From a phage: DNA of 64,000 bases. The DNA lies in the sequence record PQ724392.1; one strand, written 5' to 3'. The notes below the pieces were generated by a model. The model did not search any database. It saw only the letters and a list, made by a program, of their open reading frames with translations, and was not told the origin of the DNA. Positions 1-64,000 of the stretch are shown one piece after another; positions within the stretch are counted from its first letter, which is position 1; each line of letters opens with the position of its first letter. The translations under genes were made by a program, and so were the position numbers.

Positions 1-2025
1 AGTGGTAACCCAAAAGCTGTTTGTTATAAGATGGATGCAATTGATGGTGAAGTATTTGCATTAATCACGGGGGAAGTAAAAGAAGAGCGACAAGACCCGA
101 CTAAACCTGAAAACGTTGTCGATTCGTTATCTAAGGGCGTTTATAAATTAAATGCTGACACCGATACATGGACACGAGTTTTTGGTAACACAGAGGATGA
201 ACGTCGACGTATTGAACATGGTTACACAAGCATGTCAACCGACGGAATTGAACTTTTTATCAGTTCAAGTAACTTCCGTTATTCCGTAGAGCCGGATACT
301 GAACTCCCTGCTAAGTATCCTGAAGAAGTTAACGAAGCAGTCAAATATGTGTATGACGAACAATGGATACATGACAAGCATTATTTGATGATGAGTTTTA
401 GGTCGAATAAAGATTCAGGTTGGGAAGAGTTTAAACCTGGCCGTATGTCATATTACGCTGAACCGTTCTTTAACTGGTCTCGTCGTGATGATACTCGTTG
501 TTGGATTACTACGTCAGACAGAGCTCTGGTTGTATATAATGACATGCTATATCAAAAGATTATCGATACCTTTGGTGGTTCATCCCCTGAACGTATTGTA
601 CACGAATACTGGAATAAAGGTCAAGTAAAAGTTACTTCTCCTAACATCGAATTCAATGGCTTTAAAAAATACGCCTCGGGTATTATGTTACACAAAAATA
701 CTGGAGAGCTTATTGGTTATTTTGAATTTGACTATCGTAAACGTGATGAAGTTAGATTAATCTGGAAACCGAAAGAAGTTATGTTCACTGCAGAATTACA
801 GAACCAGGAACATGATATTCCATGGACCCCAGATAATGACGAACAAGAGAAAGACCCAGACTTGCGTCCTCTTTTAACAAAGATGGTTCCGGATAGTTAT
901 TTGCTCCAGGATAGCAACTTCGAAAAATTCTGTGAATATTATTTGCAGTTTATCAGTGATGGCTCTGGTACCTATTATAACAACCTTTTGAACTTGATTC
1001 GCAACCAGTACCCGCGCGAGGAAGATGCATGGGAATACCTTTGGAGCGAAATGTACAAAAGAAACATATATTTGTCAAAGACCAAGCGCGACGAAGTAGT
1101 TCGTTTCTTTGAAGCAAGACAGTCTGATTTTTGGGCAACTAAGGGGACTGAAGCATCCTATAAATTTTTGTTCAAATTGTTATATAATGAAGACGTTGAA
1201 ATCGATATTGAATCCAAGAACGGAACCGAGTATGACATAATCGTCGAATCTGATAACATCAGCGAAGATATTGTTGGACAAACAATTTACACACCAACTG
1301 GTCGCAGTAACGTTACCTATATGGAACGTGACTACAAACAGGGTAAATTGAGATGGCGTATCACGATTCATAACTTACTTGGTCGCTTTATTGTTGGGCA
1401 AGAAATTAAATCCGAAAGGACTTCCTTTGAAGGCATGATTGTTCAGGGTGTTCGTGGGAAAGAATTACTTAGCAACAACATCGATTATATCAACCGAAAT
1501 CGTTCTTACTATGTAATGACCATTAAATCAAGTCTCCCAACATCTCGTTATCGTAATGACGTATTGCGATTTGTTCATCCGGTTGGATTTGGATTCGTTG
1601 GAATTACATTATTGACAATGTTTGTTAATGCAGGTCTGTCATTAAAACATACAGAAACCATTATCAATAAACTGAACAACTATCGTTGGTCGTCAGGTAT
1701 TCCGTCAGAATGGTGCGACCGTATCGCAGTTATTGGGGCCGATGGAAACATTGAGCATAGTCCTGTTACAGGTGAAGCAGTATATAATATTGCTCCTAAT
1801 GCAGGTTTACCATTCCCATTACCAGCAGATTATGATGCCGAAAACGATTTTTCGGATTTTCATGGGACTCTCCCGTCTGAACGTCGTAAAAAATACAGTC
1901 CATTGTTTGACCAGTCTGCCGTGACTTTTGCTAACTGGCGCAATTTGGTTAATCAACGTCTTAAGGATGATATTGGTAATCCACGCGACCCGAAAGAACC
2001 CACACAGGTAAAGGTAAATGAATAA
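1..2025 (+). CDS. 7: Baseplate wedge protein gp7, C-terminal ~670 codons; the frame is open to the window edge, so the gene is 5'-truncated
   Basis: Frame-1 ORF with no stop from base 1; lies directly upstream of gp8-gp12 in T4 order; T4 gp7 is ~1032 aa. Confidence 0.75.
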   Translation, partial: SGNPKAVCYKMDAIDGEVFALITGEVKEERQDPTKPENVVDSLSKGVYKLNADTDTWTRVFGNTEDERRRIEHGYTSMSTDGIELFISSSNFRYSVEPDTELPAKYPEEVNEAVKYVYDEQWIHDKHYLMMSFRSNKDSGWEEFKPGRMSYYAEPFFNWSRRDDTRCWITTSDRALVVYNDMLYQKIIDTFGGSSPERIVHEYWNKGQVKVTSPNIEFNGFKKYASGIMLHKNTGELIGYFEFDYRKRDEVRLIWKPKEVMFTAELQNQEHDIPWTPDNDEQEKDPDLRPLLTKMVPDSYLLQDSNFEKFCEYYLQFISDGSGTYYNNLLNLIRNQYPREEDAWEYLWSEMYKRNIYLSKTKRDEVVRFFEARQSDFWATKGTEASYKFLFKLLYNEDVEIDIESKNGTEYDIIVESDNISEDIVGQTIYTPTGRSNVTYMERDYKQGKLRWRITIHNLLGRFIVGQEIKSERTSFEGMIVQGVRGKELLSNNIDYINRNRSYYVMTIKSSLPTSRYRNDVLRFVHPVGFGFVGITLLTMFVNAGLSLKHTETIINKLNNYRWSSGIPSEWCDRIAVIGADGNIEHSPVTGEAVYNIAPNAGLPFPLPADYDAENDFSDFHGTLPSERRKKYSPLFDQSAVTFANWRNLVNQRLKDDIGNPRDPKEPTQVKVNE

Positions 2026-3022
2026 TTCATCTGTAGTTTATCGTTCGATAATTACCTCGAAATTTCGAACTGAAAAAATGTATAACTTTTATAAAATGAT
2101 TGGTAACGAGCCCGACCAGAATACGATGTATGTAACATTCGGTCGTGCTGAACCCTGGGCTTCGAATGAGAATGACCCGGGGTTCGCCCCTCCTTATCCG
2201 GTTGATACAGCACAAGGTGTTGAAGATACTTGGACCAATATGATGGGGGCAGTCAAAGTTTATAAATCAATGCTTGATTGTGTTGTCCCACGTAAAGACT
2301 GGGGCGATATCAGATATCCTAATCCGCTTAACTTCCAGGTAGGGGAAATTGTTGTAGCTAACAGTGCTCCATATAACCGAACTGATGTTGGTAAAGGTTG
2401 GATGGTTTATCGTTGTGTAGATGTTCCTGATGTTGGGACTTGCTCCATTTATTCCATTATCAATAAAGAAGAGTGCTTAAAACTCGGTGGTAAATGGACG
2501 GCAGAATATAACTCGACGAGAGCTCCGGCAGGGACTGGCGACACTGAAGGACGAGTTGATATGGGCGATGGTTATCTATGGGAATATTTGTATGAGATTC
2601 CGCCTGATGTATCCATCAACCGTTGTACTAACGAATATATTGTTGTTCCATGGCCTGAAGAAATCGAAGAAGACCCGTCACGTTGGGGTTACAAAGACAA
2701 TATCAGCTGGCAACAAGATGATTTCGGTTTAATATATAGAATCAAAGGATATACAATCAGATTTAAAGCATTTATGGATTCCATTTACTTCCCAGAATTC
2801 AGTCTCCCGGGAAACAAAGGCTTCCGACAGCTGTCGATTATATCCAACCCACTTGAAGTTAAAGTACATCCTAATGACCCAAATATCAAAGCAATCAAAG
2901 AATACTACGATGCAATTGATTTGGACCGTCATTCTGGGGAAATGATTTATATGGAAAACCGCCCACCAATTATTCGTGCAATGGACCAGACAGAAGAAGT
3001 TAACATTATTTTTGAATTCTAA
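2018..3022 (+). CDS. 8: Baseplate wedge protein gp8
   Basis: 334 aa, same length as T4 gp8; ATGAATAA overlap with the gp7 stop; position in the wedge cluster. Confidence 0.8.
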   Translation: MNNSSVVYRSIITSKFRTEKMYNFYKMIGNEPDQNTMYVTFGRAEPWASNENDPGFAPPYPVDTAQGVEDTWTNMMGAVKVYKSMLDCVVPRKDWGDIRYPNPLNFQVGEIVVANSAPYNRTDVGKGWMVYRCVDVPDVGTCSIYSIINKEECLKLGGKWTAEYNSTRAPAGTGDTEGRVDMGDGYLWEYLYEIPPDVSINRCTNEYIVVPWPEEIEEDPSRWGYKDNISWQQDDFGLIYRIKGYTIRFKAFMDSIYFPEFSLPGNKGFRQLSIISNPLEVKVHPNDPNIKAIKEYYDAIDLDRHSGEMIYMENRPPIIRAMDQTEEVNIIFEF

Positions 3023-3025
3023 CTA

Positions 3026-3048
3026 GGGACCTTCGGGTCCCTTTTTTA
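3026..3048 (+). terminator. Rho-independent terminator after gp8
   Basis: GGGACCTTCGGGTCCC hairpin followed by a T-run. Confidence 0.7.
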
Positions 3049-3051
3049 TTC

Positions 3052-3059
3052 TATAAATA
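3052..3059 (+). promoter_or_regulatory. T4-type late promoter (TATAAATA) for gp9 and downstream wedge genes
   Basis: Exact TATAAATA about 28 nt upstream of the gp9 ATG, just after a terminator. Confidence 0.6.
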
Positions 3060-3086
3060 TAGCTATATCAATAACGAGGCTTACCT

Positions 3087-3956
3087 ATGATTAATCAAAC
3101 CCCAAAATTATTAGTAGACATCGGCGAGATTGGTAACGCCAGCACCGGTGATATTCTATATGAAGGCGGTCGTAAACTGAACGTGGATTTAGACAGTTTG
3201 TATAATACATTTGGCGACCAGCGTCTGTACTCTGTGAACAATGGAGAAAACACCCAGGTCCTTCATGCGACTGGGTACTATCAAAAAGCTACAAATATCA
3301 TCGAATGGAACTCAACTGTTGCTCTCGGTTCTATGCGTGATGTCAATACTGCCGAAGGTGTTATCACTGCAAGAATTGCAAAAGGTAAAGCAGGTGAAGG
3401 TGTTATCTTTATTAACTCCAATGGTTCATTATCTACCTCGATGCCTCTGGAAGTTGAACTACAAGGCACGGATTCATTCCTGACCGCTGCAACGAACAAA
3501 ATGAAATTTACTCAGCCTTATACAAAAATTACATTGTGGTGTATTGACGATGCTAACGGCGTAGGGACCTGGGACTACAAAATTGAAAGTATGTTTGGTA
3601 ACCAATCTGTATTGCTCGACAAAACATACAATATGAGCTCGGTTGTTCGTGATATTCCAATCGCTTACCGCGCAGATTATAAAACTATCAAATTGATGCT
3701 TACGGCTATTTCAACAGACGAAACTAAATACAAAGCATCAGAAATGTTACTTTACATCGACCTTAAGGACCGCAAGGTATATAGCACAGAATACGCTGTA
3801 ATCAGACGTGGACAAGCTAACGACGATGATGAGATATATGCTATCGATTTTAGAATTGATAACCAGGATATCATACAGGCGGCTATAAGCTCACCCACTG
3901 CCATGAAGCTCGCTATTAAAGTAATTTCCGCCCAAACAATCGGAGTACCGGTATAA
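3087..3956 (+). CDS. 9: Baseplate wedge / long tail fiber socket protein gp9
   Basis: 289 aa (T4 gp9 288 aa); preceded by a terminator and a TATAAATA late promoter; Shine-Dalgarno upstream. Confidence 0.8.
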   Translation: MINQTPKLLVDIGEIGNASTGDILYEGGRKLNVDLDSLYNTFGDQRLYSVNNGENTQVLHATGYYQKATNIIEWNSTVALGSMRDVNTAEGVITARIAKGKAGEGVIFINSNGSLSTSMPLEVELQGTDSFLTAATNKMKFTQPYTKITLWCIDDANGVGTWDYKIESMFGNQSVLLDKTYNMSSVVRDIPIAYRADYKTIKLMLTAISTDETKYKASEMLLYIDLKDRKVYSTEYAVIRRGQANDDDEIYAIDFRIDNQDIIQAAISSPTAMKLAIKVISAQTIGVPV

Positions 3957-5767
3957 TGAAACAGAATTTAAAAATTGGCAATATGGTTGATGATGGTACT
4001 GGTGATTACCTTCGTCTCGGCGGTCAAAAAATAAATAATAACTTTGATGACCTTTATTATCAGCTAGGGGACGGTGAAAATCCCCATGCAGCTGGTGCAT
4101 GGAAAACTTGGACTACGCAAGAAGGCACCGAGTTGTCCGCTGTTATGGGTCGAAGCTATACCATCGATACATCAGCCGGTGCAGTTCGAGTTATCCTTCC
4201 AAAAGGAACAACTCAAGAATACAATTATGTAATTCGCTTGCGTGATGTGTTTGCTACCTGGCAAATCAACCCGGTGACAATTGTTCCTGCAGTTGGGGAT
4301 ACGATTAAAGGCTCACCGAATCCAGTAGAAATTAAACGCAACTTAGCCGACCTTGAACTTGTATATTGTTCACCCGGTCGTTGGGAATATATCGATAATA
4401 AACAAGTCGATAAAATTTCAAATAACGACGTTGCCACAGTTGCATCCCAACAGTTTATTGCCACCGAAGGACAAACTGACTTTATCAATGTGTTTGGTGC
4501 TATTCCATATAGCGTATCGAACTTAGAAGTCAAACATCGTGGTAACGACCTGTTTTATGGTAAAGATGATATTTTCGACCCGGTGAATGCTGAATTTGGT
4601 TCCCCTGGTGCAAACCCTGGTGAAATCGTTGCGCTTGATGGTAAAAGCATCCGTCTGAAAATGCCATGTGCTGAAGGTGATACTGTTATCATCCGAACAT
4701 TTAATGATGGTATTGCTCAATGGCGTAGTTCGTATAATCGTCGTGATATACTTGTTCGTAGTCAAGACAGGACCAAAGAAACAACAATTAATGGTTCTTT
4801 GATTGTTACAGATTTGACAACCAAACACACCTTTACAATTGAAGAACTTGGTATTTCTCCGGGTAGCCCAATTAACCCAAACGCATGTCAGGTATTCATT
4901 AACAGTATTTTGCAACATCAAGCTGGTACTGCGGGAACTCCAGTATTTTATTGTGAAGGTGCACAAGGTTCTACTGCTGCAGAATGTAGTGCAAATGGTG
5001 GTAGCTGGTCTGAATCAAACCAGGATTATTTGCTGCAATTTGATGATGATAACCGTATCGAAGGCATTAGCATTTACCGTGAATTTGAAGACGGTGATAT
5101 TCTGTCAGTCATTTGGTACAATAACGATATCGGCACAACTATGACCATGGATGAAATCCGTGATGAGACTGATACTCTTTATGTTTCTCAGGGAAATACG
5201 TTGAGCCTAACCGGTCGTGTGCGTATTACAGATTTTGATAATCCGTTTGCACCAAACGTTGAACCAGTCGGTCTTCAGGAAGTTGTTCCATCTTCTGTTG
5301 GCGCTATCTTTGAATTATTCTATCCGGTCGGTACAATTTACGAAAATACGGTTAACCCAAATAACCCGGTTACTTATATGGGATTTGGTTCATGGAAACG
5401 TTTGAAAGAACGTGTAATTGTTGCCTGGTCAGACGACCCTGCCTCAAACTTCCATACAAACAATAATGACCTGGATTCTGGTGGTAACCCACAAGCGACA
5501 GCAGGTGGTACAGGTGGTAGCGTTGAAGTTCATATTAAAGATATAAACGTACCTAAACTTGAAACTGATGAGAAGGTTTTAGTTGTTGATGATAATGGTC
5601 CGATTGTTGTCGGTGGTTGTCAGGTAGACCCAGATGCACAAGGTCCAGCCTATACCAAATACAGAGAAGACAAAGCCACCATTAATCAGGCGCAAGACCC
5701 TCAAGCTCAACCGGTTTATACAATGCCTCCATATTTGATTGCTCATCGCTGGGTAAGGATTGCTTAA
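3956..5767 (+). CDS. 10: Baseplate wedge protein gp10
   Basis: 603 aa (T4 gp10 602 aa); TAATG overlap with the gp9 stop. Confidence 0.8.
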   Translation: MKQNLKIGNMVDDGTGDYLRLGGQKINNNFDDLYYQLGDGENPHAAGAWKTWTTQEGTELSAVMGRSYTIDTSAGAVRVILPKGTTQEYNYVIRLRDVFATWQINPVTIVPAVGDTIKGSPNPVEIKRNLADLELVYCSPGRWEYIDNKQVDKISNNDVATVASQQFIATEGQTDFINVFGAIPYSVSNLEVKHRGNDLFYGKDDIFDPVNAEFGSPGANPGEIVALDGKSIRLKMPCAEGDTVIIRTFNDGIAQWRSSYNRRDILVRSQDRTKETTINGSLIVTDLTTKHTFTIEELGISPGSPINPNACQVFINSILQHQAGTAGTPVFYCEGAQGSTAAECSANGGSWSESNQDYLLQFDDDNRIEGISIYREFEDGDILSVIWYNNDIGTTMTMDEIRDETDTLYVSQGNTLSLTGRVRITDFDNPFAPNVEPVGLQEVVPSSVGAIFELFYPVGTIYENTVNPNNPVTYMGFGSWKRLKERVIVAWSDDPASNFHTNNNDLDSGGNPQATAGGTGGSVEVHIKDINVPKLETDEKVLVVDDNGPIVVGGCQVDPDAQGPAYTKYREDKATINQAQDPQAQPVYTMPPYLIAHRWVRIA

Positions 5768-6432
5768 TGAAAACATTAACGAATAAAAAGGCTGGAGTAA
5801 TTTCCCGCCTTGCTAGTTGCTTAGAATTTCAAAATACATCAAAAAATATTACGGCTGTCATGGGTCAACGAGCAATCGGCGGCCCATCCGCAACACAAAC
5901 AACCGAGGGTATTTTTTATCCAACAGTTCAGAGCGCAATAGATGATATTGCGTTTCGATATGAGCTTCCGGTTGGCAGTGTAATTACTAATACGAATAAC
6001 CTTTCTCCTGCGGCAATCAGTCAGTCGGATAAAATTAAATTTACCGGGTCTATTTCTGGTGCTGGAGTTGGTGATACTGTTTTATTTTTCATTTTTGGTA
6101 TTCCAGTTGAGGTTATTGTCGGGGATTCGGCTGTATTAGTTGCTTCCAAGGTTAACGATGCTTTGCTGGCGGCTGTTGCTGATAGTTTAATTGTGTCAAG
6201 CTCTGCAATTGATAGTGTAGACCAGTCTATATTAAATATTACATATAACGACTATCAAAACCATAATTTTGCACCCTTTACTCAATATGGTTGTACGCTT
6301 AGCCAGACTATTATACAGCAACCGCGCGGTGGTTATGGTTCCTGGGAATATCTTGGAACTTCAACCCAGACATTATCAGGTGGCACAGCAGATGGCGCAA
6401 TTTCACTTTACCATTATAAGCGAGTATCGTAA
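5767..6432 (+). CDS. 11: Baseplate wedge / short tail fiber attachment protein gp11
   Basis: 221 aa (T4 gp11 219 aa); TAATG coupling with gp10. Confidence 0.8.
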   Translation: MKTLTNKKAGVISRLASCLEFQNTSKNITAVMGQRAIGGPSATQTTEGIFYPTVQSAIDDIAFRYELPVGSVITNTNNLSPAAISQSDKIKFTGSISGAGVGDTVLFFIFGIPVEVIVGDSAVLVASKVNDALLAAVADSLIVSSSAIDSVDQSILNITYNDYQNHNFAPFTQYGCTLSQTIIQQPRGGYGSWEYLGTSTQTLSGGTADGAISLYHYKRVS

Positions 6433-7982
6433 TGACAACGACTAACACGCTAAAACACATTAGCGATAAATCCGAATATAAAACATTCGACCCGACGGGA
6501 ACAGCTTTCCCGTCGACTGTTACCAACGTACAAGAGGCTTTAGGGTCTCTTAATAAAATTGCGTTAGATGGTTATATCCCAGCCTCATCCGAAACGACCG
6601 CAGGACTCATCAGGCTAGCCACCACACAAGAAGTTATTGATGGTATTAGTCCAGACTCTGCTGTCACCCCAGCGACCTTAAAAGCTCGTTTAGACATTCC
6701 TACGCAAGCTACAGAAACTTATGTAGGTATTACCCGTTATGCAACCAATGCCGAAGCAATTGCCGGGACAGTAACCGATGCAGCTATTGTTCCATCTTCA
6801 TTAAAAGCAACAATTGATAATGTTTTTACTGTTCGTGTTGGTACTGAAAATAACCTGGGTGTTCTTCGTATTAGTACCGAGGATGCAGCTTTAGCTGGCA
6901 CAGATGACACAACCGCTATGTCTCCGTTGAAAGTTGCTCTGGCAATTGGCAAAGCAACAGCAGCGCTTCCAACTTATTCAACTGCCACACAAACTGTTTC
7001 TGGTTTAGTACGAATTGCTACAAATGCTGAAGTGCAAGCAGGAACCCTGGGTGACGGTGTAGCAATTTCTCCAGCAGGTTTAAATGCTCGTACAGCAACA
7101 CAAGACCGCGCTGGGATTATTCGTCTTGGTAATCAGTCAGAGATTAATAACAGTGCTGATGGTGTTGCGGTAACTGGCGCAACTCTTAATGGTCGTGGAG
7201 CCACAACCGATAATCGCGGCGTCGTTAGATTAACTACTCAGGCTGGGGTTGCTCCTGGTGGTGATGGTGCCGGTGCACTGGCTTGGAATGCTGATGTAAT
7301 CAACACTCGCGGTGGTCAACGAATTAATGGAAGTCTTTCTTTAGATTATATTTCCACCGGCAATTTTGATTCCAATACAGCTCATATGGGCGGTCAATTA
7401 CTTTCTACACAGCGTTATGCTTCTGAACGGGTTCCGGTTGGAACGGTGATGATGTTCGCAGGTGATAGTGCTCCTCCTGGCTGGATTATGTGTCACGGCG
7501 GCACCGTTAATGGTGACCAATTCCCTGACTATCGAAATACTGTTGGAACTCGTTTCGGTGGCGATTGGACCAACGTCGGTATTCCTGATATGCGTGGTTT
7601 GTTTGTTCGTGGTGCTGGTACCGGTGGACATATTCTGAATAACCGTGGTCAAGATGGTTATGGCAAAGACCGTTTGGGTGTTGGTTGTGATGGTTCATGG
7701 GTCGGTGGTGTACAAGCTCAGCAAATGTCATATCATAAACACGCGGGTGGTTGGGGTGAATACCAACGTAACGAAGCTCCATTTGGTGCATCAGTTTATC
7801 AAGGTTATCTGGGTACAAGAAAATATGCAGACTGGGATAACGCTTCATATTTTACTAACGATGGATTTGAACTCGGTGGCGGCAGAGATGCTTTAGGTAC
7901 GTTAAACCGTGAAGGTCTTATTGGTTATGAAACTCGCCCATGGAATATGTCTTTAAACTATATTATCAAAATTCATTACTAA
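6432..7982 (+). CDS. 12: Short tail fiber protein gp12
   Basis: 516 aa (T4 ~527 aa); N-terminal repeated G-x-(I/V)-R-(L/I)-(A/S)-T motifs and Gly-rich C-terminal domain; TAATG coupling with gp11. Confidence 0.8.
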   Translation: MTTTNTLKHISDKSEYKTFDPTGTAFPSTVTNVQEALGSLNKIALDGYIPASSETTAGLIRLATTQEVIDGISPDSAVTPATLKARLDIPTQATETYVGITRYATNAEAIAGTVTDAAIVPSSLKATIDNVFTVRVGTENNLGVLRISTEDAALAGTDDTTAMSPLKVALAIGKATAALPTYSTATQTVSGLVRIATNAEVQAGTLGDGVAISPAGLNARTATQDRAGIIRLGNQSEINNSADGVAVTGATLNGRGATTDNRGVVRLTTQAGVAPGGDGAGALAWNADVINTRGGQRINGSLSLDYISTGNFDSNTAHMGGQLLSTQRYASERVPVGTVMMFAGDSAPPGWIMCHGGTVNGDQFPDYRNTVGTRFGGDWTNVGIPDMRGLFVRGAGTGGHILNNRGQDGYGKDRLGVGCDGSWVGGVQAQQMSYHKHAGGWGEYQRNEAPFGASVYQGYLGTRKYADWDNASYFTNDGFELGGGRDALGTLNREGLIGYETRPWNMSLNYIIKIHY

Positions 7983-7990
7983 GGACCAAA

Positions 7991-9616
7991 ATGATTAATA
8001 AACTCAGTCTCAAAGAACTGCCGTATAGCATCGGTATTCCAGACGAAGGTCAACAGAGAATTCGTTGGATACAAAACGGCGATTGTATGACTGCGGCCAG
8101 TACCAAATATGGTCATGATGGTAATTTGAACGCCGCTGCAGTTGGCGTTCAAACAAACGTAGATACACTCGACGACAACTCAAATGCATCTAAAGAAAAA
8201 ATAAACGAAATTATTGATAACGTCAATAATATTCAGGAAGCTTTGAATATAACAACTAACACGGAAGTTGTTAAACAAATTGAAAAAAACCGTACGGATA
8301 TTCTTGACCTTGATGAACGTCAATTTAATACCGAATTGTTATCAAGCGAAACATCTGAAGACCTTAAAAAGTTAAAAGAAGATGTTGGTGTTTATGACCC
8401 GTTAACCGATTCATATTATCGCACAGTTCGTAATGACCTCGTATGGATTAAAAATGAATTAGGCCAGTATGTTGACCAAGATATAAATGGTCTCCAGGTT
8501 ATCGGCAATCCGTCAAAAGGCATGAAACGCCGCATCATCGATAACAGTTCGGCTATTGTTGCCCATGGAGTTCGTATTAAGACTCTTGAAGATAACTATC
8601 ATGATTCTGATGTTGGTTCTCTTAACGTAAAAGTAATTAAAATTCGTGAAGAATTAGGTGAGTCTACTTTAGCAACAGGTAAACCGGCTGTATTTGTTCG
8701 ACTGAATACTCTTGATGGTAAAGCAGTTGAAATTGACGAAGATATTGCCAACATTCAAGAAGCTATTGGTTTTGGTACCGGACTTGCAATTACAACTCGC
8801 GTTGAAAATCTTGGTGGACGTGTTTCGGTCAATGAAACAGATATTGCGAATATCAAACCAAGACTTGCTAAGGTTGAAGCTGATATCGGCACCGCTCTGG
8901 AACCGTTAACAATTAATGGTCGAATCAGTGCTTTGCGCTCGGATGTTAATGGCTTACAGGTTGTTGTTGGTCAGGATTCAAGCTCTGGTTTACGCGGAAC
9001 CACTGCATGGCTTTCTCAGAGAATCGGTACAGAGCAATCTCCGGAGCCAAACACTATCACGTATAAGTTGAATGCGACCACTACACTGGCTAACGAAACT
9101 GCATCAGGCCTTCAGGATGTACAGGCCGAAATCGGTACAAATAACACTGGTATGAAAGGCTCTATTTTGACTTTAACTAGCCAGATGAATGGTACAAACC
9201 CTAACGGTGCTACTGTGGCTGAACGTGGTGTTCTTCCGGTTGTAATTAACTTGGATATGCTGATGGCGTCCAAGCTGAACGACGCACCATTGGACAATAA
9301 GTTATATGGTCGCAAGCAAGGAAACTGGACTGAAATTATCGATACCAGAACCGAGATTGATGCAATTAAACTCGATACTGCAAAAATTGCACCATTAACC
9401 ACTCGCGTGACAACCCTTGAAGGTACAGTAACTCCGCTCCCTGGTCGCCTGGATGCGGCCGAGGCGAAGATAACTACTTTAGAAGGTAAAGTATCAGCCT
9501 TAGAAACAGAGCTCGCCAAAAGGCCTCCTGTCGCTCCTGCAGCTGATGGTCTCCCTTATGTGCTCGTTGATAATGCATGGGTTCTTTTGTCTACATTCGT
9601 GACTGTTGGACCATAA
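7991..9616 (+). CDS. wac: Fibritin (whisker antigen control) with C-terminal foldon-like motif
   Basis: Start moved to the internal ATG at 7991 (AAGGA Shine-Dalgarno; the track start at 7940 lies inside gp12). N-terminus matches T4 fibritin; C-terminus GLPYVLVDNAWVLLSTF resembles the T4 foldon; terminator follows. Confidence 0.8.
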   Translation: MINKLSLKELPYSIGIPDEGQQRIRWIQNGDCMTAASTKYGHDGNLNAAAVGVQTNVDTLDDNSNASKEKINEIIDNVNNIQEALNITTNTEVVKQIEKNRTDILDLDERQFNTELLSSETSEDLKKLKEDVGVYDPLTDSYYRTVRNDLVWIKNELGQYVDQDINGLQVIGNPSKGMKRRIIDNSSAIVAHGVRIKTLEDNYHDSDVGSLNVKVIKIREELGESTLATGKPAVFVRLNTLDGKAVEIDEDIANIQEAIGFGTGLAITTRVENLGGRVSVNETDIANIKPRLAKVEADIGTALEPLTINGRISALRSDVNGLQVVVGQDSSSGLRGTTAWLSQRIGTEQSPEPNTITYKLNATTTLANETASGLQDVQAEIGTNNTGMKGSILTLTSQMNGTNPNGATVAERGVLPVVINLDMLMASKLNDAPLDNKLYGRKQGNWTEIIDTRTEIDAIKLDTAKIAPLTTRVTTLEGTVTPLPGRLDAAEAKITTLEGKVSALETELAKRPPVAPAADGLPYVLVDNAWVLLSTFVTVGP

Positions 9617-9621
9617 CAAAA

Positions 9622-9639
9622 GGGCTTCGGCCCTTTTTT
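9622..9639 (+). terminator. Rho-independent terminator after fibritin
   Basis: GGGCTTCGGCCC hairpin (UUCG loop) followed by TTTTTT. Confidence 0.7.
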
Positions 9640-9641
9640 CG

Positions 9642-9649
9642 TATAAATA
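9642..9649 (+). promoter_or_regulatory. T4-type late promoter for gp13
   Basis: Exact TATAAATA 19 nt upstream of the gp13 ATG. Confidence 0.6.
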
Positions 9650-9667
9650 CAGTAAAGAGGAAAACAT

Positions 9668-10606
9668 ATGGCAACTGAATCATACAACCCGAAACAATTA
9701 AAAGATGCAATCCTTCGACGTCTTGGTGCTCCAATTACGAATATCGAAGTTACGACCGAACAGGTCTATGATTGCATCCAGCGTGCATTAGAATTATATG
9801 GCGAATATCATTATAATGGTTATAACAAAGGTTATCAGGCTTTTTATATCGGTCATGATGATGTTTCACAACAGAAATTTCGCGATGGTGTTTTCGATTT
9901 AAAAGGCCGTAATATTTTTGCAGTAACGCAGATTATTCGTACTAACGTCGGTTCATTAACTTCGATGGATGGTCAAGCTACATATCCATGGTTCACAGAT
10001 TTTGTTCTGGGACTGGCCGGGATTAACGGTGGAATGGGTAGCTCATGTAACAGCTTTGGTCCAAATGCTTTTGGTGCAGACCTTGGTTATTTTACACAGC
10101 TTATGCAATATCGTTCAATGATGCAAGACCTGATGGTTCCGCTTCCGGATTACTGGTATAATGACGATACTGAACAACTTAAAATTATGGGCAACTTCCG
10201 TCAGGGAGATGTGATTGTAATTGAAGTTTATACCAAATCGTATAACGGCGTGGATTCAATGGTAGGTAATACAGCTGGATATGGTTTTGCTTCGGCCGAT
10301 TGTGATAATCCGTGGAATGCTGGCGCACAGTGGGATAACCCAGCGCGCAGAATAAGCGGTATGAGAGCCGGTGAGGACCTTGGGCTTCAAGATGGTGCAT
10401 ACAACAACCGTTGGGTGAAAGACTATGCCACAGCGCTCGTTAAGGAAGTTAACGGCAACGTATTGGCTAAACACCAGGGGATGATGATGCCAGGTGGTAC
10501 CACGGTTGATGGTGTTCGTTTAATTGAAGAAGCTCGTATGGAAAAAGAACGTCTCCGCGAAGAACTTGACCTGCTGGATGCACCGACTCCTATATTGGTG
10601 GGCTAA
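9668..10606 (+). CDS. 13: Neck protein gp13
   Basis: 312 aa (T4 309 aa); late promoter and AAAGAGGAAAA Shine-Dalgarno upstream. Confidence 0.75.
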
Positions 10607-11391
10607 TGGCTACTTATGACGCAAGATTATTCGCCCGGCTCGAAGACGGGACCGGGTATGACAATACCAATGCTACAGAGATATTGAACCCTTATGTAAA
10701 CTTTATGCATCATGAAAATACCCAGACTTTAGCCGATGCTATTGTTGCTGAAAGTATTCAGATGCGCGGGATGTCTCTCTATTATATCCCAAGACAATTC
10801 GTTAAACCAGATTTGTTATTTGGTGAAGACCTCCAGAGTAAATTTGATAAAGCATGGAAATTTGCTGGATATCTGGATACGTTCGATGCATATCAGGGTG
10901 ATGGTTCTATCTTTAGTAAATTCGGTATGACTGTGAACGATGAAATTACAATATCCATTAACCCTAATCTGTTTAAACACCAATGCAATGGAACTGAACC
11001 TATTGCCGGGGATTTGATTTATTTCCCTCTTGATAACAGCCTGTTCGAAATTACATGGGTGCAACCTTATGACCCATTCTATCAGGTAGGTCAAAATGCT
11101 ATCCGTAAAATCACCGCGAGCAAATACATTTACTCTGGAGAAGAGCTTAAACCCGAATTGCAACGAAATGAAGGTATTAATATTCCAGAATTCAGTGAGC
11201 TCGATTTACAACCAATCCACAATATCGACGGTCTTACAGATATCAGCGATATCCCTTATGCTGAATCCAATGAGATTAACACAGAAGCAGCTGAATATGT
11301 TAAACCATATTTTGTGCAGAATGGTCGTGGACTTGAGGCTCCACCTAAGGCAAAACAGGATAGCTTTGACGATAGTTTCTTTGATGAATAA
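10606..11391 (+). CDS. 14: Neck protein gp14
   Basis: 261 aa (T4 256 aa); TAATG coupling with gp13. Confidence 0.75.
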
Positions 11392-11434
11392 ATACATTTA
11401 TTAATGCGCCCGAACTGGGCGCCTGGAGGTTACT

Positions 11435-12306
11435 TTGTTTGGGCATTTTTATAATTCGTCTCTGCGTCGCTATATCGTTTTAATGGGCGATTTATTTTCC
11501 CATGTACAAGTGGCCAGAACCAGAGAAGACACTGGACTTAAATATATTAAGGTCCCTATTTCTTATGCTTCAAAAGAAAAATTCATGATGCAGCTTGGAA
11601 AATGGACCGCTATTCAGAATACACCGACTCCTGACATGTCACCACAAGAACGTGCTGCTCAGAAGGCTAAAATCGAGACCGTATTGCCCCGTATGAACCT
11701 ACATATGGTTGACTTGATGTATAACGGGCAATATAAAACGGCTCTCCAGAATCACACACAGGCGCGATTTGCTAATAACGACCCTCGCAAGCAGATATCT
11801 CAATATTCTCCTGTGCCGGTCAAAATGATTTTCGAGCTTGGAATATATACAAGGCATCAAGATGATATGTTCCAGATTATCGAACAAATCATGCCTTACT
11901 TCCAACCACATTTTAATACAACTATCACCGAACTTTACACGAATGAAATTACATTCGAACGTGATATAAGAATCGTATTGCAGTCAATTGCTATGGATGA
12001 GCAAATTGAAGGTGATGCAATGACTCGTCGTAGACTCGAATGGTCCATTATGTTCGAAGTTAACGGTTGGTTATATCCACCGGTCAAGGAAGTAGCCGGG
12101 GAAATCCGTACTATCTATCTTGACTTCTTTGCAAATTCCAGAGAGCTTGCACCGGAGGGCAATTTCGAATCTGTTGACTCGGAAGCTGTTCCACGAGACG
12201 TCGACCAAGAAGACTGGCAAGGTGAATCTGTTCAAACATATTCGCAGGATATTCCTGTACCGGTTGACCCAGCACCGCCAGCCCCAAGAAAAAATAGGGT
12301 ACCACT

Positions 12307-12310
<4 letters not shown>
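11435..12310 (+). CDS. 15: Tail sheath stabilizer / tail completion protein gp15; apparent TTG start
   Basis: N-terminus [13 protein letters not shown]...MGDLFS matches T4 gp15; first codon at 11435 is TTG, 5 nt after a GGAGG Shine-Dalgarno. Confidence 0.75.
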
Positions 12311-14617
<2,307 letters not shown>

Positions 14618-14646
14618 AAGTAAAGCAAACTATTAGAGGACTCAAA

Positions 14647-16626
14647 ATGGCTTTATTATCCCCGGGCATTGAGCTCAAAGAAACAACGGTACAAAGCACT
14701 GTTGTTCGTAACGCGACGGGTCGTGCGGCGCTGGTTGGTAAATTCCAGTGGGGCCCAGCTTTCCAGGTAACTCAAATTACAAACGAAGTTGAACTTGTTG
14801 ATTTGTTTGGTGGTCCGAATAATGAAACAGCAGATTACTTTATGAGTGGGATGAACTTCCTGCAATATGGTAACGACCTCCGTACTGTACGTGTTGTTAA
14901 CCGTGACGAAGCTAAAAACGCATCCCCTATTGCTGGCAATATTGAAACTACCATCGTAACTGCTGGTACAAACTATGCTGTCGGTGATGTTATTCAGGTT
15001 AAACACAACCAGACTGTTGTTGAACCGGCTGGCCGTGTGACCAAGGTCGATGTTGATGGTAAAATTCAGGCAATCTTTATTCCTACCGATAAGATTATTG
15101 CATTTGCCAAAACTATTAACCAGTATCCTAATTTAGGTAGTGCATGGACTGCGGAAGTTACAACCACTTCTTCTGGCGTATCTGGTACCATCACCGTTGG
15201 GAAAATTGTTACCGATTCTGGAATTCTGTTGACTGAAGCAGAAAATAGTGAAGAAGCAATTACTTCTCTGGAATTCCAGGCATCATTAGCAAAATATGCA
15301 ATGCCAGGTGTTGTTGCTCTTTATCCAGGTGAAATCGGTTCGACTCTGGAAGTTGAAATCGTATCTAAAGCTGAATTTGAAAAAGGCGCAGCTGCAAATC
15401 TGAATATTTTCCCGGGCGGCGGAACGCGTGCTTCTGTGGCTCGTGCCGTGTTTAACTATGGCCCTCAGTCTGAAAACCAATATGCAATTATCGTTCGCCG
15501 CGATGGTGCAATCGTCGAAAACGTTGTTTTGTCTACCAAGCAGGGCGAAAAAGATGTTTACGGTAATAACATTTATCTGGATGACTACTTTGCAAAAGGT
15601 ACTTCCAACTACATCTATGCAACATCTCGCAACTGGCCTGTAGGCTTCAGTGGTATCATCAATCTGTCTGGTGGTATTTCTGCAAACGATAAGATTACCG
15701 CTGGTGATTTGATGCAAGGTTGGGACCTGTTTGCTGACCGTGAAGCACTGCATATTAACCTGCTTATCGCTGGTGCAGTAGCTGGTGAAGGTGATGCAAC
15801 CGCTTCCACTGTTCAGAAACACGTGGTTTCTATTGCTGACGAACGTCAGGATTGTCTGGCATTTATTTCCCCACCGAAAGGTCTGTTGGTTAACGTTCCT
15901 CTGACCCGTGCAGTGGATAACCTGATTGACTGGCGTACAGGTGCTGGCGCATTTGATACTGATAACATGAATATCAGCACGACTTATGCAGCGATTGATG
16001 GCAACTATAAATATCAGTATGATAAATATAATGACGTTAACCGTTGGGTTCCTCTGGCAGCTGATATGGCTGGTCTGTGTGCTCGTACTGATGATGTTTC
16101 TCAGCCTTGGATGTCTCCGGCTGGTTATAACCGCGGTCAGATTCTGAACGTTCTGAAATTGGCTGTTGAACCACGTCAGACCCAACGTGACCGCATGTAT
16201 CAAGAAGCTATCAACCCGGTTGTTGGTTTCGCAGGTGGTGATGGTTTTGTTCTGTATGGTGATAAGACTGCAACTAAAGTTCCATCTCCGATGGACCATA
16301 TTAACGTTCGTCGTCTTACGAATATGCTGAAGAAAAATATCGGTGATGCATCCAAATATAAACTGTTTGAGCTTAACGATAACTTCACTCGTGCATCATT
16401 CCGTATGGAAACTTCTCAATACTTGGATGGTATTCGTGCACTTGGTGGCATTTATGAAGGTCGTGTAGTTTGTGATACTACTAACAACACCCCGTCGGTC
16501 ATAGACCGAAATGAGTTTGTTGCTAGCATTTATTTTAAACCTGCGCGCAGCATCAACTACATCACTCTTAATTTCGTAGCCACTAGCACTGGTGCTGATT
16601 TTGATGAGCTGATTGGGCCACAATAA
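14647..16626 (+). CDS. 18: Tail sheath protein gp18
   Basis: 659 aa, same as T4 gp18; late promoter at 14610-14617. Confidence 0.9.
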   Translation: MALLSPGIELKETTVQSTVVRNATGRAALVGKFQWGPAFQVTQITNEVELVDLFGGPNNETADYFMSGMNFLQYGNDLRTVRVVNRDEAKNASPIAGNIETTIVTAGTNYAVGDVIQVKHNQTVVEPAGRVTKVDVDGKIQAIFIPTDKIIAFAKTINQYPNLGSAWTAEVTTTSSGVSGTITVGKIVTDSGILLTEAENSEEAITSLEFQASLAKYAMPGVVALYPGEIGSTLEVEIVSKAEFEKGAAANLNIFPGGGTRASVARAVFNYGPQSENQYAIIVRRDGAIVENVVLSTKQGEKDVYGNNIYLDDYFAKGTSNYIYATSRNWPVGFSGIINLSGGISANDKITAGDLMQGWDLFADREALHINLLIAGAVAGEGDATASTVQKHVVSIADERQDCLAFISPPKGLLVNVPLTRAVDNLIDWRTGAGAFDTDNMNISTTYAAIDGNYKYQYDKYNDVNRWVPLAADMAGLCARTDDVSQPWMSPAGYNRGQILNVLKLAVEPRQTQRDRMYQEAINPVVGFAGGDGFVLYGDKTATKVPSPMDHINVRRLTNMLKKNIGDASKYKLFELNDNFTRASFRMETSQYLDGIRALGGIYEGRVVCDTTNNTPSVIDRNEFVASIYFKPARSINYITLNFVATSTGADFDELIGPQ

Positions 16627-16770
16627 TTATCATCGCTTAGAATGAATTAATCAGTTAGAAACCGTAGAACCATTATACAGTGGTATAAATAAAAGCATAA
16701 TCGGTTCTACGGGCTCCTGTGGTTGATTCTGGGAAGCCATTATCTTGAGATGATGAATCATATTACCTAG

Positions 16771-16778
16771 TATAAATA
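16771..16778 (+). promoter_or_regulatory. T4-type late promoter for gp19
   Basis: Exact TATAAATA about 53 nt upstream of the gp19 ATG; a second TATAAATA lies at 16684-16691. Confidence 0.55.
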
Positions 16779-16830
16779 CATGCATCAGGGACGCGTTCGC
16801 GCGACCTGTGTCTATAAAGAGGATTCCTTA

Positions 16831-17322
16831 ATGGAGTTGACCGATATCACACGCGCTTTCGAATCCGGCGACTTTGCTCGCCCTAACCTGTTCGAAGTCG
16901 AAATCCCATTCCTGGGTAAAAACTTTGCTTTCCATTGTAAAGCAGCCCCGATGCCAGCAGGCATTGTAGAAAAAGTTCCTGTCGGTTACATGAACCGTAA
17001 AATCAACGTTGCGGGCGACCGTACATTTGATGACTGGACTATTACGATTTATAACGACGATGCTCATAAAGTTCGTCAAGCAATTGTTGATTGGCAAAAC
17101 CTGTGTCACGGTATGACTAACGAAATCACCGGTGCAGCTCCTGCTGATTATAAGAAAACCGCTACTGTCCGCCAGTTCCATCGTGATGGCAAGACCGTTA
17201 CGAAAGAAGTTGTTATTACCGGCATGTGGCCAACCAACGTTGGGGAAGTCCAGATGGATTGGGACAGTAACAACGAAATTGAAACGTTCGAAGCAACGTT
17301 CGCAATTGACTGGTGGGAATAA
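16831..17322 (+). CDS. 19: Tail tube protein gp19
   Basis: Start moved to the internal ATG at 16831 (AAAGAGGA Shine-Dalgarno), giving 163 aa, same as T4; sequence closely matches T4 gp19 (TRAFESGDFARPNLF...). Confidence 0.9.
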   Translation: MELTDITRAFESGDFARPNLFEVEIPFLGKNFAFHCKAAPMPAGIVEKVPVGYMNRKINVAGDRTFDDWTITIYNDDAHKVRQAIVDWQNLCHGMTNEITGAAPADYKKTATVRQFHRDGKTVTKEVVITGMWPTNVGEVQMDWDSNNEIETFEATFAIDWWE

Positions 17323-17323
17323 G

Positions 17324-17331
17324 TATAAATA
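17324..17331 (+). promoter_or_regulatory. T4-type late promoter for gp20
   Basis: Exact TATAAATA about 50 nt upstream of the gp20 ATG. Confidence 0.55.
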
Positions 17332-17379
17332 AAGTTATTATGAGGCTTCGGCCTCATTTCCCAAACTTCGGAGACTCTA

Positions 17380-18954
17380 ATGGCAGGTTTTAACACAATA
17401 CTAAATTTTCTTAAGCCTTGGGCTAAAGAAGATGAACAAGAATATAAGCAACAAGAAAAAAATAATTTAGAGTCAATGACCGGGCCGAAGTTTGACGATG
17501 GGGCTCGCGAAATTGAGTCACAAGAACAAAACGTCCCGTATAATGCATTGATGCAACAGATGTTCGGGAGTAATGAACCTGAAGTAAAAAATACCAGGGA
17601 ATTAATTGACACATACCGCAACTTACTAAATAATTATGAAGTTGATAACGCGGTGCAAGAAATTGTGTCTGATGCTATCGTTTTTGAAGACGGTAAAGAT
17701 GTTGTAGCTCTTAACCTTGATGCTACCGAATTTAGTCAGAAAATTAAAGACCGAATCCTCGAAGAATTCACGGAAGTTAATAACCTCCTTAATTTCGAGC
17801 GCAAAGGTTCTGACCACTTTAAACGTTGGTATGTGGATTCTCGAATTTTCTTCCACAAAATTATCAACCCAGCAAAACTTAAAGATGGGGTCCAAGAACT
17901 TCGTCGCCTTGACCCAAGACAAATCCAGTTCATCCGTGAAATCGTTACACGCATGGAAAATGGTACAAAAATTGTCGACGGTTACAGAGAATATTTTGTA
18001 TACGATACTGGCCATGAAAGTTATTGTGCCGATGGTCGTATATATGAAGCAGGTACTAAAATAAAAATTCCTCGTGCGGCGATTGTATATGCGCATTCTG
18101 GATTACTCGATTGTTGTGGCAAGAATATCATCGGATACTTGCAACGAGCAATTAAACCTGCAAACCAATTAAAACTATTAGAAGATGCTTTAGTCATTTA
18201 TCGTATAACTCGTGCACCAGACCGCCGAGTCTTTTATATCGATACCGGGAATATGCCGTCTCGTAAAGCAGCAGCACATATGCAACATATTATGAATACG
18301 ATGAAAAACCGTGTCGTATATGATGCAACCACGGGTAAAATCAAAAACCAACAGCACAACATGTCTATGACAGAAGACTATTGGTTGCAACGCCGTGATG
18401 GTAAAGCTGTCACCGAAGTTGACACTCTCCCGGGTGCGCAAGGCATGTCGGATATGGACGATGTTCGCTGGTTTAAGAACAACCTATATCAGGCTCTCCG
18501 AATTCCATTATCTCGTATCCCTAATGACCAAAACAGCGGCGTTATGTTTGATGCGGGCGCGACAATTACTCGCGATGAATTGAATTTCTCTAAATGGATT
18601 AGGCAGCTACAGAATAAATTTGAAGAAGTTTTCCTCGACCCGCTTAAAACCAACCTTATCCTGAAAAAAATTATTTCAGAAGAGGAATGGGAAAAGGAAC
18701 TAAATAATATTAAAGTTACGTTCAACCGTGATAGCTATTTCACCGAAATGAAAGACGCAGAAATCATGGAACGCAGAATCAATATGCTAACGATGGCTGA
18801 ACCGTTTATCGGTAAATATATTTCGCATCAAACGGCTATGAAGGACTTCCTCCAGATGTCTGATGAAGAAATTAATCAAGAAGCTAAGCAAATTGAATTG
18901 GAGTCCAAAGAGGCTCGTTTCCAAAACCCTGAAGAAGAAGAAGAGGATTTCTAA
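17380..18954 (+). CDS. 20: Portal vertex protein gp20
   Basis: 524 aa, same as T4 gp20; late promoter at 17324-17331; acidic C-terminus. Confidence 0.9.
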
Positions 18955-19205
18955 TGGATGATTTATTTGAAGCCATTAAATCAAACGACCTCGTAGCCGT
19001 TCGCAAATATTTTGCTGAAAACATTGGCCCAGTATGCGGTAGTTTGATTGAAGAACGTAAGATTGAAATTGCACGTTCCATCATGATTGAAGGCGAAGAG
19101 CCTAAAGAAGATGATGAAGACGGTAAAGCAGAAAAGAAAGACAAAAAAGAATCTGATGACGCTGACGAAGGCGACGATGATGAAGATGATGAGGACGATG
19201 AATAA
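18954..19205 (+). CDS. 67: Prohead core protein gp67
   Basis: 83 aa with a poly-acidic C-terminal tail; position between portal and gp68; TAATG coupling. Confidence 0.65.
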
Positions 19206-19633
19206 TGTTTATTATCCCTGATGATTACGAATTAACTCTTGAAAACATTGAAAGTGTTTCCGAAGAAGCTCAGGGACAATTTGATTCATTATCTGAAGCC
19301 TTAGAAAAAGACGATATAAATATTATTGTAGAAAACATGTTTGCAGCCGGTGAATATGAAAAAGCAACGGTTATCGGTGCGCTGAATGAAGGTGTTCAGC
19401 TTAACGAATTTATCGTTAAACATGTATCGTCTCGCGGTGAGTTAACCCGCACAAAAGACCTAGCTACTCGTAAGCGTAATGCTTTCCAAACAACTGGTCT
19501 TTCTAAAGCTAAACGTCGTCAAATTGCCCGTCTGGCTACTAAAACAAAAAGAGCAAACCCATCTACGCAAATCAGAGCAGAGCGCAAGCGCAAAAAAGCT
19601 CGAGCTAAGCGTAAAGCATTCGGACTTGATTAA
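19205..19633 (+). CDS. 68: Prohead core protein gp68
   Basis: 142 aa (T4 141 aa); basic C-terminus; position before the prohead protease. Confidence 0.65.
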
Positions 19634-20271
19634 TGGAACAGAAACCAGAGTTACTAATCGAACACTGGGGTCAACCGGGCGAAATTAAAGATGGCGTACC
19701 GATGTTGGAATCTCATGATGGTTCCAGCACCGGTTTAAAGCCAGGACTTTATATTGAAGGTATTTTCCTACAAGCTGAAGTTGTTAACCGTAATAAACGA
19801 CTTTATCCTAAACATATTTTGGAAAAAGCCGTTGCTGATTATATGACAGAACAGGTTGCTACTAAACAAGCTTTAGGAGAATTAAATCATCCGCCCCGTG
19901 CTAACGTCGACCCTATGCAAGCCGCTATTATTATTGAAGATATGTGGTGGAAAGGTAATGATGTATATGGCCGCGCACGTATTATCGAAGGCGACCATGG
20001 CCCAGGTGATAAACTTGCTGCAAATATAAGAGCAGGTTGGATTCCAGGTGTATCTAGTCGTGGACTTGGTTCCTTGACTAAATCAGCAAAAGGTTATAGC
20101 ATCGTTAATGAAGGTTTTAAATTGACGGTTGGAGTAGACGCAGTATGGGGGCCAAGTGCTCCGGACGCTTGGGTCAAACCAAAGCAGATTACAGAATCAC
20201 AAACGGCAGTTGCCGATACCAGTGCCGATGACGCCTTTATGGCTCTCGCAGAGGCTTTAAAGACGTTATAA
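19633..20271 (+). CDS. 21: Prohead core protease gp21
   Basis: 212 aa, same as T4 gp21; position between gp68 and gp22. Confidence 0.85.
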   Translation: MEQKPELLIEHWGQPGEIKDGVPMLESHDGSSTGLKPGLYIEGIFLQAEVVNRNKRLYPKHILEKAVADYMTEQVATKQALGELNHPPRANVDPMQAAIIIEDMWWKGNDVYGRARIIEGDHGPGDKLAANIRAGWIPGVSSRGLGSLTKSAKGYSIVNEGFKLTVGVDAVWGPSAPDAWVKPKQITESQTAVADTSADDAFMALAEALKTL

Positions 20272-20274
20272 ATA
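20267..20274 (+). promoter_or_regulatory. T4-type late promoter for gp22/gp23
   Basis: Exact TATAAATA overlapping the gp21 stop, 30 nt upstream of gp22. Confidence 0.6.
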
Positions 20275-20303
20275 AATGTATATCTTAACAACAGGACTAC
20301 AAA

Positions 20304-21122
20304 ATGCTTAAAGAACAACTCATTTCTGAAGCTCAGAATATCGATGCTTCCGTTGCTCTCGATAGTATTTTCGAATCAGTTAATTTGTCCCCGGAAGCGA
20401 AAGCTACCTTCGGCACTGTATTCGAAGCTACTGTCAAGCAACACGCCATCAAACTGGCAGAATCTCACATTCACGCCATCGCTGAAAAAGCTGAAGAAGA
20501 AGTCGAAAAGAATAAAGAAGAAGCCGACGAAAAAGCAGAGAAAAAACTGAAAGAATCTGCAGCTAAATTCCTGGACCACGTTGCTAAAGAATGGCTCGCT
20601 GAAAATAAACTGGCTGTCGACCGTGGCATTAAAGCTGACCTGTTCGAATCCATGTTCACCGGCATGAAAGAACTGTTCGTTGAGCACAACGTTGTTGTTC
20701 CAGAAGAATCTGTCGATGTTGTTGCAGAAATGCAGGAAGAACTGGCTGAACAGAAAGAAGAAACCGCTAATCTGTTCGAAGAAGTTGCTAAGCGTGATGC
20801 TTATATCAATTATGTCCAACGTGAAGTTGCGTTGACTGAAGCGACTAAAGACCTGACTGAATCTCAAAAAGAAAAAGTTGGTTCTCTGGTAGAAGGCATG
20901 GAATACTCTGATGCATTCGGTACCAAAATTGGCGCTATCGTTGAAATGGTTAAAGGTCAGGTAGAAGCCACCAACAAACCAATCACCGAAGCCGCTATAA
21001 ATAAAAATGTAGACGATGCTGCGGCACTGAATTACATTTCAGAAGCAGTTGAAGAAAAAGGCACCAAGCCTACCCTGTCCTTTGCGGACTTGTCTGCTCT
21101 CGCAGCATCACGAATTTCTTAA
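20304..21122 (+). CDS. 22: Prohead core scaffold protein gp22
   Basis: 272 aa (T4 269 aa); highly charged K/E-rich helical composition; late promoter at 20267-20274. Confidence 0.85.
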   Translation: MLKEQLISEAQNIDASVALDSIFESVNLSPEAKATFGTVFEATVKQHAIKLAESHIHAIAEKAEEEVEKNKEEADEKAEKKLKESAAKFLDHVAKEWLAENKLAVDRGIKADLFESMFTGMKELFVEHNVVVPEESVDVVAEMQEELAEQKEETANLFEEVAKRDAYINYVQREVALTEATKDLTESQKEKVGSLVEGMEYSDAFGTKIGAIVEMVKGQVEATNKPITEAAINKNVDDAAALNYISEAVEEKGTKPTLSFADLSALAASRIS

Positions 21123-21143
21123 TTTAATAAGGTTATACAACAC

Positions 21144-22703
21144 ATGAAAAAGAATGCATTAGTTCAAAAATGGTCCGCTCTGTTGGAAAACGAAGCTCTT
21201 CCGGAAATCGTTGGTGCTTCCAAACAAGCTATCATCGCTAAAATCTTTGAAAACCAGGAACAAGATATTCTGACCGCTCCTGAATACCGTGACGAAAAAA
21301 TCTCCGAAGCATTTGGTTCTTTCCTGACCGAAGCTGAAATCGGTGGTGACCATGGTTATGATGCTACCAATATCGCTGCTGGCCAGACCTCTGGTGCAGT
21401 AACTCAGATTGGGCCGGCAGTTATGGGCATGGTTCGTCGTGCTATCCCGCATCTGATTGCGTTTGATATTTGTGGCGTACAGCCTCTGAACAACCCGACT
21501 GGCCAGGTATTTGCCCTGCGTGCAGTTTACGGTAAAGACCCTGTAGCTGCAGGTGCTAAAGAAGCTTTCCATCCGATGTATGCTCCGAACGCTATGTTCT
21601 CTGGTCAGGGCGCTGCTCAGACTTTTGAAGCACTGGCTGCAGGTAAAGTTCTGGAAGTTGGTAAAATTTATTCTCACTTCTTCGAAGCAACTGGTTCCGC
21701 ACACTTCCAGGCTGTTGAAGCTGTAACCGTTGATGCTGGCGCTACTGATGCTGCTAAACTGGATGCTGAAGTTACCAAACTGCTCGAAGCTGGTCAGCTG
21801 GCTGAACTGGCTGAAGGTATGGCTACCTCCATCGCCGAACTGCAAGAAGGTTTTAACGGTTCCTCTGATAACCCGTGGAACGAAATGGGCTTCCGTATTG
21901 ACAAACAAGTTATCGAAGCTAAATCTCGTCAGCTGAAAGCAAGCTACTCTATCGAACTGGCACAGGACCTGCGCGCTGTTCATGGTATGGATGCTGATGC
22001 CGAATTGAGTGGTATTCTGGCTACCGAAATTATGCTGGAAATCAACCGCGAAGTTATTGATTGGATTAACTACTCCGCACAGGTTGGTAAATCTGGTATG
22101 ACCAACACCGTTGGCGCTAAAGCTGGTGTGTTTGACTTCCAGGACCCGATTGATATCCGTGGTGCTCGTTGGGCTGGTGAAAGCTTCAAAGCTTTACTGT
22201 TCCAGATTGATAAAGAAGCCGCTGAAATCGCTCGTCAGACCGGTCGTGGTGCAGGTAACTTCATCATCGCTTCCCGTAACGTAGTTAACGTACTGGCTGC
22301 TGTTGATACTTCTGTTAGTTATGCTGCTCAGGGTCTGGGTAAAGGTTTCAACGTTGACACCACTAAAGCTGTGTTCGCTGGTGTTCTGGGTGGCAAATAC
22401 CGTGTCTATATCGACCAGTATGCTCGTGCAGATTACTTCACCATCGGTTACAAAGGCGCTAACGAAATGGATGCTGGTATCTACTACGCACCATATGTTG
22501 CACTGACCCCGCTGCGTGGCTCTGACCCGAAAAACTTCCAGCCGGTTATGGGCTTCAAAACCCGTTACGGTATCGGTATCAACCCGTTTGCTGACCCTGC
22601 TGCTCAGGCTCCGACCAAGCGCATTCAGAACGGCATGCCGGATATCGTTAACAGCCTTGGCTTGAACGGTTACTTCCGCCGCGTATATGTTAAAGGAATT
22701 TAA
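21144..22703 (+). CDS. 23: Major capsid protein gp23
   Basis: 519 aa (T4 521 aa); codon usage typical of a highly expressed gene; strong terminator follows. Confidence 0.95.
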   Translation: MKKNALVQKWSALLENEALPEIVGASKQAIIAKIFENQEQDILTAPEYRDEKISEAFGSFLTEAEIGGDHGYDATNIAAGQTSGAVTQIGPAVMGMVRRAIPHLIAFDICGVQPLNNPTGQVFALRAVYGKDPVAAGAKEAFHPMYAPNAMFSGQGAAQTFEALAAGKVLEVGKIYSHFFEATGSAHFQAVEAVTVDAGATDAAKLDAEVTKLLEAGQLAELAEGMATSIAELQEGFNGSSDNPWNEMGFRIDKQVIEAKSRQLKASYSIELAQDLRAVHGMDADAELSGILATEIMLEINREVIDWINYSAQVGKSGMTNTVGAKAGVFDFQDPIDIRGARWAGESFKALLFQIDKEAAEIARQTGRGAGNFIIASRNVVNVLAAVDTSVSYAAQGLGKGFNVDTTKAVFAGVLGGKYRVYIDQYARADYFTIGYKGANEMDAGIYYAPYVALTPLRGSDPKNFQPVMGFKTRYGIGINPFADPAAQAPTKRIQNGMPDIVNSLGLNGYFRRVYVKGI

Positions 22704-22726
22704 TCCTAGATTAAGTTAAATAAAAA

Positions 22727-22754
22727 GGGACCCTTGAGGTCCCTTTCTTGTTTT
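22727..22754. terminator. Bidirectional terminator between gp23 and the convergent 93-aa ORF
   Basis: GGGACCCTTGAGGTCCC hairpin flanked by an A-run upstream and a T-run downstream. Confidence 0.7.
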
Positions 22755-23035
22755 CATACCATACCATTTAAATGAACTTCTACCCGGCGCTTGATGAGGT
22801 CTCTGAAGTTAACATTGTTTTCTTGAAGTTTCAACCAGTTACCATTTTTATCTTTAGTGTGAGTAGAATAATTACCATTCCACCAGAAATCAGTGTCATA
22901 TGCTAAGTTTTCATATTTTTTAACTAGTTTGTTCAGAGCATTGCCATTAACACCATTTGGGTATTTGTTGACCAATGCAATAACTTCAATTTCCAATTTT
23001 TTAAAGGTATTCAGAAGGAAAGTTGCTTTGTTCAT
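22754..23035 (-). CDS. Hypothetical protein (93 aa) inserted between gp23 and gp24; cargo of a PeSL-like early-promoter cassette
   Basis: ORF with ATG start, preceded by the conserved TGTACA-N17-CATAAT promoter and the CCATACTGAGTTAACA...GGAG leader; ends at the bidirectional gp23 terminator. Confidence 0.5.
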   Translation of the reverse strand: MNKATFLLNTFKKLEIEVIALVNKYPNGVNGNALNKLVKKYENLAYDTDFWWNGNYSTHTKDKNGNWLKLQENNVNFRDLIKRRVEVHLNGMV

Positions 23036-23075
23036 TTTAGACTCCAGGTTTTGTTTGTTAACTCAGTATGGAATC

Positions 23076-23104
23076 ATTATGTCTTATCTTAATCTGGTTG
23101 TAAA
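23076..23104 (-). promoter_or_regulatory. PeSL-like early promoter (sigma70-type) upstream of ORF 22754-23035
   Basis: On the - strand: TTTACA-N17-CATAAT followed by the conserved leader GATTCCATACTGAGTTAACA...GGAG. Confidence 0.55.
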
Positions 23105-23111
23105 CAACTTT

Positions 23112-23119
23112 TATAAATA
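23112..23119 (+). promoter_or_regulatory. T4-type late promoter for gp24
   Basis: Exact TATAAATA 27 nt upstream of the gp24 ATG. Confidence 0.6.
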
Positions 23120-23145
23120 AAGTATATCACAAAAGGAAAGCGCAA

Positions 23146-24426
23146 ATGGCAAAGATTAACAAATTACTGCGCGAGTCAACTATTACTACCAGCAACTCCT
23201 TGGGCCGCCCGAATCTTGTTGCTTTGACCCGCGCTACGACTAAATTGATTTACCGCGATATCATCGCTGAACAACGTACTAACCAGCCTGTTGCTGCACT
23301 GTATGGTGTTAAATATCTTACTCCTGATAACGAATTCAGTTTCCAGACGGGCGCTACTTATGGAGGTGAAGTCGGTTCTAAAGACCGTACAACTATTCCA
23401 GAGTTAGCTACAGCCACTCAACCTGTGGCTAAAGGCGAATATGTAAAATACCAAAATATCGTTTATAAAGCTCTGGTTGATAATCCATTTGCATCGACCA
23501 CAGAAACAGTGTTATCTGATGTTCTGCAAGAAGGTCTTATTGCATCGACTATTCGTTTAGTTCCTGATGCGGCACACACCGAGAAATTCGAAGCTGGTGA
23601 TGTTGAAATTAGCAATGCTGTATTCCAGGTTAACAAATGGAATGCCCCGGTTAAAACACGTAAATTGAAAACTGCATTAACTGTTGAACTTGCTCAGGAT
23701 ATGGAAGCAAATGGTTTTAACGCTCCTGCATTCTTGGAAGACCTGCTTGCCACTATTATGGCAGATGAAATTAACAAAGATGTTCTTCAGTCTCTTATTA
23801 CCGTTTCCAAGCGTTATAAAGTAACTGGCGTTTCTGACAATGGCACCATCGATTTAACATACGATGCAGCCCCAGAAGGTGCACGTAAACTGTACGAACT
23901 GGTTTGCGAAATGAACTCCGAAATTCAGAAAACTACATCTTATTCCGGTACCTTTGTTGTTGCCTCTAGCCGTGTTGCTGCTATGTTGGCCGGTTCTGGT
24001 TGGTTGAAACACAGGCCAGAAGATGAGCAATGGCTCCCCGAAACAGCGTACGGTTATTTGATTAATGGCCTCCCTGTATTCTGTGATGTTAACAGTCCAT
24101 TGGATTATGTAACTGTTGGTGTTAAAGAAAATTACGGCGGAAACGAAGTCGTAGGCTCAATTTTCTATGCTCCTTATACCGAAGGCCTGGACTTGGATGA
24201 TGAAGAGCACGTTGGTGCGTTTAAGGTCATTGTGGACCCAGACAGCTTGCAGCCATCTATCTCTCTGATGGTTCGTTACGCACTTTCAGCTAACCCGTAC
24301 ACCGTTGCTAAAGACGATAAAGAAGCTCGTATTATCGATGCAACCAATATGGATTTAATGGCCGGTCAGAGCAATATGTCTTATCTGCTCGGTGTTAAAC
24401 TTCCGCCAATCATTTATGAGGCGTAA
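23146..24426 (+). CDS. 24: Head vertex protein gp24 (copy 1)
   Basis: 426 aa (T4 427 aa); late promoter at 23112-23119; AAGGAAA Shine-Dalgarno. Confidence 0.85.
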   Translation: MAKINKLLRESTITTSNSLGRPNLVALTRATTKLIYRDIIAEQRTNQPVAALYGVKYLTPDNEFSFQTGATYGGEVGSKDRTTIPELATATQPVAKGEYVKYQNIVYKALVDNPFASTTETVLSDVLQEGLIASTIRLVPDAAHTEKFEAGDVEISNAVFQVNKWNAPVKTRKLKTALTVELAQDMEANGFNAPAFLEDLLATIMADEINKDVLQSLITVSKRYKVTGVSDNGTIDLTYDAAPEGARKLYELVCEMNSEIQKTTSYSGTFVVASSRVAAMLAGSGWLKHRPEDEQWLPETAYGYLINGLPVFCDVNSPLDYVTVGVKENYGGNEVVGSIFYAPYTEGLDLDDEEHVGAFKVIVDPDSLQPSISLMVRYALSANPYTVAKDDKEARIIDATNMDLMAGQSNMSYLLGVKLPPIIYEA

Positions 24427-25710
24427 ATGCAAAAGATTAATGCACTAATTCACGAATCAACATTAACGGCGGCCAACCAGGTCGCCCGTCCTAATTTGCT
24501 TTCTTATACTCAGGCTACGAATAAACGAATTTTTAAAGCACTCGTGGCCGAACAGAAAACTACCCAGCCTGTTGCAGCCCTGTATGGTGTTCGTGTTCTG
24601 AACCCAGATGATAAAATGACTTATCTCGGTGGAGCAACATTTGCAGGTCAGATTGGTATGTTCGAGCGTAAGAATATTCCAGAATTTACAAACAAAGACG
24701 AAGCTTATGCAGTCGGCGATATGTTCCAGTTTGAAAGTGTTGTGTTCAAAGTTTTGGAAGCATCCCCATTCGCCGGTACACTCGAAACTGATTTAGGTGA
24801 AGTTATTTCTGAAGCCATTGCTGCTGGGCATATAAGAATGATGTCAGATGCTGCTTTCACTGATAAATTTGAAAAGGGGCATCCTGAAATTGCTGAAGCT
24901 GGTTTTCGTATCGATAAATGGCAGACTGAAGTTAAATCCAGAAAGTTGAAAACTTCTTTAACTGTCGAGCTTGCCCAGGACCTGGAAGCAAACGGTTTTG
25001 ATGCAACAGACTTCATCGATAATATTCTCGGCATTCAAATGGCAGAGGAAATTAATAAGGATGTACTGCAATCTCTTATTACTGTTAGTTCCCGTTTCAA
25101 GGTGCAAGGTGTTTCTGAAAAAGGTGTATTGAATCTTACTGACCCGAAATATGATAACGCACAGGACCGCGCACGAACCCTGTATTATTATATGTGTGAA
25201 ATGAATTCTGCAGTTCAACGTCAGACTTCGTTTGCTGGTACATATGCAGTTGCTTCTTCCCGTTGTGCAGCTATTTTAGCCGCTTCTGGCTGGGTTGAGA
25301 AAAAGGAAGACCAGGATGAATTGGCCTATGGTGTTCTGAAGAACGGTTTGCCTCTTTACGCTGATATGAATAGTCCATGTGATTATGTTATTGTTGGTGT
25401 AAATGCAGATATGGGTGAAGGTCAGACGGTCGCATCTTTATATTATGCGCCTTATACGGAAGGACTTAGCGAAGTTGATGATGAGGGTGATACCTCGGTT
25501 GGGGAATTCAAGGTTATTGTTGACCCTGAAAGCTTACAGCCTACGGTTGCACTGTTAGCTCGTTATGCTTTGACTGCAAACCCTTACACCGTTGCTAAAG
25601 ATGATAAAGAAGCTCGCCTTATTGATGGAGCTGATATGGATAAGATGGCCAACCAAAGCCAATTGAGTTCTTATCTTGGCGTTAAACTTCCACCGCTGGA
25701 AAAAGAATAA
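24427..25710 (+). CDS. Head vertex protein gp24 paralog (copy 2)
   Basis: 427 aa; roughly 50% identical to the preceding gp24 along its length (e.g. shared QPVAALYGV, ARPNL, YAPYTEGL, ANPYTVAKDDKEAR motifs); starts 1 nt after the copy-1 stop. Confidence 0.8.
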   Translation: MQKINALIHESTLTAANQVARPNLLSYTQATNKRIFKALVAEQKTTQPVAALYGVRVLNPDDKMTYLGGATFAGQIGMFERKNIPEFTNKDEAYAVGDMFQFESVVFKVLEASPFAGTLETDLGEVISEAIAAGHIRMMSDAAFTDKFEKGHPEIAEAGFRIDKWQTEVKSRKLKTSLTVELAQDLEANGFDATDFIDNILGIQMAEEINKDVLQSLITVSSRFKVQGVSEKGVLNLTDPKYDNAQDRARTLYYYMCEMNSAVQRQTSFAGTYAVASSRCAAILAASGWVEKKEDQDELAYGVLKNGLPLYADMNSPCDYVIVGVNADMGEGQTVASLYYAPYTEGLSEVDDEGDTSVGEFKVIVDPESLQPTVALLARYALTANPYTVAKDDKEARLIDGADMDKMANQSQLSSYLGVKLPPLEKE

Positions 25711-25730
25711 GGGCCTTGCGGCCCTTTTTT
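25711..25730. terminator. Bidirectional terminator between the gp24 paralog and convergent rnlB
   Basis: GGGCCTTGCGGCCC hairpin followed by TTTTTT; an A-run on the other side overlaps the rnlB stop. Confidence 0.7.
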
Positions 25731-26736
25731 ATTCACTAATTAATGCAATCCATACATGTCTTAATGTTTCTTTTACATTTGCGATAAGTTGCTTTTTAAC
25801 TTCAACAGGATTTTCTGTCTGGGTTAATTCAAGTCCTTCACGACCCGCTTCTTCCAGGATATCCTGGACAGTCAAACCCATTACCTTTCCAAAATCCTTA
25901 GGTGTTACTTCCCCAATCTTACTGATAACATTATTGATACGGTTGACAGTCACATAATCAGTAAACTTCCATAAAACATCCAGGTCTTCCTGTGACAACA
26001 CAACTGCAGCTTTAATAGGCTTATCAGACTTTTTCTTTTCACTGAATTTAGAGTTCTTGCATTTAATCGCTACGCGCTCGCCGTTATATAACCAGGCAGG
26101 AACATCAGGTTTTAATACAAATCCTTCAGCAGTGAATACTTTACCTTCCACCTTTGCATCAAAATCAGTGGTATTTGCTGTAGTCAATCCTGCGTTATCC
26201 ACTGTAAAATTGTAATCAGGGACCACAGAATCCAGGTCATTAGGGAGCTTAATCAAGTCTTCAAAACTACCTGTGGCCAGGCGTGGAGCAACTTTAAACT
26301 TATGAATAATACAAAAGGCTTCCATAAGTGTGTCAGTCAGGACGGATTCAGAGCCATCTTCCTTAGTAACGCGGATATCAAACACATAGAAATCTTTATC
26401 GCCGTAATCCACATTCTTCTGAATACCTGTACCAGCAAACTCACCATAAATCTGGTAAGCCTGGTAATTAATATCCTGTAAAAGTTTCTGCACAGATTTA
26501 ATAGAATCTGCGTAGTTCTTTAATACAATTTCATAACCATAGAAATCTTCTGCAGGTAAGATAGGTCCAGTGCGTTTCGCGCATGTCACATTGTCTTGTT
26601 CAATAATTAATGAAAAATTGGTACCATGAATCTTTTCACGCGCTACCCATTCACCGCTGGTGAAGCCTTGCAGGCGAATCTTTTCAATGAACTTGTTGTT
26701 ATAGTGATTTTCAAGGCTGTTGTATTTCTTAAACAT
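25729..26736 (-). CDS. rnlB: RNA ligase 2
   Basis: 335 aa; near-collinear match to T4 Rnl2 (MFKKY.SLENHYN.KFIEK...[12 protein letters not shown]...KRTGPI). Confidence 0.9.
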
Positions 26737-26833
26737 AATCTCTCACTTTTGATGTTATAAATATCATTATAAATTAGACCCACTATACTTTCTTTCTCTG
26801 AAAGGAATTAATAGTTGCAAAGGGTCTAGAACC

Positions 26834-26859
26834 ATTATACCGCATTTTTATTTGAAGCA
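26834..26859 (-). promoter_or_regulatory. MotA-type middle promoter upstream of rnlB
   Basis: On the - strand: TTTGCTTCA, 13 nt, TATAAT, then GGTTCTAGACCC, the same downstream block as the uvsY promoter. Confidence 0.5.
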
Positions 26860-26866
26860 AAAAGGG

Positions 26867-27130
26867 TCAGAATTTTACATACAGCATTGGCTTGGATTCT
26901 TGCCAATCATAATTCCAGGTAAAAGATGTAAATTTTTCTGCTCGCAGAAATTCAGATATCTTTGCGCGGTTTCCTTCTTCATACTCTTTTTCAGAAACTG
27001 CCATATTAACAGCATCTTTGCCGTTCTCGGCGGCGGCAATAGCCACTTTGCGAAATATAGAAATAAAGTCATTTGCAACTTTATCTTGTGACTCTTTGGC
27101 TATTTGACGTAGTTCTTCTGCGAATGTCAT
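26867..27130 (-). CDS. Hypothetical protein (87 aa)
   Basis: ORF in the rnlB-hoc interval, coupled to the upstream ORF (ATGA overlap). Confidence 0.4.
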   Translation of the reverse strand: MTFAEELRQIAKESQDKVANDFISIFRKVAIAAAENGKDAVNMAVSEKEYEEGNRAKISEFLRAEKFTSFTWNYDWQESKPMLYVKF

Positions 27131-27330
27131 TTCTTCACCTTTTTGTTATTCAAACGTTTACGATAAACAATCTTTTCTTTCGCTTTAAATTTAGCTTTGG
27201 CTTGTTCTACATCAACCCAGGCCTTTGCCATCTCTTTAGCAGTCCCGCCTAATACCTTGGCGATTTCAATAAATGTCATGCCAGATTCATGCAGAAAATG
27301 TACTTTAACCTTATCCATAATGATTCTCAT
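27127..27330 (-). CDS. Small basic protein (67 aa) with a putative helix-turn-helix
   Basis: Helix-turn-helix-like segment (MTFIEIAKVLGGTAKEMAKAW) followed by a K/R-rich tail. Confidence 0.4.
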   Translation of the reverse strand: MRIIMDKVKVHFLHESGMTFIEIAKVLGGTAKEMAKAWVDVEQAKAKFKAKEKIVYRKRLNNKKVKK

Positions 27331-27474
27331 GTTGAGTTAGTGAAGCTATCTTAACATGGAATTTTTAACTTGTAAACATGATTTTTATGCCAGATGGACC
27401 AATTGTATGGTATGGCCACAAAGACTTACCGGAGAAGGGGCCAGGCAACGTTTGCTCAGTACCATAAAAATAAA

Positions 27475-27495
27475 GGGACCCGAAGGTCCCTTTTT
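27475..27495. terminator. Terminator downstream of hoc
   Basis: GGGACCCGAAGGTCCC hairpin with a T-run on the + side and A-rich flank on the other. Confidence 0.6.
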
Positions 27496-27497
27496 AA

Positions 27498-28631
27498 TTA
27501 ATAAACGTAATCGTATATAATACCAGTTTCTAAAGCGGTGCGATGAATAACTCGACCATTACGAGATTCTTGTACATCAACCTCTGGATAGTCGGTAATC
27601 ATTTTTTGAAGTGTGTATCGGTGCAAATAATACGGGCTATCTGGGTCATCAGTTTTCCAGTCTTGCCCAGCAAGAGTCATTTTCTGAATTTCATCCATAA
27701 CCCACCAACCACACCAGATATAAGCTGAATTACGTACTGGCAATGGGTGAATATATGGTAATTCGCCATCTGGAACTGGTGCGACTTTAGCCGTGACTGT
27801 TACATTACCAGTTTTGGTAACGGTTACAGGGTTATAATCTGTAGCAGATACAACAACAGAAACTTCAATTAACTGGGAACCTTCGGCGCTTGTATCGATT
27901 GCCAAAGTATCCGTGGTGCCAACTACAGGAGAACCGTCTTTCTTCCAAGAATAGGCAAAAGTAGCACCAGCAGGCGCACCGGCTACAGTAGCTTTAAAAG
28001 AAGCCGGAGTTCCTTCAGGAACATTAATAGAGGTCGGTGCTAAAGTAACAGAAACACCCGACATAGTTTTCTTAACAAAAGTTACCGCAGCTCCTTTAGA
28101 TGCGGTGCCATTATTATAATCGGGTGCAGAAACAGTAACTTCACAGTTCAATGTATAATTTGCTTCTGCTGATTCGGTGACGGTAATAGTTTTATCAGTT
28201 TGACCTGCGATTACGCTAGTGTTACGTTTCCAAACGTAAGCGATTGTTGCACCAGAAGGAGCGCCTGTCACGTTAGCAGTAACAACTTGAGATTGCCCCA
28301 CTTCTTTAGTAACAGAGGCAGGGTCTAAAGTCAATGTAATAGCAGGCATTGTTTTATTCTGGATAGTTAAAGTTGTTTCGGCTTCAGCTGTTTCTGGTTC
28401 GCCGTCCGCTGGTGTAGTTGTTGCAACAACTTTAATAGTCTTACTGCCTGCTGGACCAACAGCAACATAATCCATTGCAGCAGTCACAGAAGATTGAGGA
28501 ACGCCATCAACGGTCCAGACAAATGATTCGGTACCTTCAACTGCAGCACCGGAACCGGTCGCAGTGAAATTGGTTGTTGCTCCAATAACGGCCGTAGCCG
28601 CCAAAGGAGCAATAGCTACGGTATAAGCCAT
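27498..28631 (-). CDS. hoc: Highly immunogenic outer capsid protein Hoc (Ig-like repeats)
   Basis: 377 aa (T4 376 aa); internally repeated Ig-like modules (e.g. V(T/A)GAPxGAT(I/F)AY.WK); position between rnlB and inh. Confidence 0.7.
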   Translation of the reverse strand: MAYTVAIAPLAATAVIGATTNFTATGSGAAVEGTESFVWTVDGVPQSSVTAAMDYVAVGPAGSKTIKVVATTTPADGEPETAEAETTLTIQNKTMPAITLTLDPASVTKEVGQSQVVTANVTGAPSGATIAYVWKRNTSVIAGQTDKTITVTESAEANYTLNCEVTVSAPDYNNGTASKGAAVTFVKKTMSGVSVTLAPTSINVPEGTPASFKATVAGAPAGATFAYSWKKDGSPVVGTTDTLAIDTSAEGSQLIEVSVVVSATDYNPVTVTKTGNVTVTAKVAPVPDGELPYIHPLPVRNSAYIWCGWWVMDEIQKMTLAGQDWKTDDPDSPYYLHRYTLQKMITDYPEVDVQESRNGRVIHRTALETGIIYDYVY

Positions 28632-28640
28632 AATAAACCC

Positions 28641-29306
28641 TTATTTTAAAGTGACAAAAGATGAGTTACGAGTTTCTCGTACTAGAACAGACCCATTACG
28701 ATTGATGTAATAAATCAAACTGAATAGGGTTTGATGCGCGGTGGGATGTGGGAAAGCAGTTGGACGTTCTTTCCAATCCGGAGTCTCGGCAATCCACTGA
28801 TAAATCCACCATGGAACAGTACAGAATCCAGGGTTCTTGCCAATAAGCATAAGATTTGGACTAAAGTTTTTTGGTAGAGCAAATACAGGTTTTTCAGATT
28901 CGATAACCTTAGCAACAGCTGCTTCGAACTTTTCTTCGATAAAAGGAACATCTTCTTCGACCAAAACAACTGGTTCTTCGATTTCAACAACTTCAACCTT
29001 TGCTTCGGTTGGAGCATCAAATAAGAGTTTAGCTTCTTCTTTAGCTGACTCATCGCCATCAAATTTAGCACCTGACAATTCATCGTCGGCATCGATAAGG
29101 TCAGTGATGCTCAGGCCTTCATTATCATCAGGCATAGGCATGTCAGCAAATGCTTTAAGTCCTGCTTCCAGGTCAGCCAACATATTATCAAAGGTTTTTG
29201 TTTTCTTAACATCAACGCCAAGTGATGCTGCGTATTCGGCTAATTTTTCTTTGGCTTCTTTTTTCTCGAGGACACGAATTTCCTCAATGTAGTTCTTGTC
29301 AATCAT
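28641..29306 (-). CDS. inh: Inhibitor of prohead protease (Inh)
   Basis: 221 aa (T4 226 aa); position between hoc and uvsW; acidic central region. Confidence 0.6.
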   Translation of the reverse strand: MIDKNYIEEIRVLEKKEAKEKLAEYAASLGVDVKKTKTFDNMLADLEAGLKAFADMPMPDDNEGLSITDLIDADDELSGAKFDGDESAKEEAKLLFDAPTEAKVEVVEIEEPVVLVEEDVPFIEEKFEAAVAKVIESEKPVFALPKNFSPNLMLIGKNPGFCTVPWWIYQWIAETPDWKERPTAFPHPTAHQTLFSLIYYINRNGSVLVRETRNSSFVTLK

Positions 29307-29324
29307 GATGAACCTCGGTTAGTG

Positions 29325-29332
29325 TATAAATA
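29325..29332 (+). promoter_or_regulatory. T4-type late promoter for uvsW
   Basis: Exact TATAAATA 29 nt upstream of the uvsW ATG at 29361. Confidence 0.6.
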
Positions 29333-29360
29333 TAGATATATTTATTACCTTGGAATCATC

Positions 29361-30860
29361 ATGGATATTAAAATCAACTTTCTAAATTTTAGTCACGTGC
29401 ATGTTGAATGTGAAGATGGAATCTTCTACGAACTCCGTGATTACTTCAGCTTCGAAGCTGAAAACTATCGCTTCAATCCAAAATTCAAGCAGGGAGTTTG
29501 GGACGGACGAATCCGCCTCCTGGATTACAATCGTAAATTACCATACGGTTTGGTTAATCAAATTAAAAAGTTCGCTGACCAGTTTGGCTATTCATTCTGG
29601 ATTGACCCACAAATCACAGAGAAAGAAGAAATCTCTCGCGAAGAATTCGACAAATGGGTCGAGTCAAAAGAAATCTATTCAGGCAATACTAAGATAACGC
29701 CCCATTGGTATCAATCTGACGCCGTATATGATGGTCTGGTCAACAGAAGAAAGATTCTGAACTTACCTACGTCTGCAGGTAAAAGTCTCATCCAGGCGCT
29801 TCTGGCGCGATATTATCTCGAGAACTATGAAGGCAAGGTGCTTATCCTTGTTCCTACAACCGCGCTTGTTGACCAGATGATTAATGACTTTGTTGATTAT
29901 CGTCTGTTCCCTCGTGAAGCTTGTCTGGGTATTCGTTCCGGGACTAAACGTGATTCTGATGCGATGATTTATGTATCGACTTATCAGACGGCTGTAAAAC
30001 AACCTAAAGAATGGTTTGAACAGTTTGGCCAGTTTATGAATGACGAATGTCACATGGCTACAGGTAAATCAATTTCGACGGTTATCGAAGGCCTTACGAA
30101 TTGCATGTTTAAATTTGGTTTGTCAGGCTCACTCCGTGACGGCAAAGCCAACCTTATGCAATATATGGGTCTGTTTGGTGATATCTTTAAACCGGTATCA
30201 ACATCTAAATTGATGGAAGATGGTCAGGTCACTGACCTTAAAATAAATAGTATTTTCCTTCGTTACCCTGATGAATTTACCGTTAAAATGAAAGGTAAAA
30301 CTTATCAGGATGAAATTAAGGTAATTACAAAAGCTACACGCCGAAATAAATGGGTAACAAATCTTGCTCTCAAGCTTGCTAAAAAAGATGAAAACGTCTT
30401 TTTGATGTTTAAGAATATCGAGCACGGTAAATCGATGTTTGAAATGCTTAAGGAAGCTGGTCATGAGAAAGTGTATTATGTTTCCGGGGAAGTTGATACC
30501 GAAACTCGTAATGCATTAAAGGTCATGGCAGAGAATGGAAAAGGAATTATTGTTGTAGCTTCATACGGTGTATTCTCGACGGGTATTTCCGTTAAAAACC
30601 TCCATCATATTATTTTCGCTCACCCGGTCAAATCAAAGGTAATTGTACTCCAGACAATTGGCCGCGTGCTTCGAAAACATGAATCCAAATCGACCGCAAA
30701 CGTGTGGGACATCGTGGATGATATGGGGGTCAAACCCAAATCAGCAAACGCTAAAAAGAAATATGTTCATATTAACTTTGCGCTTAAACATGCACTAGAA
30801 CGTATTCAACGGTATGCAGACGAAAAATTCAATTATGTAATTAAACAGGTGGAAATATAA
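29361..30860 (+). CDS. uvsW: UvsW DNA helicase (SF2, recombination/repair)
   Basis: Near-collinear match to T4 UvsW (MDIK..F..FSHV...E...F.ELRD.FSFEA..YRFNP...G.WDGRIRLLDYNR); the track ORF begins at GTG 29322, so the start is moved to the ATG at 29361; late promoter at 29325-29332. Confidence 0.9.
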   Translation: MDIKINFLNFSHVHVECEDGIFYELRDYFSFEAENYRFNPKFKQGVWDGRIRLLDYNRKLPYGLVNQIKKFADQFGYSFWIDPQITEKEEISREEFDKWVESKEIYSGNTKITPHWYQSDAVYDGLVNRRKILNLPTSAGKSLIQALLARYYLENYEGKVLILVPTTALVDQMINDFVDYRLFPREACLGIRSGTKRDSDAMIYVSTYQTAVKQPKEWFEQFGQFMNDECHMATGKSISTVIEGLTNCMFKFGLSGSLRDGKANLMQYMGLFGDIFKPVSTSKLMEDGQVTDLKINSIFLRYPDEFTVKMKGKTYQDEIKVITKATRRNKWVTNLALKLAKKDENVFLMFKNIEHGKSMFEMLKEAGHEKVYYVSGEVDTETRNALKVMAENGKGIIVVASYGVFSTGISVKNLHHIIFAHPVKSKVIVLQTIGRVLRKHESKSTANVWDIVDDMGVKPKSANAKKKYVHINFALKHALERIQRYADEKFNYVIKQVEI

Positions 30861-31087
30861 TGAAATCCTTTGAAGAAATTATGTACGAAGCATCAATTGA
30901 AGGCTTTATGGCTAAGATTGGTTCCTGCCAGACCATAGACGGTCTGAAGGAGTTGGAAAGCTATTATAAAAAACGCAGTAAAGAAGCTGAACTAAAAGAT
31001 TCCGATGATATCAGTGTTCGTGATGCTCTTGCCGGTAAACGCGCCGAGCTTGAGGATATGGACGATGATGAAGACGAAGATTTCTAA
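30860..31087 (+). CDS. uvsW.1: UvsW.1-like small protein with acidic C-terminal tail
   Basis: 75 aa, TAATG-coupled to uvsW; size and position match T4 UvsW.1; C-terminus DMDDDEDEDF. Confidence 0.65.
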   Translation: MKSFEEIMYEASIEGFMAKIGSCQTIDGLKELESYYKKRSKEAELKDSDDISVRDALAGKRAELEDMDDDEDEDF

Positions 31088-31094
31088 ATAAAAA

Positions 31095-31117
31095 GGCCCC
31101 AACCAAAAGGAAGGGGC
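31095..31117 (-). terminator. Terminator of the leftward uvsY operon, after uvsY.-2
   Basis: GCCCC...GGGGC stem; on the - strand it is followed by CTTTTTATTT. Confidence 0.5.
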
Positions 31118-31144
31118 AAAACCAAAAATGGTTAACAACACTAG

Positions 31145-31312
31145 CTAAATTAAAAGTTGGGTCTCGTTCAGTTGCTCTTCTGTATTTTCCGTAACTGGCA
31201 AACTCTGAACATAATTATAACAGGCGCCCGGATGCACCGGACCTTGGTCTGTATCCACAACCAATGCAGAATCGATTGGAGTTTTACAGACAACACAAAT
31301 CTTATCTGACAT
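31145..31312 (-). CDS. uvsY.-2: UvsY.-2-like small Cys-rich protein (55 aa), not in the ORF track because it is under 60 aa
   Basis: Manual translation gives MSDKICVVCKTPIDSALVVDTDQGPVHPGACYNYVQSLPVTENTEEQLNETQLLI; GAGGAGA Shine-Dalgarno; terminator downstream; matches the T4 UvsY.-2 pattern as recalled. Confidence 0.6.
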   Translation of the reverse strand: MSDKICVVCKTPIDSALVVDTDQGPVHPGACYNYVQSLPVTENTEEQLNETQLLI

Positions 31313-31451
31313 GATTGTCTCCTCAGTTAAACTTACATATCTATTTAGTGCTCTTCATAATAGCAGCACGAGCTTTCATCTCATTAACAATTTCAGTTAT
31401 TCGGTTTGCAGAGATAACCATCTCGTCGAGAATCTTACTAATATTTTTCAT

Positions 31452-31685
31452 TTAATTTTCCTTAAAGTATCTCATACCAGTATCTATCCCCATATTGTGA
31501 GAATAGAACGCATCATCGATGTATCCTGCAAATTTACCTTTAACATAGATAACATCTTCACCGCAGGGGTGGTCAGCGCAGATACGAATATCTGCACGAT
31601 TCAATTTCCATTCCTTCATCATATACTTAATTTCTTCTTCGAACTCTTCGTCTTGGTTAAACGCATCGTCGATAGAATATCGCAT
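31452..31685 (-). CDS. uvsY.-1: UvsY.-1-like protein (77 aa)
   Basis: Immediately downstream of uvsY with start/stop overlap; size and position match T4 uvsY.-1. Confidence 0.55.
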   Translation of the reverse strand: MRYSIDDAFNQDEEFEEEIKYMMKEWKLNRADIRICADHPCGEDVIYVKGKFAGYIDDAFYSHNMGIDTGMRYFKEN

Positions 31686-32119
31686 TATTTGCCTGCCTCG
31701 AATTGTCTTATTTCTAACATATGTTTAAGTGCGAAACTTCGCGACTTAACACCATCTAATGCAGCGCTACAGAAGTCCTGGAGTAGTGCCCAATACTGAA
31801 TTGAAGTATCAATCTTCAGTATGTTTGAATCTGCTGCCATGACTGTTTTCAATTCTGACTTCTCGTATACATCCATGCATACTTCTTCCCCAGGGTCACC
31901 TCTTCCCGTATAATGGTCTAGTCGTTTTTTCAGTGCAGTTTTCTTCTGAATCTCAAGACGCATTATTTCTTTCTTGCAGTTGGTATACAATCTCAACCAT
32001 TTGCTATGCAACAAAACGTTGTTTTGTGTTTCATATTGAAGTTGCGTACCATCAATTTTTAAATCTGCATCTAACTCATCCTGAAAGACTTCTAACTTAT
32101 ATTCAATCTCTGTTTTCAT
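31685..32119 (-). CDS. uvsY: UvsY recombination mediator protein
   Basis: C-terminal two-thirds collinear with T4 UvsY (...LQYE..NNV.L.SKWL......KKE.LR.E.QKK.ALK.RLD.Y.GRGD...); start moved to the internal ATG at 32119; MotA-type middle promoter upstream. Confidence 0.85.
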   Translation of the reverse strand: MKTEIEYKLEVFQDELDADLKIDGTQLQYETQNNVLLHSKWLRLYTNCKKEIMRLEIQKKTALKKRLDHYTGRGDPGEEVCMDVYEKSELKTVMAADSNILKIDTSIQYWALLQDFCSAALDGVKSRSFALKHMLEIRQFEAGK

Positions 32120-32147
32120 AATGTATCCAATGTAAGGGTCTAGAACC

Positions 32148-32172
32148 ATTATACAGCCATAAAATTAAAGCA
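32148..32172 (-). promoter_or_regulatory. MotA-dependent middle promoter for uvsY
   Basis: On the - strand: TAATGCTTTAA (MotA box TGCTTTA), 12 nt, TATAAT, then conserved GGTTCTAGACCC; about 30 nt upstream of the uvsY ATG. Confidence 0.6.
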
Positions 32173-32562
32173 TTAACCGTTTTGACTTAGCTGAATCCTG
32201 ATTTGTTCGAGGGTGTCAGGGTCATCAACAATGCTGAACTGAACCGTTACGATAATGGAGTTATCATCATACATAGGGACAACTGCAACCTGTAGATTGC
32301 TTATTCTTGGTTCGAAGTTCCGCACCGCGGAGACGATGTTGCGTTTAATGGTATCTGTAATTAACGGTGTGATATTCTCAAAAAGCTGATTACTTATATC
32401 ACATCCAAATTCAGGCATAAAAGGCCGTGACCCTTTTCTTGTGGTGATTATTCCCAGAAGACTGTTCTTAACAGACCTTGCACCAGTTACTTTAGCAACG
32501 TCTTTATCCCAACTTGTAGATAAGTCGGGAGATACATCGCTATACATTTTGTTTATATTCAT
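32173..32562 (-). CDS. 25: Baseplate wedge protein gp25
   Basis: 129 aa; collinear with T4 gp25 (..INK.YSD..P......W.KDV...LG.RS.KNSLLGIITTRKGSRPF.PEFGCD); TAAATG coupling with gp26. Confidence 0.85.
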   Translation of the reverse strand: MNINKMYSDVSPDLSTSWDKDVAKVTGARSVKNSLLGIITTRKGSRPFMPEFGCDISNQLFENITPLITDTIKRNIVSAVRNFEPRISNLQVAVVPMYDDNSIIVTVQFSIVDDPDTLEQIRIQLSQNG

Positions 32563-33186
32563 TTACATAAACTTAAAGAATTCTTTAAGCCCCTTAATTA
32601 CATGGACAGAATGCGCTCCGCACTCGCAAGAGATAGGAATAGCCATTTGGACCTGTGGCTTGAGAAGTTCTTCGGTTAGTGCATTTATATCATCGAGGGT
32701 AATTGCGTTGTATAGGTCCTCGATTTCGGCTTCATTTAAGTCATCAACAACGATGCGCTCGCCACCTTCCGTGATAATATATTCGATACAACAAGCAATC
32801 ATTTTACCTTTATCGCCGTCTTCAAACAACCCAGGATAACGGAATTTAATTTTAAATGCCCCGAAATCACGAATAACTTCAGACTCATCCACGATGCTTG
32901 CACGACTTATAGTCACAGGAATATCTTGTTCCTTTCCACATTCGCATACCCATGTATGTTCGACATTAACAACCCCAAGACTATTTGCCCAGAGATTAAT
33001 AAGAAGCAGCTCGGCTTCCTGTTTGTTTAACCCTTTAGCATCAGTGCATTTATTAAGCAGTTCAATTATTGCAGGTTCCATACGCTTTTCTAATTTTGCC
33101 TGAAGCAAATCTTTGTATTCGCGCAATGTAAAAGCCCTACAATTTATAGTTTTATTTTTAATTTGGACAATAAATTCATAAGTCAT
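32563..33186 (-). CDS. 26: Baseplate hub subunit gp26
   Basis: Track ORF begins at TTG 33219; the internal ATG at 33186 has an AAGGAG Shine-Dalgarno and gives 207 aa (T4 gp26 208 aa). Confidence 0.75.
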   Translation of the reverse strand: MTYEFIVQIKNKTINCRAFTLREYKDLLQAKLEKRMEPAIIELLNKCTDAKGLNKQEAELLLINLWANSLGVVNVEHTWVCECGKEQDIPVTISRASIVDESEVIRDFGAFKIKFRYPGLFEDGDKGKMIACCIEYIITEGGERIVVDDLNEAEIEDLYNAITLDDINALTEELLKPQVQMAIPISCECGAHSVHVIKGLKEFFKFM

Positions 33187-33203
33187 AATTTGCTCCTTTA
33201 CTG

Positions 33204-33215
33204 TATTTATAAATA
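33204..33215. promoter_or_regulatory. Bidirectional palindromic late promoter (TATTTATAAATA) serving divergent gp26 and gp51
   Basis: TATAAATA reads on the + strand (33208-33215, 25 nt upstream of gp51) and on the - strand (33204-33211, 18 nt upstream of the gp26 ATG at 33186). Confidence 0.55.
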
Positions 33216-33239
33216 TCAATAAAGATAAAAGGGGATTCT

Positions 33240-33992
33240 ATGGCCAATATCGTAAGATGTGAAATGCCAGACGGAGTTCATCGTTTCAAACCGTTTACAG
33301 TCGCTGATTACCGTGATTTACTGCTTGTGCGAAACGACATGAACAACAAACCCGTCGAAGAACAAAAACAATTATTAGACGAACTGTTGGAAGATTATTT
33401 TGGAGAGTATCCAAAAGCATGGAGGCCTTACATATTCCTGAAGGTATTCACTTCCTCTATCGGTAAGACAAAAGTCCCGGTAGCGTTCGAATGTCAAAAA
33501 TGTAAAAAGACAAAGCAGACTTTGTTTAATATGAGCCAAGGTCCATTGACAAATCCAACAATGGAAACCGCGGGGATAAAAATACAATTTAAGTTCCCTG
33601 AAGTAGAATATAAAGATAAGTCGGAGCTTGTTCTAAACACCATCCAGACTGTCGAAGACTCAGAACAAAAATACAATTGGGAAGACCTTCCTGAAGAAAC
33701 GAAGATGCAGGTTATTGATGCAATTGATATAGAGAGTCTCGAAGAGCTCCTTAAGAAAATGCATTCAGTTTATATTCCATTTACATATGGTTGCTGCGAA
33801 AAACACAAAACCGAATATACAGACTTGATTGATGTCTTTAAGCTTATCCTTAACCCGGATGAAGTCTTTGTATTTTATCAAATTAACCACTTACTGGTAA
33901 AGAATCAATATACACTGGATAGCATCATGCACATGATTCCTATCGAACGAGGTATTGCTTTATCGTTAGTTGAGAAGGACTTGAAGAAATGA
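33240..33992 (+). CDS. 51: Baseplate hub assembly catalyst gp51
   Basis: 250 aa (T4 249 aa); divergent from gp26 with a shared palindromic late promoter; ATGA overlap with gp27. Confidence 0.75.
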
Positions 33993-35158
33993 CAGCTAAA
34001 TCTATGCAGCGTGAAGGCTTTCCTAATATCAGTATACGCCTTTACGAAGATTATGATGCCTGGCTCGAACACCGTTTTGTAGAACTGGCTGCGACATTTA
34101 CAACCATGACCATGCGTGATTCCCTTTACGGAAGAAACGAAGGTCTATTGCAATTCTACGACACAAAGAACTTACATACAAAAATGAACGGTGAACAAAT
34201 TATACAAGTCTCCGTTAAGAATGCCAACTCAGACCGAACCCAATCCAGAATATATGGAAGCAAACACTTTGCAGTTTCTGTGGATTCAAAAGGCGATAAT
34301 ATAATTACAATTCAGCTGGCTCCTATTCACGAAATTGAAGACCTGAAATTTAGTCGTATGTTTTACCCGAGTGTACAGGAAACATTAGTCGAAATGACCG
34401 GGGTAATTTATCAGGATAGACCGTTGCTTTCTCCACCAATAAACGGCATAAACGTTTATGCTCCTAACGTTCCATGGTGTGATTCGATGAACCGATATAT
34501 GGAATTCATAAGGGAAGTTGGTCTGGCAGTAGAAACTGATAAATTTGTTTTTGTATGGGAAGATATTGATGGAATAAGTATCCAGGATTATGAATGGTTA
34601 ACATCACAAGAGCCAATTAATTTCGTGGTGGGTGAACCTCGATTGGTTGGTCAGTTTGTACAAAACCTCGAGACTCCATTGGCCTTCGATTTTGAATGGT
34701 TAACAAAGGCGAACCAACACACAAGAAAACCATACGAAAACGCAACCGTGTATGCACATTCATTCCTTGACAAGAACGCAACCAGAATAACTTTTGGGGA
34801 AGGACAAAACAGCATTCTGGTATCTCGTTCAGGCGGCTATTCGGATTATACATACCGAAACGGTTTCGAAGAAGCGCAACGATTAATAACCATGTCTCAA
34901 TATGATGGTTACGCGCATTGCAAAACATACGGGAACTTTGAATTAACCCCGGGTGATAAGATAAATTTCTATGACCCGAAGAACCAATTCAAATATGATT
35001 TTTACGTAGACGAAGTTATTCATGAAGTGAGTAACAATACATCAATTACAAACCTCTATATGTTTACCAATGGTAAGCCTATTGAAGTTGAAGAGCCACC
35101 AAAGGTTAAAAATGAACTTAAAACTGATTCTGCCGACGAAGAAAATACAGCTGGGTGA
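33989..35158 (+). CDS. 27: Baseplate hub subunit gp27
   Basis: 389 aa (T4 391 aa); position in the hub cluster. Confidence 0.8.
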
Positions 35159-35630
35159 TAAAGAGATTCACATTCCTAAGCTGGGTCTTAAACATCACAA
35201 TCTGATTAAAAACGAACCTAACCCATACGCTGCATTAAAAAAGATTATGCAATCGATATTCCCTAATCTTACAGCAGCTGAATCCGACTTTGTATCTTTA
35301 CATCTTCTGGAATTTAATGGTAAGCTAAAAGACAAACGCGAGATTGATGGGTTTACATATAAGCTGGATGATGTTTATATCTGTCAGCGCCTTGAATTCT
35401 CTTATCAAGGAAAAACATTTAAATTCCGCTCTAATAAACCGTATGAAGAATTCGGACCAGTTGACAATCTTCTGGAGACTCTTTATCTCGGGGAAGACGT
35501 TCCAGACTTTCTGGATATGCCTGCTTTTGTTGCTAAGTGGGCAGACGATATCACAAGCACATTAGCAATCCCGGGACCGAATGGTCCTGTTAAGGGGTTA
35601 CTGAAAATAATGGAACTCCTAAATGAATAA
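35112..35630 (+). CDS. 28: Baseplate hub distal subunit gp28
   Basis: Start moved to the internal ATG at 35112 (AAGG Shine-Dalgarno), giving 172 aa (T4 177 aa); overlaps the gp27 3' end. Confidence 0.65.
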
Positions 35631-37368
35631 GAACTCCGAACAAACGAGCTTCAGACGCGGTGGACCGAATAAAAAGCTTATTGAAGAATTAGCACCACAA
35701 AGGAGGGCGGAAGCCCTCTCTGCCGAACAGAATGACGAACTATCGAATCTGAATACAACTCTTACAAATACTCAGGCCGCAACCGAACTTGTGTCGGAAG
35801 CTATTGAGGATAAGGGTAATCAGATTATCGAGAATATCCAAACCAATAATGGAGTCCTCCAGGATATCAGTGCTGGGGTCGAACTGACGGCCGAAGCCAC
35901 CGAGAAGACTCAACAAGGGATTAAAAACCTCACGGATATTCTCTCGGATAAACTCGACAAACTCAGTGCAATGATAAGTGGTAAACTAGGTGTCACGTCT
36001 CCTGTGGCTGGTTCTGAAAGCCTTAAACCTGTGGAGGATGCATTACCAGAGCCTGAAGAGAATAAGCCCACAGCGAGCGTTCCAGAGCTCATACCACCTG
36101 AAGAACAAAAGCCAGACGCAGACTTCATTCCAGAACCAGAACAACCAAAAAACGATGCAGAAGGCAAAGAGACTAATACCTGGTCACTTGGCGATAAGCT
36201 TGACACCCTTTCGAAGATAACCGAAAAAGGATTTAAGGCATCGATTTCTGTTGCTGACCGAATCTCCGGGATGTTGTTCAAATACACAATTACGGCCGCT
36301 GCTGAAGCAGCCAAGCTTATTGGTGGATTATTGCTGTTGGTATTTGGTATCGATGCGATACGAGTTTATTTTCAATATTTCATGAAGCAATTCGAAAAAG
36401 GATGGGCCGAATTTAATGACAAGTTCAAAGAATGGGGACCGTTACTCGAAGGACTAATGACTTGGGCTAAGAATGCTGAAGCGATGTTTAGTGAAAGGAA
36501 CTGGTTGGGATTAGCTGAAGCTATTATCCGTGGGATGGTTAACTTAACGAAGAACATGGCTCAACTTCTTATGCTTGGGATTTCGAAACTGATTTCAGCT
36601 ATCTTAAGCAAAATCCCTGGGATGGGCGATTTAGCGGATAATGTGGAAGCTTCGGCTTTGATGTCTTATCAGCAAAATACAGGGGCAACTCTGGATGATG
36701 AAGACCAAACCAAGATAGCAAAATATCATGACAAACGTTCGGCTGAAGCAATGAAAGCTGCAGAGAAGATGAATAAGAAGTATAAGGATAAACCTGAACT
36801 AATTAATCAAGCCGAAAAATATGGTAACCTTACCAAGGAACAAGCTGACCAACTTCGCGCGGGTGGTATTGACACAAGCTTCAGAGACCTTCCAGAAGAA
36901 GAACGTCTGGACTATTTCAAGAAGCGTGACAAAGCACAGGCTGATATTATTCGTTTGACCCAAACTGCTGACAACCTAATGAAGCCGGATGCGACCGATA
37001 AAAAGAATGCGCTGGAAATGAGAGCTAACATTGAAAAACAATTAGCTGACCCTGCTATGGCAAAAGGTGGAGCTCCGAAAGACTTGAATATGCGTGCTCT
37101 CCTGGAAAAACTTGATAAGTCTCTTGAGAAGTTCAAAGATGAACCGAAGGTTAAACCACCAGACATTAAGACTTCTCCAGATGCACAACAAGCTGCGAAG
37201 GTCGATGAAGGCATGAAGGCCAAAGAAAATAAATACAAGGATGCGCCGGCTCAGGCTCAAATTAACACGGTCAATAATATTCAGAAGACTTCCAGGACGC
37301 AATACAATATGCCTCCCCAAAGTTCAACCCCTGCCCCTGGCATGAGACAGGCTACGAGAATTAACTAA
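35623..37368 (+). CDS. 29: Baseplate hub subunit / tail length determinator gp29
   Basis: 581 aa (T4 590 aa); ATGAATAA overlap with gp28; P/E-rich linker and coiled-coil-rich composition. Confidence 0.8.
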   Translation: MNKNSEQTSFRRGGPNKKLIEELAPQRRAEALSAEQNDELSNLNTTLTNTQAATELVSEAIEDKGNQIIENIQTNNGVLQDISAGVELTAEATEKTQQGIKNLTDILSDKLDKLSAMISGKLGVTSPVAGSESLKPVEDALPEPEENKPTASVPELIPPEEQKPDADFIPEPEQPKNDAEGKETNTWSLGDKLDTLSKITEKGFKASISVADRISGMLFKYTITAAAEAAKLIGGLLLLVFGIDAIRVYFQYFMKQFEKGWAEFNDKFKEWGPLLEGLMTWAKNAEAMFSERNWLGLAEAIIRGMVNLTKNMAQLLMLGISKLISAILSKIPGMGDLADNVEASALMSYQQNTGATLDDEDQTKIAKYHDKRSAEAMKAAEKMNKKYKDKPELINQAEKYGNLTKEQADQLRAGGIDTSFRDLPEEERLDYFKKRDKAQADIIRLTQTADNLMKPDATDKKNALEMRANIEKQLADPAMAKGGAPKDLNMRALLEKLDKSLEKFKDEPKVKPPDIKTSPDAQQAAKVDEGMKAKENKYKDAPAQAQINTVNNIQKTSRTQYNMPPQSSTPAPGMRQATRIN

Positions 37369-37376
37369 GGAATAAT

Positions 37377-38471
37377 ATGAAAGTAAAAGAACTCGATATT
37401 GATATTGCGGGTTTGTTTAACGGAGGTTCTAAGACCTCCGCGGGGCAGTCAAAAGCTGCCCCGACTCAAGCTACTATTGTGGCGCAATATCCAGCAGAAC
37501 GAGCTTCCGGTAATGATTCTTCAGATGATATGCGAGTTAATGACCTTTATAAAAATGGTCTGTTATTCACGGCATACAATTTCAGTTCAAGAACATCTCC
37601 GGAATTACGCTCAGATAGGTCAAGCCAATTGACTTCATTAAAGAACGTTTCAAATGGTGCTTCATTTAACCCGGTTAAAAGTTTAACATCTTTTGCTAAA
37701 TCGAAATTAACCGGGGCTGGCTCAACAGGTAAAAGTTTTGATTCAAATGCTGTTGCAAATATCCTGTTGCCTCGTTCGAAGTCGGATGTAGAATCCGTGT
37801 CGCATCGATTCAATGATGTTGGTGAATCTCTTATTACGAAAGGGGGTGGCTCAGCCACCGGTATTCTTAGTAACATTGCATCGACTGCAGTTTTCGGCGC
37901 ACTCGAATCAGTTACAAACGGTGTAATGGCCGACCACGGTGAACAGATTTACACAACCGCACGAAGCATGTATGCTGGTCCGGATAACAGGACAAAAGTT
38001 TATACCTGGGAAATGACTCCACGTTCGGCCCAGGACTTAATCCAGATAGTGAAGATATACGAGATTTTTAACTATTACTCCTATGGGGAAACTGGTAAAA
38101 GTTCGTTTGCTTCCGAGCTGAAAGAAAAAATCGATACATGGTATAAATCCACCTTCAAAAAGGAAGCAATCGATAACTTTGACGGCAAGTTGCTCGGTGA
38201 AGAGATAACAAGCTTCCTAACGAACGTTCTGGTGGTCTCTAACCCTACTATCTGGTATATCCGCAACTTCGGTGATACAAGCTCGTACGATGGTCGTGGG
38301 GAGCTATTTGGGCCATGTCAGATTCAGAGCATAAGATTTGATAAATCTCCGGATGGTCATTTCGGCGGATTAGCTATTGCTCCTAACCTGCCATCGACTT
38401 TTGTACTTGAAATCACTTTCCGTGAAATCATTACGCTTAACCGCGGCTCGTTATATGCGGAGGGTTTCTAA
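37377..38471 (+). CDS. 48: Baseplate tail tube cap gp48
   Basis: 364 aa, same as T4 gp48. Confidence 0.8.
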   Translation: MKVKELDIDIAGLFNGGSKTSAGQSKAAPTQATIVAQYPAERASGNDSSDDMRVNDLYKNGLLFTAYNFSSRTSPELRSDRSSQLTSLKNVSNGASFNPVKSLTSFAKSKLTGAGSTGKSFDSNAVANILLPRSKSDVESVSHRFNDVGESLITKGGGSATGILSNIASTAVFGALESVTNGVMADHGEQIYTTARSMYAGPDNRTKVYTWEMTPRSAQDLIQIVKIYEIFNYYSYGETGKSSFASELKEKIDTWYKSTFKKEAIDNFDGKLLGEEITSFLTNVLVVSNPTIWYIRNFGDTSSYDGRGELFGPCQIQSIRFDKSPDGHFGGLAIAPNLPSTFVLEITFREIITLNRGSLYAEGF

Positions 38472-39430
38472 TGTTTACTTTACAAGAATTCCAAACGCAG
38501 GCGATTAATATCGACTTACAAAGGAATAACCTTTTTAGTGTGGTCTTCGCGACCACACCTTCCTCCAAATCTCAGAATCTTCTGGACCAGTTTGGCGGCG
38601 CATTATTCAGCAACCTTCCTGTTAACTCAGATTGGTTTGGTTTAACGCAAGGCGACTTAACTCAAGGGATAACAACTCTTGTTACTGCTGGGACACAAAA
38701 GCTTATTCGCAAATCAGGGATAAGCAAATATCTTATCGGGGCAATGAGTAACCGTGTTGTGCAATCATTATTGGGGGAATTCGAGGTTGGTACTTACCTG
38801 CTTGATTTCTTTAATATGGCCTATCCAACGGCTGGTCTATTGGTCCACTCTGTTAAGCTTCCGGATAACACGTTGAACTACGAAATGGACCTCAACCATA
38901 ACGCACCAAATATCAAGATAACAGGAAGAGAATATTCTCCATTGGTATTGAGCTTTAGAATGGATTCAGAGGCAGGGAACTACAGAGCATTTAACGATTG
39001 GGTTAACTCTGTGCAAGACCCAGTTACCCAGCTAAGGGCCTTGCCTGAAGACGTTGAAGCTGATATTCAGGTTAACCTTCACTCACGTAATGGATTGCCA
39101 CATACGGTTGTTATGCTAACTGGTTGTGTTCCTGTAAGTGTATCAGCGCCTGAATTGAGTTATGAAGGGGATAATCAGATAGCTACATTTGATGTTACTT
39201 TTGCTTATCGCGTTATGTCAACTGGTGCGGTGGGAAGAGCTGCTGCATTGGAATGGTTGGAAGATAAGGTCATTAAGGGTGTATCTGGTATTAGTTCAGA
39301 TAACAACTTGAACGCAGAAGTTGCCAAATTGAGTCGCTTGTCTGGTGCTCAATCTGGATTAACAAGTCTATACAATACGTTCACTGGTTCTGGGAGAACA
39401 ATCTCCGGTGGAAGTCAACGTATATTATAA
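38471..39430 (+). CDS. 54: Baseplate tail tube initiator gp54
   Basis: 319 aa (T4 320 aa); TAATG coupling with gp48; strong terminator follows. Confidence 0.8.
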   Translation: MFTLQEFQTQAINIDLQRNNLFSVVFATTPSSKSQNLLDQFGGALFSNLPVNSDWFGLTQGDLTQGITTLVTAGTQKLIRKSGISKYLIGAMSNRVVQSLLGEFEVGTYLLDFFNMAYPTAGLLVHSVKLPDNTLNYEMDLNHNAPNIKITGREYSPLVLSFRMDSEAGNYRAFNDWVNSVQDPVTQLRALPEDVEADIQVNLHSRNGLPHTVVMLTGCVPVSVSAPELSYEGDNQIATFDVTFAYRVMSTGAVGRAAALEWLEDKVIKGVSGISSDNNLNAEVAKLSRLSGAQSGLTSLYNTFTGSGRTISGGSQRIL

Positions 39431-39437
39431 AAAGAAA

Positions 39438-39459
39438 GGGACCCGAAGGTCCCTTTTTT
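39438..39459. terminator. Bidirectional terminator between gp54 and the convergent alt-downstream ORF
   Basis: GGGACCCGAAGGTCCC hairpin followed by TTTTTT, with an A-run upstream. Confidence 0.7.
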
Positions 39460-39748
39460 ATTTGCGGAATGAAATGAAACCTGCTGCAGTCATTACAGCT
39501 TCTTTCTTAGCAAAGACTGTAATTGCAATTGGCGCTTCAGATTCAAGCTGACCAGTTACTACACCATTAAAAATATTTTCTGTTTGTTCAGAATTTACAA
39601 AGTTCTCAACAGGGCGAAGGTCAAACTTCTTATCTTCACCAAATACACGGCGTAATTCATTACCCACTGCGCTGTCAAACTCTTCTGAAGCCGGGATAAC
39701 ATTCTCAACTACCAGTTCCTGACCGTTAAAGCGAAAAGATGATTTCAT
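39458..39748 (-). CDS. Hypothetical protein downstream of alt (96 aa)
   Basis: Internal ATG at 39748 has a GAGGAAA Shine-Dalgarno; position corresponds to the T4 alt.-1 region. Confidence 0.5.
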   Translation of the reverse strand: MKSSFRFNGQELVVENVIPASEEFDSAVGNELRRVFGEDKKFDLRPVENFVNSEQTENIFNGVVTGQLESEAPIAITVFAKKEAVMTAAGFISFRK

Positions 39749-39811
39749 TTTGTTTTCCTCATGTGCAATTGATATGAACATTGTATCGCACTTCCTTGTG
39801 CTTGTAAACCC

Positions 39812-41872
39812 CTATGAAAGGAATTTAGGAGGAATAGCTTCCAAATTAATACAATTAGCAAGAATACCAAGACCTTGATTGACTTTCTTCGTTACCCCAG
39901 AGGATGCAAACGATGCAAAGTCAACAGATTCTACTGGCTCTTCTGTTTCCTCGCCCTGATAAACGACAAGCTCACCAGTTTCCATCAACACATCACCATC
40001 ATAGATAACTGCATTTTCATCCAGTTGGTCCGTAGTCTGGATATCAGCTTCCAGCATTTTGACGTTCGCGTTTCCTTGATACGAAGCATCAGTAATTTTG
40101 GTAATCTTAACTACAGTCCCACGAGGAAGAATAACTTCCTGCTCGGATGGGTTGCCTGACAATTCCCCAGGAACAATTACGTTAATTAAGTCCGCTCCAG
40201 AAATTTTCCAACCAACATGCATCATTACGTGTTCGCGGCGTGCTTCCGGCATATCTGGTAAAACAATTTCGTCATCAGCCTGGAAAGATGTCCCATCACG
40301 ATAGTCCTGATGAACTGCAGCCATAGCAACGTTCGCCACCCAGCCACCAAAGATAATCGGTTTAAACGACGTTGATACATAGTTCCTGAAATAAAATAAT
40401 TTAGATTTCTTAATTTTATCAAATGTAGGAACGTTTAAATATTGACCACGCCAAAGAGTTGTATTAGGTGGCAACTTATGTCCAATTTCAAAGGCCGAAT
40501 CCAATTCCTTAATTGTTTCGACAACTCTGTCTAGATTTAGGAATTCAGCTTCTTCTTCATAATATTTGCCCATCAAATAATTATTAATATCGGCATAGTT
40601 TGCTCCACAATAATCTGCAATTGCTTCTCGCTGACCATAATGGAAACGGTTGTCAGTATACCCTGCTGTGAAATTAAGAGTATTTTCTGATGCTTCTTCA
40701 GCAAAGTCTTTAACTGCAACACGAATGGCGCTTGTGTATTCTTTTTCCCAGAGCGAGGCTGCATAAGTGGCTGCATCCACGTTAGGAGGAGCATCATTCA
40801 TTTTTCTTTCAATAAATGCGGCTTTGCGAAGGTTAAGAATCTCTGCGCATGATTCGGCAAAAATCTGCATCTGCTTCATACTACCAACTGGAGCACGTTT
40901 AAGTTCGCGATGCATACGGTTAAAAATTGGGTCAGAGTCTTCAACACGAATTTCTTCTTTCCAAACACCATTTGCTCGCATAGCCGTATCTGCTGCGCGC
41001 ATACGAGCCATAGTATTCGTTTCGGAAGGTCGAACAAAAATTTCCAGTTCTTCATAATCATCGATAAGTTCTGCCGTAGCCGGTCGACTAAACTTAGCAG
41101 CTTCTGCATCGATTTCGTCCCAACCTTCTGGCACGGAATCACTTGGAGCATACTGGGCTTGTGCAATAGCTCGGCGACTGATTTTAGTTTTCTGGGCAAC
41201 AGCAGCATCGGTCTTTTTGTTTGCTGCGTCAATCAGAATCTCGGCTGCAATTTCTTGTTTGGATACTTGTGCACCATTATCTTTATTGGTGAATACATCA
41301 CCAACTTTAGTTTCGACTTTTTTATATTTCTCAGGGACTGGTGGCATACCATCGACTGAAAGCAGGTCAACACCCCTTTTGTACATAATTACATAAGCGT
41401 TCTTTTTACCAAGGCCAGAAGCATTCGGAAGAACATGATAACGTCCGCTGGTTTTCATTTGAATCAGTCGATTCATAATACGAATAATAGCTTGGTCTTG
41501 TCCTTTCATCTTTTTGGATGGGAAACGGAACAAGACTACATCAGGTTTGCCTAGTTTAATGCTTTCCCAGACTGTAGTAAAAATCAAGTTAATTGCATCA
41601 AGAGGTTTTTCACCTAAACCACCCTTCAGAGGAACAGCATGGCCATGTGAAGTCCCGGATAACAGAAATACCTCGGCAATTGCATCACCGCGTTTATATT
41701 GTTTAACTGTTTCTTTGCCCGTGAATTGCATCAAACGGGCCATAAGAGAATTGGTCCCAGGAACACCGAATTGCCAAACCTGTGGGACCTTGTATTTTGG
41801 ATTCATATTAATGACAGGATAACCGAAGGTTTCGATATATTTGTCAAAGAGTTCATTTAATTGTTCAGACAT
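39812..41872 (-). CDS. alt: Alt-like ADP-ribosyltransferase (packaged RNA polymerase-modifying enzyme)
   Basis: 686 aa (T4 Alt 682 aa); position next to gp54 on the opposite strand as in T4; central segment ...KISRRAIAQAQ... recalls T4 Alt. Confidence 0.75.
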   Translation of the reverse strand: MSEQLNELFDKYIETFGYPVINMNPKYKVPQVWQFGVPGTNSLMARLMQFTGKETVKQYKRGDAIAEVFLLSGTSHGHAVPLKGGLGEKPLDAINLIFTTVWESIKLGKPDVVLFRFPSKKMKGQDQAIIRIMNRLIQMKTSGRYHVLPNASGLGKKNAYVIMYKRGVDLLSVDGMPPVPEKYKKVETKVGDVFTNKDNGAQVSKQEIAAEILIDAANKKTDAAVAQKTKISRRAIAQAQYAPSDSVPEGWDEIDAEAAKFSRPATAELIDDYEELEIFVRPSETNTMARMRAADTAMRANGVWKEEIRVEDSDPIFNRMHRELKRAPVGSMKQMQIFAESCAEILNLRKAAFIERKMNDAPPNVDAATYAASLWEKEYTSAIRVAVKDFAEEASENTLNFTAGYTDNRFHYGQREAIADYCGANYADINNYLMGKYYEEEAEFLNLDRVVETIKELDSAFEIGHKLPPNTTLWRGQYLNVPTFDKIKKSKLFYFRNYVSTSFKPIIFGGWVANVAMAAVHQDYRDGTSFQADDEIVLPDMPEARREHVMMHVGWKISGADLINVIVPGELSGNPSEQEVILPRGTVVKITKITDASYQGNANVKMLEADIQTTDQLDENAVIYDGDVLMETGELVVYQGEETEEPVESVDFASFASSGVTKKVNQGLGILANCINLEAIPPKFLS

Positions 41873-41906
41873 AATAGGTTCCTTATAAAATATGATGTAT
41901 TTATAC

Positions 41907-41929
41907 TAAAAAAGGGCCGAAGCCCTTTT
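41907..41929 (-). terminator. Terminator between alt and gp30
   Basis: GGGCCGAAGCCC hairpin flanked by A- and T-runs. Confidence 0.6.
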
Positions 41930-41930
41930 G

Positions 41931-43463
41931 TTATTTTAACCCGGTCTTTGACCAGTCGCCAAATACATCTTCGAATGTGTCTGCATGGTCTTTATCGAAA
42001 CGGAACCCTTTAATAATCGGCAGGAACAATGCAACCGTATTATCTTTACGAGTCTCGGAAGTCAACCAACCATTACATTCACAGTCGGCAATCATTCCAA
42101 CCAATTCACCTTTACGTGCTTTAACCATCAAGGCTTCACGGTCCATTTCATGACGCTCCTCAATCGGAATAGTAACCCATTTTTTGGTTTTCTTATCTTT
42201 GACTTGAGTTGTGTCTTTAAAACCAGAACCACAGTTATTTGTAATCTTACCACAAGAAGAACGAAGCACCACACCGCCAATCTTATTCGGGTCTTTATCG
42301 TGCTCGTAATATCCAATGATTTCCATTGCAATGTCAATTACTTCTTTGAACTTATACAGGTTCTTTGAGCGCTTGTTTTCCCAAATCGATGCCATGTTCT
42401 TAAGGATAATACCTTCAAGGCCTTCATCCACGTATTTCTTATAGATAACTTTCGCTTCATCAAGATTGTTAACAACATGGTTTTCAATCAGAATCATGCG
42501 GTCAAAACCATGCAGCACCACGTTATCTGCAATCATTTTTTCCAGAACAGCAAAACGCACATCGTATTTCAACGGATTGAGAATCTTAACATCAGAATAG
42601 ACTTCAATCAGCGGAACATAATCCCAAACCTGGAATTTCATACAAGAAGCTTCTGCTGCAGAAATAGTTCCTTTCAATGATTTGTTTGCCATACCATTTG
42701 AAAAGGTTCTTGATTCAGCAGTTTCTTTTGCAGGAGCAATCTCATCTGAATCGTCAAAAAGGAAGCCCAAACCGTCATTCTGGGGAGCTATTTTCTGTTC
42801 ATGGTATACTAACTCGCCATCAATTAAAACGCCCTCAGGATGTCTCTCACGCGCTTCACGGGTGGCTTCAATCAATTCCTTTTTAAGGAGGTCAAGCTTG
42901 AGGTACTCATTTCCGGCTCGGGATAACAATCGAACATCATCCAACTCATCGCCGCGAACTTCTGCAAAACACCGAGCGCCATCGGCTTTCAATTGTGCAA
43001 AGGCCGGGAACTTAATGTTCTTAGCAATACCAGCTTCATCATAAGAAGAAGCGAGCATCTGCGGTTGTTCAGGAATTAAACCTTTCCAAACCTTATTCGC
43101 AATCGATACAGATGCGCCACATTCCAGGTCACGCATCATCACACGCCGCAAGACTTCAACATCGGCCTTTTTACCATCTGCAATATAACCAGATAATTCC
43201 TCGATTGCCGCATTACCTGTTAATTTGCGAGAGGCTAATGTGAATTCGATAAAGTCAAGCATATCATCGATATTCAACATACCAAAGCTTTGAGTCGTTG
43301 CCCCAGGTTTTGGCCATTTCTTTATATAGAACTGGATGCCTTTGGAATATGTCAAACGATACACGCGTTTAAGGGTTTCATTATCAGAATACGATTCCAA
43401 GATAGCTTGTTTCTCTTTAGTAGAATCGGTTGCAGCAATTTCATTTAAAATATCTAAAATCAT
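41931..43463 (-). CDS. 30: ATP-dependent DNA ligase gp30
   Basis: 510 aa; near-collinear match to T4 DNA ligase, including the KADGARCF adenylation-site motif. Confidence 0.9.
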   Translation of the reverse strand: MILDILNEIAATDSTKEKQAILESYSDNETLKRVYRLTYSKGIQFYIKKWPKPGATTQSFGMLNIDDMLDFIEFTLASRKLTGNAAIEELSGYIADGKKADVEVLRRVMMRDLECGASVSIANKVWKGLIPEQPQMLASSYDEAGIAKNIKFPAFAQLKADGARCFAEVRGDELDDVRLLSRAGNEYLKLDLLKKELIEATREARERHPEGVLIDGELVYHEQKIAPQNDGLGFLFDDSDEIAPAKETAESRTFSNGMANKSLKGTISAAEASCMKFQVWDYVPLIEVYSDVKILNPLKYDVRFAVLEKMIADNVVLHGFDRMILIENHVVNNLDEAKVIYKKYVDEGLEGIILKNMASIWENKRSKNLYKFKEVIDIAMEIIGYYEHDKDPNKIGGVVLRSSCGKITNNCGSGFKDTTQVKDKKTKKWVTIPIEERHEMDREALMVKARKGELVGMIADCECNGWLTSETRKDNTVALFLPIIKGFRFDKDHADTFEDVFGDWSKTGLK

Positions 43464-43473
43464 TAATCACCTC

Positions 43474-43752
43474 TTAGTCGTTGACTCTATTATATGCCAC
43501 GTCTTCCAAAAGCAAATCCAGCCGCTTATGATAAGTGAACACAAATTTAGTTGCCCCGTCTGGTTTCATTTTGGTCATGAAGTGAATATAGATAAATCCT
43601 TGCTCAACGCATTCACGCCAAACGGGGTTATCTTTAGCCGGATTAATATCAAACGAGTAATTATGATTCACATGACGAATAAACTGATTAACATGACCGT
43701 AATCCATCGTGGTAGTTGGACCACGGTCAGAAATAGTATGAACGACAAACAT
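43474..43752 (-). CDS. Hypothetical protein (92 aa)
   Basis: Track ORF begins at TTG 43755; the ATG at 43752 overlaps the upstream stop (TGATG coupling). Confidence 0.45.
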   Translation of the reverse strand: MFVVHTISDRGPTTTMDYGHVNQFIRHVNHNYSFDINPAKDNPVWRECVEQGFIYIHFMTKMKPDGATKFVFTYHKRLDLLLEDVAYNRVND

Positions 43753-44576
43753 CAATTACCCCCTTGGCCACCGGTCGGTTGATTGTACCAGTATTCAATA
43801 CCAGTACCTACACGCTGGCCATATTGATATGGATATGCTGGATTATATCCAGGAGTCCACGGTTGACCAGGCTGCCAGCCTTGCTGCATTTGTTGTTGAA
43901 GGCGTCGAGTTTCACGAAACAGCTCTTCCAGTTTACGGAGTTCATCTGGAGTGAATTCTGGTTTGACCGGTTCATCTTTGTGTTTCAGTTTAAGCTGTCC
44001 AGCAACATCGTCCCAATTAAAAACTTTGGAAGCTGTTTTAGGAATAGCATCACGTTCGCCGCGGGCCATCCAATAAACCGGAACCTCAAGAATTTCACTC
44101 GCATGGTCGCAATGGTGTGCAAGGTCATCAATATAACAAATGACATTATATTTGTCTTTTGCCTTCTGAAACAAATCCTCTTTAGAGGCTGTATGACCAC
44201 ACATCATCACTTCTTTAAACGCCCCAGGGAACAAAGCATTCAGGTTGAATTGACGATTCAGGCGAGCATCAATAGAATCACCCAGGGCTGTAACAGCCAC
44301 AAAATCATATTGCTCTTTGAGGTTATTGATAACCCTTAATGCATCCGCATAAGGAGACAAATAGCGAATAAAGTCTGAACAGTTATATTTTTCAATTAAC
44401 TGCGCGCCTAACTCTTCATCACAATTGAAAAGTTTACCAGGGGTCACAAATTTTTCATCCTGAATCATCTTAAGGATATGTTCCAGGGGTAAATTATATT
44501 TTTGGGCGAAATAAGGTAAGCCAGACTGCCATGACAAACATACGCCATCAATATCTGTTAAAATAACGGGTTTCAT
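43752..44576 (-). CDS. HAD-superfamily hydrolase-like protein with Q/P/Y/G-rich low-complexity C-terminal tail
   Basis: N-terminal HAD motif I (VILTDIDGV) and a DD motif (YIDDLAHH); C-terminal ~50 aa rich in Q, P, G, Y, W; ATGA-coupled to the upstream NADAR-like gene. Confidence 0.55.
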   Translation of the reverse strand: MKPVILTDIDGVCLSWQSGLPYFAQKYNLPLEHILKMIQDEKFVTPGKLFNCDEELGAQLIEKYNCSDFIRYLSPYADALRVINNLKEQYDFVAVTALGDSIDARLNRQFNLNALFPGAFKEVMMCGHTASKEDLFQKAKDKYNVICYIDDLAHHCDHASEILEVPVYWMARGERDAIPKTASKVFNWDDVAGQLKLKHKDEPVKPEFTPDELRKLEELFRETRRLQQQMQQGWQPGQPWTPGYNPAYPYQYGQRVGTGIEYWYNQPTGGQGGN

Positions 44577-45031
44577 AATGCATCTCTCAATTGGTTAAGT
44601 ATGTCAATAAATTCTTGTTCAGTCAATATTGTATCATGAACAGTAAGGTGGCTCGCCATCGAATGCTTTAAAACTTTGCCTTTTGTGGATTGTAACGCGT
44701 CGCGAAACCCCCTGTTTTGGAGCGCTGCTTCAAAATATGCATTTGTATACAACTCTTTCCATGCTGCAGAGTATCTTGAAAAGGGAATTCCAAGCCAGAA
44801 AAGCGTCCCACGGTCCGCAGCTCTTGCATAAGCTCTTCCACTTTGCTGGGCGGCCAATCCGGACATCCCAAATATACGTTTTTGTTGTTCAACATTTCTC
44901 ACCTTGCACCCTTGTAGGAAGCCTTCAAGACCTCCAAACTGGATACCCTCCATAACAAAAGGCCATTTGGCAAAGTTACTTAATGCGCATGATGGCCACG
45001 GAAAATTGCTTCTTATTTCTAACTCAGACAT
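44573..45031 (-). CDS. NADAR/YbiA-like (DUF1768) domain protein, candidate ADP-ribose-processing hydrolase
   Basis: Motifs collinear with E. coli YbiA: LSNFAKWP (YbiA FSNFAAWP), GLEGFLQGCK (SEHYFQAQK), ...FRDALQSTKGKVLKHS (LRALLLATAPAKLVEH). Start placed at the internal ATG 45031 (8-nt overlap with the upstream ORF); an alternative start at 45106 would add a hydrophobic N-terminus. Confidence 0.55.
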   Translation of the reverse strand: MSELEIRSNFPWPSCALSNFAKWPFVMEGIQFGGLEGFLQGCKVRNVEQQKRIFGMSGLAAQQSGRAYARAADRGTLFWLGIPFSRYSAAWKELYTNAYFEAALQNRGFRDALQSTKGKVLKHSMASHLTVHDTILTEQEFIDILNQLRDAL

Positions 45032-45236
45032 CTTTGACACTGATAATATCCACATCAGCCCAATGACCATAACCAGGTAGACGGTCTTTAATAGATAATC
45101 CGCCATCAGATTTCAGCATTTTAATTGTTTTAGTATATGGTTCAATATTTCGGGCCCATGGACTTACATCAGTCACGCGATAAGTAACTTCGACCATTTC
45201 TGTTCCCAAAATTTTCTGAATCAGTTTCTTAAACAT
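45024..45236 (-). CDS. Hypothetical protein (70 aa)
   Basis: ORF in the coupled operon downstream of gp30. Confidence 0.4.
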   Translation of the reverse strand: MFKKLIQKILGTEMVEVTYRVTDVSPWARNIEPYTKTIKMLKSDGGLSIKDRLPGYGHWADVDIISVKDV

Positions 45237-45237
45237 A

Positions 45238-45432
45238 TTATCCTCGCTTTAAACATTTGATTACAGACAACTCACCACCCATGCGAACGTCTTCAGTTCC
45301 ATCAACCCACAAGACTGCATATGCTTCTTTAATTTGGGTATTGCCTAATTTAAACGCAGGCAGGACCTTTGAAATCATTCCAGGAATACCCACACCTTTT
45401 AACTGAACAGTTTGTGATAAGAATAATTTCAT
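45238..45432 (-). CDS. Hypothetical protein (64 aa)
   Basis: ORF with TAATG coupling to the upstream gene. Confidence 0.4.
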   Translation of the reverse strand: MKLFLSQTVQLKGVGIPGMISKVLPAFKLGNTQIKEAYAVLWVDGTEDVRMGGELSVIKCLKRG

Positions 45433-45719
45433 TAGAACCTCATCTGGAAACCGTGTGATTTAACATTACCGCCATTAATATCAGATGAATTAATTTCATG
45501 TGCTGCAATTGGGTCAATATCAATGTCGCGTCTAAGCTTGGTGATTGCCAGAGTATCGCGTCCATTAACAGTCCTGAATTCTAGTGGACAAACTACATCA
45601 ACATAGTTCTTAATGGAATCGCGTGTTGGTTCACGCCCAGCAGGAACATTAGGTCCTTTTTTAGAGAAAACAACTTCACAGAAATTTTTACGTGTATCAA
45701 AGTAAGTAGTCATAAACAT
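45432..45719 (-). CDS. Hypothetical protein (~95 aa)
   Basis: Internal ATG at 45719 is preceded by a GAGGAAAA Shine-Dalgarno and a GGGGCGAAAGCCCC hairpin; the track start at 45749 lies in the hairpin. Confidence 0.45.
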   Translation of the reverse strand: MFMTTYFDTRKNFCEVVFSKKGPNVPAGREPTRDSIKNYVDVVCPLEFRTVNGRDTLAITKLRRDIDIDPIAAHEINSSDINGGNVKSHGFQMRF

Positions 45720-45755
45720 AGTATTTTCCTCAAGGGGCTTTCGCCCCATTTAAGA

Positions 45756-46121
45756 TTAGATATCAAATTCATTAAGAACTACATCAAAGATTGCTTCCAG
45801 GTGTTCAGGTTTTGCTTTGTTGCTCAGGATGTGACGAATCCAAGTTTTAACCAGAAGCTTGCGATTAACACCATTCCAGCAAGGATGAGTCCCTAAATCA
45901 CGTTCACGGAAATCATCATCTAACGCGATTTTGAATACCGAACCTTCCATCGTGATTGAAAGAGTAATACCATTTTCAAATCGCATATAAACGTAGTTAG
46001 GGGTCATATATTGTTCAATTTCACACACTGAACCGTTTTGATGTTTCCACAAGCAAATAACTTCAGAAGAACCTGGGATGCAGTTAGAAACATATTTGCG
46101 TTCAAAGTTGATGTAGTTCAT
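45756..46121 (-). CDS. Hypothetical protein (121 aa)
   Basis: ORF preceded by ACTGGAGAATAAAATG leader and a hairpin/promoter-like element at 46150-46185. Confidence 0.45.
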   Translation of the reverse strand: MNYINFERKYVSNCIPGSSEVICLWKHQNGSVCEIEQYMTPNYVYMRFENGITLSITMEGSVFKIALDDDFRERDLGTHPCWNGVNRKLLVKTWIRHILSNKAKPEHLEAIFDVVLNEFDI

Positions 46122-46192
46122 TTTATTCTCCAGTTGTTTTCATTTGTTGGTACAGGTCTATAATATCATAACCTGTACCAAAGTAAACTGTT

Positions 46193-46561
46193 TTATGCGA
46201 CTTTACTCCAATTATCTAAATTTAATTCACCCTTAGCTTTCATTTTTTCAATCAGAAGGTCTGCAGTGGTGCGACCATTTTGATACCATGTAACATCTTC
46301 AGAATAACCAGTTTCTTCATCTTCATAGGTCTTACAACAAATCTTACCCAAAATCAAAGTTTTCAGTTCGTAGGTATCACCAGTAAAAAAGTTTGTTACC
46401 ATAATTTTCCAAGAGAAGTCATCAGAAGGACCTTCAGGAGTCATGCAACCAACAAATTCAAACTGTTCTTTATACAAGTGCCATTGCATCTCTTTAGTTT
46501 CAATGGCTTTGTAACCGTCGTGGTCTTTACCTTTGATGTATGAGTTAAGATTGATTTTCAT
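46193..46561 (-). CDS. Hypothetical protein (122 aa); cargo of a PeSL-like early-promoter cassette
   Basis: Preceded by TGTACA-N17-CATAAT and the conserved leader ...CCATACTGAGTTACACAATAAAACACTGGAGCATAAAATG. Confidence 0.5.
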   Translation of the reverse strand: MKINLNSYIKGKDHDGYKAIETKEMQWHLYKEQFEFVGCMTPEGPSDDFSWKIMVTNFFTGDTYELKTLILGKICCKTYEDEETGYSEDVTWYQNGRTTADLLIEKMKAKGELNLDNWSKVA

Positions 46562-46602
46562 TTTATGCTCCAGTGTTTTATTGTGTAACTCAGTATGGAA
46601 TC

Positions 46603-46631
46603 ATTATGCACTGGTCAAATCCTGTTGTACA
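46603..46631 (-). promoter_or_regulatory. PeSL-like early promoter upstream of ORF 46193-46561
   Basis: On the - strand: TGTACA-N17-CATAAT plus the conserved leader; a terminator lies immediately upstream. Confidence 0.55.
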
Positions 46632-46643
46632 CCCTTTTATGAA

Positions 46644-46670
46644 AATAAAAAAGGGACTCCGAAGAGTCCC
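46644..46670 (-). terminator. Terminator after the 53-aa ORF, upstream of a PeSL promoter
   Basis: GGGACTC-CGAA-GAGTCCC hairpin with a T-run on the - strand. Confidence 0.6.
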
Positions 46671-46675
46671 TGAAC

Positions 46676-46837
46676 TTATGCTTTCGGCTTACCAAAGCAA
46701 GCTGCATCGGCGCGCAATACCGCACGAGCACGAGCCTGAAGTTTATCAGTCACCTGATTGATTCGCTTGTTGGACGCACGCTTGTAACCAGCGCGTTTGG
46801 AGGAGCCATCAACAACTTTAACTTCTTTCTTAGCCAT
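46676..46837 (-). CDS. Small basic protein (53 aa), manually found
   Basis: Manual translation gives MAKKEVKVVDGSSKRAGYKRASNKRINQVTDKLQARARAVLRADAACFGKPKA; followed by a rho-independent terminator on the - strand; not in the ORF track (under 60 aa). Confidence 0.35.
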   Translation of the reverse strand: MAKKEVKVVDGSSKRAGYKRASNKRINQVTDKLQARARAVLRADAACFGKPKA

Positions 46838-47234
46838 ATTAAATTCTCTTTAAAAATAGAATGCAGGACTTATTGGCATTGCCTGCGCAAGCCCTCGAAG
46901 GGAACATTAGGTTTCGGATATTTAACGACAGGATAACCATAAACCTCGTCATCATACCTTATAGCTCTTATCTGTTGCACACCGTTAGCTTAAAGGTTCC
47001 GGGTTCGATTTCTCGAGGATAAGATATATACTGATGGATATATAGGCCTTGAGGCGTACTCCCGATTGGCCATCACCTCGGGGTAGCATGCACTTGCCGC
47101 TATAAGAATAACATTCAAGAGGTACACCGTAAAACTGCCGGGTCTTAAAACTATAATGATTCGCAAATCATTAATCAGACGGTTCGACGGCTCCTCGATT
47201 TTAGCTCACACTAAGGCAGTGAATCTCCAATAAA

Positions 47235-47489
47235 TTACTTCAGGGTTACGACAAAATGACGAACCGCTTTACGGGCAGCAGATGCCAGCGGCTTAGCAAA
47301 TTTCAGTTCATCTTTTGCTTCGAGCACTGCGCGAAGGTCGGTTTGAACCGGGTTAAGATGTTTGAAATACTGCAGAATTTCCAGTGCTTCGGCTTCAACA
47401 TCAATAGATGCGCCGTAGTTTTCGTGACCGTTATTCCATGCAGTGCGTTGCAGTTCAAGAGCGTGTTGTAATTGTTTGTTTAAAGACAT
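47235..47489 (-). CDS. rIII: rIII lysis inhibition accessory protein
   Basis: Start moved to the internal ATG (MSLNKQLQHALELQRTAWNNGHENYGASIDVEAEALEIL...), closely matching T4 rIII over 84 aa. Confidence 0.8.
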   Translation of the reverse strand: MSLNKQLQHALELQRTAWNNGHENYGASIDVEAEALEILQYFKHLNPVQTDLRAVLEAKDELKFAKPLASAARKAVRHFVVTLK

Positions 47490-47660
47490 TTTAGAAGCCT
47501 CAATACGAGGTGAATATTTGGTGGACACGTTCTTCTGAATTTCACTTCCTTTCGGCAAGTCTCTCAGTTGTAGTCCACCGTTTAGGATTGGCTAACCCCA
47601 TACACCAGCAAAGCTCTGTATGACATCAACCAATCCATATTATTATTTATAACGCTAATT

Positions 47661-48008
47661 TTACTTATAAAGACAAGGAACAGCTTTATAATGACAGGTC
47701 ACAAATTTCTGCTTAACTTCTTTAGCCTGCTTAAGTCCCAGTGCAACCAGAGGATGTGGAACGTTTGCAATCTTGCCAACCGGAAGAGGAGTCAAATCAC
47801 CTACTTCGCAGAATCCTTCAGGAACATCCGGACCAACCGAAAATACTTCACACATCTCCGGGATTTCACCCTGATGGAGTTTTCCGATAACGATACCTGA
47901 TGCCGTAGTTTCTTCATCACCAGCTTGCTTTGGCTCAGAAACCAAAATAATATATTCACCTACTGCTTTAATTGGTAATTCCATATTTAATCCATGTTGT
48001 TTGGTCAT
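47661..48008 (-). CDS. 31: Co-chaperonin gp31 (GroES-like, required for gp23 folding)
   Basis: Collinear with T4 gp31 (LPI.AVGEY.ILVSEP.QAGDEE...[20 protein letters not shown]...[29 protein letters not shown]); the start could instead be the internal ATG at 47984. Confidence 0.85.
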
Positions 48009-48039
48009 GTATTAATAATAGCATGCATTGTTTGAAGCA

Positions 48040-48339
48040 TTAAAGAACGAGCAGAGTCTCGGTCTGCAGTCCATTCACGGAAATCAATTTATTGAAACAG
48101 AATGAACGCCATTCATTAAGCTTGGTATCAAATACCCGGATATAGCTAACTGGTTCTTTATTGACTTCTGGCCCAGGGGCCTGGATTTCTTTATACGGAA
48201 GCAGGTCCAGGTCGCGAGTACAAGTCATACGACGGATACTACCATCTGCTTTTTCAAACAGAACTTCGTGAAAGCCAACAGACAAAATAGTCTTGACTTT
48301 TTCACGGAGGCGAATTGTTTCTTGTTCAGTTAAAATCAT
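48040..48339 (-). CDS. Hypothetical protein (99 aa)
   Basis: ORF between gp31 and cd; position corresponds to the T4 31.1 region. Confidence 0.45.
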   Translation of the reverse strand: MILTEQETIRLREKVKTILSVGFHEVLFEKADGSIRRMTCTRDLDLLPYKEIQAPGPEVNKEPVSYIRVFDTKLNEWRSFCFNKLISVNGLQTETLLVL

Positions 48340-48341
48340 AA

Positions 48342-48575
48342 TTATTCCAAAACAGTTTTAATAGTGGTTGCATTACGCTCTTTTAAAGCGCTCAGCAGGG
48401 ATTTGCATTTTTCAAAAACCGGGTCCGTTTTATACCGGATGCTTTCGTCAATCCATTCAGATTTATAGTAAGACTTCCAGCGAGAGAAGAAATACTTTTT
48501 GTATTCCACCGAAAAAGCGATTATACCCGTCCCCCGAGGACTAAGACTGGTTATTTTAACCATACGAAATTTCAT
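48342..48575 (-). CDS. Hypothetical protein (77 aa)
   Basis: ORF; position corresponds to the T4 31.2 region; stop/start coupling with cd. Confidence 0.4.
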   Translation of the reverse strand: MKFRMVKITSLSPRGTGIIAFSVEYKKYFFSRWKSYYKSEWIDESIRYKTDPVFEKCKSLLSALKERNATTIKTVLE

Positions 48576-49156
48576 TATTCACCACAAAATTCGTTAATGT
48601 TTTCCCAGTTCAATTTGTCTAAACTACGCTTAGGCACATTGAACACCTCAATTCCTGCATTCTTCAGGATATCATCCCAACCAGGAATATTCTTGTCATA
48701 CGTTTCGCAGTAAACCAATTTCTTGATTCCCGATTGAGAAATTGCCTTTGCGCAATCAGGACAAGGGGAAAGCGTCACATACATAGTAGCGCCTTCAATT
48801 GACGAACCCATTCTTGCTGCAAACAGAATTGCATTAAGCTCAGCATGGATTTCGTTGTTCTTTGACCATGCAGAATGGGCTTCGCGATGGGCTTTCGCCA
48901 ATACAAAACGGTCAACCTTACTGAATCTCACACATTCTGGCTTGTGACCGGGGACGAGAACAGGTTTAGGTTTATTCAGTAACCAACCTTGCTCTTCCGC
49001 ATGCTCGCAACAGTTGACCCCACCTGCAGGGGAACCATTATACCCTGTAGAAATAATGCGCCCATTCTTTTCAATAACAGCTCCCACTTTCCAGGAGCAA
49101 CATTTGGATTCTTGAGATACAAGGTATGCGATTTGCAGAACAGTAGTTGGTTTCAT
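48575..49156 (-). CDS. cd: dCMP deaminase
   Basis: 193 aa; near-identical over long stretches to T4 Cd (SKCCSWKVGAVIEKNGRIISTGYNGSPAGGVNCC...HAELNAILFAAR...TLSPCPDCAKAI). Confidence 0.9.
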   Translation of the reverse strand: MKPTTVLQIAYLVSQESKCCSWKVGAVIEKNGRIISTGYNGSPAGGVNCCEHAEEQGWLLNKPKPVLVPGHKPECVRFSKVDRFVLAKAHREAHSAWSKNNEIHAELNAILFAARMGSSIEGATMYVTLSPCPDCAKAISQSGIKKLVYCETYDKNIPGWDDILKNAGIEVFNVPKRSLDKLNWENINEFCGE

Positions 49157-49492
49157 TTACATCACCACGAGATAATTGGTTTTAATAGTTTCAACACGAT
49201 ATAATTCATGTCGCAATTTAGTAATGCTCTTAACATGTGTTGTAATTATACTATCACCGTCGCTGAAGCGTTTTTTCTTATCGTCAAAAATCACCCCAAA
49301 CATTCGCTCACCAATTTCTACAGGAGCTTCTGTGATAACAACCGCATCATAATTACTTGGGTGAATACTTTTAAACAGAGCATCATTCGCAAGCGTTACT
49401 TTGATAAATGCAGTTGTTTCTGGGTCCAACTTACGATGGTCACCTAAATCATTTTTAAGTGATTCTTTGAAAATATCCATTAAATTCATCAT
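49157..49492 (-). CDS. Hypothetical protein (111 aa)
   Basis: ORF immediately upstream of cd; ATGA-type coupling. Confidence 0.45.
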   Translation of the reverse strand: MMNLMDIFKESLKNDLGDHRKLDPETTAFIKVTLANDALFKSIHPSNYDAVVITEAPVEIGERMFGVIFDDKKKRFSDGDSIITTHVKSITKLRHELYRVETIKTNYLVVM

Positions 49493-49734
49493 TGAATATA
49501 CACTCGCTGCGCTTCAACCAGACCATCAGAACCCAATTTCAGTTGGGTAAACTGGTCACCACCTTTTAGAGTAATTTTCGGATTAATGACAATCATAAAA
49601 CTGCGTGCAGATTCCTGAATAACTTGCAAAGTCGCAGCAGGGAATCGCTGTGATACGCGGTTAATCATCTCTTGAGCAAATTCCTTCACTTTTTCGTGAA
49701 ACTCTTCAACAGTAATTGGGGTTTCGCTAAGCAT
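49489..49734 (-). CDS. Hypothetical protein (81 aa)
   Basis: ORF with coupled stop/start. Confidence 0.4.
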   Translation of the reverse strand: MLSETPITVEEFHEKVKEFAQEMINRVSQRFPAATLQVIQESARSFMIVINPKITLKGGDQFTQLKLGSDGLVEAQRVYIQ

Positions 49735-50276
49735 CAGATTGCCTCCTGTTTAACTTGTTTAACGATAGAAACTTTTGTGATATCACCTTTGATAATATAG
49801 CAATCTTCTGCAGTACCACGGTTTAACAGGCGTTCTGCTTCGTCTTCCGCATATTCTTTTGACACATGACGAGAGTTAATCTCAATCTTGCCATTTTTAA
49901 CCACAAGCAATTTCCAAACTGATGCAAGTTTTACTGGCACAGGTTCAACTTCTGGCTTAACACCAACTTCCGCCTGGATGAAATATTTGAATTCATCTGA
50001 TAATGGACCAACAGAAACAAACATTGCCCCACGATGCCTGTTCTGCTCGTCAGATATTTTTACCAAATCCACAAAATCATTTTCATCAATCAGACGAATC
50101 TCACAAACTTTTTTACCGCCGCTAACATTATCAGGTAAAATCTTAACTTCAAACGGAGTCATACCGATGTATCCAGCAATTTGGTAATTAGATGCCCATC
50201 CACCAGAGACAAACTGTTTTTTGGCATTTTCAGATACAAATTTGTAAAACTTACCTTCTTCAAAGAAATCGCTCAT
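49734..50276 (-). CDS. Hypothetical protein (180 aa)
   Basis: ORF with ATG start; no recognizable motif. Confidence 0.45.
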   Translation of the reverse strand: MSDFFEEGKFYKFVSENAKKQFVSGGWASNYQIAGYIGMTPFEVKILPDNVSGGKKVCEIRLIDENDFVDLVKISDEQNRHRGAMFVSVGPLSDEFKYFIQAEVGVKPEVEPVPVKLASVWKLLVVKNGKIEINSRHVSKEYAEDEAERLLNRGTAEDCYIIKGDITKVSIVKQVKQEAI

Positions 50277-50336
50277 TTTGTTTTCCTCATGTGTTGATGA
50301 AATTCATTATACACCATCCATGGTGAAAGTAAACAC

Positions 50337-50615
50337 TTAAATTGCTTCGACAACTACCGTTTGTTTCTGGAAGTCCATTTTGCATGAAATAGCCAAAATG
50401 TGGTTATCAATTTTAAATGGAACAATTGCAAATGCTGCACCAGGCGTGAGTTGAACAGTGATTGCATCAACTGCATCCGGGAACATGATTTCCAGAATAG
50501 CAGACAAACGACCGTGCACTTTTAGTTCAGTCGACACGTCGACGCTTTCGTATAGATAATCAGATACAATCTGACTAAAAAGTACTTTAACAATTTCAGA
50601 ATATGTAGGAAACAT
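50337..50615 (-). CDS. Hypothetical protein (92 aa)
   Basis: ORF preceded by a MotA-type middle-promoter-like element at 50663-50687. Confidence 0.4.
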   Translation of the reverse strand: MFPTYSEIVKVLFSQIVSDYLYESVDVSTELKVHGRLSAILEIMFPDAVDAITVQLTPGAAFAIVPFKIDNHILAISCKMDFQKQTVVVEAI

Positions 50616-50662
50616 TTCTTTTCTCGCTTAGTTATTGGGGCTATCCAAAGGACCTAGACCCC

Positions 50663-50687
50663 ATTATACCATAAAATTTTTAAAGCG
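50663..50687 (-). promoter_or_regulatory. MotA-type middle promoter-like element upstream of ORF 50337-50615
   Basis: On the - strand: AACGCTTTA, 12 nt, TATAAT, then GGGGTCTAGGTCC. Confidence 0.4.
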
Positions 50688-50903
50688 TTAATGGACGGTA
50701 TGCACCTTGACATTAACGATAAATCGGTCAATGACTTCAGTCAGCGGAACGAATTCAACATAATATTCGCCCTTGTACCGTTCGTTGATGTCATTACGCA
50801 GTGCAGCCAGGTTATTGATAAGAGCAGGAGACATATTCTGACCTACCAGTTTCTGAAGCTCTTTATAAGCTTCTTCTTCAACTTCATGGTGTTTGTTATA
50901 CAT
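50688..50903 (-). CDS. Hypothetical protein (~71 aa)
   Basis: Start moved to the internal ATG at 50903, which overlaps the upstream ORF stop (ATGTATAA). Confidence 0.35.
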   Translation of the reverse strand: MYNKHHEVEEEAYKELQKLVGQNMSPALINNLAALRNDINERYKGEYYVEFVPLTEVIDRFIVNVKVHTVH

Positions 50904-51092
50904 AATGTTCTTCCAAGAAGGCCAAGAGTTCTGGAGCGGATTTAAAGATACCGCCATCGACCTTGTCTTCATCTTTATAGTCCATTACATCCAGGCCAAT
51001 ACGTCCATCAGTTAAAGGCCATACGCTGAAAAAGTATTCGTAACGTTTTTCAATTTCTTCGATTGTACGAAAAATCTTTTCGATATTATTCA

Positions 51093-51093
<1 letters not shown>
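50896..51093 (-). CDS. Hypothetical protein (~65 aa)
   Basis: Start moved to the internal ATG at 51093, which overlaps the pseT stop (TAATG). Confidence 0.35.
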
Positions 51094-52311
<1,218 letters not shown>

Positions 52312-52315
<4 letters not shown>

Positions 52316-52800
52316 ACGCCAAGCTCCTTATAAAGTTCTTCGCGACAAGTTTTAAGGATTTTACCAGTTTCATAAGCTGCGCTTTCAGAAACATCACCAA
52401 GTGTAGCGGCAGCTTGCATTTGTCCATGACGTTTAGCCGCGTATTCAAAACTTTTTACTAGCTCACGAATACGTTCTTTTTCATTGTATTCTTCAATGAA
52501 TTCTGGGTATTCCCAAACAGGTCGCATCATACGATACCAATGCTGAATAGTAATATAATTACTTCCATCCAGATTAATAATTTGTGAAGGCTTAATAGCA
52601 CCCGGAGCATAAAAAGTTACCTGTCTTACTACATCAATACCGTCCACCATAGCCCAAGCAAAATCAAAAGTTGCCTTCTTTTCAATTGGTGTACTTGCAC
52701 AGGACCCTAATTTTAAGAGCTTTTGTAATGCAGGGGATTTAACACCTGAAATGTATTCAGGATTAGCTACAAAAGAATTGTCACGTAAAGTCATAGTCAT
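52312..52800 (-). CDS. Hypothetical protein (162 aa); PeSL-cassette cargo inserted between the spanin genes and the pseT.1-like gene
   Basis: Internal ATG at 52800 with a GAGGAA Shine-Dalgarno; directly preceded by TGTACA-N17-TATAAT with the conserved AAAGTAGTGTACA upstream block. Confidence 0.45.
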
Positions 52801-52828
52801 TTCCTCAAATTTTATAATCCGTAGGAGC

Positions 52829-52857
52829 ATTATACTCTGCTCCCATGAGTTTGTACA
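52829..52857 (-). promoter_or_regulatory. PeSL-like early promoter upstream of ORF 52312-52800
   Basis: On the - strand: AAAGTAGTGTACA-N17-TATAAT; the -10 sits in a GGAGCA...TGCTCC hairpin. Confidence 0.5.
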
Positions 52858-52961
52858 CTACTTTCCAAAAAGACCTTGAACACATAAAGTGGCCGCAATT
52901 CCAAAACAAAAACAGAATGCGCCAAATCTAACAATATCCCAACCAAGGCTACATGTCTCTA

Positions 52962-53252
52962 TCATTTGCAACGTTCCTCTTTTAGTTCAGAACGATAATA
53001 ACATAACATACCTTTTTGGTCATGTACATACCTTTTTACATCATTCATCCAAATCCGGAATTCTTGCGATGCTTCAAAAGGCATACCAACCCAGGCTTGA
53101 CCATCAATTACCTTAACTTCCCATTTCTGTTTGTAATCAGCCAATGCAACAGGCCAATTAGGATGAACTTGGATTGTGGGCTCCACAACGGGCTTCTGGG
53201 CACATGAAACGAGTCCAATAGCCAAACATACTGCCATGATAGATTTCATCAT
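52962..53252 (-). CDS. Outer-membrane spanin lipoprotein (o-spanin, PseT.2-like)
   Basis: N-terminal lipoprotein signal with lipobox (MMKSIMAVCLAIGLVSC); about 96 aa; directly downstream of the i-spanin with overlapping stop/start. Confidence 0.7.
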   Translation of the reverse strand: MMKSIMAVCLAIGLVSCAQKPVVEPTIQVHPNWPVALADYKQKWEVKVIDGQAWVGMPFEASQEFRIWMNDVKRYVHDQKGMLCYYRSELKEERCK

Positions 53253-53602
53253 TTGGTGAGCTCCTGGAAGTCCTGGGCGAACTTATCAAAAGACTGATTA
53301 ATCTGTTTTTCAACTAATTTAGGCTTCGCTACCACAACCTTAGTACGTTTTGCATCTGCACGGAGTTTATCATTTTCCTTCTGTAGGAGTTCAACATATT
53401 CCTGACGCTCCTGGTCAAGGAGATTAATTTGATTAATCTGGTCTTTTACTGATTGCAGATTTTTCGCGTTATCTTCTGCAACTTTGGTGACTTCCGCCAC
53501 CGCCGTCTTGAGATTATCTACTTTTGCTTTTAGATAGAAACCACTACCAGCAGTTACTACCAGGGCGAGCATAAGCCCTGCAGTGAGATTACTTATTTGC
53601 AT
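53249..53602 (-). CDS. Inner-membrane spanin (i-spanin, PseT.3-like)
   Basis: 117 aa; N-terminal transmembrane helix followed by charged coiled-coil sequence; paired with the o-spanin as in T4. Confidence 0.7.
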   Translation of the reverse strand: MQISNLTAGLMLALVVTAGSGFYLKAKVDNLKTAVAEVTKVAEDNAKNLQSVKDQINQINLLDQERQEYVELLQKENDKLRADAKRTKVVVAKPKLVEKQINQSFDKFAQDFQELTK

Positions 53603-54096
53603 AACTTGATGATTACCTCAACAATATCATCCTGGGATAAACCATTCAGGAGGATGTGATTTGTACTGTCAGATGCTGAAATGCGGAACTGATTACCAAC
53701 TTCATCCGCCATATCATCCTGGGTTAACACTGGGTGTTTAATCCCCAGGCGGTGTTGAAGTGTCAGGGGTTCAACCACAACATAACAAACACATCCATTG
53801 ATATGTACATTAGGTTGGGTCTGGTTAATGAACACTTCTGCATCATATTTAACCAAATGGTTCTTTAAGAAGTCAACCATTTCAGGAACAGATTCATGCA
53901 GTGCTTCTTTCCGCTCTTCTGATTTTTTATCACGATATTCTTTTTGTTTCGCCTTCAACTTTTTATTGGAGGCGAGTTTTTTCCGCAGGTCAGTCATGAG
54001 ACCAATTTTCTTGGTCCCTTTATAGACATAAATTCCGTCATGACGGTCACCATATTCATTGACAATCATTTCGTTTGAAATCAGTTGCATATCCAT
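53593..54096 (-). CDS. alc: Alc-like protein (candidate host transcription-elongation inhibitor), assigned by synteny and size
   Basis: Internal ATG at 54096 (GAGGAAA Shine-Dalgarno) gives 167 aa, the length of T4 Alc; located between rnlA and the spanins as alc is in T4. Confidence 0.5.
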   Translation of the reverse strand: MDMQLISNEMIVNEYGDRHDGIYVYKGTKKIGLMTDLRKKLASNKKLKAKQKEYRDKKSEERKEALHESVPEMVDFLKNHLVKYDAEVFINQTQPNVHINGCVCYVVVEPLTLQHRLGIKHPVLTQDDMADEVGNQFRISASDSTNHILLNGLSQDDIVEVIIKLCK

Positions 54097-54109
54097 AATA
54101 TTTTCCTCA

Positions 54110-54343
54110 TTAGTAGCGGTTGTAACCTCTAGGGCCAAAAGAGTTGGCACCCAGGCGTTCATCTTTCTTTTTGGCTCTTGCTCTAAACCCAGAATCACTT
54201 GTTTGAGCTTTCAATTCTTTTAACAATTTGGCCTTCAGGTCAGTAATGAAACCAATCCGGCGGTCTCCCTTGTAGACATAGATTCCATCATTTCTGTCAC
54301 CATATGCCTGTGTAACTCTGTCATTTGTAATTAAGTTTAACAT
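54110..54343 (-). CDS. Truncated paralog of the Alc-like N-terminal region (77 aa); PeSL-cassette cargo
   Basis: Shares YGDR(N/H)DGIYVYKG.(R/K).IG(F/L)(I/M)TDL(K/R)(A/K)KL with the N-terminus of the adjacent alc-like gene; internal ATG at 54343 with GAGGA Shine-Dalgarno; preceded by TGTACA-N17-CATAAT. Confidence 0.45.
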   Translation of the reverse strand: MLNLITNDRVTQAYGDRNDGIYVYKGDRRIGFITDLKAKLLKELKAQTSDSGFRARAKKKDERLGANSFGPRGYNRY

Positions 54344-54374
54344 GTTTTGGTCCTCATCAGTAGTTGATGGAACC

Positions 54375-54403
54375 ATTATGTATAGAAAGAAGGGGCTTGT
54401 ACA
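54375..54403 (-). promoter_or_regulatory. PeSL-like early promoter upstream of the Alc-fragment ORF
   Basis: On the - strand: GGGGTGTACAAGCCCC (the -35 TGTACA inside a short GGGG/CCCC stem), N17, CATAAT. Confidence 0.5.
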
Positions 54404-54413
54404 CCCCTTTTTA

Positions 54414-55550
54414 TTATTCAGGAAGGATTACTTCCGCTTGGTAGTCCAACGGAATGTAAAGTTTATGATTTTTAAGGAAAACTTTATTGATTTGAGCAAT
54501 CGTTTGTTCAGTTTCCTGTGGGCGTTGATAGGTGTTCATTAATACGGAGAACAATCCCGGGTACGGTTTACACAACTCTTGACCTTTAATCGCAAACTCG
54601 CGACGGTCTTTTCCTGCCAATTGTTTCTGAGCATCAAGCAACAGTCCAAGAGTGTTGGACAGATAATCCAGATGTGTTGCAGTAAAGGCAGTAACTTTTT
54701 CGCGGGCATAAGTATCACCAGTAAACATGGCAATAACATCATCTGCACCGCCAGCAACAACAACTTCAAACAGTCGCTCATTATTATTAATGGAGTCTTT
54801 GGTATGATGCAGGGCACAATACCATTCTGTTTTCATCTTGAACTTCTGACCACTCGCCAGCTCATAGACGAAACCTTCAATCTCTTTCATATCACGAACA
54901 TTCTCAATGCTCGCCGGGTCATATGCTTCAACCAGGAATGGACGGAGTGCAGCATCTTTGAACAGCTCCTGATAAGGAATATATTCACCAGTTTCATTAT
55001 GGCGAACGTTCAACAAAATCAAGTCACGTTCCTGGTAAGGAAGAACAATGCGATTTGTTGGTGCAACATATTCCATATTGCAAGTATATCCAGCTTCAGT
55101 GATTTCAGTCACACGGGCTCTGAACGCTTCACGATGAGGTTGTTTAAACACCTGCAGAGCTTCAGCAGCTTGTGAGCTTTTGATTGACCCTTTGGATTTA
55201 AACGCGATATTAGTCTGGTCCATATAAGTGGAAACCAAACTACCATCAGCTTTTGCAGTAACCAGGACAACTTCATCAAGGTTAAGACCAATAGTCATTG
55301 GGTTCTCACCCAGATTAAAGAATTTTTCCATTGGACGGGCCGCAATGCGAACTGGACCATTGTCATCCATTTCAAACATAATGCCACGGCACTCCAGCGC
55401 ATCATCAAGGAGCCAATCACTATAGGAAGCATAGTTATAGCTAAAGATGCGGAACTTAGTTTCAAATGGAGAAACAAAATCCGTATAGAAAAACTTACCT
55501 TTATCAGATTCGGCGCAAAGCTTCATTAAGTTATCATATAATTCAATCAT
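54414..55550 (-). CDS. rnlA: RNA ligase 1
   Basis: 378 aa; near-collinear with T4 Rnl1 (FFY.D.VS......RIFSYNYASYSDWLL.DALECRGIMFEMD...PVRIA.RPMEKFFNL). Confidence 0.9.
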   Translation of the reverse strand: MIELYDNLMKLCAESDKGKFFYTDFVSPFETKFRIFSYNYASYSDWLLDDALECRGIMFEMDDNGPVRIAARPMEKFFNLGENPMTIGLNLDEVVLVTAKADGSLVSTYMDQTNIAFKSKGSIKSSQAAEALQVFKQPHREAFRARVTEITEAGYTCNMEYVAPTNRIVLPYQERDLILLNVRHNETGEYIPYQELFKDAALRPFLVEAYDPASIENVRDMKEIEGFVYELASGQKFKMKTEWYCALHHTKDSINNNERLFEVVVAGGADDVIAMFTGDTYAREKVTAFTATHLDYLSNTLGLLLDAQKQLAGKDRREFAIKGQELCKPYPGLFSVLMNTYQRPQETEQTIAQINKVFLKNHKLYIPLDYQAEVILPE

Positions 55551-55957
55551 TTCTTCACCTTATGTTGGTAATTCCACGGGGGATTAAAAAGCTTGATGAA
55601 CATCGGCTCTTCCAGTGACATAGTTTCGACTGACATTGTGCCAAGTTCATTGGTCATTGACAGATTGAAACACTGTCGAGCATAGAATACCACCTTTTTA
55701 CCTTCTTGTAAAGCTTCATGTATCATCCGGGATTTGTTTGAATCACTCGTCTGGTCAATTCGGTTAATTGCAGTCCGGTAATAGTTGATACGCTTCTTAA
55801 GGTTGTTCGTCTTACCAATATACACTAGTTCATCATCAACTGAAATAGCATAGATAACATTTTTCTTGTTCGCGAGAGTAAGGGTAGGGATTGTACCATC
55901 GACTAACTCCAACTCCGCGTATTTTATAAAACTATATTCGTCAGCGATTTGTTTCAT
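55547..55957 (-). CDS. denA: Endonuclease II (GIY-YIG-like)
   Basis: Start at the internal ATG 55957 (the track ORF begins at TTG) gives 136 aa; near-collinear with T4 DenA (EYSFIKY.ELEL...NVIYAI...DELVYIGKT.NL.KRINYYRTAINR). Confidence 0.85.
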   Translation of the reverse strand: MKQIADEYSFIKYAELELVDGTIPTLTLANKKNVIYAISVDDELVYIGKTNNLKKRINYYRTAINRIDQTSDSNKSRMIHEALQEGKKVVFYARQCFNLSMTNELGTMSVETMSLEEPMFIKLFNPPWNYQHKVKK

Positions 55958-55961
55958 AGAC

Positions 55962-55978
55962 AAAAAGGGCCGAAGCCC
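55962..55978 (-). terminator. Terminator between nrdB and denA
   Basis: GGGCCGAAGCCC hairpin with a T-run on the - strand, directly after the nrdB stop. Confidence 0.55.
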
Positions 55979-55983
55979 TTTCC

Positions 55984-57162
55984 TTATAGATATTTACGGA
56001 AACCAGCAAGAACGCTCTCATCAACGTCATTGTCAATCTGGGCTACCAGGTAAGCGGACAACTCGACTTCTTGTGGTGCTGATTGCACGTTATCAGAGTT
56101 AAGATATTCGCGAATCCATGGAATCGGGTGCTTAGTAGATTCTAACACGATTTCACAAGGGAGGCCGCATTGCTTCATACGAGAAACCGTCAGATAATCG
56201 ATGAACCGGTTAAGAATCTCGACGCTCAGACCAGGGAGTCCACCATCTTTAAACAGATGCACGGCCCATTCTTTTTCCTGGCGATTAACTTCCATGAAAA
56301 TGGCTGCGGCTTCTGCTTCACATTCGTGAGCGATTTTAACCCATTCGTCACCGTCAACACCAGTCTGCAGCTGACGAAGAATATATTGGGTCCCCTTAAG
56401 GTGGAGCTGTTCATCACGGGCGATGAACTTCATTATCTTCGCATTGCCTTCCATGATTTCCATGTTCTTATGGAAGTTGAAAGTACAAGCAAAAGATACA
56501 TAAAAACGAATGGCTTCCAGGGCATTAATGACATGCAGGCAGAGATAAAGAGACTTCATCAATGCTCGTTTGGCAATAGCTTCTTGTTTGATAGCCCGTT
56601 CCAAACGTTCATCTGCTTCCGGAGTTTCTTTAGCCAGTTCAACAAAAGCAATCTGGTTTTGCCATTGACGAGTTTTATTCAGAACATCATCATAGTAATG
56701 ACCGATGGATTCTGCGCGCTTCATGATTGCATCATCTAACAGGATTTCGTCGAATACCTTCGCCGGGTCCGTATAGAGATTTCGCATTATGTGCGTATAA
56801 GAACGAGAGTGAATTGTCTCGCTGAATGTCCAAGTCTGAATCCAGGTATCAAGACTCGGGTCAGAAACTAATGCGGCTAATGCTGCTGCAGGAGCACGAC
56901 CCTGGATACTATCCAGAAGCGACTGGTATTTCAGGTTGTTGGTAAAAATATTTTGTTGATGTTCAGGAAGCTTATTAAATTGGGCTCCGTCCATCATCAG
57001 GTTTACTTCCTCTGGACGCCAGAAGAATGATAATTGCTTTTCTGTTAATTCTTCGAAAACTTTATGACGCTGGATATCATAACGGGCAATCCCCAATCCT
57101 GAACCGAAGAACATTGGCTCGGCTAAAACATCCACCGGAGTGGTATTAAAAACTGTACTCAT
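55984..57162 (-). CDS. nrdB: Ribonucleotide reductase small subunit NrdB, uninterrupted (no intron)
   Basis: 392 aa continuous ORF (T4 NrdB 388 aa); position between denA and nrdA. Confidence 0.9.
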   Translation of the reverse strand: MSTVFNTTPVDVLAEPMFFGSGLGIARYDIQRHKVFEELTEKQLSFFWRPEEVNLMMDGAQFNKLPEHQQNIFTNNLKYQSLLDSIQGRAPAAALAALVSDPSLDTWIQTWTFSETIHSRSYTHIMRNLYTDPAKVFDEILLDDAIMKRAESIGHYYDDVLNKTRQWQNQIAFVELAKETPEADERLERAIKQEAIAKRALMKSLYLCLHVINALEAIRFYVSFACTFNFHKNMEIMEGNAKIMKFIARDEQLHLKGTQYILRQLQTGVDGDEWVKIAHECEAEAAAIFMEVNRQEKEWAVHLFKDGGLPGLSVEILNRFIDYLTVSRMKQCGLPCEIVLESTKHPIPWIREYLNSDNVQSAPQEVELSAYLVAQIDNDVDESVLAGFRKYL

Positions 57163-57200
57163 TTTATTTCCTCAATAGCTCATCCATGAGCATAATTATA

Positions 57201-59456
57201 TCAAAGTTTACAGGCAGAGCAGTCTTCTGCTTTAGGAGCTTCGATTTCGTAATCGTCTGTACCAGAACCATCTCTAGTGTTATGATAATAAAGGTTTTTA
57301 CCGCCAAAATACCAGAAGTACATCAAGTCGTCAAGCATAACTGACATCGGAACTTTTCCTTTCGGATAATTCTGCGGGTCGTAATAGGTATTGGCTGATG
57401 CTGACTGGCAAATCCATTTCAACATAATCGCGACTTGGGTCAGATAAGGTTTGTTACCTTGCTTAGCTAATACCCATGCGTAATCGTACAATCCTTTATT
57501 GTGCTCGATATTTGGAACAACTTGATTAAAGGAACCTTCTTTAGATTCTTTAATACTTACCGGACCACGCGGAGGTTCGATACCGTTTGTAGAGTTGGAA
57601 ACTTGACTGCTCGACTCGCAAGGCATGAGCGCAGATAAGGTGCTATTACGGATGCCGTGTGCAACCAGGTCTTCCCGCAGCAGCGCCCAGTCACAAACGT
57701 AGTTTGGAGCTGCGATTTGGTCAATCTTTTTATTGTACCAGTCGATAGGTAATTCGCCTCGAGCCCAACGAGTGTCTGAATAATATTCGCAAGGTCCTTT
57801 TTCTTTGGCGAGCTTAATTGATGCACGGATAAGGCCATATTGTAATCTCTCAAACAGTTCATGCGTTAAATCGTTTGCATCGGCATAGGAAGCGAAATTG
57901 CTTGCCAACCATGCAGCATAGTTAGTAACCCCGACACCCAGGTTGCGCCGTTTTTTGGCTTTCAGAGCTTCTTTAACCGGATAACCCTGGTAGTCCAACA
58001 GATTATCAAGAGCACGAACTTGTACTTCGGCCAGCTCGTTAATTTTATCTTGGTCCTGCCAGTCAAAACTATCCAGAACAAATGCAGACAATGTGCACAA
58101 TCCGATTTCAGCATCTTCGCTGTTTACATCAGCGGTCGGGATTGCAATTTCGCAGCAAAGGTTTGATTGACGAATTGGAGCCTTATCACGGATGAACGGG
58201 GTGTAGTCATTCACGTTATCAACGAACTGTGGATAAACCCTGGCTGTCCCGGAACGTTCGGTCATGAATAATTCAAATAAATCTTTTGCTTTGATGCGCT
58301 TCTTACGAACCGTCGGGTCTTTTTCCAAGGCTTCGTATAACTCACGGAATTTATCCGGGTTATCAAAATATGAATAATATAATTCACCACCGGCTTCGTG
58401 TGGACTAAACAGAGTGATGTAATCATTCTTGGCCAGTCGTTCCATCATCAGGTTATTCAGCTGGACGCCATAGTCCATATGTCTGATGCGGTTTTCTTCA
58501 ACACCCTTGTTGTTCTTCAGAACGAGTAAATTTTCAACTTCCAAATGCCAAATAGGATAATAAGCAGTAGCAGCGCCGCCACGGATTCCACCTTGTGAAC
58601 ATGATTTAACAGCCGTTTGGAAATGCTTCCAGAACGGAATAACACCAGTATGCTTGACTTCGCCCATACCGATTTTCGAACCTTCGGCACGAATCATGCC
58701 AACGTTGATGCCGATACCTGCACGCTTACTGATATATTCGATGATTGAGTTAGCAGTCTTATTGATTGACTTCAGGGAGTCAGCAGCTTCGATAACCACA
58801 CACGAACTGAACTGCCGGGTAGGTGTTCTGGCACCCGCCATGATAGGTGTGGGCAACGAAACCTGTTGCGTGGATACTGCATCATAAAAACGGCAAACAT
58901 GCTTCAGGCGGTCCGTTGGTTCATCCTGGTGCAGTGCCATGCCGATAGCCATGATGGCGAACTGTGGAGTCTCATAGATTTTCCCAGTGGTTTTATCTTT
59001 AACCAGGTATTTCTCTTTAAGCTGCATCGCGCCTGCATAAGTCAGGTCAAAATCGCGTTCGTGCTTAATACGAGATTCCAGGTAAGTAATCTCTTCAGCT
59101 GAGTAGCTTGACAACAGCTCTGGGTCATATTTACCTTCATTAACACAATAAGAAATCTGGTCAATAAAAGAACGTGGCTCAAACTGGCCATAAACATCTT
59201 TACGCAGAGCAAACATCGTAGCTTTGGCTGCAACATATTGGTAATCTGGTTCTTCAACCGAAATAAGCCCAGCAGATACTTTGATGATAACCGTCTGAAT
59301 ATCGCGAGTAGTCATACCATCGCGCAGATGTGGTTTGATTGTTTCGTATAATTCATACGGGTCGATATTAGTTCCTTCGCATGACCAGGAAAGAACTTTA
59401 ATAATTTTCTGGCCATCAAAATCTTGAGATACACCACTACTTTTTTGTACTTGCAT
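57201..59456 (-). CDS. nrdA: Ribonucleotide reductase large subunit NrdA
   Basis: 751 aa (T4 NrdA 754 aa); class Ia RNR large-subunit organization including the C-terminal CxxC tail (...EDCSACKL). Confidence 0.95.
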   Translation of the reverse strand: MQVQKSSGVSQDFDGQKIIKVLSWSCEGTNIDPYELYETIKPHLRDGMTTRDIQTVIIKVSAGLISVEEPDYQYVAAKATMFALRKDVYGQFEPRSFIDQISYCVNEGKYDPELLSSYSAEEITYLESRIKHERDFDLTYAGAMQLKEKYLVKDKTTGKIYETPQFAIMAIGMALHQDEPTDRLKHVCRFYDAVSTQQVSLPTPIMAGARTPTRQFSSCVVIEAADSLKSINKTANSIIEYISKRAGIGINVGMIRAEGSKIGMGEVKHTGVIPFWKHFQTAVKSCSQGGIRGGAATAYYPIWHLEVENLLVLKNNKGVEENRIRHMDYGVQLNNLMMERLAKNDYITLFSPHEAGGELYYSYFDNPDKFRELYEALEKDPTVRKKRIKAKDLFELFMTERSGTARVYPQFVDNVNDYTPFIRDKAPIRQSNLCCEIAIPTADVNSEDAEIGLCTLSAFVLDSFDWQDQDKINELAEVQVRALDNLLDYQGYPVKEALKAKKRRNLGVGVTNYAAWLASNFASYADANDLTHELFERLQYGLIRASIKLAKEKGPCEYYSDTRWARGELPIDWYNKKIDQIAAPNYVCDWALLREDLVAHGIRNSTLSALMPCESSSQVSNSTNGIEPPRGPVSIKESKEGSFNQVVPNIEHNKGLYDYAWVLAKQGNKPYLTQVAIMLKWICQSASANTYYDPQNYPKGKVPMSVMLDDLMYFWYFGGKNLYYHNTRDGSGTDDYEIEAPKAEDCSACKL

Positions 59457-59489
59457 GTTTTCCTCTATAGTTCAAAAGGGTTGGGAACC

Positions 59490-59735
59490 TTAAATTGTCT
59501 CTGGTAGTTCCGAAGTCATTTCATCATTATATTCTTCTTCTGACTGGACAGTGATGTCAAAATATGACTGGACATCACCGGCTGAATCATGACAGTAGAC
59601 ACGTTCATGTCGTTTGGCCAGAAATTTGATTCCGTCAATAGTGATATAAGAATTTGGTGCAGGTAAATCCTGTTCGGTAAATTGTGGCATTTCAAAAATG
59701 ACTTCGCCTGATTGGCGTTTAAATCGTAAATTCAT
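59490..59735 (-). CDS. Hypothetical protein (81 aa)
   Basis: ORF between td and nrdA; position corresponds to the T4 nrdA.1/nrdA.2 region. Confidence 0.4.
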   Translation of the reverse strand: MNLRFKRQSGEVIFEMPQFTEQDLPAPNSYITIDGIKFLAKRHERVYCHDSAGDVQSYFDITVQSEEEYNDEMTSELPETI

Positions 59736-59794
59736 AATTTCCTCTCATTAAATTTTAAATAATTATATCACGGTGTCCTGAAGCGGAATCGTAT

Positions 59795-60094
59795 TTATGT
59801 ACCCAAATCCTCGAGCGAAAAGGTATCTTTGAAAAGTTTATTAACGACCAGAGCGATAACATCACCATGGCATGCTTTCGGTTTGCATGTACAAGCTAAT
59901 CGCATTCCGCGAAGGGTTTCAAGGTGTTCTCTTTTGATTTCACCCGATTTAATCTTTGATATGAAATATTCTTTAAAGTTCTTTATATTTTCTTCTCGGG
60001 TACCATCTTTGTATGGGTTTCCCCACATGGTACCCCGTTGAATATTCACATCAAAGTCGGATTGATATTTGTTAACAACCCGACAGGCTTTCAT
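59795..60094 (-). CDS. DUF4326-like small protein (99 aa)
   Basis: Motifs WGNPY, GTREE and LRG..L.C.C.PK.CHGDV match the DUF4326 family pattern as recalled; preceded by a sigma70-like promoter around 60100-60150. Confidence 0.5.
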   Translation of the reverse strand: MKACRVVNKYQSDFDVNIQRGTMWGNPYKDGTREENIKNFKEYFISKIKSGEIKREHLETLRGMRLACTCKPKACHGDVIALVVNKLFKDTFSLEDLGT

Positions 60095-60155
60095 AGTAGG
60101 AAGTTAAGTCCGACCATTATGGCCAGAAATAAAATACCGGCAATTTGAATTTTCA

Positions 60156-60352
60156 TTAGACCTCGACAATAAACCAGATAGACCGATTGAAATCATCGTA
60201 TTCATACGATTTAATCACACGCATAACATAAAGTTCTTTGTTCTGGACAAAAATCGTTGTTTTCTCTTTAGGCAGTTCATCGAGACTTATATTCATTTTT
60301 TCAAACAGCACCTCATTGGTGCCGTATCTATTGTTTACTATACGAATATTCA

Positions 60353-60353
<1 letters not shown>
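60156..60353 (-). CDS. Hypothetical protein (65 aa)
   Basis: ORF with its start immediately downstream of the td stop. Confidence 0.35.
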
Positions 60354-62129
<1,776 letters not shown>

Positions 62130-62139
62130 TATATTTTCC

Positions 62140-62379
62140 TCACGCTTTCTTGGCAACTTTCCAGTCAGCTTTAAATTGGTCAACGTCAGAGTGGTAAATC
62201 CAGAAACCGGATGAGCTACCATCTTCATAAAGAGGACAACCATCACACTCATCTTTCCAACCCATTTCACACAAAGCTTGTTCAGCTTTTTCCAGAGCTT
62301 CTGGATTGTTACCTTGGATTGTGAAGTACCATTTGCCTTTAACTTCTGAATCTTTGATGCTCTCACGTTGTAATTTCAT
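62140..62379 (-). CDS. Hypothetical protein (79 aa) with a CxxC motif; PeSL-cassette cargo
   Basis: Preceded by TGTACA-N17-CATAAT and the conserved leader CCATACTGAGTTAACAACTAAAACACTGGAGAATAAAATG; contains ECDGCP. Confidence 0.45.
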   Translation of the reverse strand: MKLQRESIKDSEVKGKWYFTIQGNNPEALEKAEQALCEMGWKDECDGCPLYEDGSSSGFWIYHSDVDQFKADWKVAKKA

Positions 62380-62420
62380 TTTATTCTCCAGTGTTTTAGT
62401 TGTTAACTCAGTATGGGACC

Positions 62421-62449
62421 ATTATGTCATAGCCCCATTTGGTTGTACA
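62421..62449 (-). promoter_or_regulatory. PeSL-like early promoter upstream of ORF 62140-62379
   Basis: On the - strand: AAAAAAGTAGTGTACA-N17-CATAAT plus the conserved leader. Confidence 0.55.
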
Positions 62450-62457
62450 CTACTTTT

Positions 62458-62712
62458 TTAAATTTTATCAAGCCATTTGCCAAGTTTAATCATTTCCTTG
62501 TTGGCTTTTTCCATACTTCTGAACTTAACTAATAAAGGATATGTATCTACACCCATAACAAGATTGGTTGCAAGACTGTGCTCACCCACAAGCCATAATG
62601 AGTAGGTTTGAACATCCAGACCATAATTTCTGTCTTTATGCAAACGCACACCCATCACTTCAAATTGTTCACTGGCTTTTTCCACTGCATCCAGGAAATC
62701 ATCTTTAGTCAT
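62458..62712 (-). CDS. Hypothetical protein (~84 aa)
   Basis: Track ORF begins at TTG; start moved to the internal ATG at 62712, directly downstream of the preceding stop. Confidence 0.4.
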   Translation of the reverse strand: MTKDDFLDAVEKASEQFEVMGVRLHKDRNYGLDVQTYSLWLVGEHSLATNLVMGVDTYPLLVKFRSMEKANKEMIKLGKWLDKI

Positions 62713-62713
62713 G

Positions 62714-63079
62714 TTAAATTCCAAAGGTAGCTTTAATCAAGGCAACAACTTCTGCCGCATTTTTGTGATTTACCTGTACATGAATGGTTTGGGTATCAAC
62801 AGCAGGAGCATCACCATCAACTTCCATGAAATGTTGGAATTCCCATTCACCAAGTTCAAAGTACTCATCAGCATCACCCATACTATTCAGGATGGTGCCA
62901 TCTTTCATTTCAACTTTTTCAACAAAATAATCACCTTCAATATAACACATATCCAGGACTTTGAAGGAATTACCATGTTGTTCCATCAACTTGACCATAC
63001 ACGAATTATCATCAGGACTACCAGCGATGAATTGTTTTTTGGCAGCGGGGTCTAATACGTAAAATTTACCAGTTTCCAT
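62714..63079 (-). CDS. Hypothetical acidic protein (121 aa), paralog A of the 63429-63791 gene
   Basis: Shares ME.GK.Y, DDYFEL/DEYFEL and a C-terminal (I/V)..L.KA(F) pattern with the 120-aa ORF about 700 bp upstream. Confidence 0.45.
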   Translation of the reverse strand: METGKFYVLDPAAKKQFIAGSPDDNSCMVKLMEQHGNSFKVLDMCYIEGDYFVEKVEMKDGTILNSMGDADEYFELGEWEFQHFMEVDGDAPAVDTQTIHVQVNHKNAAEVVALIKATFGI

Positions 63080-63138
63080 TTTAATTTCCTCATATTCAAT
63101 TGAGGGAACATATTATCATGTTCCCGTTTGTTTGTATA

Positions 63139-63366
63139 CTAAGCTTCAATCAAATTCATATAAAATTTAGTGTCTTCAGGGTACATACCATCACAATATT
63201 CATTTTGCATAAAGCGGGTAATGTCTTCAAGAGGACCTTGGACTTCAATTTGAATACCAAAGACTTCAGTATCTTTAATGTAAGTCATACACAAAGAAGG
63301 ATAACGATTGCGGATAACTTCGTAAGTGTATTCAAAATCAACGATATCAATATTAACCTTAGCCAT
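63139..63366 (-). CDS. Hypothetical protein (75 aa)
   Basis: ORF preceded by a GAGGAAAATAAAATG leader and a hairpin/promoter-like element at 63385-63425. Confidence 0.4.
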
Positions 63367-63428
63367 TTTATTTTCCTCATGTAGTTGATAGGTCTATAAT
63401 ATCTCAACCATAGACCCGTTGTAAACTG

Positions 63429-63791
63429 CTATTTGAAAGCTTTTTGTAGAAGTTCAATGATTTGGTCGACGTTATTAGCATCCACAACACAATTAATAGA
63501 AACCGCCCCAGAAGGTGTTTTTGCACAATTAGAGTATTCGCGGAAGCAATAAAACTCTTCTTCGCTAAGTTCAAAATAATCATCACCCATGCCATCATCA
63601 TTATAGATTGCACCATTAGCACAAATGATTTCGGTTACATAATCATAGCCGTCTGCACTTGATATTGATTTAACTTCAAACCAACCGCCATTTTCTTGGA
63701 TGATGTCGACCATACTGGCATTCGATGAACTAATATCAATGAAAGATTTAATACGGTGTGGATTGAACTCATATTTTTTGCCGATTTCCAT
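63429..63791 (-). CDS. Hypothetical acidic protein (120 aa), paralog B; PeSL-cassette cargo
   Basis: Preceded by TGTACA-N17-CATAAT and a GAGGAAATAAAAATG leader; paralogous to 62714-63079. Confidence 0.45.
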   Translation of the reverse strand: MEIGKKYEFNPHRIKSFIDISSSNASMVDIIQENGGWFEVKSISSADGYDYVTEIICANGAIYNDDGMGDDYFELSEEEFYCFREYSNCAKTPSGAVSINCVVDANNVDQIIELLQKAFK

Positions 63792-63829
63792 TTTTATTTC
63801 CTCAGTTGTTATCAGTAGTTGATGGAATC

Positions 63830-63858
63830 ATTATGCCTTAGCTCAAAGGACTTGTACA
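63830..63858 (-). promoter_or_regulatory. PeSL-like early promoter upstream of ORF 63429-63791
   Basis: On the - strand: AAAAAGTAGTGTACA-N17-CATAAT; terminator hairpin immediately upstream at 63880-63895. Confidence 0.55.
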
Positions 63859-63870
63859 CTACTTTTTGAA

Positions 63871-63895
63871 AATAAAAAAGGGACCCGAAGGTCCC
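63871..63895 (-). terminator. Terminator immediately upstream of the 63830-63858 PeSL promoter
   Basis: GGGACCCGAAGGTCCC hairpin, identical to those at 27475 and 39438, with a T-run on the - strand. Confidence 0.55.
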
Positions 63896-64000
63896 CTTAT
63901 ATTAAAGGCCAGCCAGAAGGTCATCAAGACCATCATCGGAAGGCTCTGGAGTGCTTGGAGCAGTCGCAGTGCGTTCAGACTTAGCAGGTTTGCTGGAAGT

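Follow-up and report, generated by a model that had tools for sequence, protein, structure and literature searches.

alcb, a conserved truncated paralogue of the Alc N-terminal module encoded upstream of alc in Gaprivervirus phages

Genes and features of the alc locus

We analyzed the alc region in a 64-kb stretch of phage DNA (the window). It comes from a T4-like phage of Gaprivervirus (the SP18/VR7 group), and the 1.5 kb around its alc locus has 93 to 99% identity to 34 genomes of this genus. The minus-strand genes around alc keep the T4 order, and alc lies between rnlA and pseT.3, as expected for the Tevenvirinae. Between rnlA and the 167-aa alc gene there is a 77-codon ORF (Table 1). An earlier sequence-only reading of this DNA had given coordinates for both ORFs and had quoted a motif string from each, and all of these were exact.

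The 77-codon ORF is not new, because it is already annotated in public genomes. In Shigella phage SP18 the pair is named alca/alcb, and the short gene, alcb (YP_003934864), is noted as "similar to N-terminal region of ... Alc." Phage VR7 lists it as VR7ORF243c, and PHROG 17715 is a dedicated 77-position family that holds it. SP18 alcb, VR7ORF243c, and PHROG 17715 are the same gene, with 94 to 100% amino acid identity, and the records give the similarity note only. In the literature that we searched, we found no description of the selection, distribution, origin, or regulation of alcb, and nothing relevant about alcb, about VR7 or Gaprivervirus Alc, or about any Alc structure.

The start codons of both alcb and alca are wrong in several public records. 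An 88-aa alcb starting at ATG 54376, as annotated in DK-13, was rejected because an in-frame TAA precedes ATG 54343 in five genomes and so fixes the alcb start codon. For alca, a GTG start that would give a 201-aa protein and the 189-aa start of some records were also rejected, because both overlap alcb and disagree with the family alignments.

TABLE 1 Features of the alc region, listed by their positions in the window
Feature	Position	Strand	Basis or remark
nrdB	55984-57162	-	
denA	55547-55963	-	
rnlA (RNA ligase 1)	54414-55550	-	ORF list and orthologue annotation; upstream neighbor of alcb
Terminator-like stem-loop, AAGGGG-TGTACAAG-CCCCTT	54390-54409	-	-35 lies in the loop
Early-promoter-like site	54375-54403	-	-35 TGTACA at 54398-54403, 17-nt spacer, -10 CATAAT at 54375-54380
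5'UTR hairpin, GGUUCCAUCA/UGAUGAGGACC	54349-54374	-	Pairs the alcb SD; 5' arm begins right after the -10
alcb, 77 codons plus stop	54110-54343	-	ORF list, BLASTP, Pfam, PHROG, and 13-genome comparison
alcb codons 1-46, duplicate of the N-terminal module of Alc	54206-54343	-	Alignment; residues 11-40 modeled at pLDDT about 90
alcb codons 47-63, Gly/Ser break with invariant GF, then basic stretch	54155-54205	-	
alcb codons 64-77, conserved tail LGANSFGPRGYNRY	54113-54154	-	Family motif G[AR]NSFGP...N[KR][FY]-COOH
Degenerate second 5'UTR/SD block	54104-54127	-	Encodes the last 5 codons and stop of alcb; holds the alca SD
alca (alc), full-length 167-aa Alc	53593-54096	-	Pfam, T6 Alc alignment, and AlphaFold
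pseT.3 and pseT.2 (spanin genes)	Past alca, in T4 order	-	

The sequence-only reading had proposed that the short ORF shares its N terminus with an Alc-like neighbor. Pairwise alignment supported this. BLASTP aligned alcb residues 2 to 63 with alca (31/64 identities, 69% positives, E = 4e-17), so that the match reaches well past the 27-residue block that had been quoted. The neighbor is indeed Alc. The 167-aa protein matches the Pfam ALC profile (PF17527) over its full length, at profile positions 1 to 176 of 177 (166.4 bits, E = 6.5e-49), and alca is 55% identical to phage T6 Alc in a gap-free alignment over 166 aa (E = 1e-69). In contrast, alcb scores 41.1 bits against the same profile, above the curated cutoff of 25 bits, but matches only positions 3 to 62 of 177. 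It is also 53% identical to the N terminus of T6 Alc (E = 1e-18). Together with the BLASTP result, the partial profile match confirms the short ORF as a truncated paralogue of the Alc N terminus. A PDB search found no sequence relatives of Alc, and PADLOC and NCBIfam scans gave no matches.

An AlphaFold model of Alc built with 21 Alc sequences was confident (pLDDT 92). It has a short helix at residues 8 to 15, a beta-hairpin at residues 23 to 33, one uninterrupted helix at residues 34 to 80, and a C-terminal alpha/beta domain at residues 87 to 166. About 65% of long-helix residues 37 to 67 are charged, and in the model this segment reads as an exposed single helix that spaces the two ends of the protein, not as a coiled coil. 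The complete Alc architecture, with N-module, long helix, and C-terminal alpha/beta domain in about 165 aa, is present in alca but not in alcb. Because only the N-module is present and a different tail follows it, alcb is a paralogue of Alc-N and does not itself qualify as an Alc. It retains all of the N-module residues that are invariant in Alc (I, G, D-G-I, and G) as well as the nearly invariant D-L.

The model of the alcb protein is confident in the N-module, whereas the tail is low confidence. Its Gly/Ser-rich residues 47 to 52 should end the helix, and codons 47 to 63 are a remodeled counterpart of the charged Alc helix. The protein is a free-standing Alc N-terminal module, consisting of a helix, a beta-hairpin, and about 14 helix residues. 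Where Alc continues with a charged spacer helix of 47 residues and its C-terminal alpha/beta domain, alcb has a basic, flexible segment followed by a C-terminal motif that is conserved. When both genes are set against Alc (alc/unf of T4; PF17527, PHROG 1253), alca is the orthologue, in the same position between rnlA and pseT.3, whereas alcb shares about 60 N-terminal residues and has a tail motif that is absent from Alc. It cannot be taken for granted that alcb terminates transcription.

Conservation and distribution of alcb

We compared the alcb locus in the window and 12 further Gaprivervirus genomes. All 13 carried an intact alcb of exactly 77 codons, and the mean pN/pS of alcb was 0.12, equal to that of alca. 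Nineteen of its codons varied, 13 of them in a purely synonymous way. The tail (codons 64 to 77) has no counterpart in Alc. All six of its variable codons were synonymous (pS = 0.30, pN = 0), and the probability of six synonymous and no nonsynonymous codons under neutrality is roughly (10.9/42)^6, or about 3e-4. One of these changes is an arginine switch between AGA and CGG. RNA structure was rejected as the reason for the conservation of the tail, because synonymous changes break pairs of a hairpin in the GANSFGP codons and there was no covariation.

A search with Alc found two metagenomic Alc proteins that are 75 to 77% identical to alca. The contigs (L020, L021, and L022, which represent two sister lineages) have an ALC-domain ORF of 77 or 78 codons between rnlA and alc. 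This sister-lineage alcb has about 50% amino acid identity to that of the window, and synonymous sites are saturated. It keeps the length, the N-module core, the invariant GF, and the terminal G[AR]NSFGP...N[KR][FY]-stop, and in L020 and L022 this motif is spelled by other codons. Over these distances alcb has a dN of 0.48 to 0.61, compared with 0.15 to 0.20 for alca, and so changes about three times faster.

From these comparisons, alcb is plainly under purifying selection and behaves as a functional protein-coding gene. The sequence-only reading had allowed that the ORF might be a decaying pseudogene. A nonfunctional remnant of a partial duplication would be truncated, as alcb is in lacking two thirds of Alc, would change faster than the intact copy, and might be broken in places, as in one metagenomic contig (P0002) with a frameshifted 75-aa alcb, but the low pN/pS, the purely synonymous variation in the tail, and an ORF length and C-terminal motif that have outlasted synonymous saturation refute this reading.

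The next Alc lineages out (≤63% identity; P0007, P0008, and P0020) have rnlA followed directly by alc, and alcb is absent. Of about 800 phage records that match Alc, approximately 36 have two matches, and those listed are all Gaprivervirus. Among cultured phages, alcb occurs only in this genus. HMMER over 1.84 billion representative proteins returned two alcb clusters only. Beyond the three lineages, no other alcb lineage was found in those representatives, in a 5.8-billion word index, in IMG/VR, or in a metagenome contig collection, and tblastn with the sister-lineage alcb proteins also found none. The gene is an innovation of one narrow clade.

The upstream spacer and the origin of alcb

The spacer between rnlA and alcb is 70 nt long. 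It contains, in order, the rnlA stop codon, the stem-loop with the -35, the -10, the SD hairpin, and the alcb ATG. The rnlA stop falls in an A-rich stretch that opens the spacer, and an A-tract lies upstream of the TGTACA/CATAAT site. The stem-loop around the -35 is palindromic, with a better T-run after it on the plus strand. As the sequence-only reading had stated, alcb has its own SD, GAGGA, at 54351-54355, 7 nt before the ATG. Folding of the spacer with its two hairpins gave -23.8 kcal/mol (z = -4.2), and 0 of 200 shuffles did as well.

The promoter pattern by itself is not above chance (10 sites in the region, versus 7.7 expected). It is made credible by position and conservation, not by the pattern match. 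The bin at 54350-54399, which includes most of the promoter site, has one variable site in 12 genomes, and no other 50 nt in this region are as well conserved. We extended the analysis to seven outgroup phages from six genera (JS98, T6, RB69, Kosakonia 305, IME523, MHG19, and STP4-a) and to both sister lineages. In these the spacer between rnlA and alc or alcb is 56 to 68 nt long, and every one has a GTTTACA-type -35 and a -10. By position, the early-promoter-like site of alcb is the orthologue of the GTTTACA...TAnnAT alc promoter in the other genera. Therefore, it is the ancestral alc early promoter, which alcb has inherited.

Hairpins are also common in these spacers. A strong one is present in eight of the nine outgroup and sister spacers, and RB69 has none. 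In seven of the nine, a strong hairpin made of another sequence pairs the SD with nucleotides inside or beside the promoter (z from -2.8 to -5.6). The MHG19 hairpin ends just short of the SD. In the T4 genes e, soc, and I-TevI, a hairpin hides the SD when the transcript reads through from further upstream, whereas transcripts from the proximal promoter leave it free. The alcb hairpin is similar, by sequence and folding only, in that its 5' arm begins at or inside the promoter. Because this arm starts at the -10, transcripts initiated at the promoter should have a free alcb SD. Transcripts that read through from rnlA should carry a masked one.

The sequence-only reading had called the spacer a PeSL-type promoter and had suggested that a mobile regulatory cassette captured the duplicate. 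The label is fair, because the layout fits the definition of Arbiol 2010, namely an A-rich stretch containing the stop codon, then a stem-loop, a sigma70-like early promoter, an SD, and an ATG, and in one subclass the stem-loop lies over the -35 (PMC2839356). PeSL cassettes of T4-type phages have also been described by Comeau 2014 (PMC4122927). Like a PeSL, the alcb spacer combines a GGGG..CCCC stem-loop that overlaps the -35 with a sigma70-like promoter whose two boxes are 17 nt apart, an SD, and an ATG, and it adjoins a gene found in some related phages and missing from others. Unlike the PeSL family, it is single, at a conserved core-like junction, with no repeated family in the 64-kb window. 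A search of the window for a second cassette copy found only the query itself at up to 2 mismatches, and the two matches with 3 mismatches were partial. The other GGG..CCC hairpins in the window are composites of a terminator and a late promoter (TATAAATA). Capture by a mobile cassette is not supported, given a promoter that seven outgroups and two sister lineages have at the same position and that has no second copy in the window. As the ancestral alc promoter, the spacer can be explained without any mobility.

The start codons of alcb and alca are 247 nt apart. In the window's lineage, a 24-nt block that ends 7 nt before each ATG is identical at 19 of 24 positions (GGTTCCATCAACTACTGATGAGGA at 54351-54374 versus GGTTACAACCGCTACTAATGAGGA at 54104-54127), a score reached by 3 to 6 of 5,000 shuffles, and homology extends to -31. 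In L020 and L022, homology between the two 5'UTR copies is not significant, and only the SD is common to them. Translated in the alcb frame, the first copy of the block gives G-S-I-N-Y-stop and the second gives G-Y-N-R-Y-stop. The end of alcb, with its last five codons and stop, therefore has the appearance of a copied alc 5'UTR that is now translated. The promoter region showed no significant homology to the DNA of the alcb tail (the score was matched by 1,634 of 5,000 shuffles). For this reason, duplication of the whole promoter was lowered to "uncertain," and so is the left edge of the duplicated unit. Tandem Repeats Finder reported nothing in 53500-54600, because the two copies are too diverged. 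Recent gene conversion between alcb and alca was rejected, with 62 to 66% nucleotide identity and identical runs of no more than 16 nt.

Partial tandem duplication, which the sequence-only reading had also proposed, is the best account of the origin, with copies that are homologous to 31 nt upstream of both start codons. The event was likely a tandem duplication of roughly 247 bp that included the alc 5'UTR and the first ~70 codons. It would date to the ancestor that Gaprivervirus shares with two uncultured sister lineages. The upstream copy would have retained both the early promoter of the ancestral alc and the hairpin that masks the SD, and its frame would have entered the duplicated 5'UTR and stopped there, producing a gene of 77 codons. 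The downstream copy would be the complete alc, with no promoter of its own, leading to an alcb-alca bicistron. The NSFGP of the alcb tail plausibly lines up with a clade-specific ESVP at Alc residues 66 to 69.

The explanation nearest to the cassette idea is that alcb came from a foreign alc 5' end with its promoter, which recombined at the PeSL-type spacer. PeSLs have been proposed as recombination sites (PMC2839356), and Alc N-modules are swapped between phages, with the window's alca sharing 65 nt at 89% identity with a Kanagawavirus alc. Also, alcb resembles T6 Alc no less than it resembles its own alca (58% and 51% identity, respectively, over 45 N-module positions), which means that it is not clearly sister to alca, and so few alignable positions leave the tree open to a foreign 5' end. 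However, the promoter is at the ancestral position, and in the window's lineage the 5'UTR homology links the two copies. DGIYVYKG is in both copies in three lineages (with one variant each), although it is in some outgroups too, and the S-V/F-(G)-P trait reads as clade specific. There was also no donor lineage in 1.84 billion representative proteins. We consider a foreign origin quite unlikely. The interpretation offered by the sequence-only reading is sound for a duplicate of the Alc N terminus with its own SD and a PeSL-type promoter, but not for cassette capture or the pseudogene option.

Possible functions of alcb

Alc terminates RNA polymerase on dC-DNA by a mechanism that is unexplained, and rpoB mutations in dispensable region I block it (PMC2988021). 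Because this region of the beta subunit is genetically required for Alc, the simplest model is that the N-module contacts RNA polymerase. On balance, we favor the view that alcb is a functional small early gene, made from a tandem-duplicate N-module, that probably acts with Alc on RNA polymerase. The Alc N-module would dock on a partner, most likely host RNA polymerase. The alcb protein would occupy or share the polymerase site of Alc and would tune or extend the Alc-dependent shutoff of host transcription, with its tail supplying a separate contact.

The sequence-only reading had raised the possibility of a small modulator that competes with full-length Alc, which is a reasonable proposal for a protein of this makeup. 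Truncated paralogues known as microproteins keep one interaction domain of a larger protein and compete with or titrate that protein. Like them, alcb keeps one domain, lacks the effector parts, and would be coexpressed with its parent. Unlike them, it has gained a conserved motif of its own, and competition with Alc is hypothetical. The new motif suggests more than simple titration.

The alcb protein might instead partner Alc itself, by pairing of the N-module hairpin or helix, and form a hetero-oligomer or act as a dominant negative without binding RNA polymerase. Truncated paralogues often behave in this way, both proteins would be made from one mRNA, and both carry the same module. However, there are two haplotypes of the alca N-module (53962-54093), which differ by about 20%, and alcb variants show no covariation with them. 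This is small evidence, but it favors a common third partner over pairing of alcb with Alc. The charged helix, if it is a solvent-exposed single helix and not a dimerizing coiled coil, also argues against a direct pairing, although not strongly. We regard pairing with Alc as unlikely.

The arrangement of the two genes raises another possibility. The gap between alcb and alca is 10 to 13 nt in every lineage, and the alcb stop codon is on or next to the alca SD. In the window, the stop TAA (54110-54112) directly adjoins the alca SD GAGGA (54104-54108). We found no promoter-like site and no SD-masking hairpin upstream of alca. With no promoter of its own for alca and the alcb stop at its SD, the two genes form a bicistron, and they are probably translationally coupled. 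A programmed +1 frameshift that would fuse alcb to alca was rejected, because upstream of alca its frame stays open for 38 codons in the window and for only 7 in L022. This arrangement is what would be expected if alcb were a translated leader only, with ribosomes that end on the alca SD delivering or gating alca translation and a peptide that has no function. However, a pure leader requires an open frame and not a conserved sequence, whereas the fold-defining residues of the N-module and the tail motif are under purifying selection over deep divergence. This makes the leader explanation very unlikely. Coupling may well coexist with a functional alcb peptide.

alcb might also bear on the DNA chemistry of these phages. 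Two comparative studies report that Gaprivervirus has alc, denB, and dCTPase but lacks gene 42 (dCMP hydroxymethylase) and any known base-modification enzyme (PMC8056088, PMC12115623). The SP18 uvsX-imm interval also has no gene 42 annotated. Because alcb is found only in Gaprivervirus, the genus that has it is the genus with an unexplained escape from its own Alc. The presence of alcb and the absence of gene 42 are a correlation from one clade. alcb could adapt Alc shutoff to an unusual DNA chemistry, either by resetting the discrimination between phage and host DNA or by protecting phage transcription, but we view this as a doubtful idea. If it is true, then a free N-module with a new nucleic acid- or polymerase-binding tail would reset how or where Alc discriminates. 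How Alc halts RNA polymerase only on cytosine-containing DNA has been a puzzle since 1993.

If the likely origin by duplication is correct, then the locus is a clean small case of phage gene birth by partial tandem duplication, in which a frame extended into what had been a 5'UTR and the novel C-terminal motif was subsequently fixed. Selection for a stand-alone N-module implies that the function of this module is separable from the rest of Alc. Therefore, alcb would be a natural dissection of Alc and an experimental handle on how Alc acts.

Alleles of the alca N-module

We compared the N-module of alca, which encodes the full-length Alc protein, in 13 genomes that are 93-99% identical elsewhere. 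Two haplotypes were found, differing at ~20% of nucleotides. The window allele has 65 nt in common with the alc gene of the Kanagawavirus phage IME523, at 89% identity, and this match includes a 32-nt identical run. Therefore, the sequences point to exchange of the N-module alone between genera.

Annotated starts, variant loci and gene content

Some public records place the starts of these genes differently. In GenBank, alca of three relatives (L002, L003, and phage DCP80 [L012]) is given as 189 aa, from an upstream codon overlapping alcb, the N-module paralogue. One record (L004) gives alcb as 88 aa, from an upstream ATG. Both starts are shown to be wrong by alignments of the family and by a TAA that five genomes carry in frame.

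One ENA contig (P0002) encodes a 75-aa alcb variant that is identical for 55 residues, after which a deletion shifts the frame so that it reads into the alca start. Either this is a naturally occurring knockout or the contig was misassembled. In DCP80, the match to the window stops just beyond the alca end, and unrelated small ORFs replace the spanin genes pseT.3 and pseT.2. Its genome (140,978 bp) is ~30 kb shorter than those of its relatives.

The entire Gaprivervirus genus is reported in two papers to be without known base-modification enzymes, yet to retain alc, denB, and gene 56, encoding dCTPase (PMC8056088, PMC12115623). In the uvsX-imm interval of SP18 (L029, 17000-36000), the annotation lists neither gene 42 (dCMP hydroxymethylase) nor a glucosyltransferase at the positions that these genes occupy in T4.

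Hairpins at the rnlA-alc junction

Positions of features in the window
Feature	Position	Strand
alca N-module (codons 2-45)	53962-54093	-
Hairpin pairing the Shine-Dalgarno sequence	54349-54374	-
ATG of the 88-aa alcb annotation	54376	
Hairpin over the promoter -35	54390-54409	
Terminator + late-promoter composites	3026, 9622	+
Terminator + late-promoter composites	41925, 39453	-

The hairpin that overlaps the -35 has a palindromic sequence. When it is read on the + strand, TTTTTATTATT comes next, a better T-run than the one on the gene's own strand. Therefore, this hairpin may also stop antisense (late-direction) transcription. Elsewhere in the window, TATAAATA late-promoter boxes lie immediately downstream of GGG...CCC terminator hairpins; these composites differ in kind from the element at alcb.

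In a second hairpin, the Shine-Dalgarno sequence is paired with a segment at, or within, the promoter. A hairpin with this pairing is conserved between rnlA and alc in most genera (also L013-L016, L019, and the metagenomic sister lineages L020 and L022), with z of -2.8 to -5.6 and widely different sequences between lineages. The MHG19 (L018) hairpin ends just before the Shine-Dalgarno sequence, and the RB69 junction has no such hairpin. The Shine-Dalgarno-pairing hairpin looks like a conserved means of gating alc translation on read-through transcripts.

Follow-up and report, generated by a model that had tools for sequence, protein, structure and literature searches.

Positions 59,795..60,094 (minus strand) of the window, by which we denote the whole 64,000-nucleotide stretch of phage record PQ724392.1, harbor nrdA.1, a gene encoding a 99-aa protein that consists of a single standalone DUF4326 domain. 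Judged from protein identity and gene order, it is established as the Gaprivervirus ortholog of T4 nrdA.1. The function of NrdA.1 is a prediction, for which we follow the published context: the protein may be a module that binds or processes ribose phosphates and is expressed from the frd-td operon, a reading that we consider quite possible though short of probable. An earlier sequence-only reading of this DNA had picked out the gene correctly; gene and family were already known, an identical protein has been deposited, and the window adds nothing new on nrdA.1. The interpretation given there was mostly right, and it was wrong on the promoter.

DUF4326 is among the larger uncharacterised protein families of phages, and one copy resides in the model phage T4. 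Neither a solved structure nor an assay was found for the family, and a literature search for biochemical or genetic data on any DUF4326 protein or on T4 nrdA.1 found none. If the published prediction is true, the family would represent a new enzyme class on the phage side of NAD-centred immunity. A role in counter-defence, to which we return below, is directly testable, T4 carrying the gene.

The nrdA.1 gene and its expression

The start of nrdA.1 is unambiguous: an in-frame TAA is located four codons 5' of its ATG, so that no earlier start is possible. The translation contains all motifs that had been listed for the 99-aa ORF, i.e., W24-G-N-P-Y28, G31-T-R-E-E35, L61-R-G63, and L66-A-C68-T-C70-K-P72-K-A-C75-H76-G-D78-V. 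The assignment to DUF4326, made from this pattern, was borne out by the Pfam profile PF14216, which matches with an E-value of 7e-22 and 78.3 bits (gathering cutoff 25 bits) over profile positions 1-81 of 82. PHROG 464 matches NrdA.1 as well (E 4.6e-45). By these profile scores, the family match is far above chance. Both DUF4326 motifs, GNP(F/Y) and C-x-C-x-P-x-x-C-H-G-D, are found in NrdA.1, and their columns are 88-100% conserved among 276 domain instances.

T4 NrdA.1 (NP_049846) and NrdA.1 of the window share 68% identity over 98 aa (E 2e-48). Synteny is preserved, with nrdA.1 located between td (60,353-61,213) and nrdA (57,201-59,456; both from the ORF list) on the same strand of an frd-td-nrdA-nrdB block. 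As frd and nrdB lie on either side of the td-nrdA.1-nrdA stretch, the position that had been claimed for the gene within a nucleotide-metabolism block holds. The source genome is that of a T4-like Gaprivervirus (Tevenvirinae). Phage DK-13 is 98% identical in its local DNA and encodes a protein 100% identical to NrdA.1 of the window; some GenBank records label the gene "NrdA-1-like" or "similar to T4 NrdA.1". Homologs of NrdA.1 were detected by tblastn in 2,131 of 50,697 phage records (about 4%). A profile search among 1.84 billion representatives (E <= 0.001) returned 17,072 DUF4326 clusters at 50% identity, and the family is present in giant viruses, too. PADLOC gave no match for the gene.

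Two divergent NrdA.2-like paralogs flank nrdA.1. The upstream gene, orf65 (60,156..60,353, minus strand; phrog_2458, PHROG E 4.1e-17), encodes 65 aa and is coupled to the stop of td (TAATG). The downstream gene, located between nrdA.1 and nrdA (59,490..59,735, minus strand), encodes an 81-aa NrdA.2 homolog (DUF5496; PF17600, E 6.6e-11) and has its own GAGG Shine-Dalgarno sequence. With 37% identity, the latter protein is the closer of the two to T4 NrdA.2; its counterpart is missing in phage VR20. The 59-nt spacer downstream of nrdA.1 contains a promoter-like AGGACA-16-TAAAAT and an exact TATAAT at 59,752-59,779 (minus strand). These elements precede the NrdA.2 homolog and nrdA, and are not upstream of nrdA.1.

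A sigma70-like promoter of its own had also been ascribed to nrdA.1, and this claim did not survive. The site in question, TTGCCG-16-CATAAT (60,143..60,116, minus strand), matches at 9 of 12 positions, which is a chance-level match: six comparable sites were observed in the region versus 4.5 +/- 2.0 in shuffles. Its -10 hexamer is not conserved in the close relative EAWsc9, which reads CGTAAT in place of CATAAT, and a conserved micro-ORF encloses the site. We judge it to be an unsupported promoter.

This unannotated micro-ORF (60,091..60,156, minus strand) comprises 21 codons for the hydrophobic sequence MKIQIAGILFLAIMVGLNFLL and fills the 61 bases that separate the upstream gene from nrdA.1; EAWsc9 and VR20 both have a conserved copy. 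The changes between window and EAWsc9 are four synonymous and two conservative ones. The micro-ORF has a GAGG Shine-Dalgarno sequence 5 nt upstream, and none was found before nrdA.1 itself. It shares bases with both neighbors: the ATG with the stop codon of the upstream gene (TAATG), the TGA with the start codon of nrdA.1 (ATGA). Along the chain, the overlaps frd/td, td/orf65, orf65/micro-ORF, and micro-ORF/nrdA.1 amount to 4, 1, 1, and 4 nt, respectively. From this arrangement, the micro-ORF is probably a translational coupler of nrdA.1. Because nrdA.1 has no Shine-Dalgarno sequence of its own and belongs to a chain of overlapping genes, it most likely shares a transcript with frd-td and is translated through coupling. 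The gene would then most likely be without a promoter of its own and form the last member of the chain frd, td, orf65, micro-ORF, nrdA.1.

A small hydrophobic ORF upstream was considered as a general companion of DUF4326 and rejected, as it was found at 0 of 87 standalone DUF4326 genes versus 8 of 368 controls. Since none of these 87 other genes has one, the micro-ORF is lineage-specific. An echo of it is seen in the Shigella phage Ag3 (Ackermannviridae; locus 3837-4327), whose NrdA.1 homolog follows gp46/gp47: the gene of a 54-aa membrane protein with two TM segments overlaps the start of the nrdA.1 homolog by 4 nt.

The NrdA.1 protein and related families

An AlphaFold2 model of NrdA.1, computed from a 41-sequence alignment, is confident (pLDDT 94.2, pTM 0.85) and shows a compact alpha/beta protein. 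Residue placement was read from the modelled secondary structure, which consists of a strand (5-8), a hairpin (approximately 16-22), two helices (33-50 and 55-59), a second strand (65-68), and a helix (76-87). The R-G-x-x-W-G-N-P-(F/Y) loop (codons R20-Y28; 60,011..60,037, minus strand) falls on the short hairpin after strand 1. The Cys/His cluster C68-x-C70-x-P72-x-x-C75-H76-G-D78 (codons L66-D78; 59,861..59,899, minus strand) extends from the strand end across the loop to the start of the helix: C68 closes strand 65-68, residues 69-75 form the loop, and C75 and H76 open helix 76-87.

All conservation values refer to 276 DUF4326 domain instances and to the residue numbering of the window protein. 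The Cys/His cluster of the sequence-only reading, a putative metal site, is confirmed as conserved, with C68 at 100%, C70 at 99%, C75 at 100%, and H76 at 100%, accompanied by P72 (99%), G77 (97%), and D78 (95%). In the N-terminal half, R20 (98%), G25 (97%), N26 (99%), P27 (88%), R33 (89%), N8 (94%), and D15 (94%) stand out. In alpha/beta enzymes, active sites are carried in the loops that follow the main strands. According to the model, the invariant residues N8, D15, R20, N26, R33, C68, C70, P72, C75, H76, and D78 would cluster in just such loops after the two main strands, and the two arginines among them may point to a phosphorylated ligand.

Comparisons with solved structures gave no lead: the PDB sequence search with the DUF4326 family profile returned spurious TPR-repeat matches only, and Foldseek found no match in the PDB. 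A cysteine at a strand end, followed by a loop and a helix, is a trait of rhodaneses and Cys-phosphatases and is present in the NrdA.1 model. The C-X5-R(S/T) phosphatase signature is absent from NrdA.1, as the sixth residue after C68 is A74, the sixth after C70 is H76, and the loop contains no arginine.

Weak matches to PF22751 (DUF488-N3a, the 'active' subclade) were obtained from 18 of 62 DUF4326 proteins. The hhalign alignment of the two families extends over 54 columns (E 3e-4, probability 40%) and pairs LGCfCkPxxCHGD of DUF4326 with LLCSEHkPHhCHRR of DUF488-N3a. On the basis of these alignments, we regard a putative link between DUF4326 and DUF488 as moderately supported. For RapZ, hhalign was not significant, neither against one RapZ-CTD sequence nor against 80 of them; in the latter case only N-P-(F/H) was aligned. 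Judged from these profile comparisons, a link of DUF4326 to RapZ and the phosphatases is not independently supported here.

ComFB was examined as a further candidate, its zinc ligands being C25, C27, C30, and C88 (PMC4381287). The spacing C68-x-C70-x4-C75-H76, putatively zinc-loop-like, is present in NrdA.1 and invariant in DUF4326. The sole NCBIfam hit of NrdA.1 is a weak match of residues 62-87 to ComFB, with a sub-threshold score of 16.7 bits versus a cutoff of 120. We take this as a common motif rather than homology, and membership of NrdA.1 in ComFB was rejected.

Fusion partners, gene neighbors, and the NADAR gene

Fusions of DUF4326 with the domains SLOG, Macro, and NADAR have been reported by Iyer, Burroughs, Aravind, and co-workers (PMC7824862, PMC9503650). 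Our own census of 42 long DUF4326 homologs independently recovered the published fusion partners. SLOG domains, usually located N-terminal of DUF4326, were found as YAcAr (7), mSLOG (5), and DprA-like (3) variants, these counts overlapping in part. NADAR and a DarT1-type NADAR occurred once each, as did RNase H, Dam, PolA, a 3'-5' exonuclease domain, and RNA polymerase. In addition, DUF4326 is repeated in tandem within one polypeptide, with three copies in P0123 and two each in P0127, P0155, P0193, and P0235.

For a view of gene neighborhoods, IMG/VR was scanned with a degenerate DNA motif, which yielded 120 loci, 109 of them with a DUF4326 ORF. No conserved neighbor family emerged, as the nearest neighbors in these 109 viral loci share almost no sequence families. 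By Pfam, the neighbors include Metallophos (5), 5'-3' exonuclease (4), PolA (3), N6/N4 methylase (3), and thymidylate synthase (3), followed by RtcB, Rnl1, Macro, RNase H, and dCMP deaminase with two each. The neighborhood is a mixture of replication, nucleotide-metabolism, and RNA-repair genes that is heterogeneous across viruses. On three further contigs, DUF4326 is located amid arrays of small unknown genes.

Adjacency to ribonucleotide reductase (RNR) genes takes three forms: td-nrdA.1-nrdA in T4 and in the window; nrdA-nrdB-nrdA.1-denA-rnlA, where nrdA.1 overlaps the end of nrdB, in Lw1 and K14-2 (loci 3471-3782 and 3468-3797); and nrdD-nrdA.1-nrdG in the jumbo phage Ecwhy_1 (locus 3983-4309). 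In Ecwhy_1, Lw1, and K14-2, the nrdA.1 homolog is relocated, yet it is still pressed against RNR genes. As a general property of DUF4326, this adjacency was rejected: among 255 neighbor proteins from the 109 IMG/VR loci, RNR subunits were found in a single T4-like locus only. It is thus real but limited to large myoviruses, T4-like and related.

A lambda-like prophage (IMG/VR UViG 2871755987_000002; 297-1977, minus strand) carries, beside a terminase gene, an operon of three genes whose stops and starts overlap. The operon encodes a DuOB dual-OB protein (1321-1977), DUF488-N3a (884-1321), and an mSLOG-DUF4326 fusion (297-887), so that DUF488 and DUF4326 stand side by side.

The sequence-only reading had suggested, with some doubt, an association of DUF4326 with NADAR domains in other genomes. 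Such fusions are indeed reported in two published analyses (PMC9503650, PMC7824862), and they account for one or two of our 42 long homologs, which makes NADAR a minor fusion partner compared to SLOG. The "NADAR-like gene" placed about 15 kb away proved to be a true NADAR: it matches PF08010 (gp30.3), and 5 of 120 homologs also match the NADAR profile PF08719. Its longest ORF spans 44,573-45,106. Because homologs cover only 84-86% of this ORF, the start is probably M26 (45,031), and the gene would then occupy 44,573-45,031. It is located 14.7 kb from nrdA.1 and not adjacent to it, beside an Alt-type ADP-ribosyltransferase. This placement fits the published pattern of T4-like phages, in which NADAR genes are early genes alongside ARTs (PMC9503650). 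A functional link between nrdA.1 and the NADAR gene would be an extrapolation from the fusions in other genomes. NrdA.1 itself was considered as a NADAR (PF08719) and rejected in fold and profile comparisons, hhalign against gp30.3/NADAR being not significant.

The stop of the NADAR gene is overlapped by the start of a 274-aa ORF (43,752-44,576, minus strand), which begins with MKPVILTDIDGV, a DxDG motif like that of HAD phosphatases, and has a low-complexity tail rich in Q, G, P, and Y at its end. No Pfam match was found for this ORF at E <= 0.01. Motif and overlap mark its product as a candidate phosphatase, with the ORF possibly coupled to the NADAR gene.

Proposed function and comparison with known systems

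DUF4326 has been published as part of a RapZ-C/DUF488/DUF4326 branch of the rhodanese-phosphatase superfamily, and is predicted to act on terminal ribose phosphates of ADP-ribose derivatives, or on DNA ends (PMC9503650, PMC7824862). Following this superfamily assignment, we propose that NrdA.1 would bind a phosphate attached to ribose and remove or transfer it. We were led to ribose-linked phosphate chemistry by the published assignment together with the recurrent fusions to SLOG, NADAR, RNase H, Dam, and polymerase domains. Candidate substrates would be a small molecule derived from ADP-ribose or a nucleotide, or else a nucleic-acid end, and the activity could serve early nucleotide and NAD housekeeping of the phage or counter-defence. 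The site is envisaged to be formed by the invariant residues in the loops that the two main strands lead into. The Cys3-His cluster may fit a nucleophile or a metal site alike, and both readings may coexist. Residue conservation, the confident model, the similarity to DUF488 together with the prophage operon, and the replication, nucleotide-metabolism, and RNA-repair neighbors also count in favor of the proposal. Against it speak the missing CX5R signature, the empty Foldseek search, and the non-significant RapZ-CTD comparison; no conserved gene neighbor that would indicate a substrate was found, and a zinc-binding loop would likewise present a C-x-C-x4-C-H cluster.

A purely structural role of the cluster has to be weighed against this proposal. 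In that case, NrdA.1 would bind a protein or nucleic acid as a small adaptor or regulator, held together by a zinc site, with no catalytic role and no phosphoesterase chemistry. The joint conservation of C68, C70, C75, and H76 is what such a site would require, as is the His or Glu opposite C70 in DUF488-N3a, both being metal ligands, too; NrdA.1 is merely 99 aa long and lacks the arginine of CX5R, and residues 62-87 weakly resemble the C25-x-C27-x2-C30 zinc loop region of ComFB (PMC4381287). However, this resemblance is a motif only, given its score far below the ComFB cutoff, and the neighboring C75 and H76 would seldom both ligate one ion. A zinc site also leaves unexplained the invariance of N8, D15, R20, N26, and R33, which are distant from the cluster in sequence, and the recurrent fusion to enzymatic nucleotide-processing domains. 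These residues and fusions would instead favor a catalytic or ligand-binding pocket, and we consider the structural role unlikely. Equally unlikely, in our estimate, is that NrdA.1 acts specifically on nucleic-acid ends, removing or transferring the terminal phosphate of DNA or RNA in phage DNA modification, repair, or replication. For members of the RapZ-C/DUF488/DUF4326 clade, Burroughs and Aravind (NAR Genom Bioinform, 2023) reportedly predict DNA-end processing in their abstract. Fusions with RNase H, Dam methylase, family A DNA polymerase, the 3'-5' exonuclease domain, and RNA polymerase point the same way, as do the PolA, N6_N4 methylase, 5'-3' exonuclease, RtcB, and Rnl1 neighbors, the DuOB protein in the prophage operon beside the terminase gene, and the position of the gene directly ahead of denA, rnlA, and pseT in Pseudotevenvirus and Slopekvirus. 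On the other hand, by far the commonest fusion partner is SLOG, a domain for small molecules of the nucleotide/ADPr type; some of the polymerase 'fusions' may be gene-calling artefacts in metagenome assemblies, and a nucleic-acid-binding surface of NrdA.1 is hypothetical.

Gene order by itself would suggest an accessory of RNR or of the T4 dNTP-synthesising complex, e.g., a thiol/redox or assembly factor, for which the three invariant cysteines would be suitable and which would account for the contact with RNR genes in three different arrangements. Yet this linkage is gone outside T4-like and related large myoviruses, with RNR in one of 109 viral loci; in Ag3 and several further phages, the gene is located apart from RNR; and RNR, thioredoxin, and glutaredoxin domains are never fusion partners among the 42 long homologs. 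We therefore regard an RNR accessory as very improbable. A bolder version of our ribose-phosphate proposal casts NrdA.1/DUF4326 as a counter-defence enzyme of a type not recognised before, with an unusual Cys3-His active site for which no structural relative has been solved. The enzyme would eliminate or recycle some ribose phosphate that host NAD-based immunity produces, in one pathway with phage NADAR (gp30.3) and the ADP-ribosyltransferase Alt. Its target may be a signal derived from ADP-ribose or a breakdown product that arises when NAD is depleted. This version is speculative, and we deem it decidedly unlikely.

Among the known systems closest to NrdA.1, but outside the family, is the 'active' N3a subclade of DUF488 (PF04343 / PF22751). 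Both families share an L-x-C-x-(C/E-H)-K-P-x-x-C-H loop that leads into a helix. In contrast to DUF4326, DUF488-N3a has His or Glu at the position of C70, and its Cys-His pair is followed by Arg-Arg instead of Gly-Asp; the alignment does not extend to the N-terminal halves, and the overall similarity stays below family thresholds. The anion pocket of RapZ-CTD is formed by H190 (in PNPHW) together with T248, G249, H252, and R253 (in CTGGKHR). In the RapZ C-terminal domain (PDB 5O5S/5O5Q), this pocket resembles the combination of WGNP(F/Y) and Cys loop in DUF4326, as an analogy only. NADAR domains (YbiA, PDB 2B3W; 8BAU; T4 gp30.3) are found fused to DUF4326 in other genomes.

Several differences separate the window from T4. 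T4 NrdA.1 (108 aa) has 8 additional N-terminal residues and continues with Y-V after WGN, where the window protein has P-Y. In T4, nrdA.2 is located upstream of nrdA.1 and overlaps it, whereas the closer NrdA.2 homolog of the window is located downstream. Unlike in T4, the upstream junction of nrdA.1 in the window is spanned by the 21-codon micro-ORF. Compared with the fused forms published for DUF4326, NrdA.1 of the window represents the minimal version of the family, a standalone domain without a fused partner.

Follow-up and report, generated by a model that had tools for sequence, protein, structure and literature searches.

In a 64,000-nucleotide stretch of phage DNA (sequence record PQ724392.1; the whole stretch is hereafter the window), two open reading frames near the right end, copies A and B, are genuine paralogs that belong to the family of the T4 early gene frd.2 and diverged long ago, and the relationship between them is statistically secure. 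The two copies were joined by recombination, and the arrangement A - frd.3 - B is one permutation of several. Our preferred reading, which we consider probable, is that A and B are functional proteins encoded in shuffled cassettes, non-essential and early, with a barrel that binds a partner and a specificity that has diverged between the copies. The pair itself is already known, having been deposited and annotated as frd.2a/frd.2b, and its novelty is low, since the Pfam family is a long-standing one, GenBank already contains these very proteins, and in Shigella phage SP18 the two genes have been named.

The frd.2 pair and its family

At its right end, the window covers the td - frd - gene 32 segment of a T4-like coliphage. 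Every gene there lies on the minus strand, and in transcriptional order they are 32 - A - frd.3 - B - orf84 - frd.1 - orf113 - frd - td. The genes that concern us are:

63429-63791, minus strand: copy A, a T4-type frd.2 (120 aa, net charge -12; "frd.2a" in the SP18 record)
63139-63366, minus strand: frd.3, 75 aa, between A and B (PF05798 Phage_FRD3, E = 1.6e-34)
62714-63079, minus strand: copy B, of the second Frd.2 subfamily (121 aa, net charge -13; "frd.2b" in the SP18 record)
62458-62712, minus strand: orf84 (phrog_4423, E = 1.2e-47)
62140-62379, minus strand: frd.1 (DUF5417)
61788-62129, minus strand: orf113 (phrog_8592)
61210-61791, minus strand: frd
60353-61213, minus strand: td

A preliminary description of this DNA, made from the letters alone, had singled out the reading frames of A and B, and both are indeed present. 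Its estimate of about 30% identity was close to the mark, as BLASTP with compositional adjustment aligned the two over their full length with 38/120 identities (32%; E = 2e-16), and all of the shared motifs it quoted (ME.GK.Y, D(D/E)YFEL, E.EF and the C-terminal (I/V)..L.KA.F) were found in the alignment. The 75-aa frame between the copies, which it had called unrelated to them, is Frd.3. It had also cautioned that the alignment might lose its significance once the abundance of acidic residues was corrected for, and this did not happen: the local BLOSUM62 score of 142 compares with 28.0 +/- 5.3 (maximum 54) for 2000 shuffles of one sequence that preserved its acidic composition, and 0/2000 shuffles reached 142. 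The similarity of A and B, lying 21.6 standard deviations above these composition-keeping shuffles (z = 21.6), is thus not a composition artefact, and chance or compositional similarity is excluded.

Both copies match the Pfam family FRD2 (PF03197) over profile positions 1-95 of 96, A with E = 1.2e-35 (122.5 bits) and B with E = 7.5e-33 (113.6 bits), where the curated gathering cut-off is 29 bits, and both match phrog_622 (A, E = 1.3e-41; B, E = 1.5e-32), a family labelled "unknown function" in PHROGs. T4 Frd.2 (NP_049852) has the same early-gene context, the same gene 32 ... frd neighbourhood and the same small, acidic, single-architecture form (112-138 aa) as A and B, both of which lie between gene 32 and frd of a T4-like genome. 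Copy A is 82.5% identical to T4 Frd.2 from end to end, whereas copy B is only 35.6% identical to it and belongs to a clade of its own. The gene order also differs, in that T4 has a single copy after frd.3 (32 - frd.3 - frd.2 - frd.1 - frd), whereas in the window the T4-type copy A precedes frd.3 and it is B that occupies T4's frd.2 position.

The closest counterparts of the pair are proteins QIN95627 and QIN95629 of MN01 (99.2% identical to A and 97.5% to B, respectively) and frd.2a/frd.2b of SP18 (YP_003934876, 97.5% identical to A; YP_003934875, 92.6% identical to B), which were named as a pair although, unlike in the window, no frd.3 stands between them. Naming is inconsistent between records, the "frd.2b" of JS10 being an A-type gene. 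Over bases 61700-64000 the window is 98.4% identical to MN01, an Escherichia phage of the genus Gaprivervirus, and it matches many JS98/SP18/VR-type phages at 94-96% identity.

From about 5.8 billion proteins searched, 69 members of the family were recovered, and the root of their neighbour-joining tree separates a B clade from an A clade. The A clade includes T4, the window's A, the JS98-type A', the S16-type and RB69-like groups and, at a greater distance, a third group; JS98/SP18/VR7-like coliphages are the main carriers of the B subfamily. When 1.84 billion cluster representatives were searched exhaustively with a profile, about 40 real relatives emerged, all of 112-138 aa and of a single architecture; matches in long proteins, many of them to short stretches, look like low-complexity artefacts. 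The small additional yield, all of it within this narrow range of lengths, indicates that the Frd.2 family is small, phage-restricted and of one architecture. The family is confined to T4-like phages, and the earlier view of A and B as diverged paralogs in an accessory cluster adjoining frd, which is hyperplastic, is supported. Family members occupy 969 places in 888 records of the phage collection (81 extra), which puts two copies in about 9% of these records, and B-type genes at 60% identity or more occur in 67 records. An independent pair, its copies directly adjacent, is present in a metagenomic contig (L022) of an unrelated lineage. Elsewhere in the window, a weak match of the family HMM to the reading frame at 53249-53602 proved spurious, as this is an Rz-like spanin.

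Spacer motifs and the shuffling of cassettes

Four spacers of the region (32-A, A-frd.3, frd.3-B and orf84-frd.1) each hold an early-promoter-like site and a stable hairpin, together with a conserved GAGG leader, and a GAGG ribosome-binding site lies 7-8 nt 5' of the ATG in both A and B. There is no spacer before orf84, which begins 1 nt after the preceding gene, or before orf113, which follows the gene ahead of it within 10 nt. The elements in these spacers are:

63877-63898, minus strand: intrinsic terminator hairpin of gene 32, 5' of A, GGGGACC-UUCG-GGUCCC followed by a U-run (terminator scan; RNA fold of the spacer, -27.6 kcal/mol)
63830-63858, minus strand: early-promoter-like site TGTACA-17-CATAAT, 5' of A (promoter scan), a member of the AGTAGTGTACAA-N17-ATAAT motif
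63390-63425, minus strand: PeSL-like motif 5' of frd.3, TTTACA-18-TATTAT (63396-63425; 10/12 hexamer matches), overlapping an 11-bp hairpin (63390-63417; -13.2 kcal/mol, z = -2.1)
63104-63138, minus strand: degenerate PeSL-like motif 5' of B, TATACA-17-TAATAT (63110-63138), overlapping a 9-bp hairpin GGGAACAUG/UAUGUUCCC (63104-63125; -11.9 kcal/mol, z = -3.05)
62421-62449, minus strand: early-promoter-like site TGTACA-17-CATAAT, 5' of frd.1, with an overlapping 10-bp hairpin, at the downstream boundary of the B-orf84 cassette

The AGTAGTGTACAA-N17-ATAAT motif occurs six times in the window, all on the minus strand, against an expectation of 0.32, and a 50-nt repeat family (D1) has three copies, in the spacers 5' of frd.1, A and B, at 100%, 76% and 62% identity. 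Such elements have the architecture of the PeSLs (promoter-early stem-loops) of T4-type phages, mobile regulatory cassettes that have been described as driving the shuffling of modules (Arbiol et al. 2010, PMC2839356; Comeau et al. 2014, PMC4122927). As in PeSLs, sigma-70-like early hexamers are combined with a stem-loop, the combination recurs in spacers bordering the small, variable ORFs of a hyperplastic region, and close relatives differ in the order of the ORFs flanked by it. The motif in the frd.3 spacer matches the T4/PST PeSL consensus TTTACW..TAYWAT (PMC4122927), except that its hexamers are 18 and not 17 nt apart. That only the upstream copy has a PeSL, as had been proposed, does not stand, since the spacer before B contains a degenerate version of the 50-nt motif (62%) and the 9-bp hairpin. 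These are kept in relatives, the TATACA-17-TAATAT site being conserved 5' of B in three of them (L005, L006 and L009). With 8/12 hexamer matches the site before B falls below the scan threshold, so its promoter activity is uncertain; for the spacer motifs as a group, promoter function is predicted from consensus and conservation. With such signals before each of them, A and B would each be expressed from a cassette of its own, within the hyperplastic stretch that runs from gene 32 to frd.

That A, B, frd.3 and orf84 are mobile relative to one another is seen from their occurrence in at least five orders among phages whose flanking genes are 90-99% identical. The arrangements read were:

32 - A - frd.3 - B - orf84 - frd.1: the window, MN01 and VR20
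32 - A - B - orf84 - frd.1: SP18
32 - B - A' - orf84 - frd.3 - frd.1: L004 and L007
32 - A' - orf84 - frd.3 - B - frd.1: L009
32 - B - orf84 - frd.3 - frd.1: L008 and L010, with B only
32 - A' - orf84 - frd.3 - frd.1: L017, with an A-type copy only
A replaced by an 85-aa barrel-only remnant: VR25 (L006)

In L004 and L006-L010, frd.3 lies elsewhere than between the two copies. Synonymous divergence tells a similar story of exchange: the window's A differs from T4 frd.2 by a dS of 0.56, compared with 0.8 to more than 3 for its neighbours against T4, whereas against the A' of L007 its dS is saturated and that of B and frd.1 only 0.11-0.38. The low dS of A to T4, together with this saturation, indicates that the T4-type allele has been exchanged horizontally. 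The pair had been described as divergent tandem paralogs, but A and B are no local tandem duplicates: they fall into two deep clades and their cassettes occur singly or paired in several orders, and a recent local tandem duplication is ruled out by these clades, by the dS values and by the permutations. Recombination, plausibly at the repeated promoter/stem-loop motifs, would have shuffled, lost and replaced cassettes among close relatives, an interpretation drawn from the gene orders rather than from mapped breakpoints.

A gene that adjoins members of the family is orf84. Its ATG is 1 nt past the stop codon of B, a gap which makes it probable that orf84 is translationally coupled to B, and it starts 1 nt after an FRD2-family gene (A, A', B or the T4-type) at 10/10 junctions read. 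By coordinates, it also lies within a few bases of the stop of a T4-type frd.2 in two further genomes (L012 and L019), and in L010 the adjacency is by coordinates only. A distant contig (L035) has, 5' of its orf84 homolog, an ORF without detectable similarity to FRD2. Identity of orf84 stays at 90-94% between genera for whose other genes it is about 65%, and orf84 has no match in Pfam, NCBIfam or the PDB. It is conceivable, though we rate it as rather improbable, that the Frd.2 family consists of diversified early binders of host factors or immunity proteins, their specificity set by clade-specific surface residues, that form with orf84 a two-gene module in which orf84 moves between frd.2 alleles; if so, a phage with A plus B-orf84 has two specificities. 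The nearby orf113 has a homolog labelled a "PemK/MazF toxin" in one GenBank record, a label without support from Pfam or NCBIfam.

Selection on the two copies and the arms-race question

Orthologs of both copies show the signature of constraint. By the Nei-Gojobori method, the median dN/dS was 0.15 for B (10 orthologs, 45 pairs) and 0.13-0.15 for A, and the values for neighbours were 0.16 for frd.3, 0.12 for frd.1, 0.06 for orf84 and 0.17 for gp32. Ratios of about 0.15 imply that A and B are both maintained by purifying selection and are functional, and gene-wide positive selection among orthologs was not seen. Among T4's close relatives, frd.2 is nevertheless a local divergence hot spot. In three of these phages (L018, L019 and L021), gp32, frd.3, frd.1 and frd are 88-100% identical to those of T4, with a dS of 0.05-0.30, compared with 67-75% identity and a dS of 0.59-0.92 for frd.2, whose dN/dS is 0.30-0.36 against 0.02-0.36 for the flanks among T4's close relatives. 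This pattern indicates allele replacement combined with a somewhat relaxed or diversifying constraint.

A comparison of the two clades reveals 30 alignment columns that are identically conserved and 20 that are conserved within each clade but different between them, with some charge reversals; the switch positions include E39/K40, K41/L42, A58/K59, R84/L85, D109/A109, E113/A113 and K117/A117. These 20 clade-specific differences, several of which reverse the charge, suggest that the partner of A, or the variant of that partner, is not the one to which B binds. The view that the two copies do the same job, and that the pair is a neutral by-product of shuffling or an effect of dosage, could draw upon the core residues and fold common to both and upon the relatives that manage with only B (L008 and L010) or only an A-type gene (L017 and T4). 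We regard it as very improbable, as identity has fallen to 32%, the 20 positions are conserved differently in each clade, purifying selection acts on both copies where they co-occur, and a separate tandem pair exists in the unrelated lineage of L022.

The same switch positions have to be weighed with respect to an anti-defence arms race, an idea that goes back to the preliminary description and in which A and B would inhibit different host immunity proteins or alleles and two copies would widen the host range. The pair consists of early genes in a hyperplastic region, its presence, absence and copy number vary, frd.2 is a divergence hot spot (67-75% amino acid identity against 88-100% in the flanks), and its lack of a phenotype on laboratory strains (PMC12152347) agrees with such a role. 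The strong acidity of A and B is also in keeping with it. Several known inhibitors that mimic nucleic acid are strongly acidic. However, dN/dS is about 0.15 in each ortholog group, the same as for gp32 and frd.3, and the divergence at the hot spot is accompanied by a raised dS, which fits allele replacement better than rapid adaptive change. In addition, a search of PADLOC with A, B, frd.3, orf84, frd.1 and orf113 gave no match at E <= 1, so that there is no similarity to the defence and anti-defence families it covers. On balance, we consider an arms race doubtful as the explanation for the pair, and the reading of A and B as early proteins of diverged binding specificity is retained.

A predicted barrel and its candidate partners

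AlphaFold2 monomer models, built with a 68-sequence alignment of the family, reached a pLDDT of 89.3 for A and 90.7 for B and share the order of elements b1-a1-a2-b2-b3-b4-short helix-b5, a low-confidence linker at about residues 90-100 and a C-terminal helix, with strands at 6-9, 37-46, 49-57, 62-64 and 83-85. In the predicted architecture, the N-terminal part is a small SH3/Tudor-like beta-barrel into which two helices are inserted, and a flexible linker joins it to a short strand-helix unit at the C terminus. A Foldseek search of BFVD with these models matched VR7 GoF (E = 6.8e-6), T4 MotB.1 (E = 1.8e-4), Frd.2 proteins and the 85-aa protein of VR25, and there were weak PHROG matches to goF families. 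That Frd.2, GoF and MotB.1 share an N-terminal "LSm-like"/SH3-like barrel had been reported (Kim et al. 2025, PMC12152347), and the Foldseek matches to GoF and MotB.1 reproduce that report independently. The models of A and B have the N-terminal five-stranded bent barrel expected of this superfamily, and GoF, MotB.1 and the Frd.2 proteins are alike in being early, non-essential and specific to T4-like phages as well as in this predicted barrel. Against predicted viral structures, Foldseek matched many uncharacterised proteins besides, encoded by T4-like phages and frequently several to a genome, which suggests that the barrel superfamily may be larger than these three proteins. A third, distant barrel relative lies in the window at 49734-50276. 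By sequence, no solved structure in the PDB was found for the family, the best matches being insignificant ones to kinases (E >= 0.03), and the one NCBIfam match, to an RNA polymerase alpha subunit, was noise, scoring 15 bits where the cut-off is 523.

The one hypothesis in print for this superfamily is RNA-related and rests on GoF(D25Y), a variant that stabilises the RNA of a gene 41 leader reporter post-transcriptionally (PMC12152347). Extended to the window (following the hypothesis of Kim et al. 2025), it would have the LSm-like barrel of A and B bind RNA as Hfq does, with the two paralogs acting on different phage or host transcripts to tune their stability or translation, and the structural kinship to GoF and MotB.1 that Foldseek reproduced speaks in its favour. 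Wild-type GoF and MotB.1, the wild-type proteins assayed, were inactive in the reporter, however, and the authors describe D25Y as a gain of function by which the surface potential becomes more positive (PMC12152347). The charge of A and B is another difficulty, as each copy has a net charge of -12 to -13, and the pI is typically 4.0-4.7 in the family and about 4.4 for the copies. Of the family's 13 invariant and 13 near-invariant residues, most are hydrophobic or acidic, and only K5 and H100 are basic. No match to the LSM, Hfq or SM-ATX families of Pfam was found at E <= 1 and none in NCBIfam, the sequence search of the PDB gave no Sm or Hfq protein, and no Hfq/Sm chain was among the top 60 fold matches of either model. 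Given so strong a net negative charge and conserved basic residues limited to one lysine and one histidine, the binding of a protein is likelier than an Hfq-like binding of RNA, and we judge RNA binding to be unlikely.

Returning to our preferred reading, A and B would be non-essential accessory proteins of early host takeover, and the predicted barrel of each may bind a macromolecular partner, which would be a protein and possibly a basic, nucleic-acid-binding one. What is known of T4 frd.2 is compatible with a dispensable role. Its amber mutants plate normally, with an efficiency of plating (EOP) of about 1 (PMC12152347), and in the T4 CRISPRi-ART screen its "Fit" call was marginal (0.83, p = 0.027, against 3.29 for gene 32), although it was the sole gene of unknown function to be called "Fit". 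The combination of purifying selection and normal plating of ambers would also fit a modulatory role of a housekeeping type.

The practical value of the pair lies in the fact that frd.2 was called "Fit" in T4 CRISPRi-ART, if marginally, and that it belongs to a phage-specific barrel superfamily. With two deeply diverged copies in one phage, and relatives that carry one or the other, the frd.2 genes of these phages offer a convenient natural experiment on the partners of Frd.2 proteins and on their specificity.

Exchange of alleles at frd.2

In three close relatives of T4, L018, L019 and L021, frd.2 is only 67-75% identical to the gene of T4 (dS 0.6-0.9, dN/dS 0.30-0.36), whereas identity to the T4 counterparts is 88-100% for the adjoining gp32, frd.3, frd.1 and frd (dS 0.05-0.3). 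Allele replacement is locally concentrated at the frd.2 locus in T4's close relatives. For copy A of the window phage, its T4-type frd.2 (63429-63791, - strand), dS is 0.56 against T4 frd.2 but saturated against the A-type gene found in JS98-like sister phages (L007). As the genes flanking copy A display the reverse of this pattern, the comparison indicates that copy A was acquired horizontally, as a T4-type allele.

Small genes of the gene 32-frd region

Two small window genes of this region were compared with homologs or profile databases:
62458-62712, - strand: orf84 (phrog_4423), directly 3' of FRD2-family (Frd.2 Pfam family) genes
61788-62129, - strand: orf113 (phrog_8592)

The orf84 neighbourhood was compared in the window and in L001, L004-L010, L012, L017 and L019. 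At all 10 junctions read, the upstream gene belongs to the FRD2 family and orf84 starts 1 nt past its stop codon, with the same spacing whether that paralog is copy B (the second FRD2-family clade) or A', the A-type frd.2 gene of JS98-type relatives. In L012 and L019, the upstream gene is a T4-type frd.2, an adjacency taken from coordinates only. Searches of Pfam and PDB with orf84 returned no match. Its dN/dS, 0.06, is the lowest of the cluster. Between Tequatrovirus loci and the window phage, orf84 is 90-94% identical, against about 65% for neighbouring genes. Either orf84 could act as a functional partner of the Frd.2 proteins, or it could be a passenger, moved by recombination at the conserved 3' end of frd.2.

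GenBank record PQ341120 gives the homolog of orf113 the label "type II toxin-antitoxin system PemK/MazF family toxin". Since no NCBIfam model matched at E <= 1 and no Pfam model was significant, that label looks unreliable.

In T4, the 138-nt frd.2-frd.1 spacer (L003 2506-2643) holds a 22-codon hydrophobic ORF, MFAPYIMAAVMLVCLYLLIKAC, preceded by GGAG and missing from the feature table shown for that interval; the window has no counterpart.

Barrel relatives and a second FRD2 pair

Three further window ORFs were considered as FRD2 relatives or their neighbours:
49734-50276, - strand: 180-aa ORF near pseT (phrog_5804)
53249-53602, - strand: Rz-like spanin (phrog_739)
52962-53252, - strand: 96-aa lipoprotein-like ORF downstream of the Rz-like spanin

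The N-terminus of the 180-aa ORF reads EEGKFYKF..AKKQFV, and the ORF matched the FRD2 family (hhalign probability 80%, E 1.4e-5), goF phrog_2980 (E 3.6e-9) and phrog_622 (E 2.8e-4). This N-terminus is distantly related to the Frd.2/GoF barrel, and the ORF is a third superfamily member within the window. The weak HMM match of 53249-53602 to FRD2 was spurious; 52962-53602 is an ordinary spanin pair.

In phage VR25, the position expected for copy A is occupied by an 85-aa protein (L006 2678-2935) consisting of the FRD2 barrel domain only, with a TM of 0.92 to the copy B model over the barrel, which shows that the FRD2 N-terminal domain is able to stand alone. A short metagenomic viral contig (L022 641-1451) carries two diverged, directly adjoining FRD2 genes in the order 32 - FRD2 - FRD2 - frd.1 - frd. 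This pair is independent, and FRD2 double copies therefore arose or assembled more than once.
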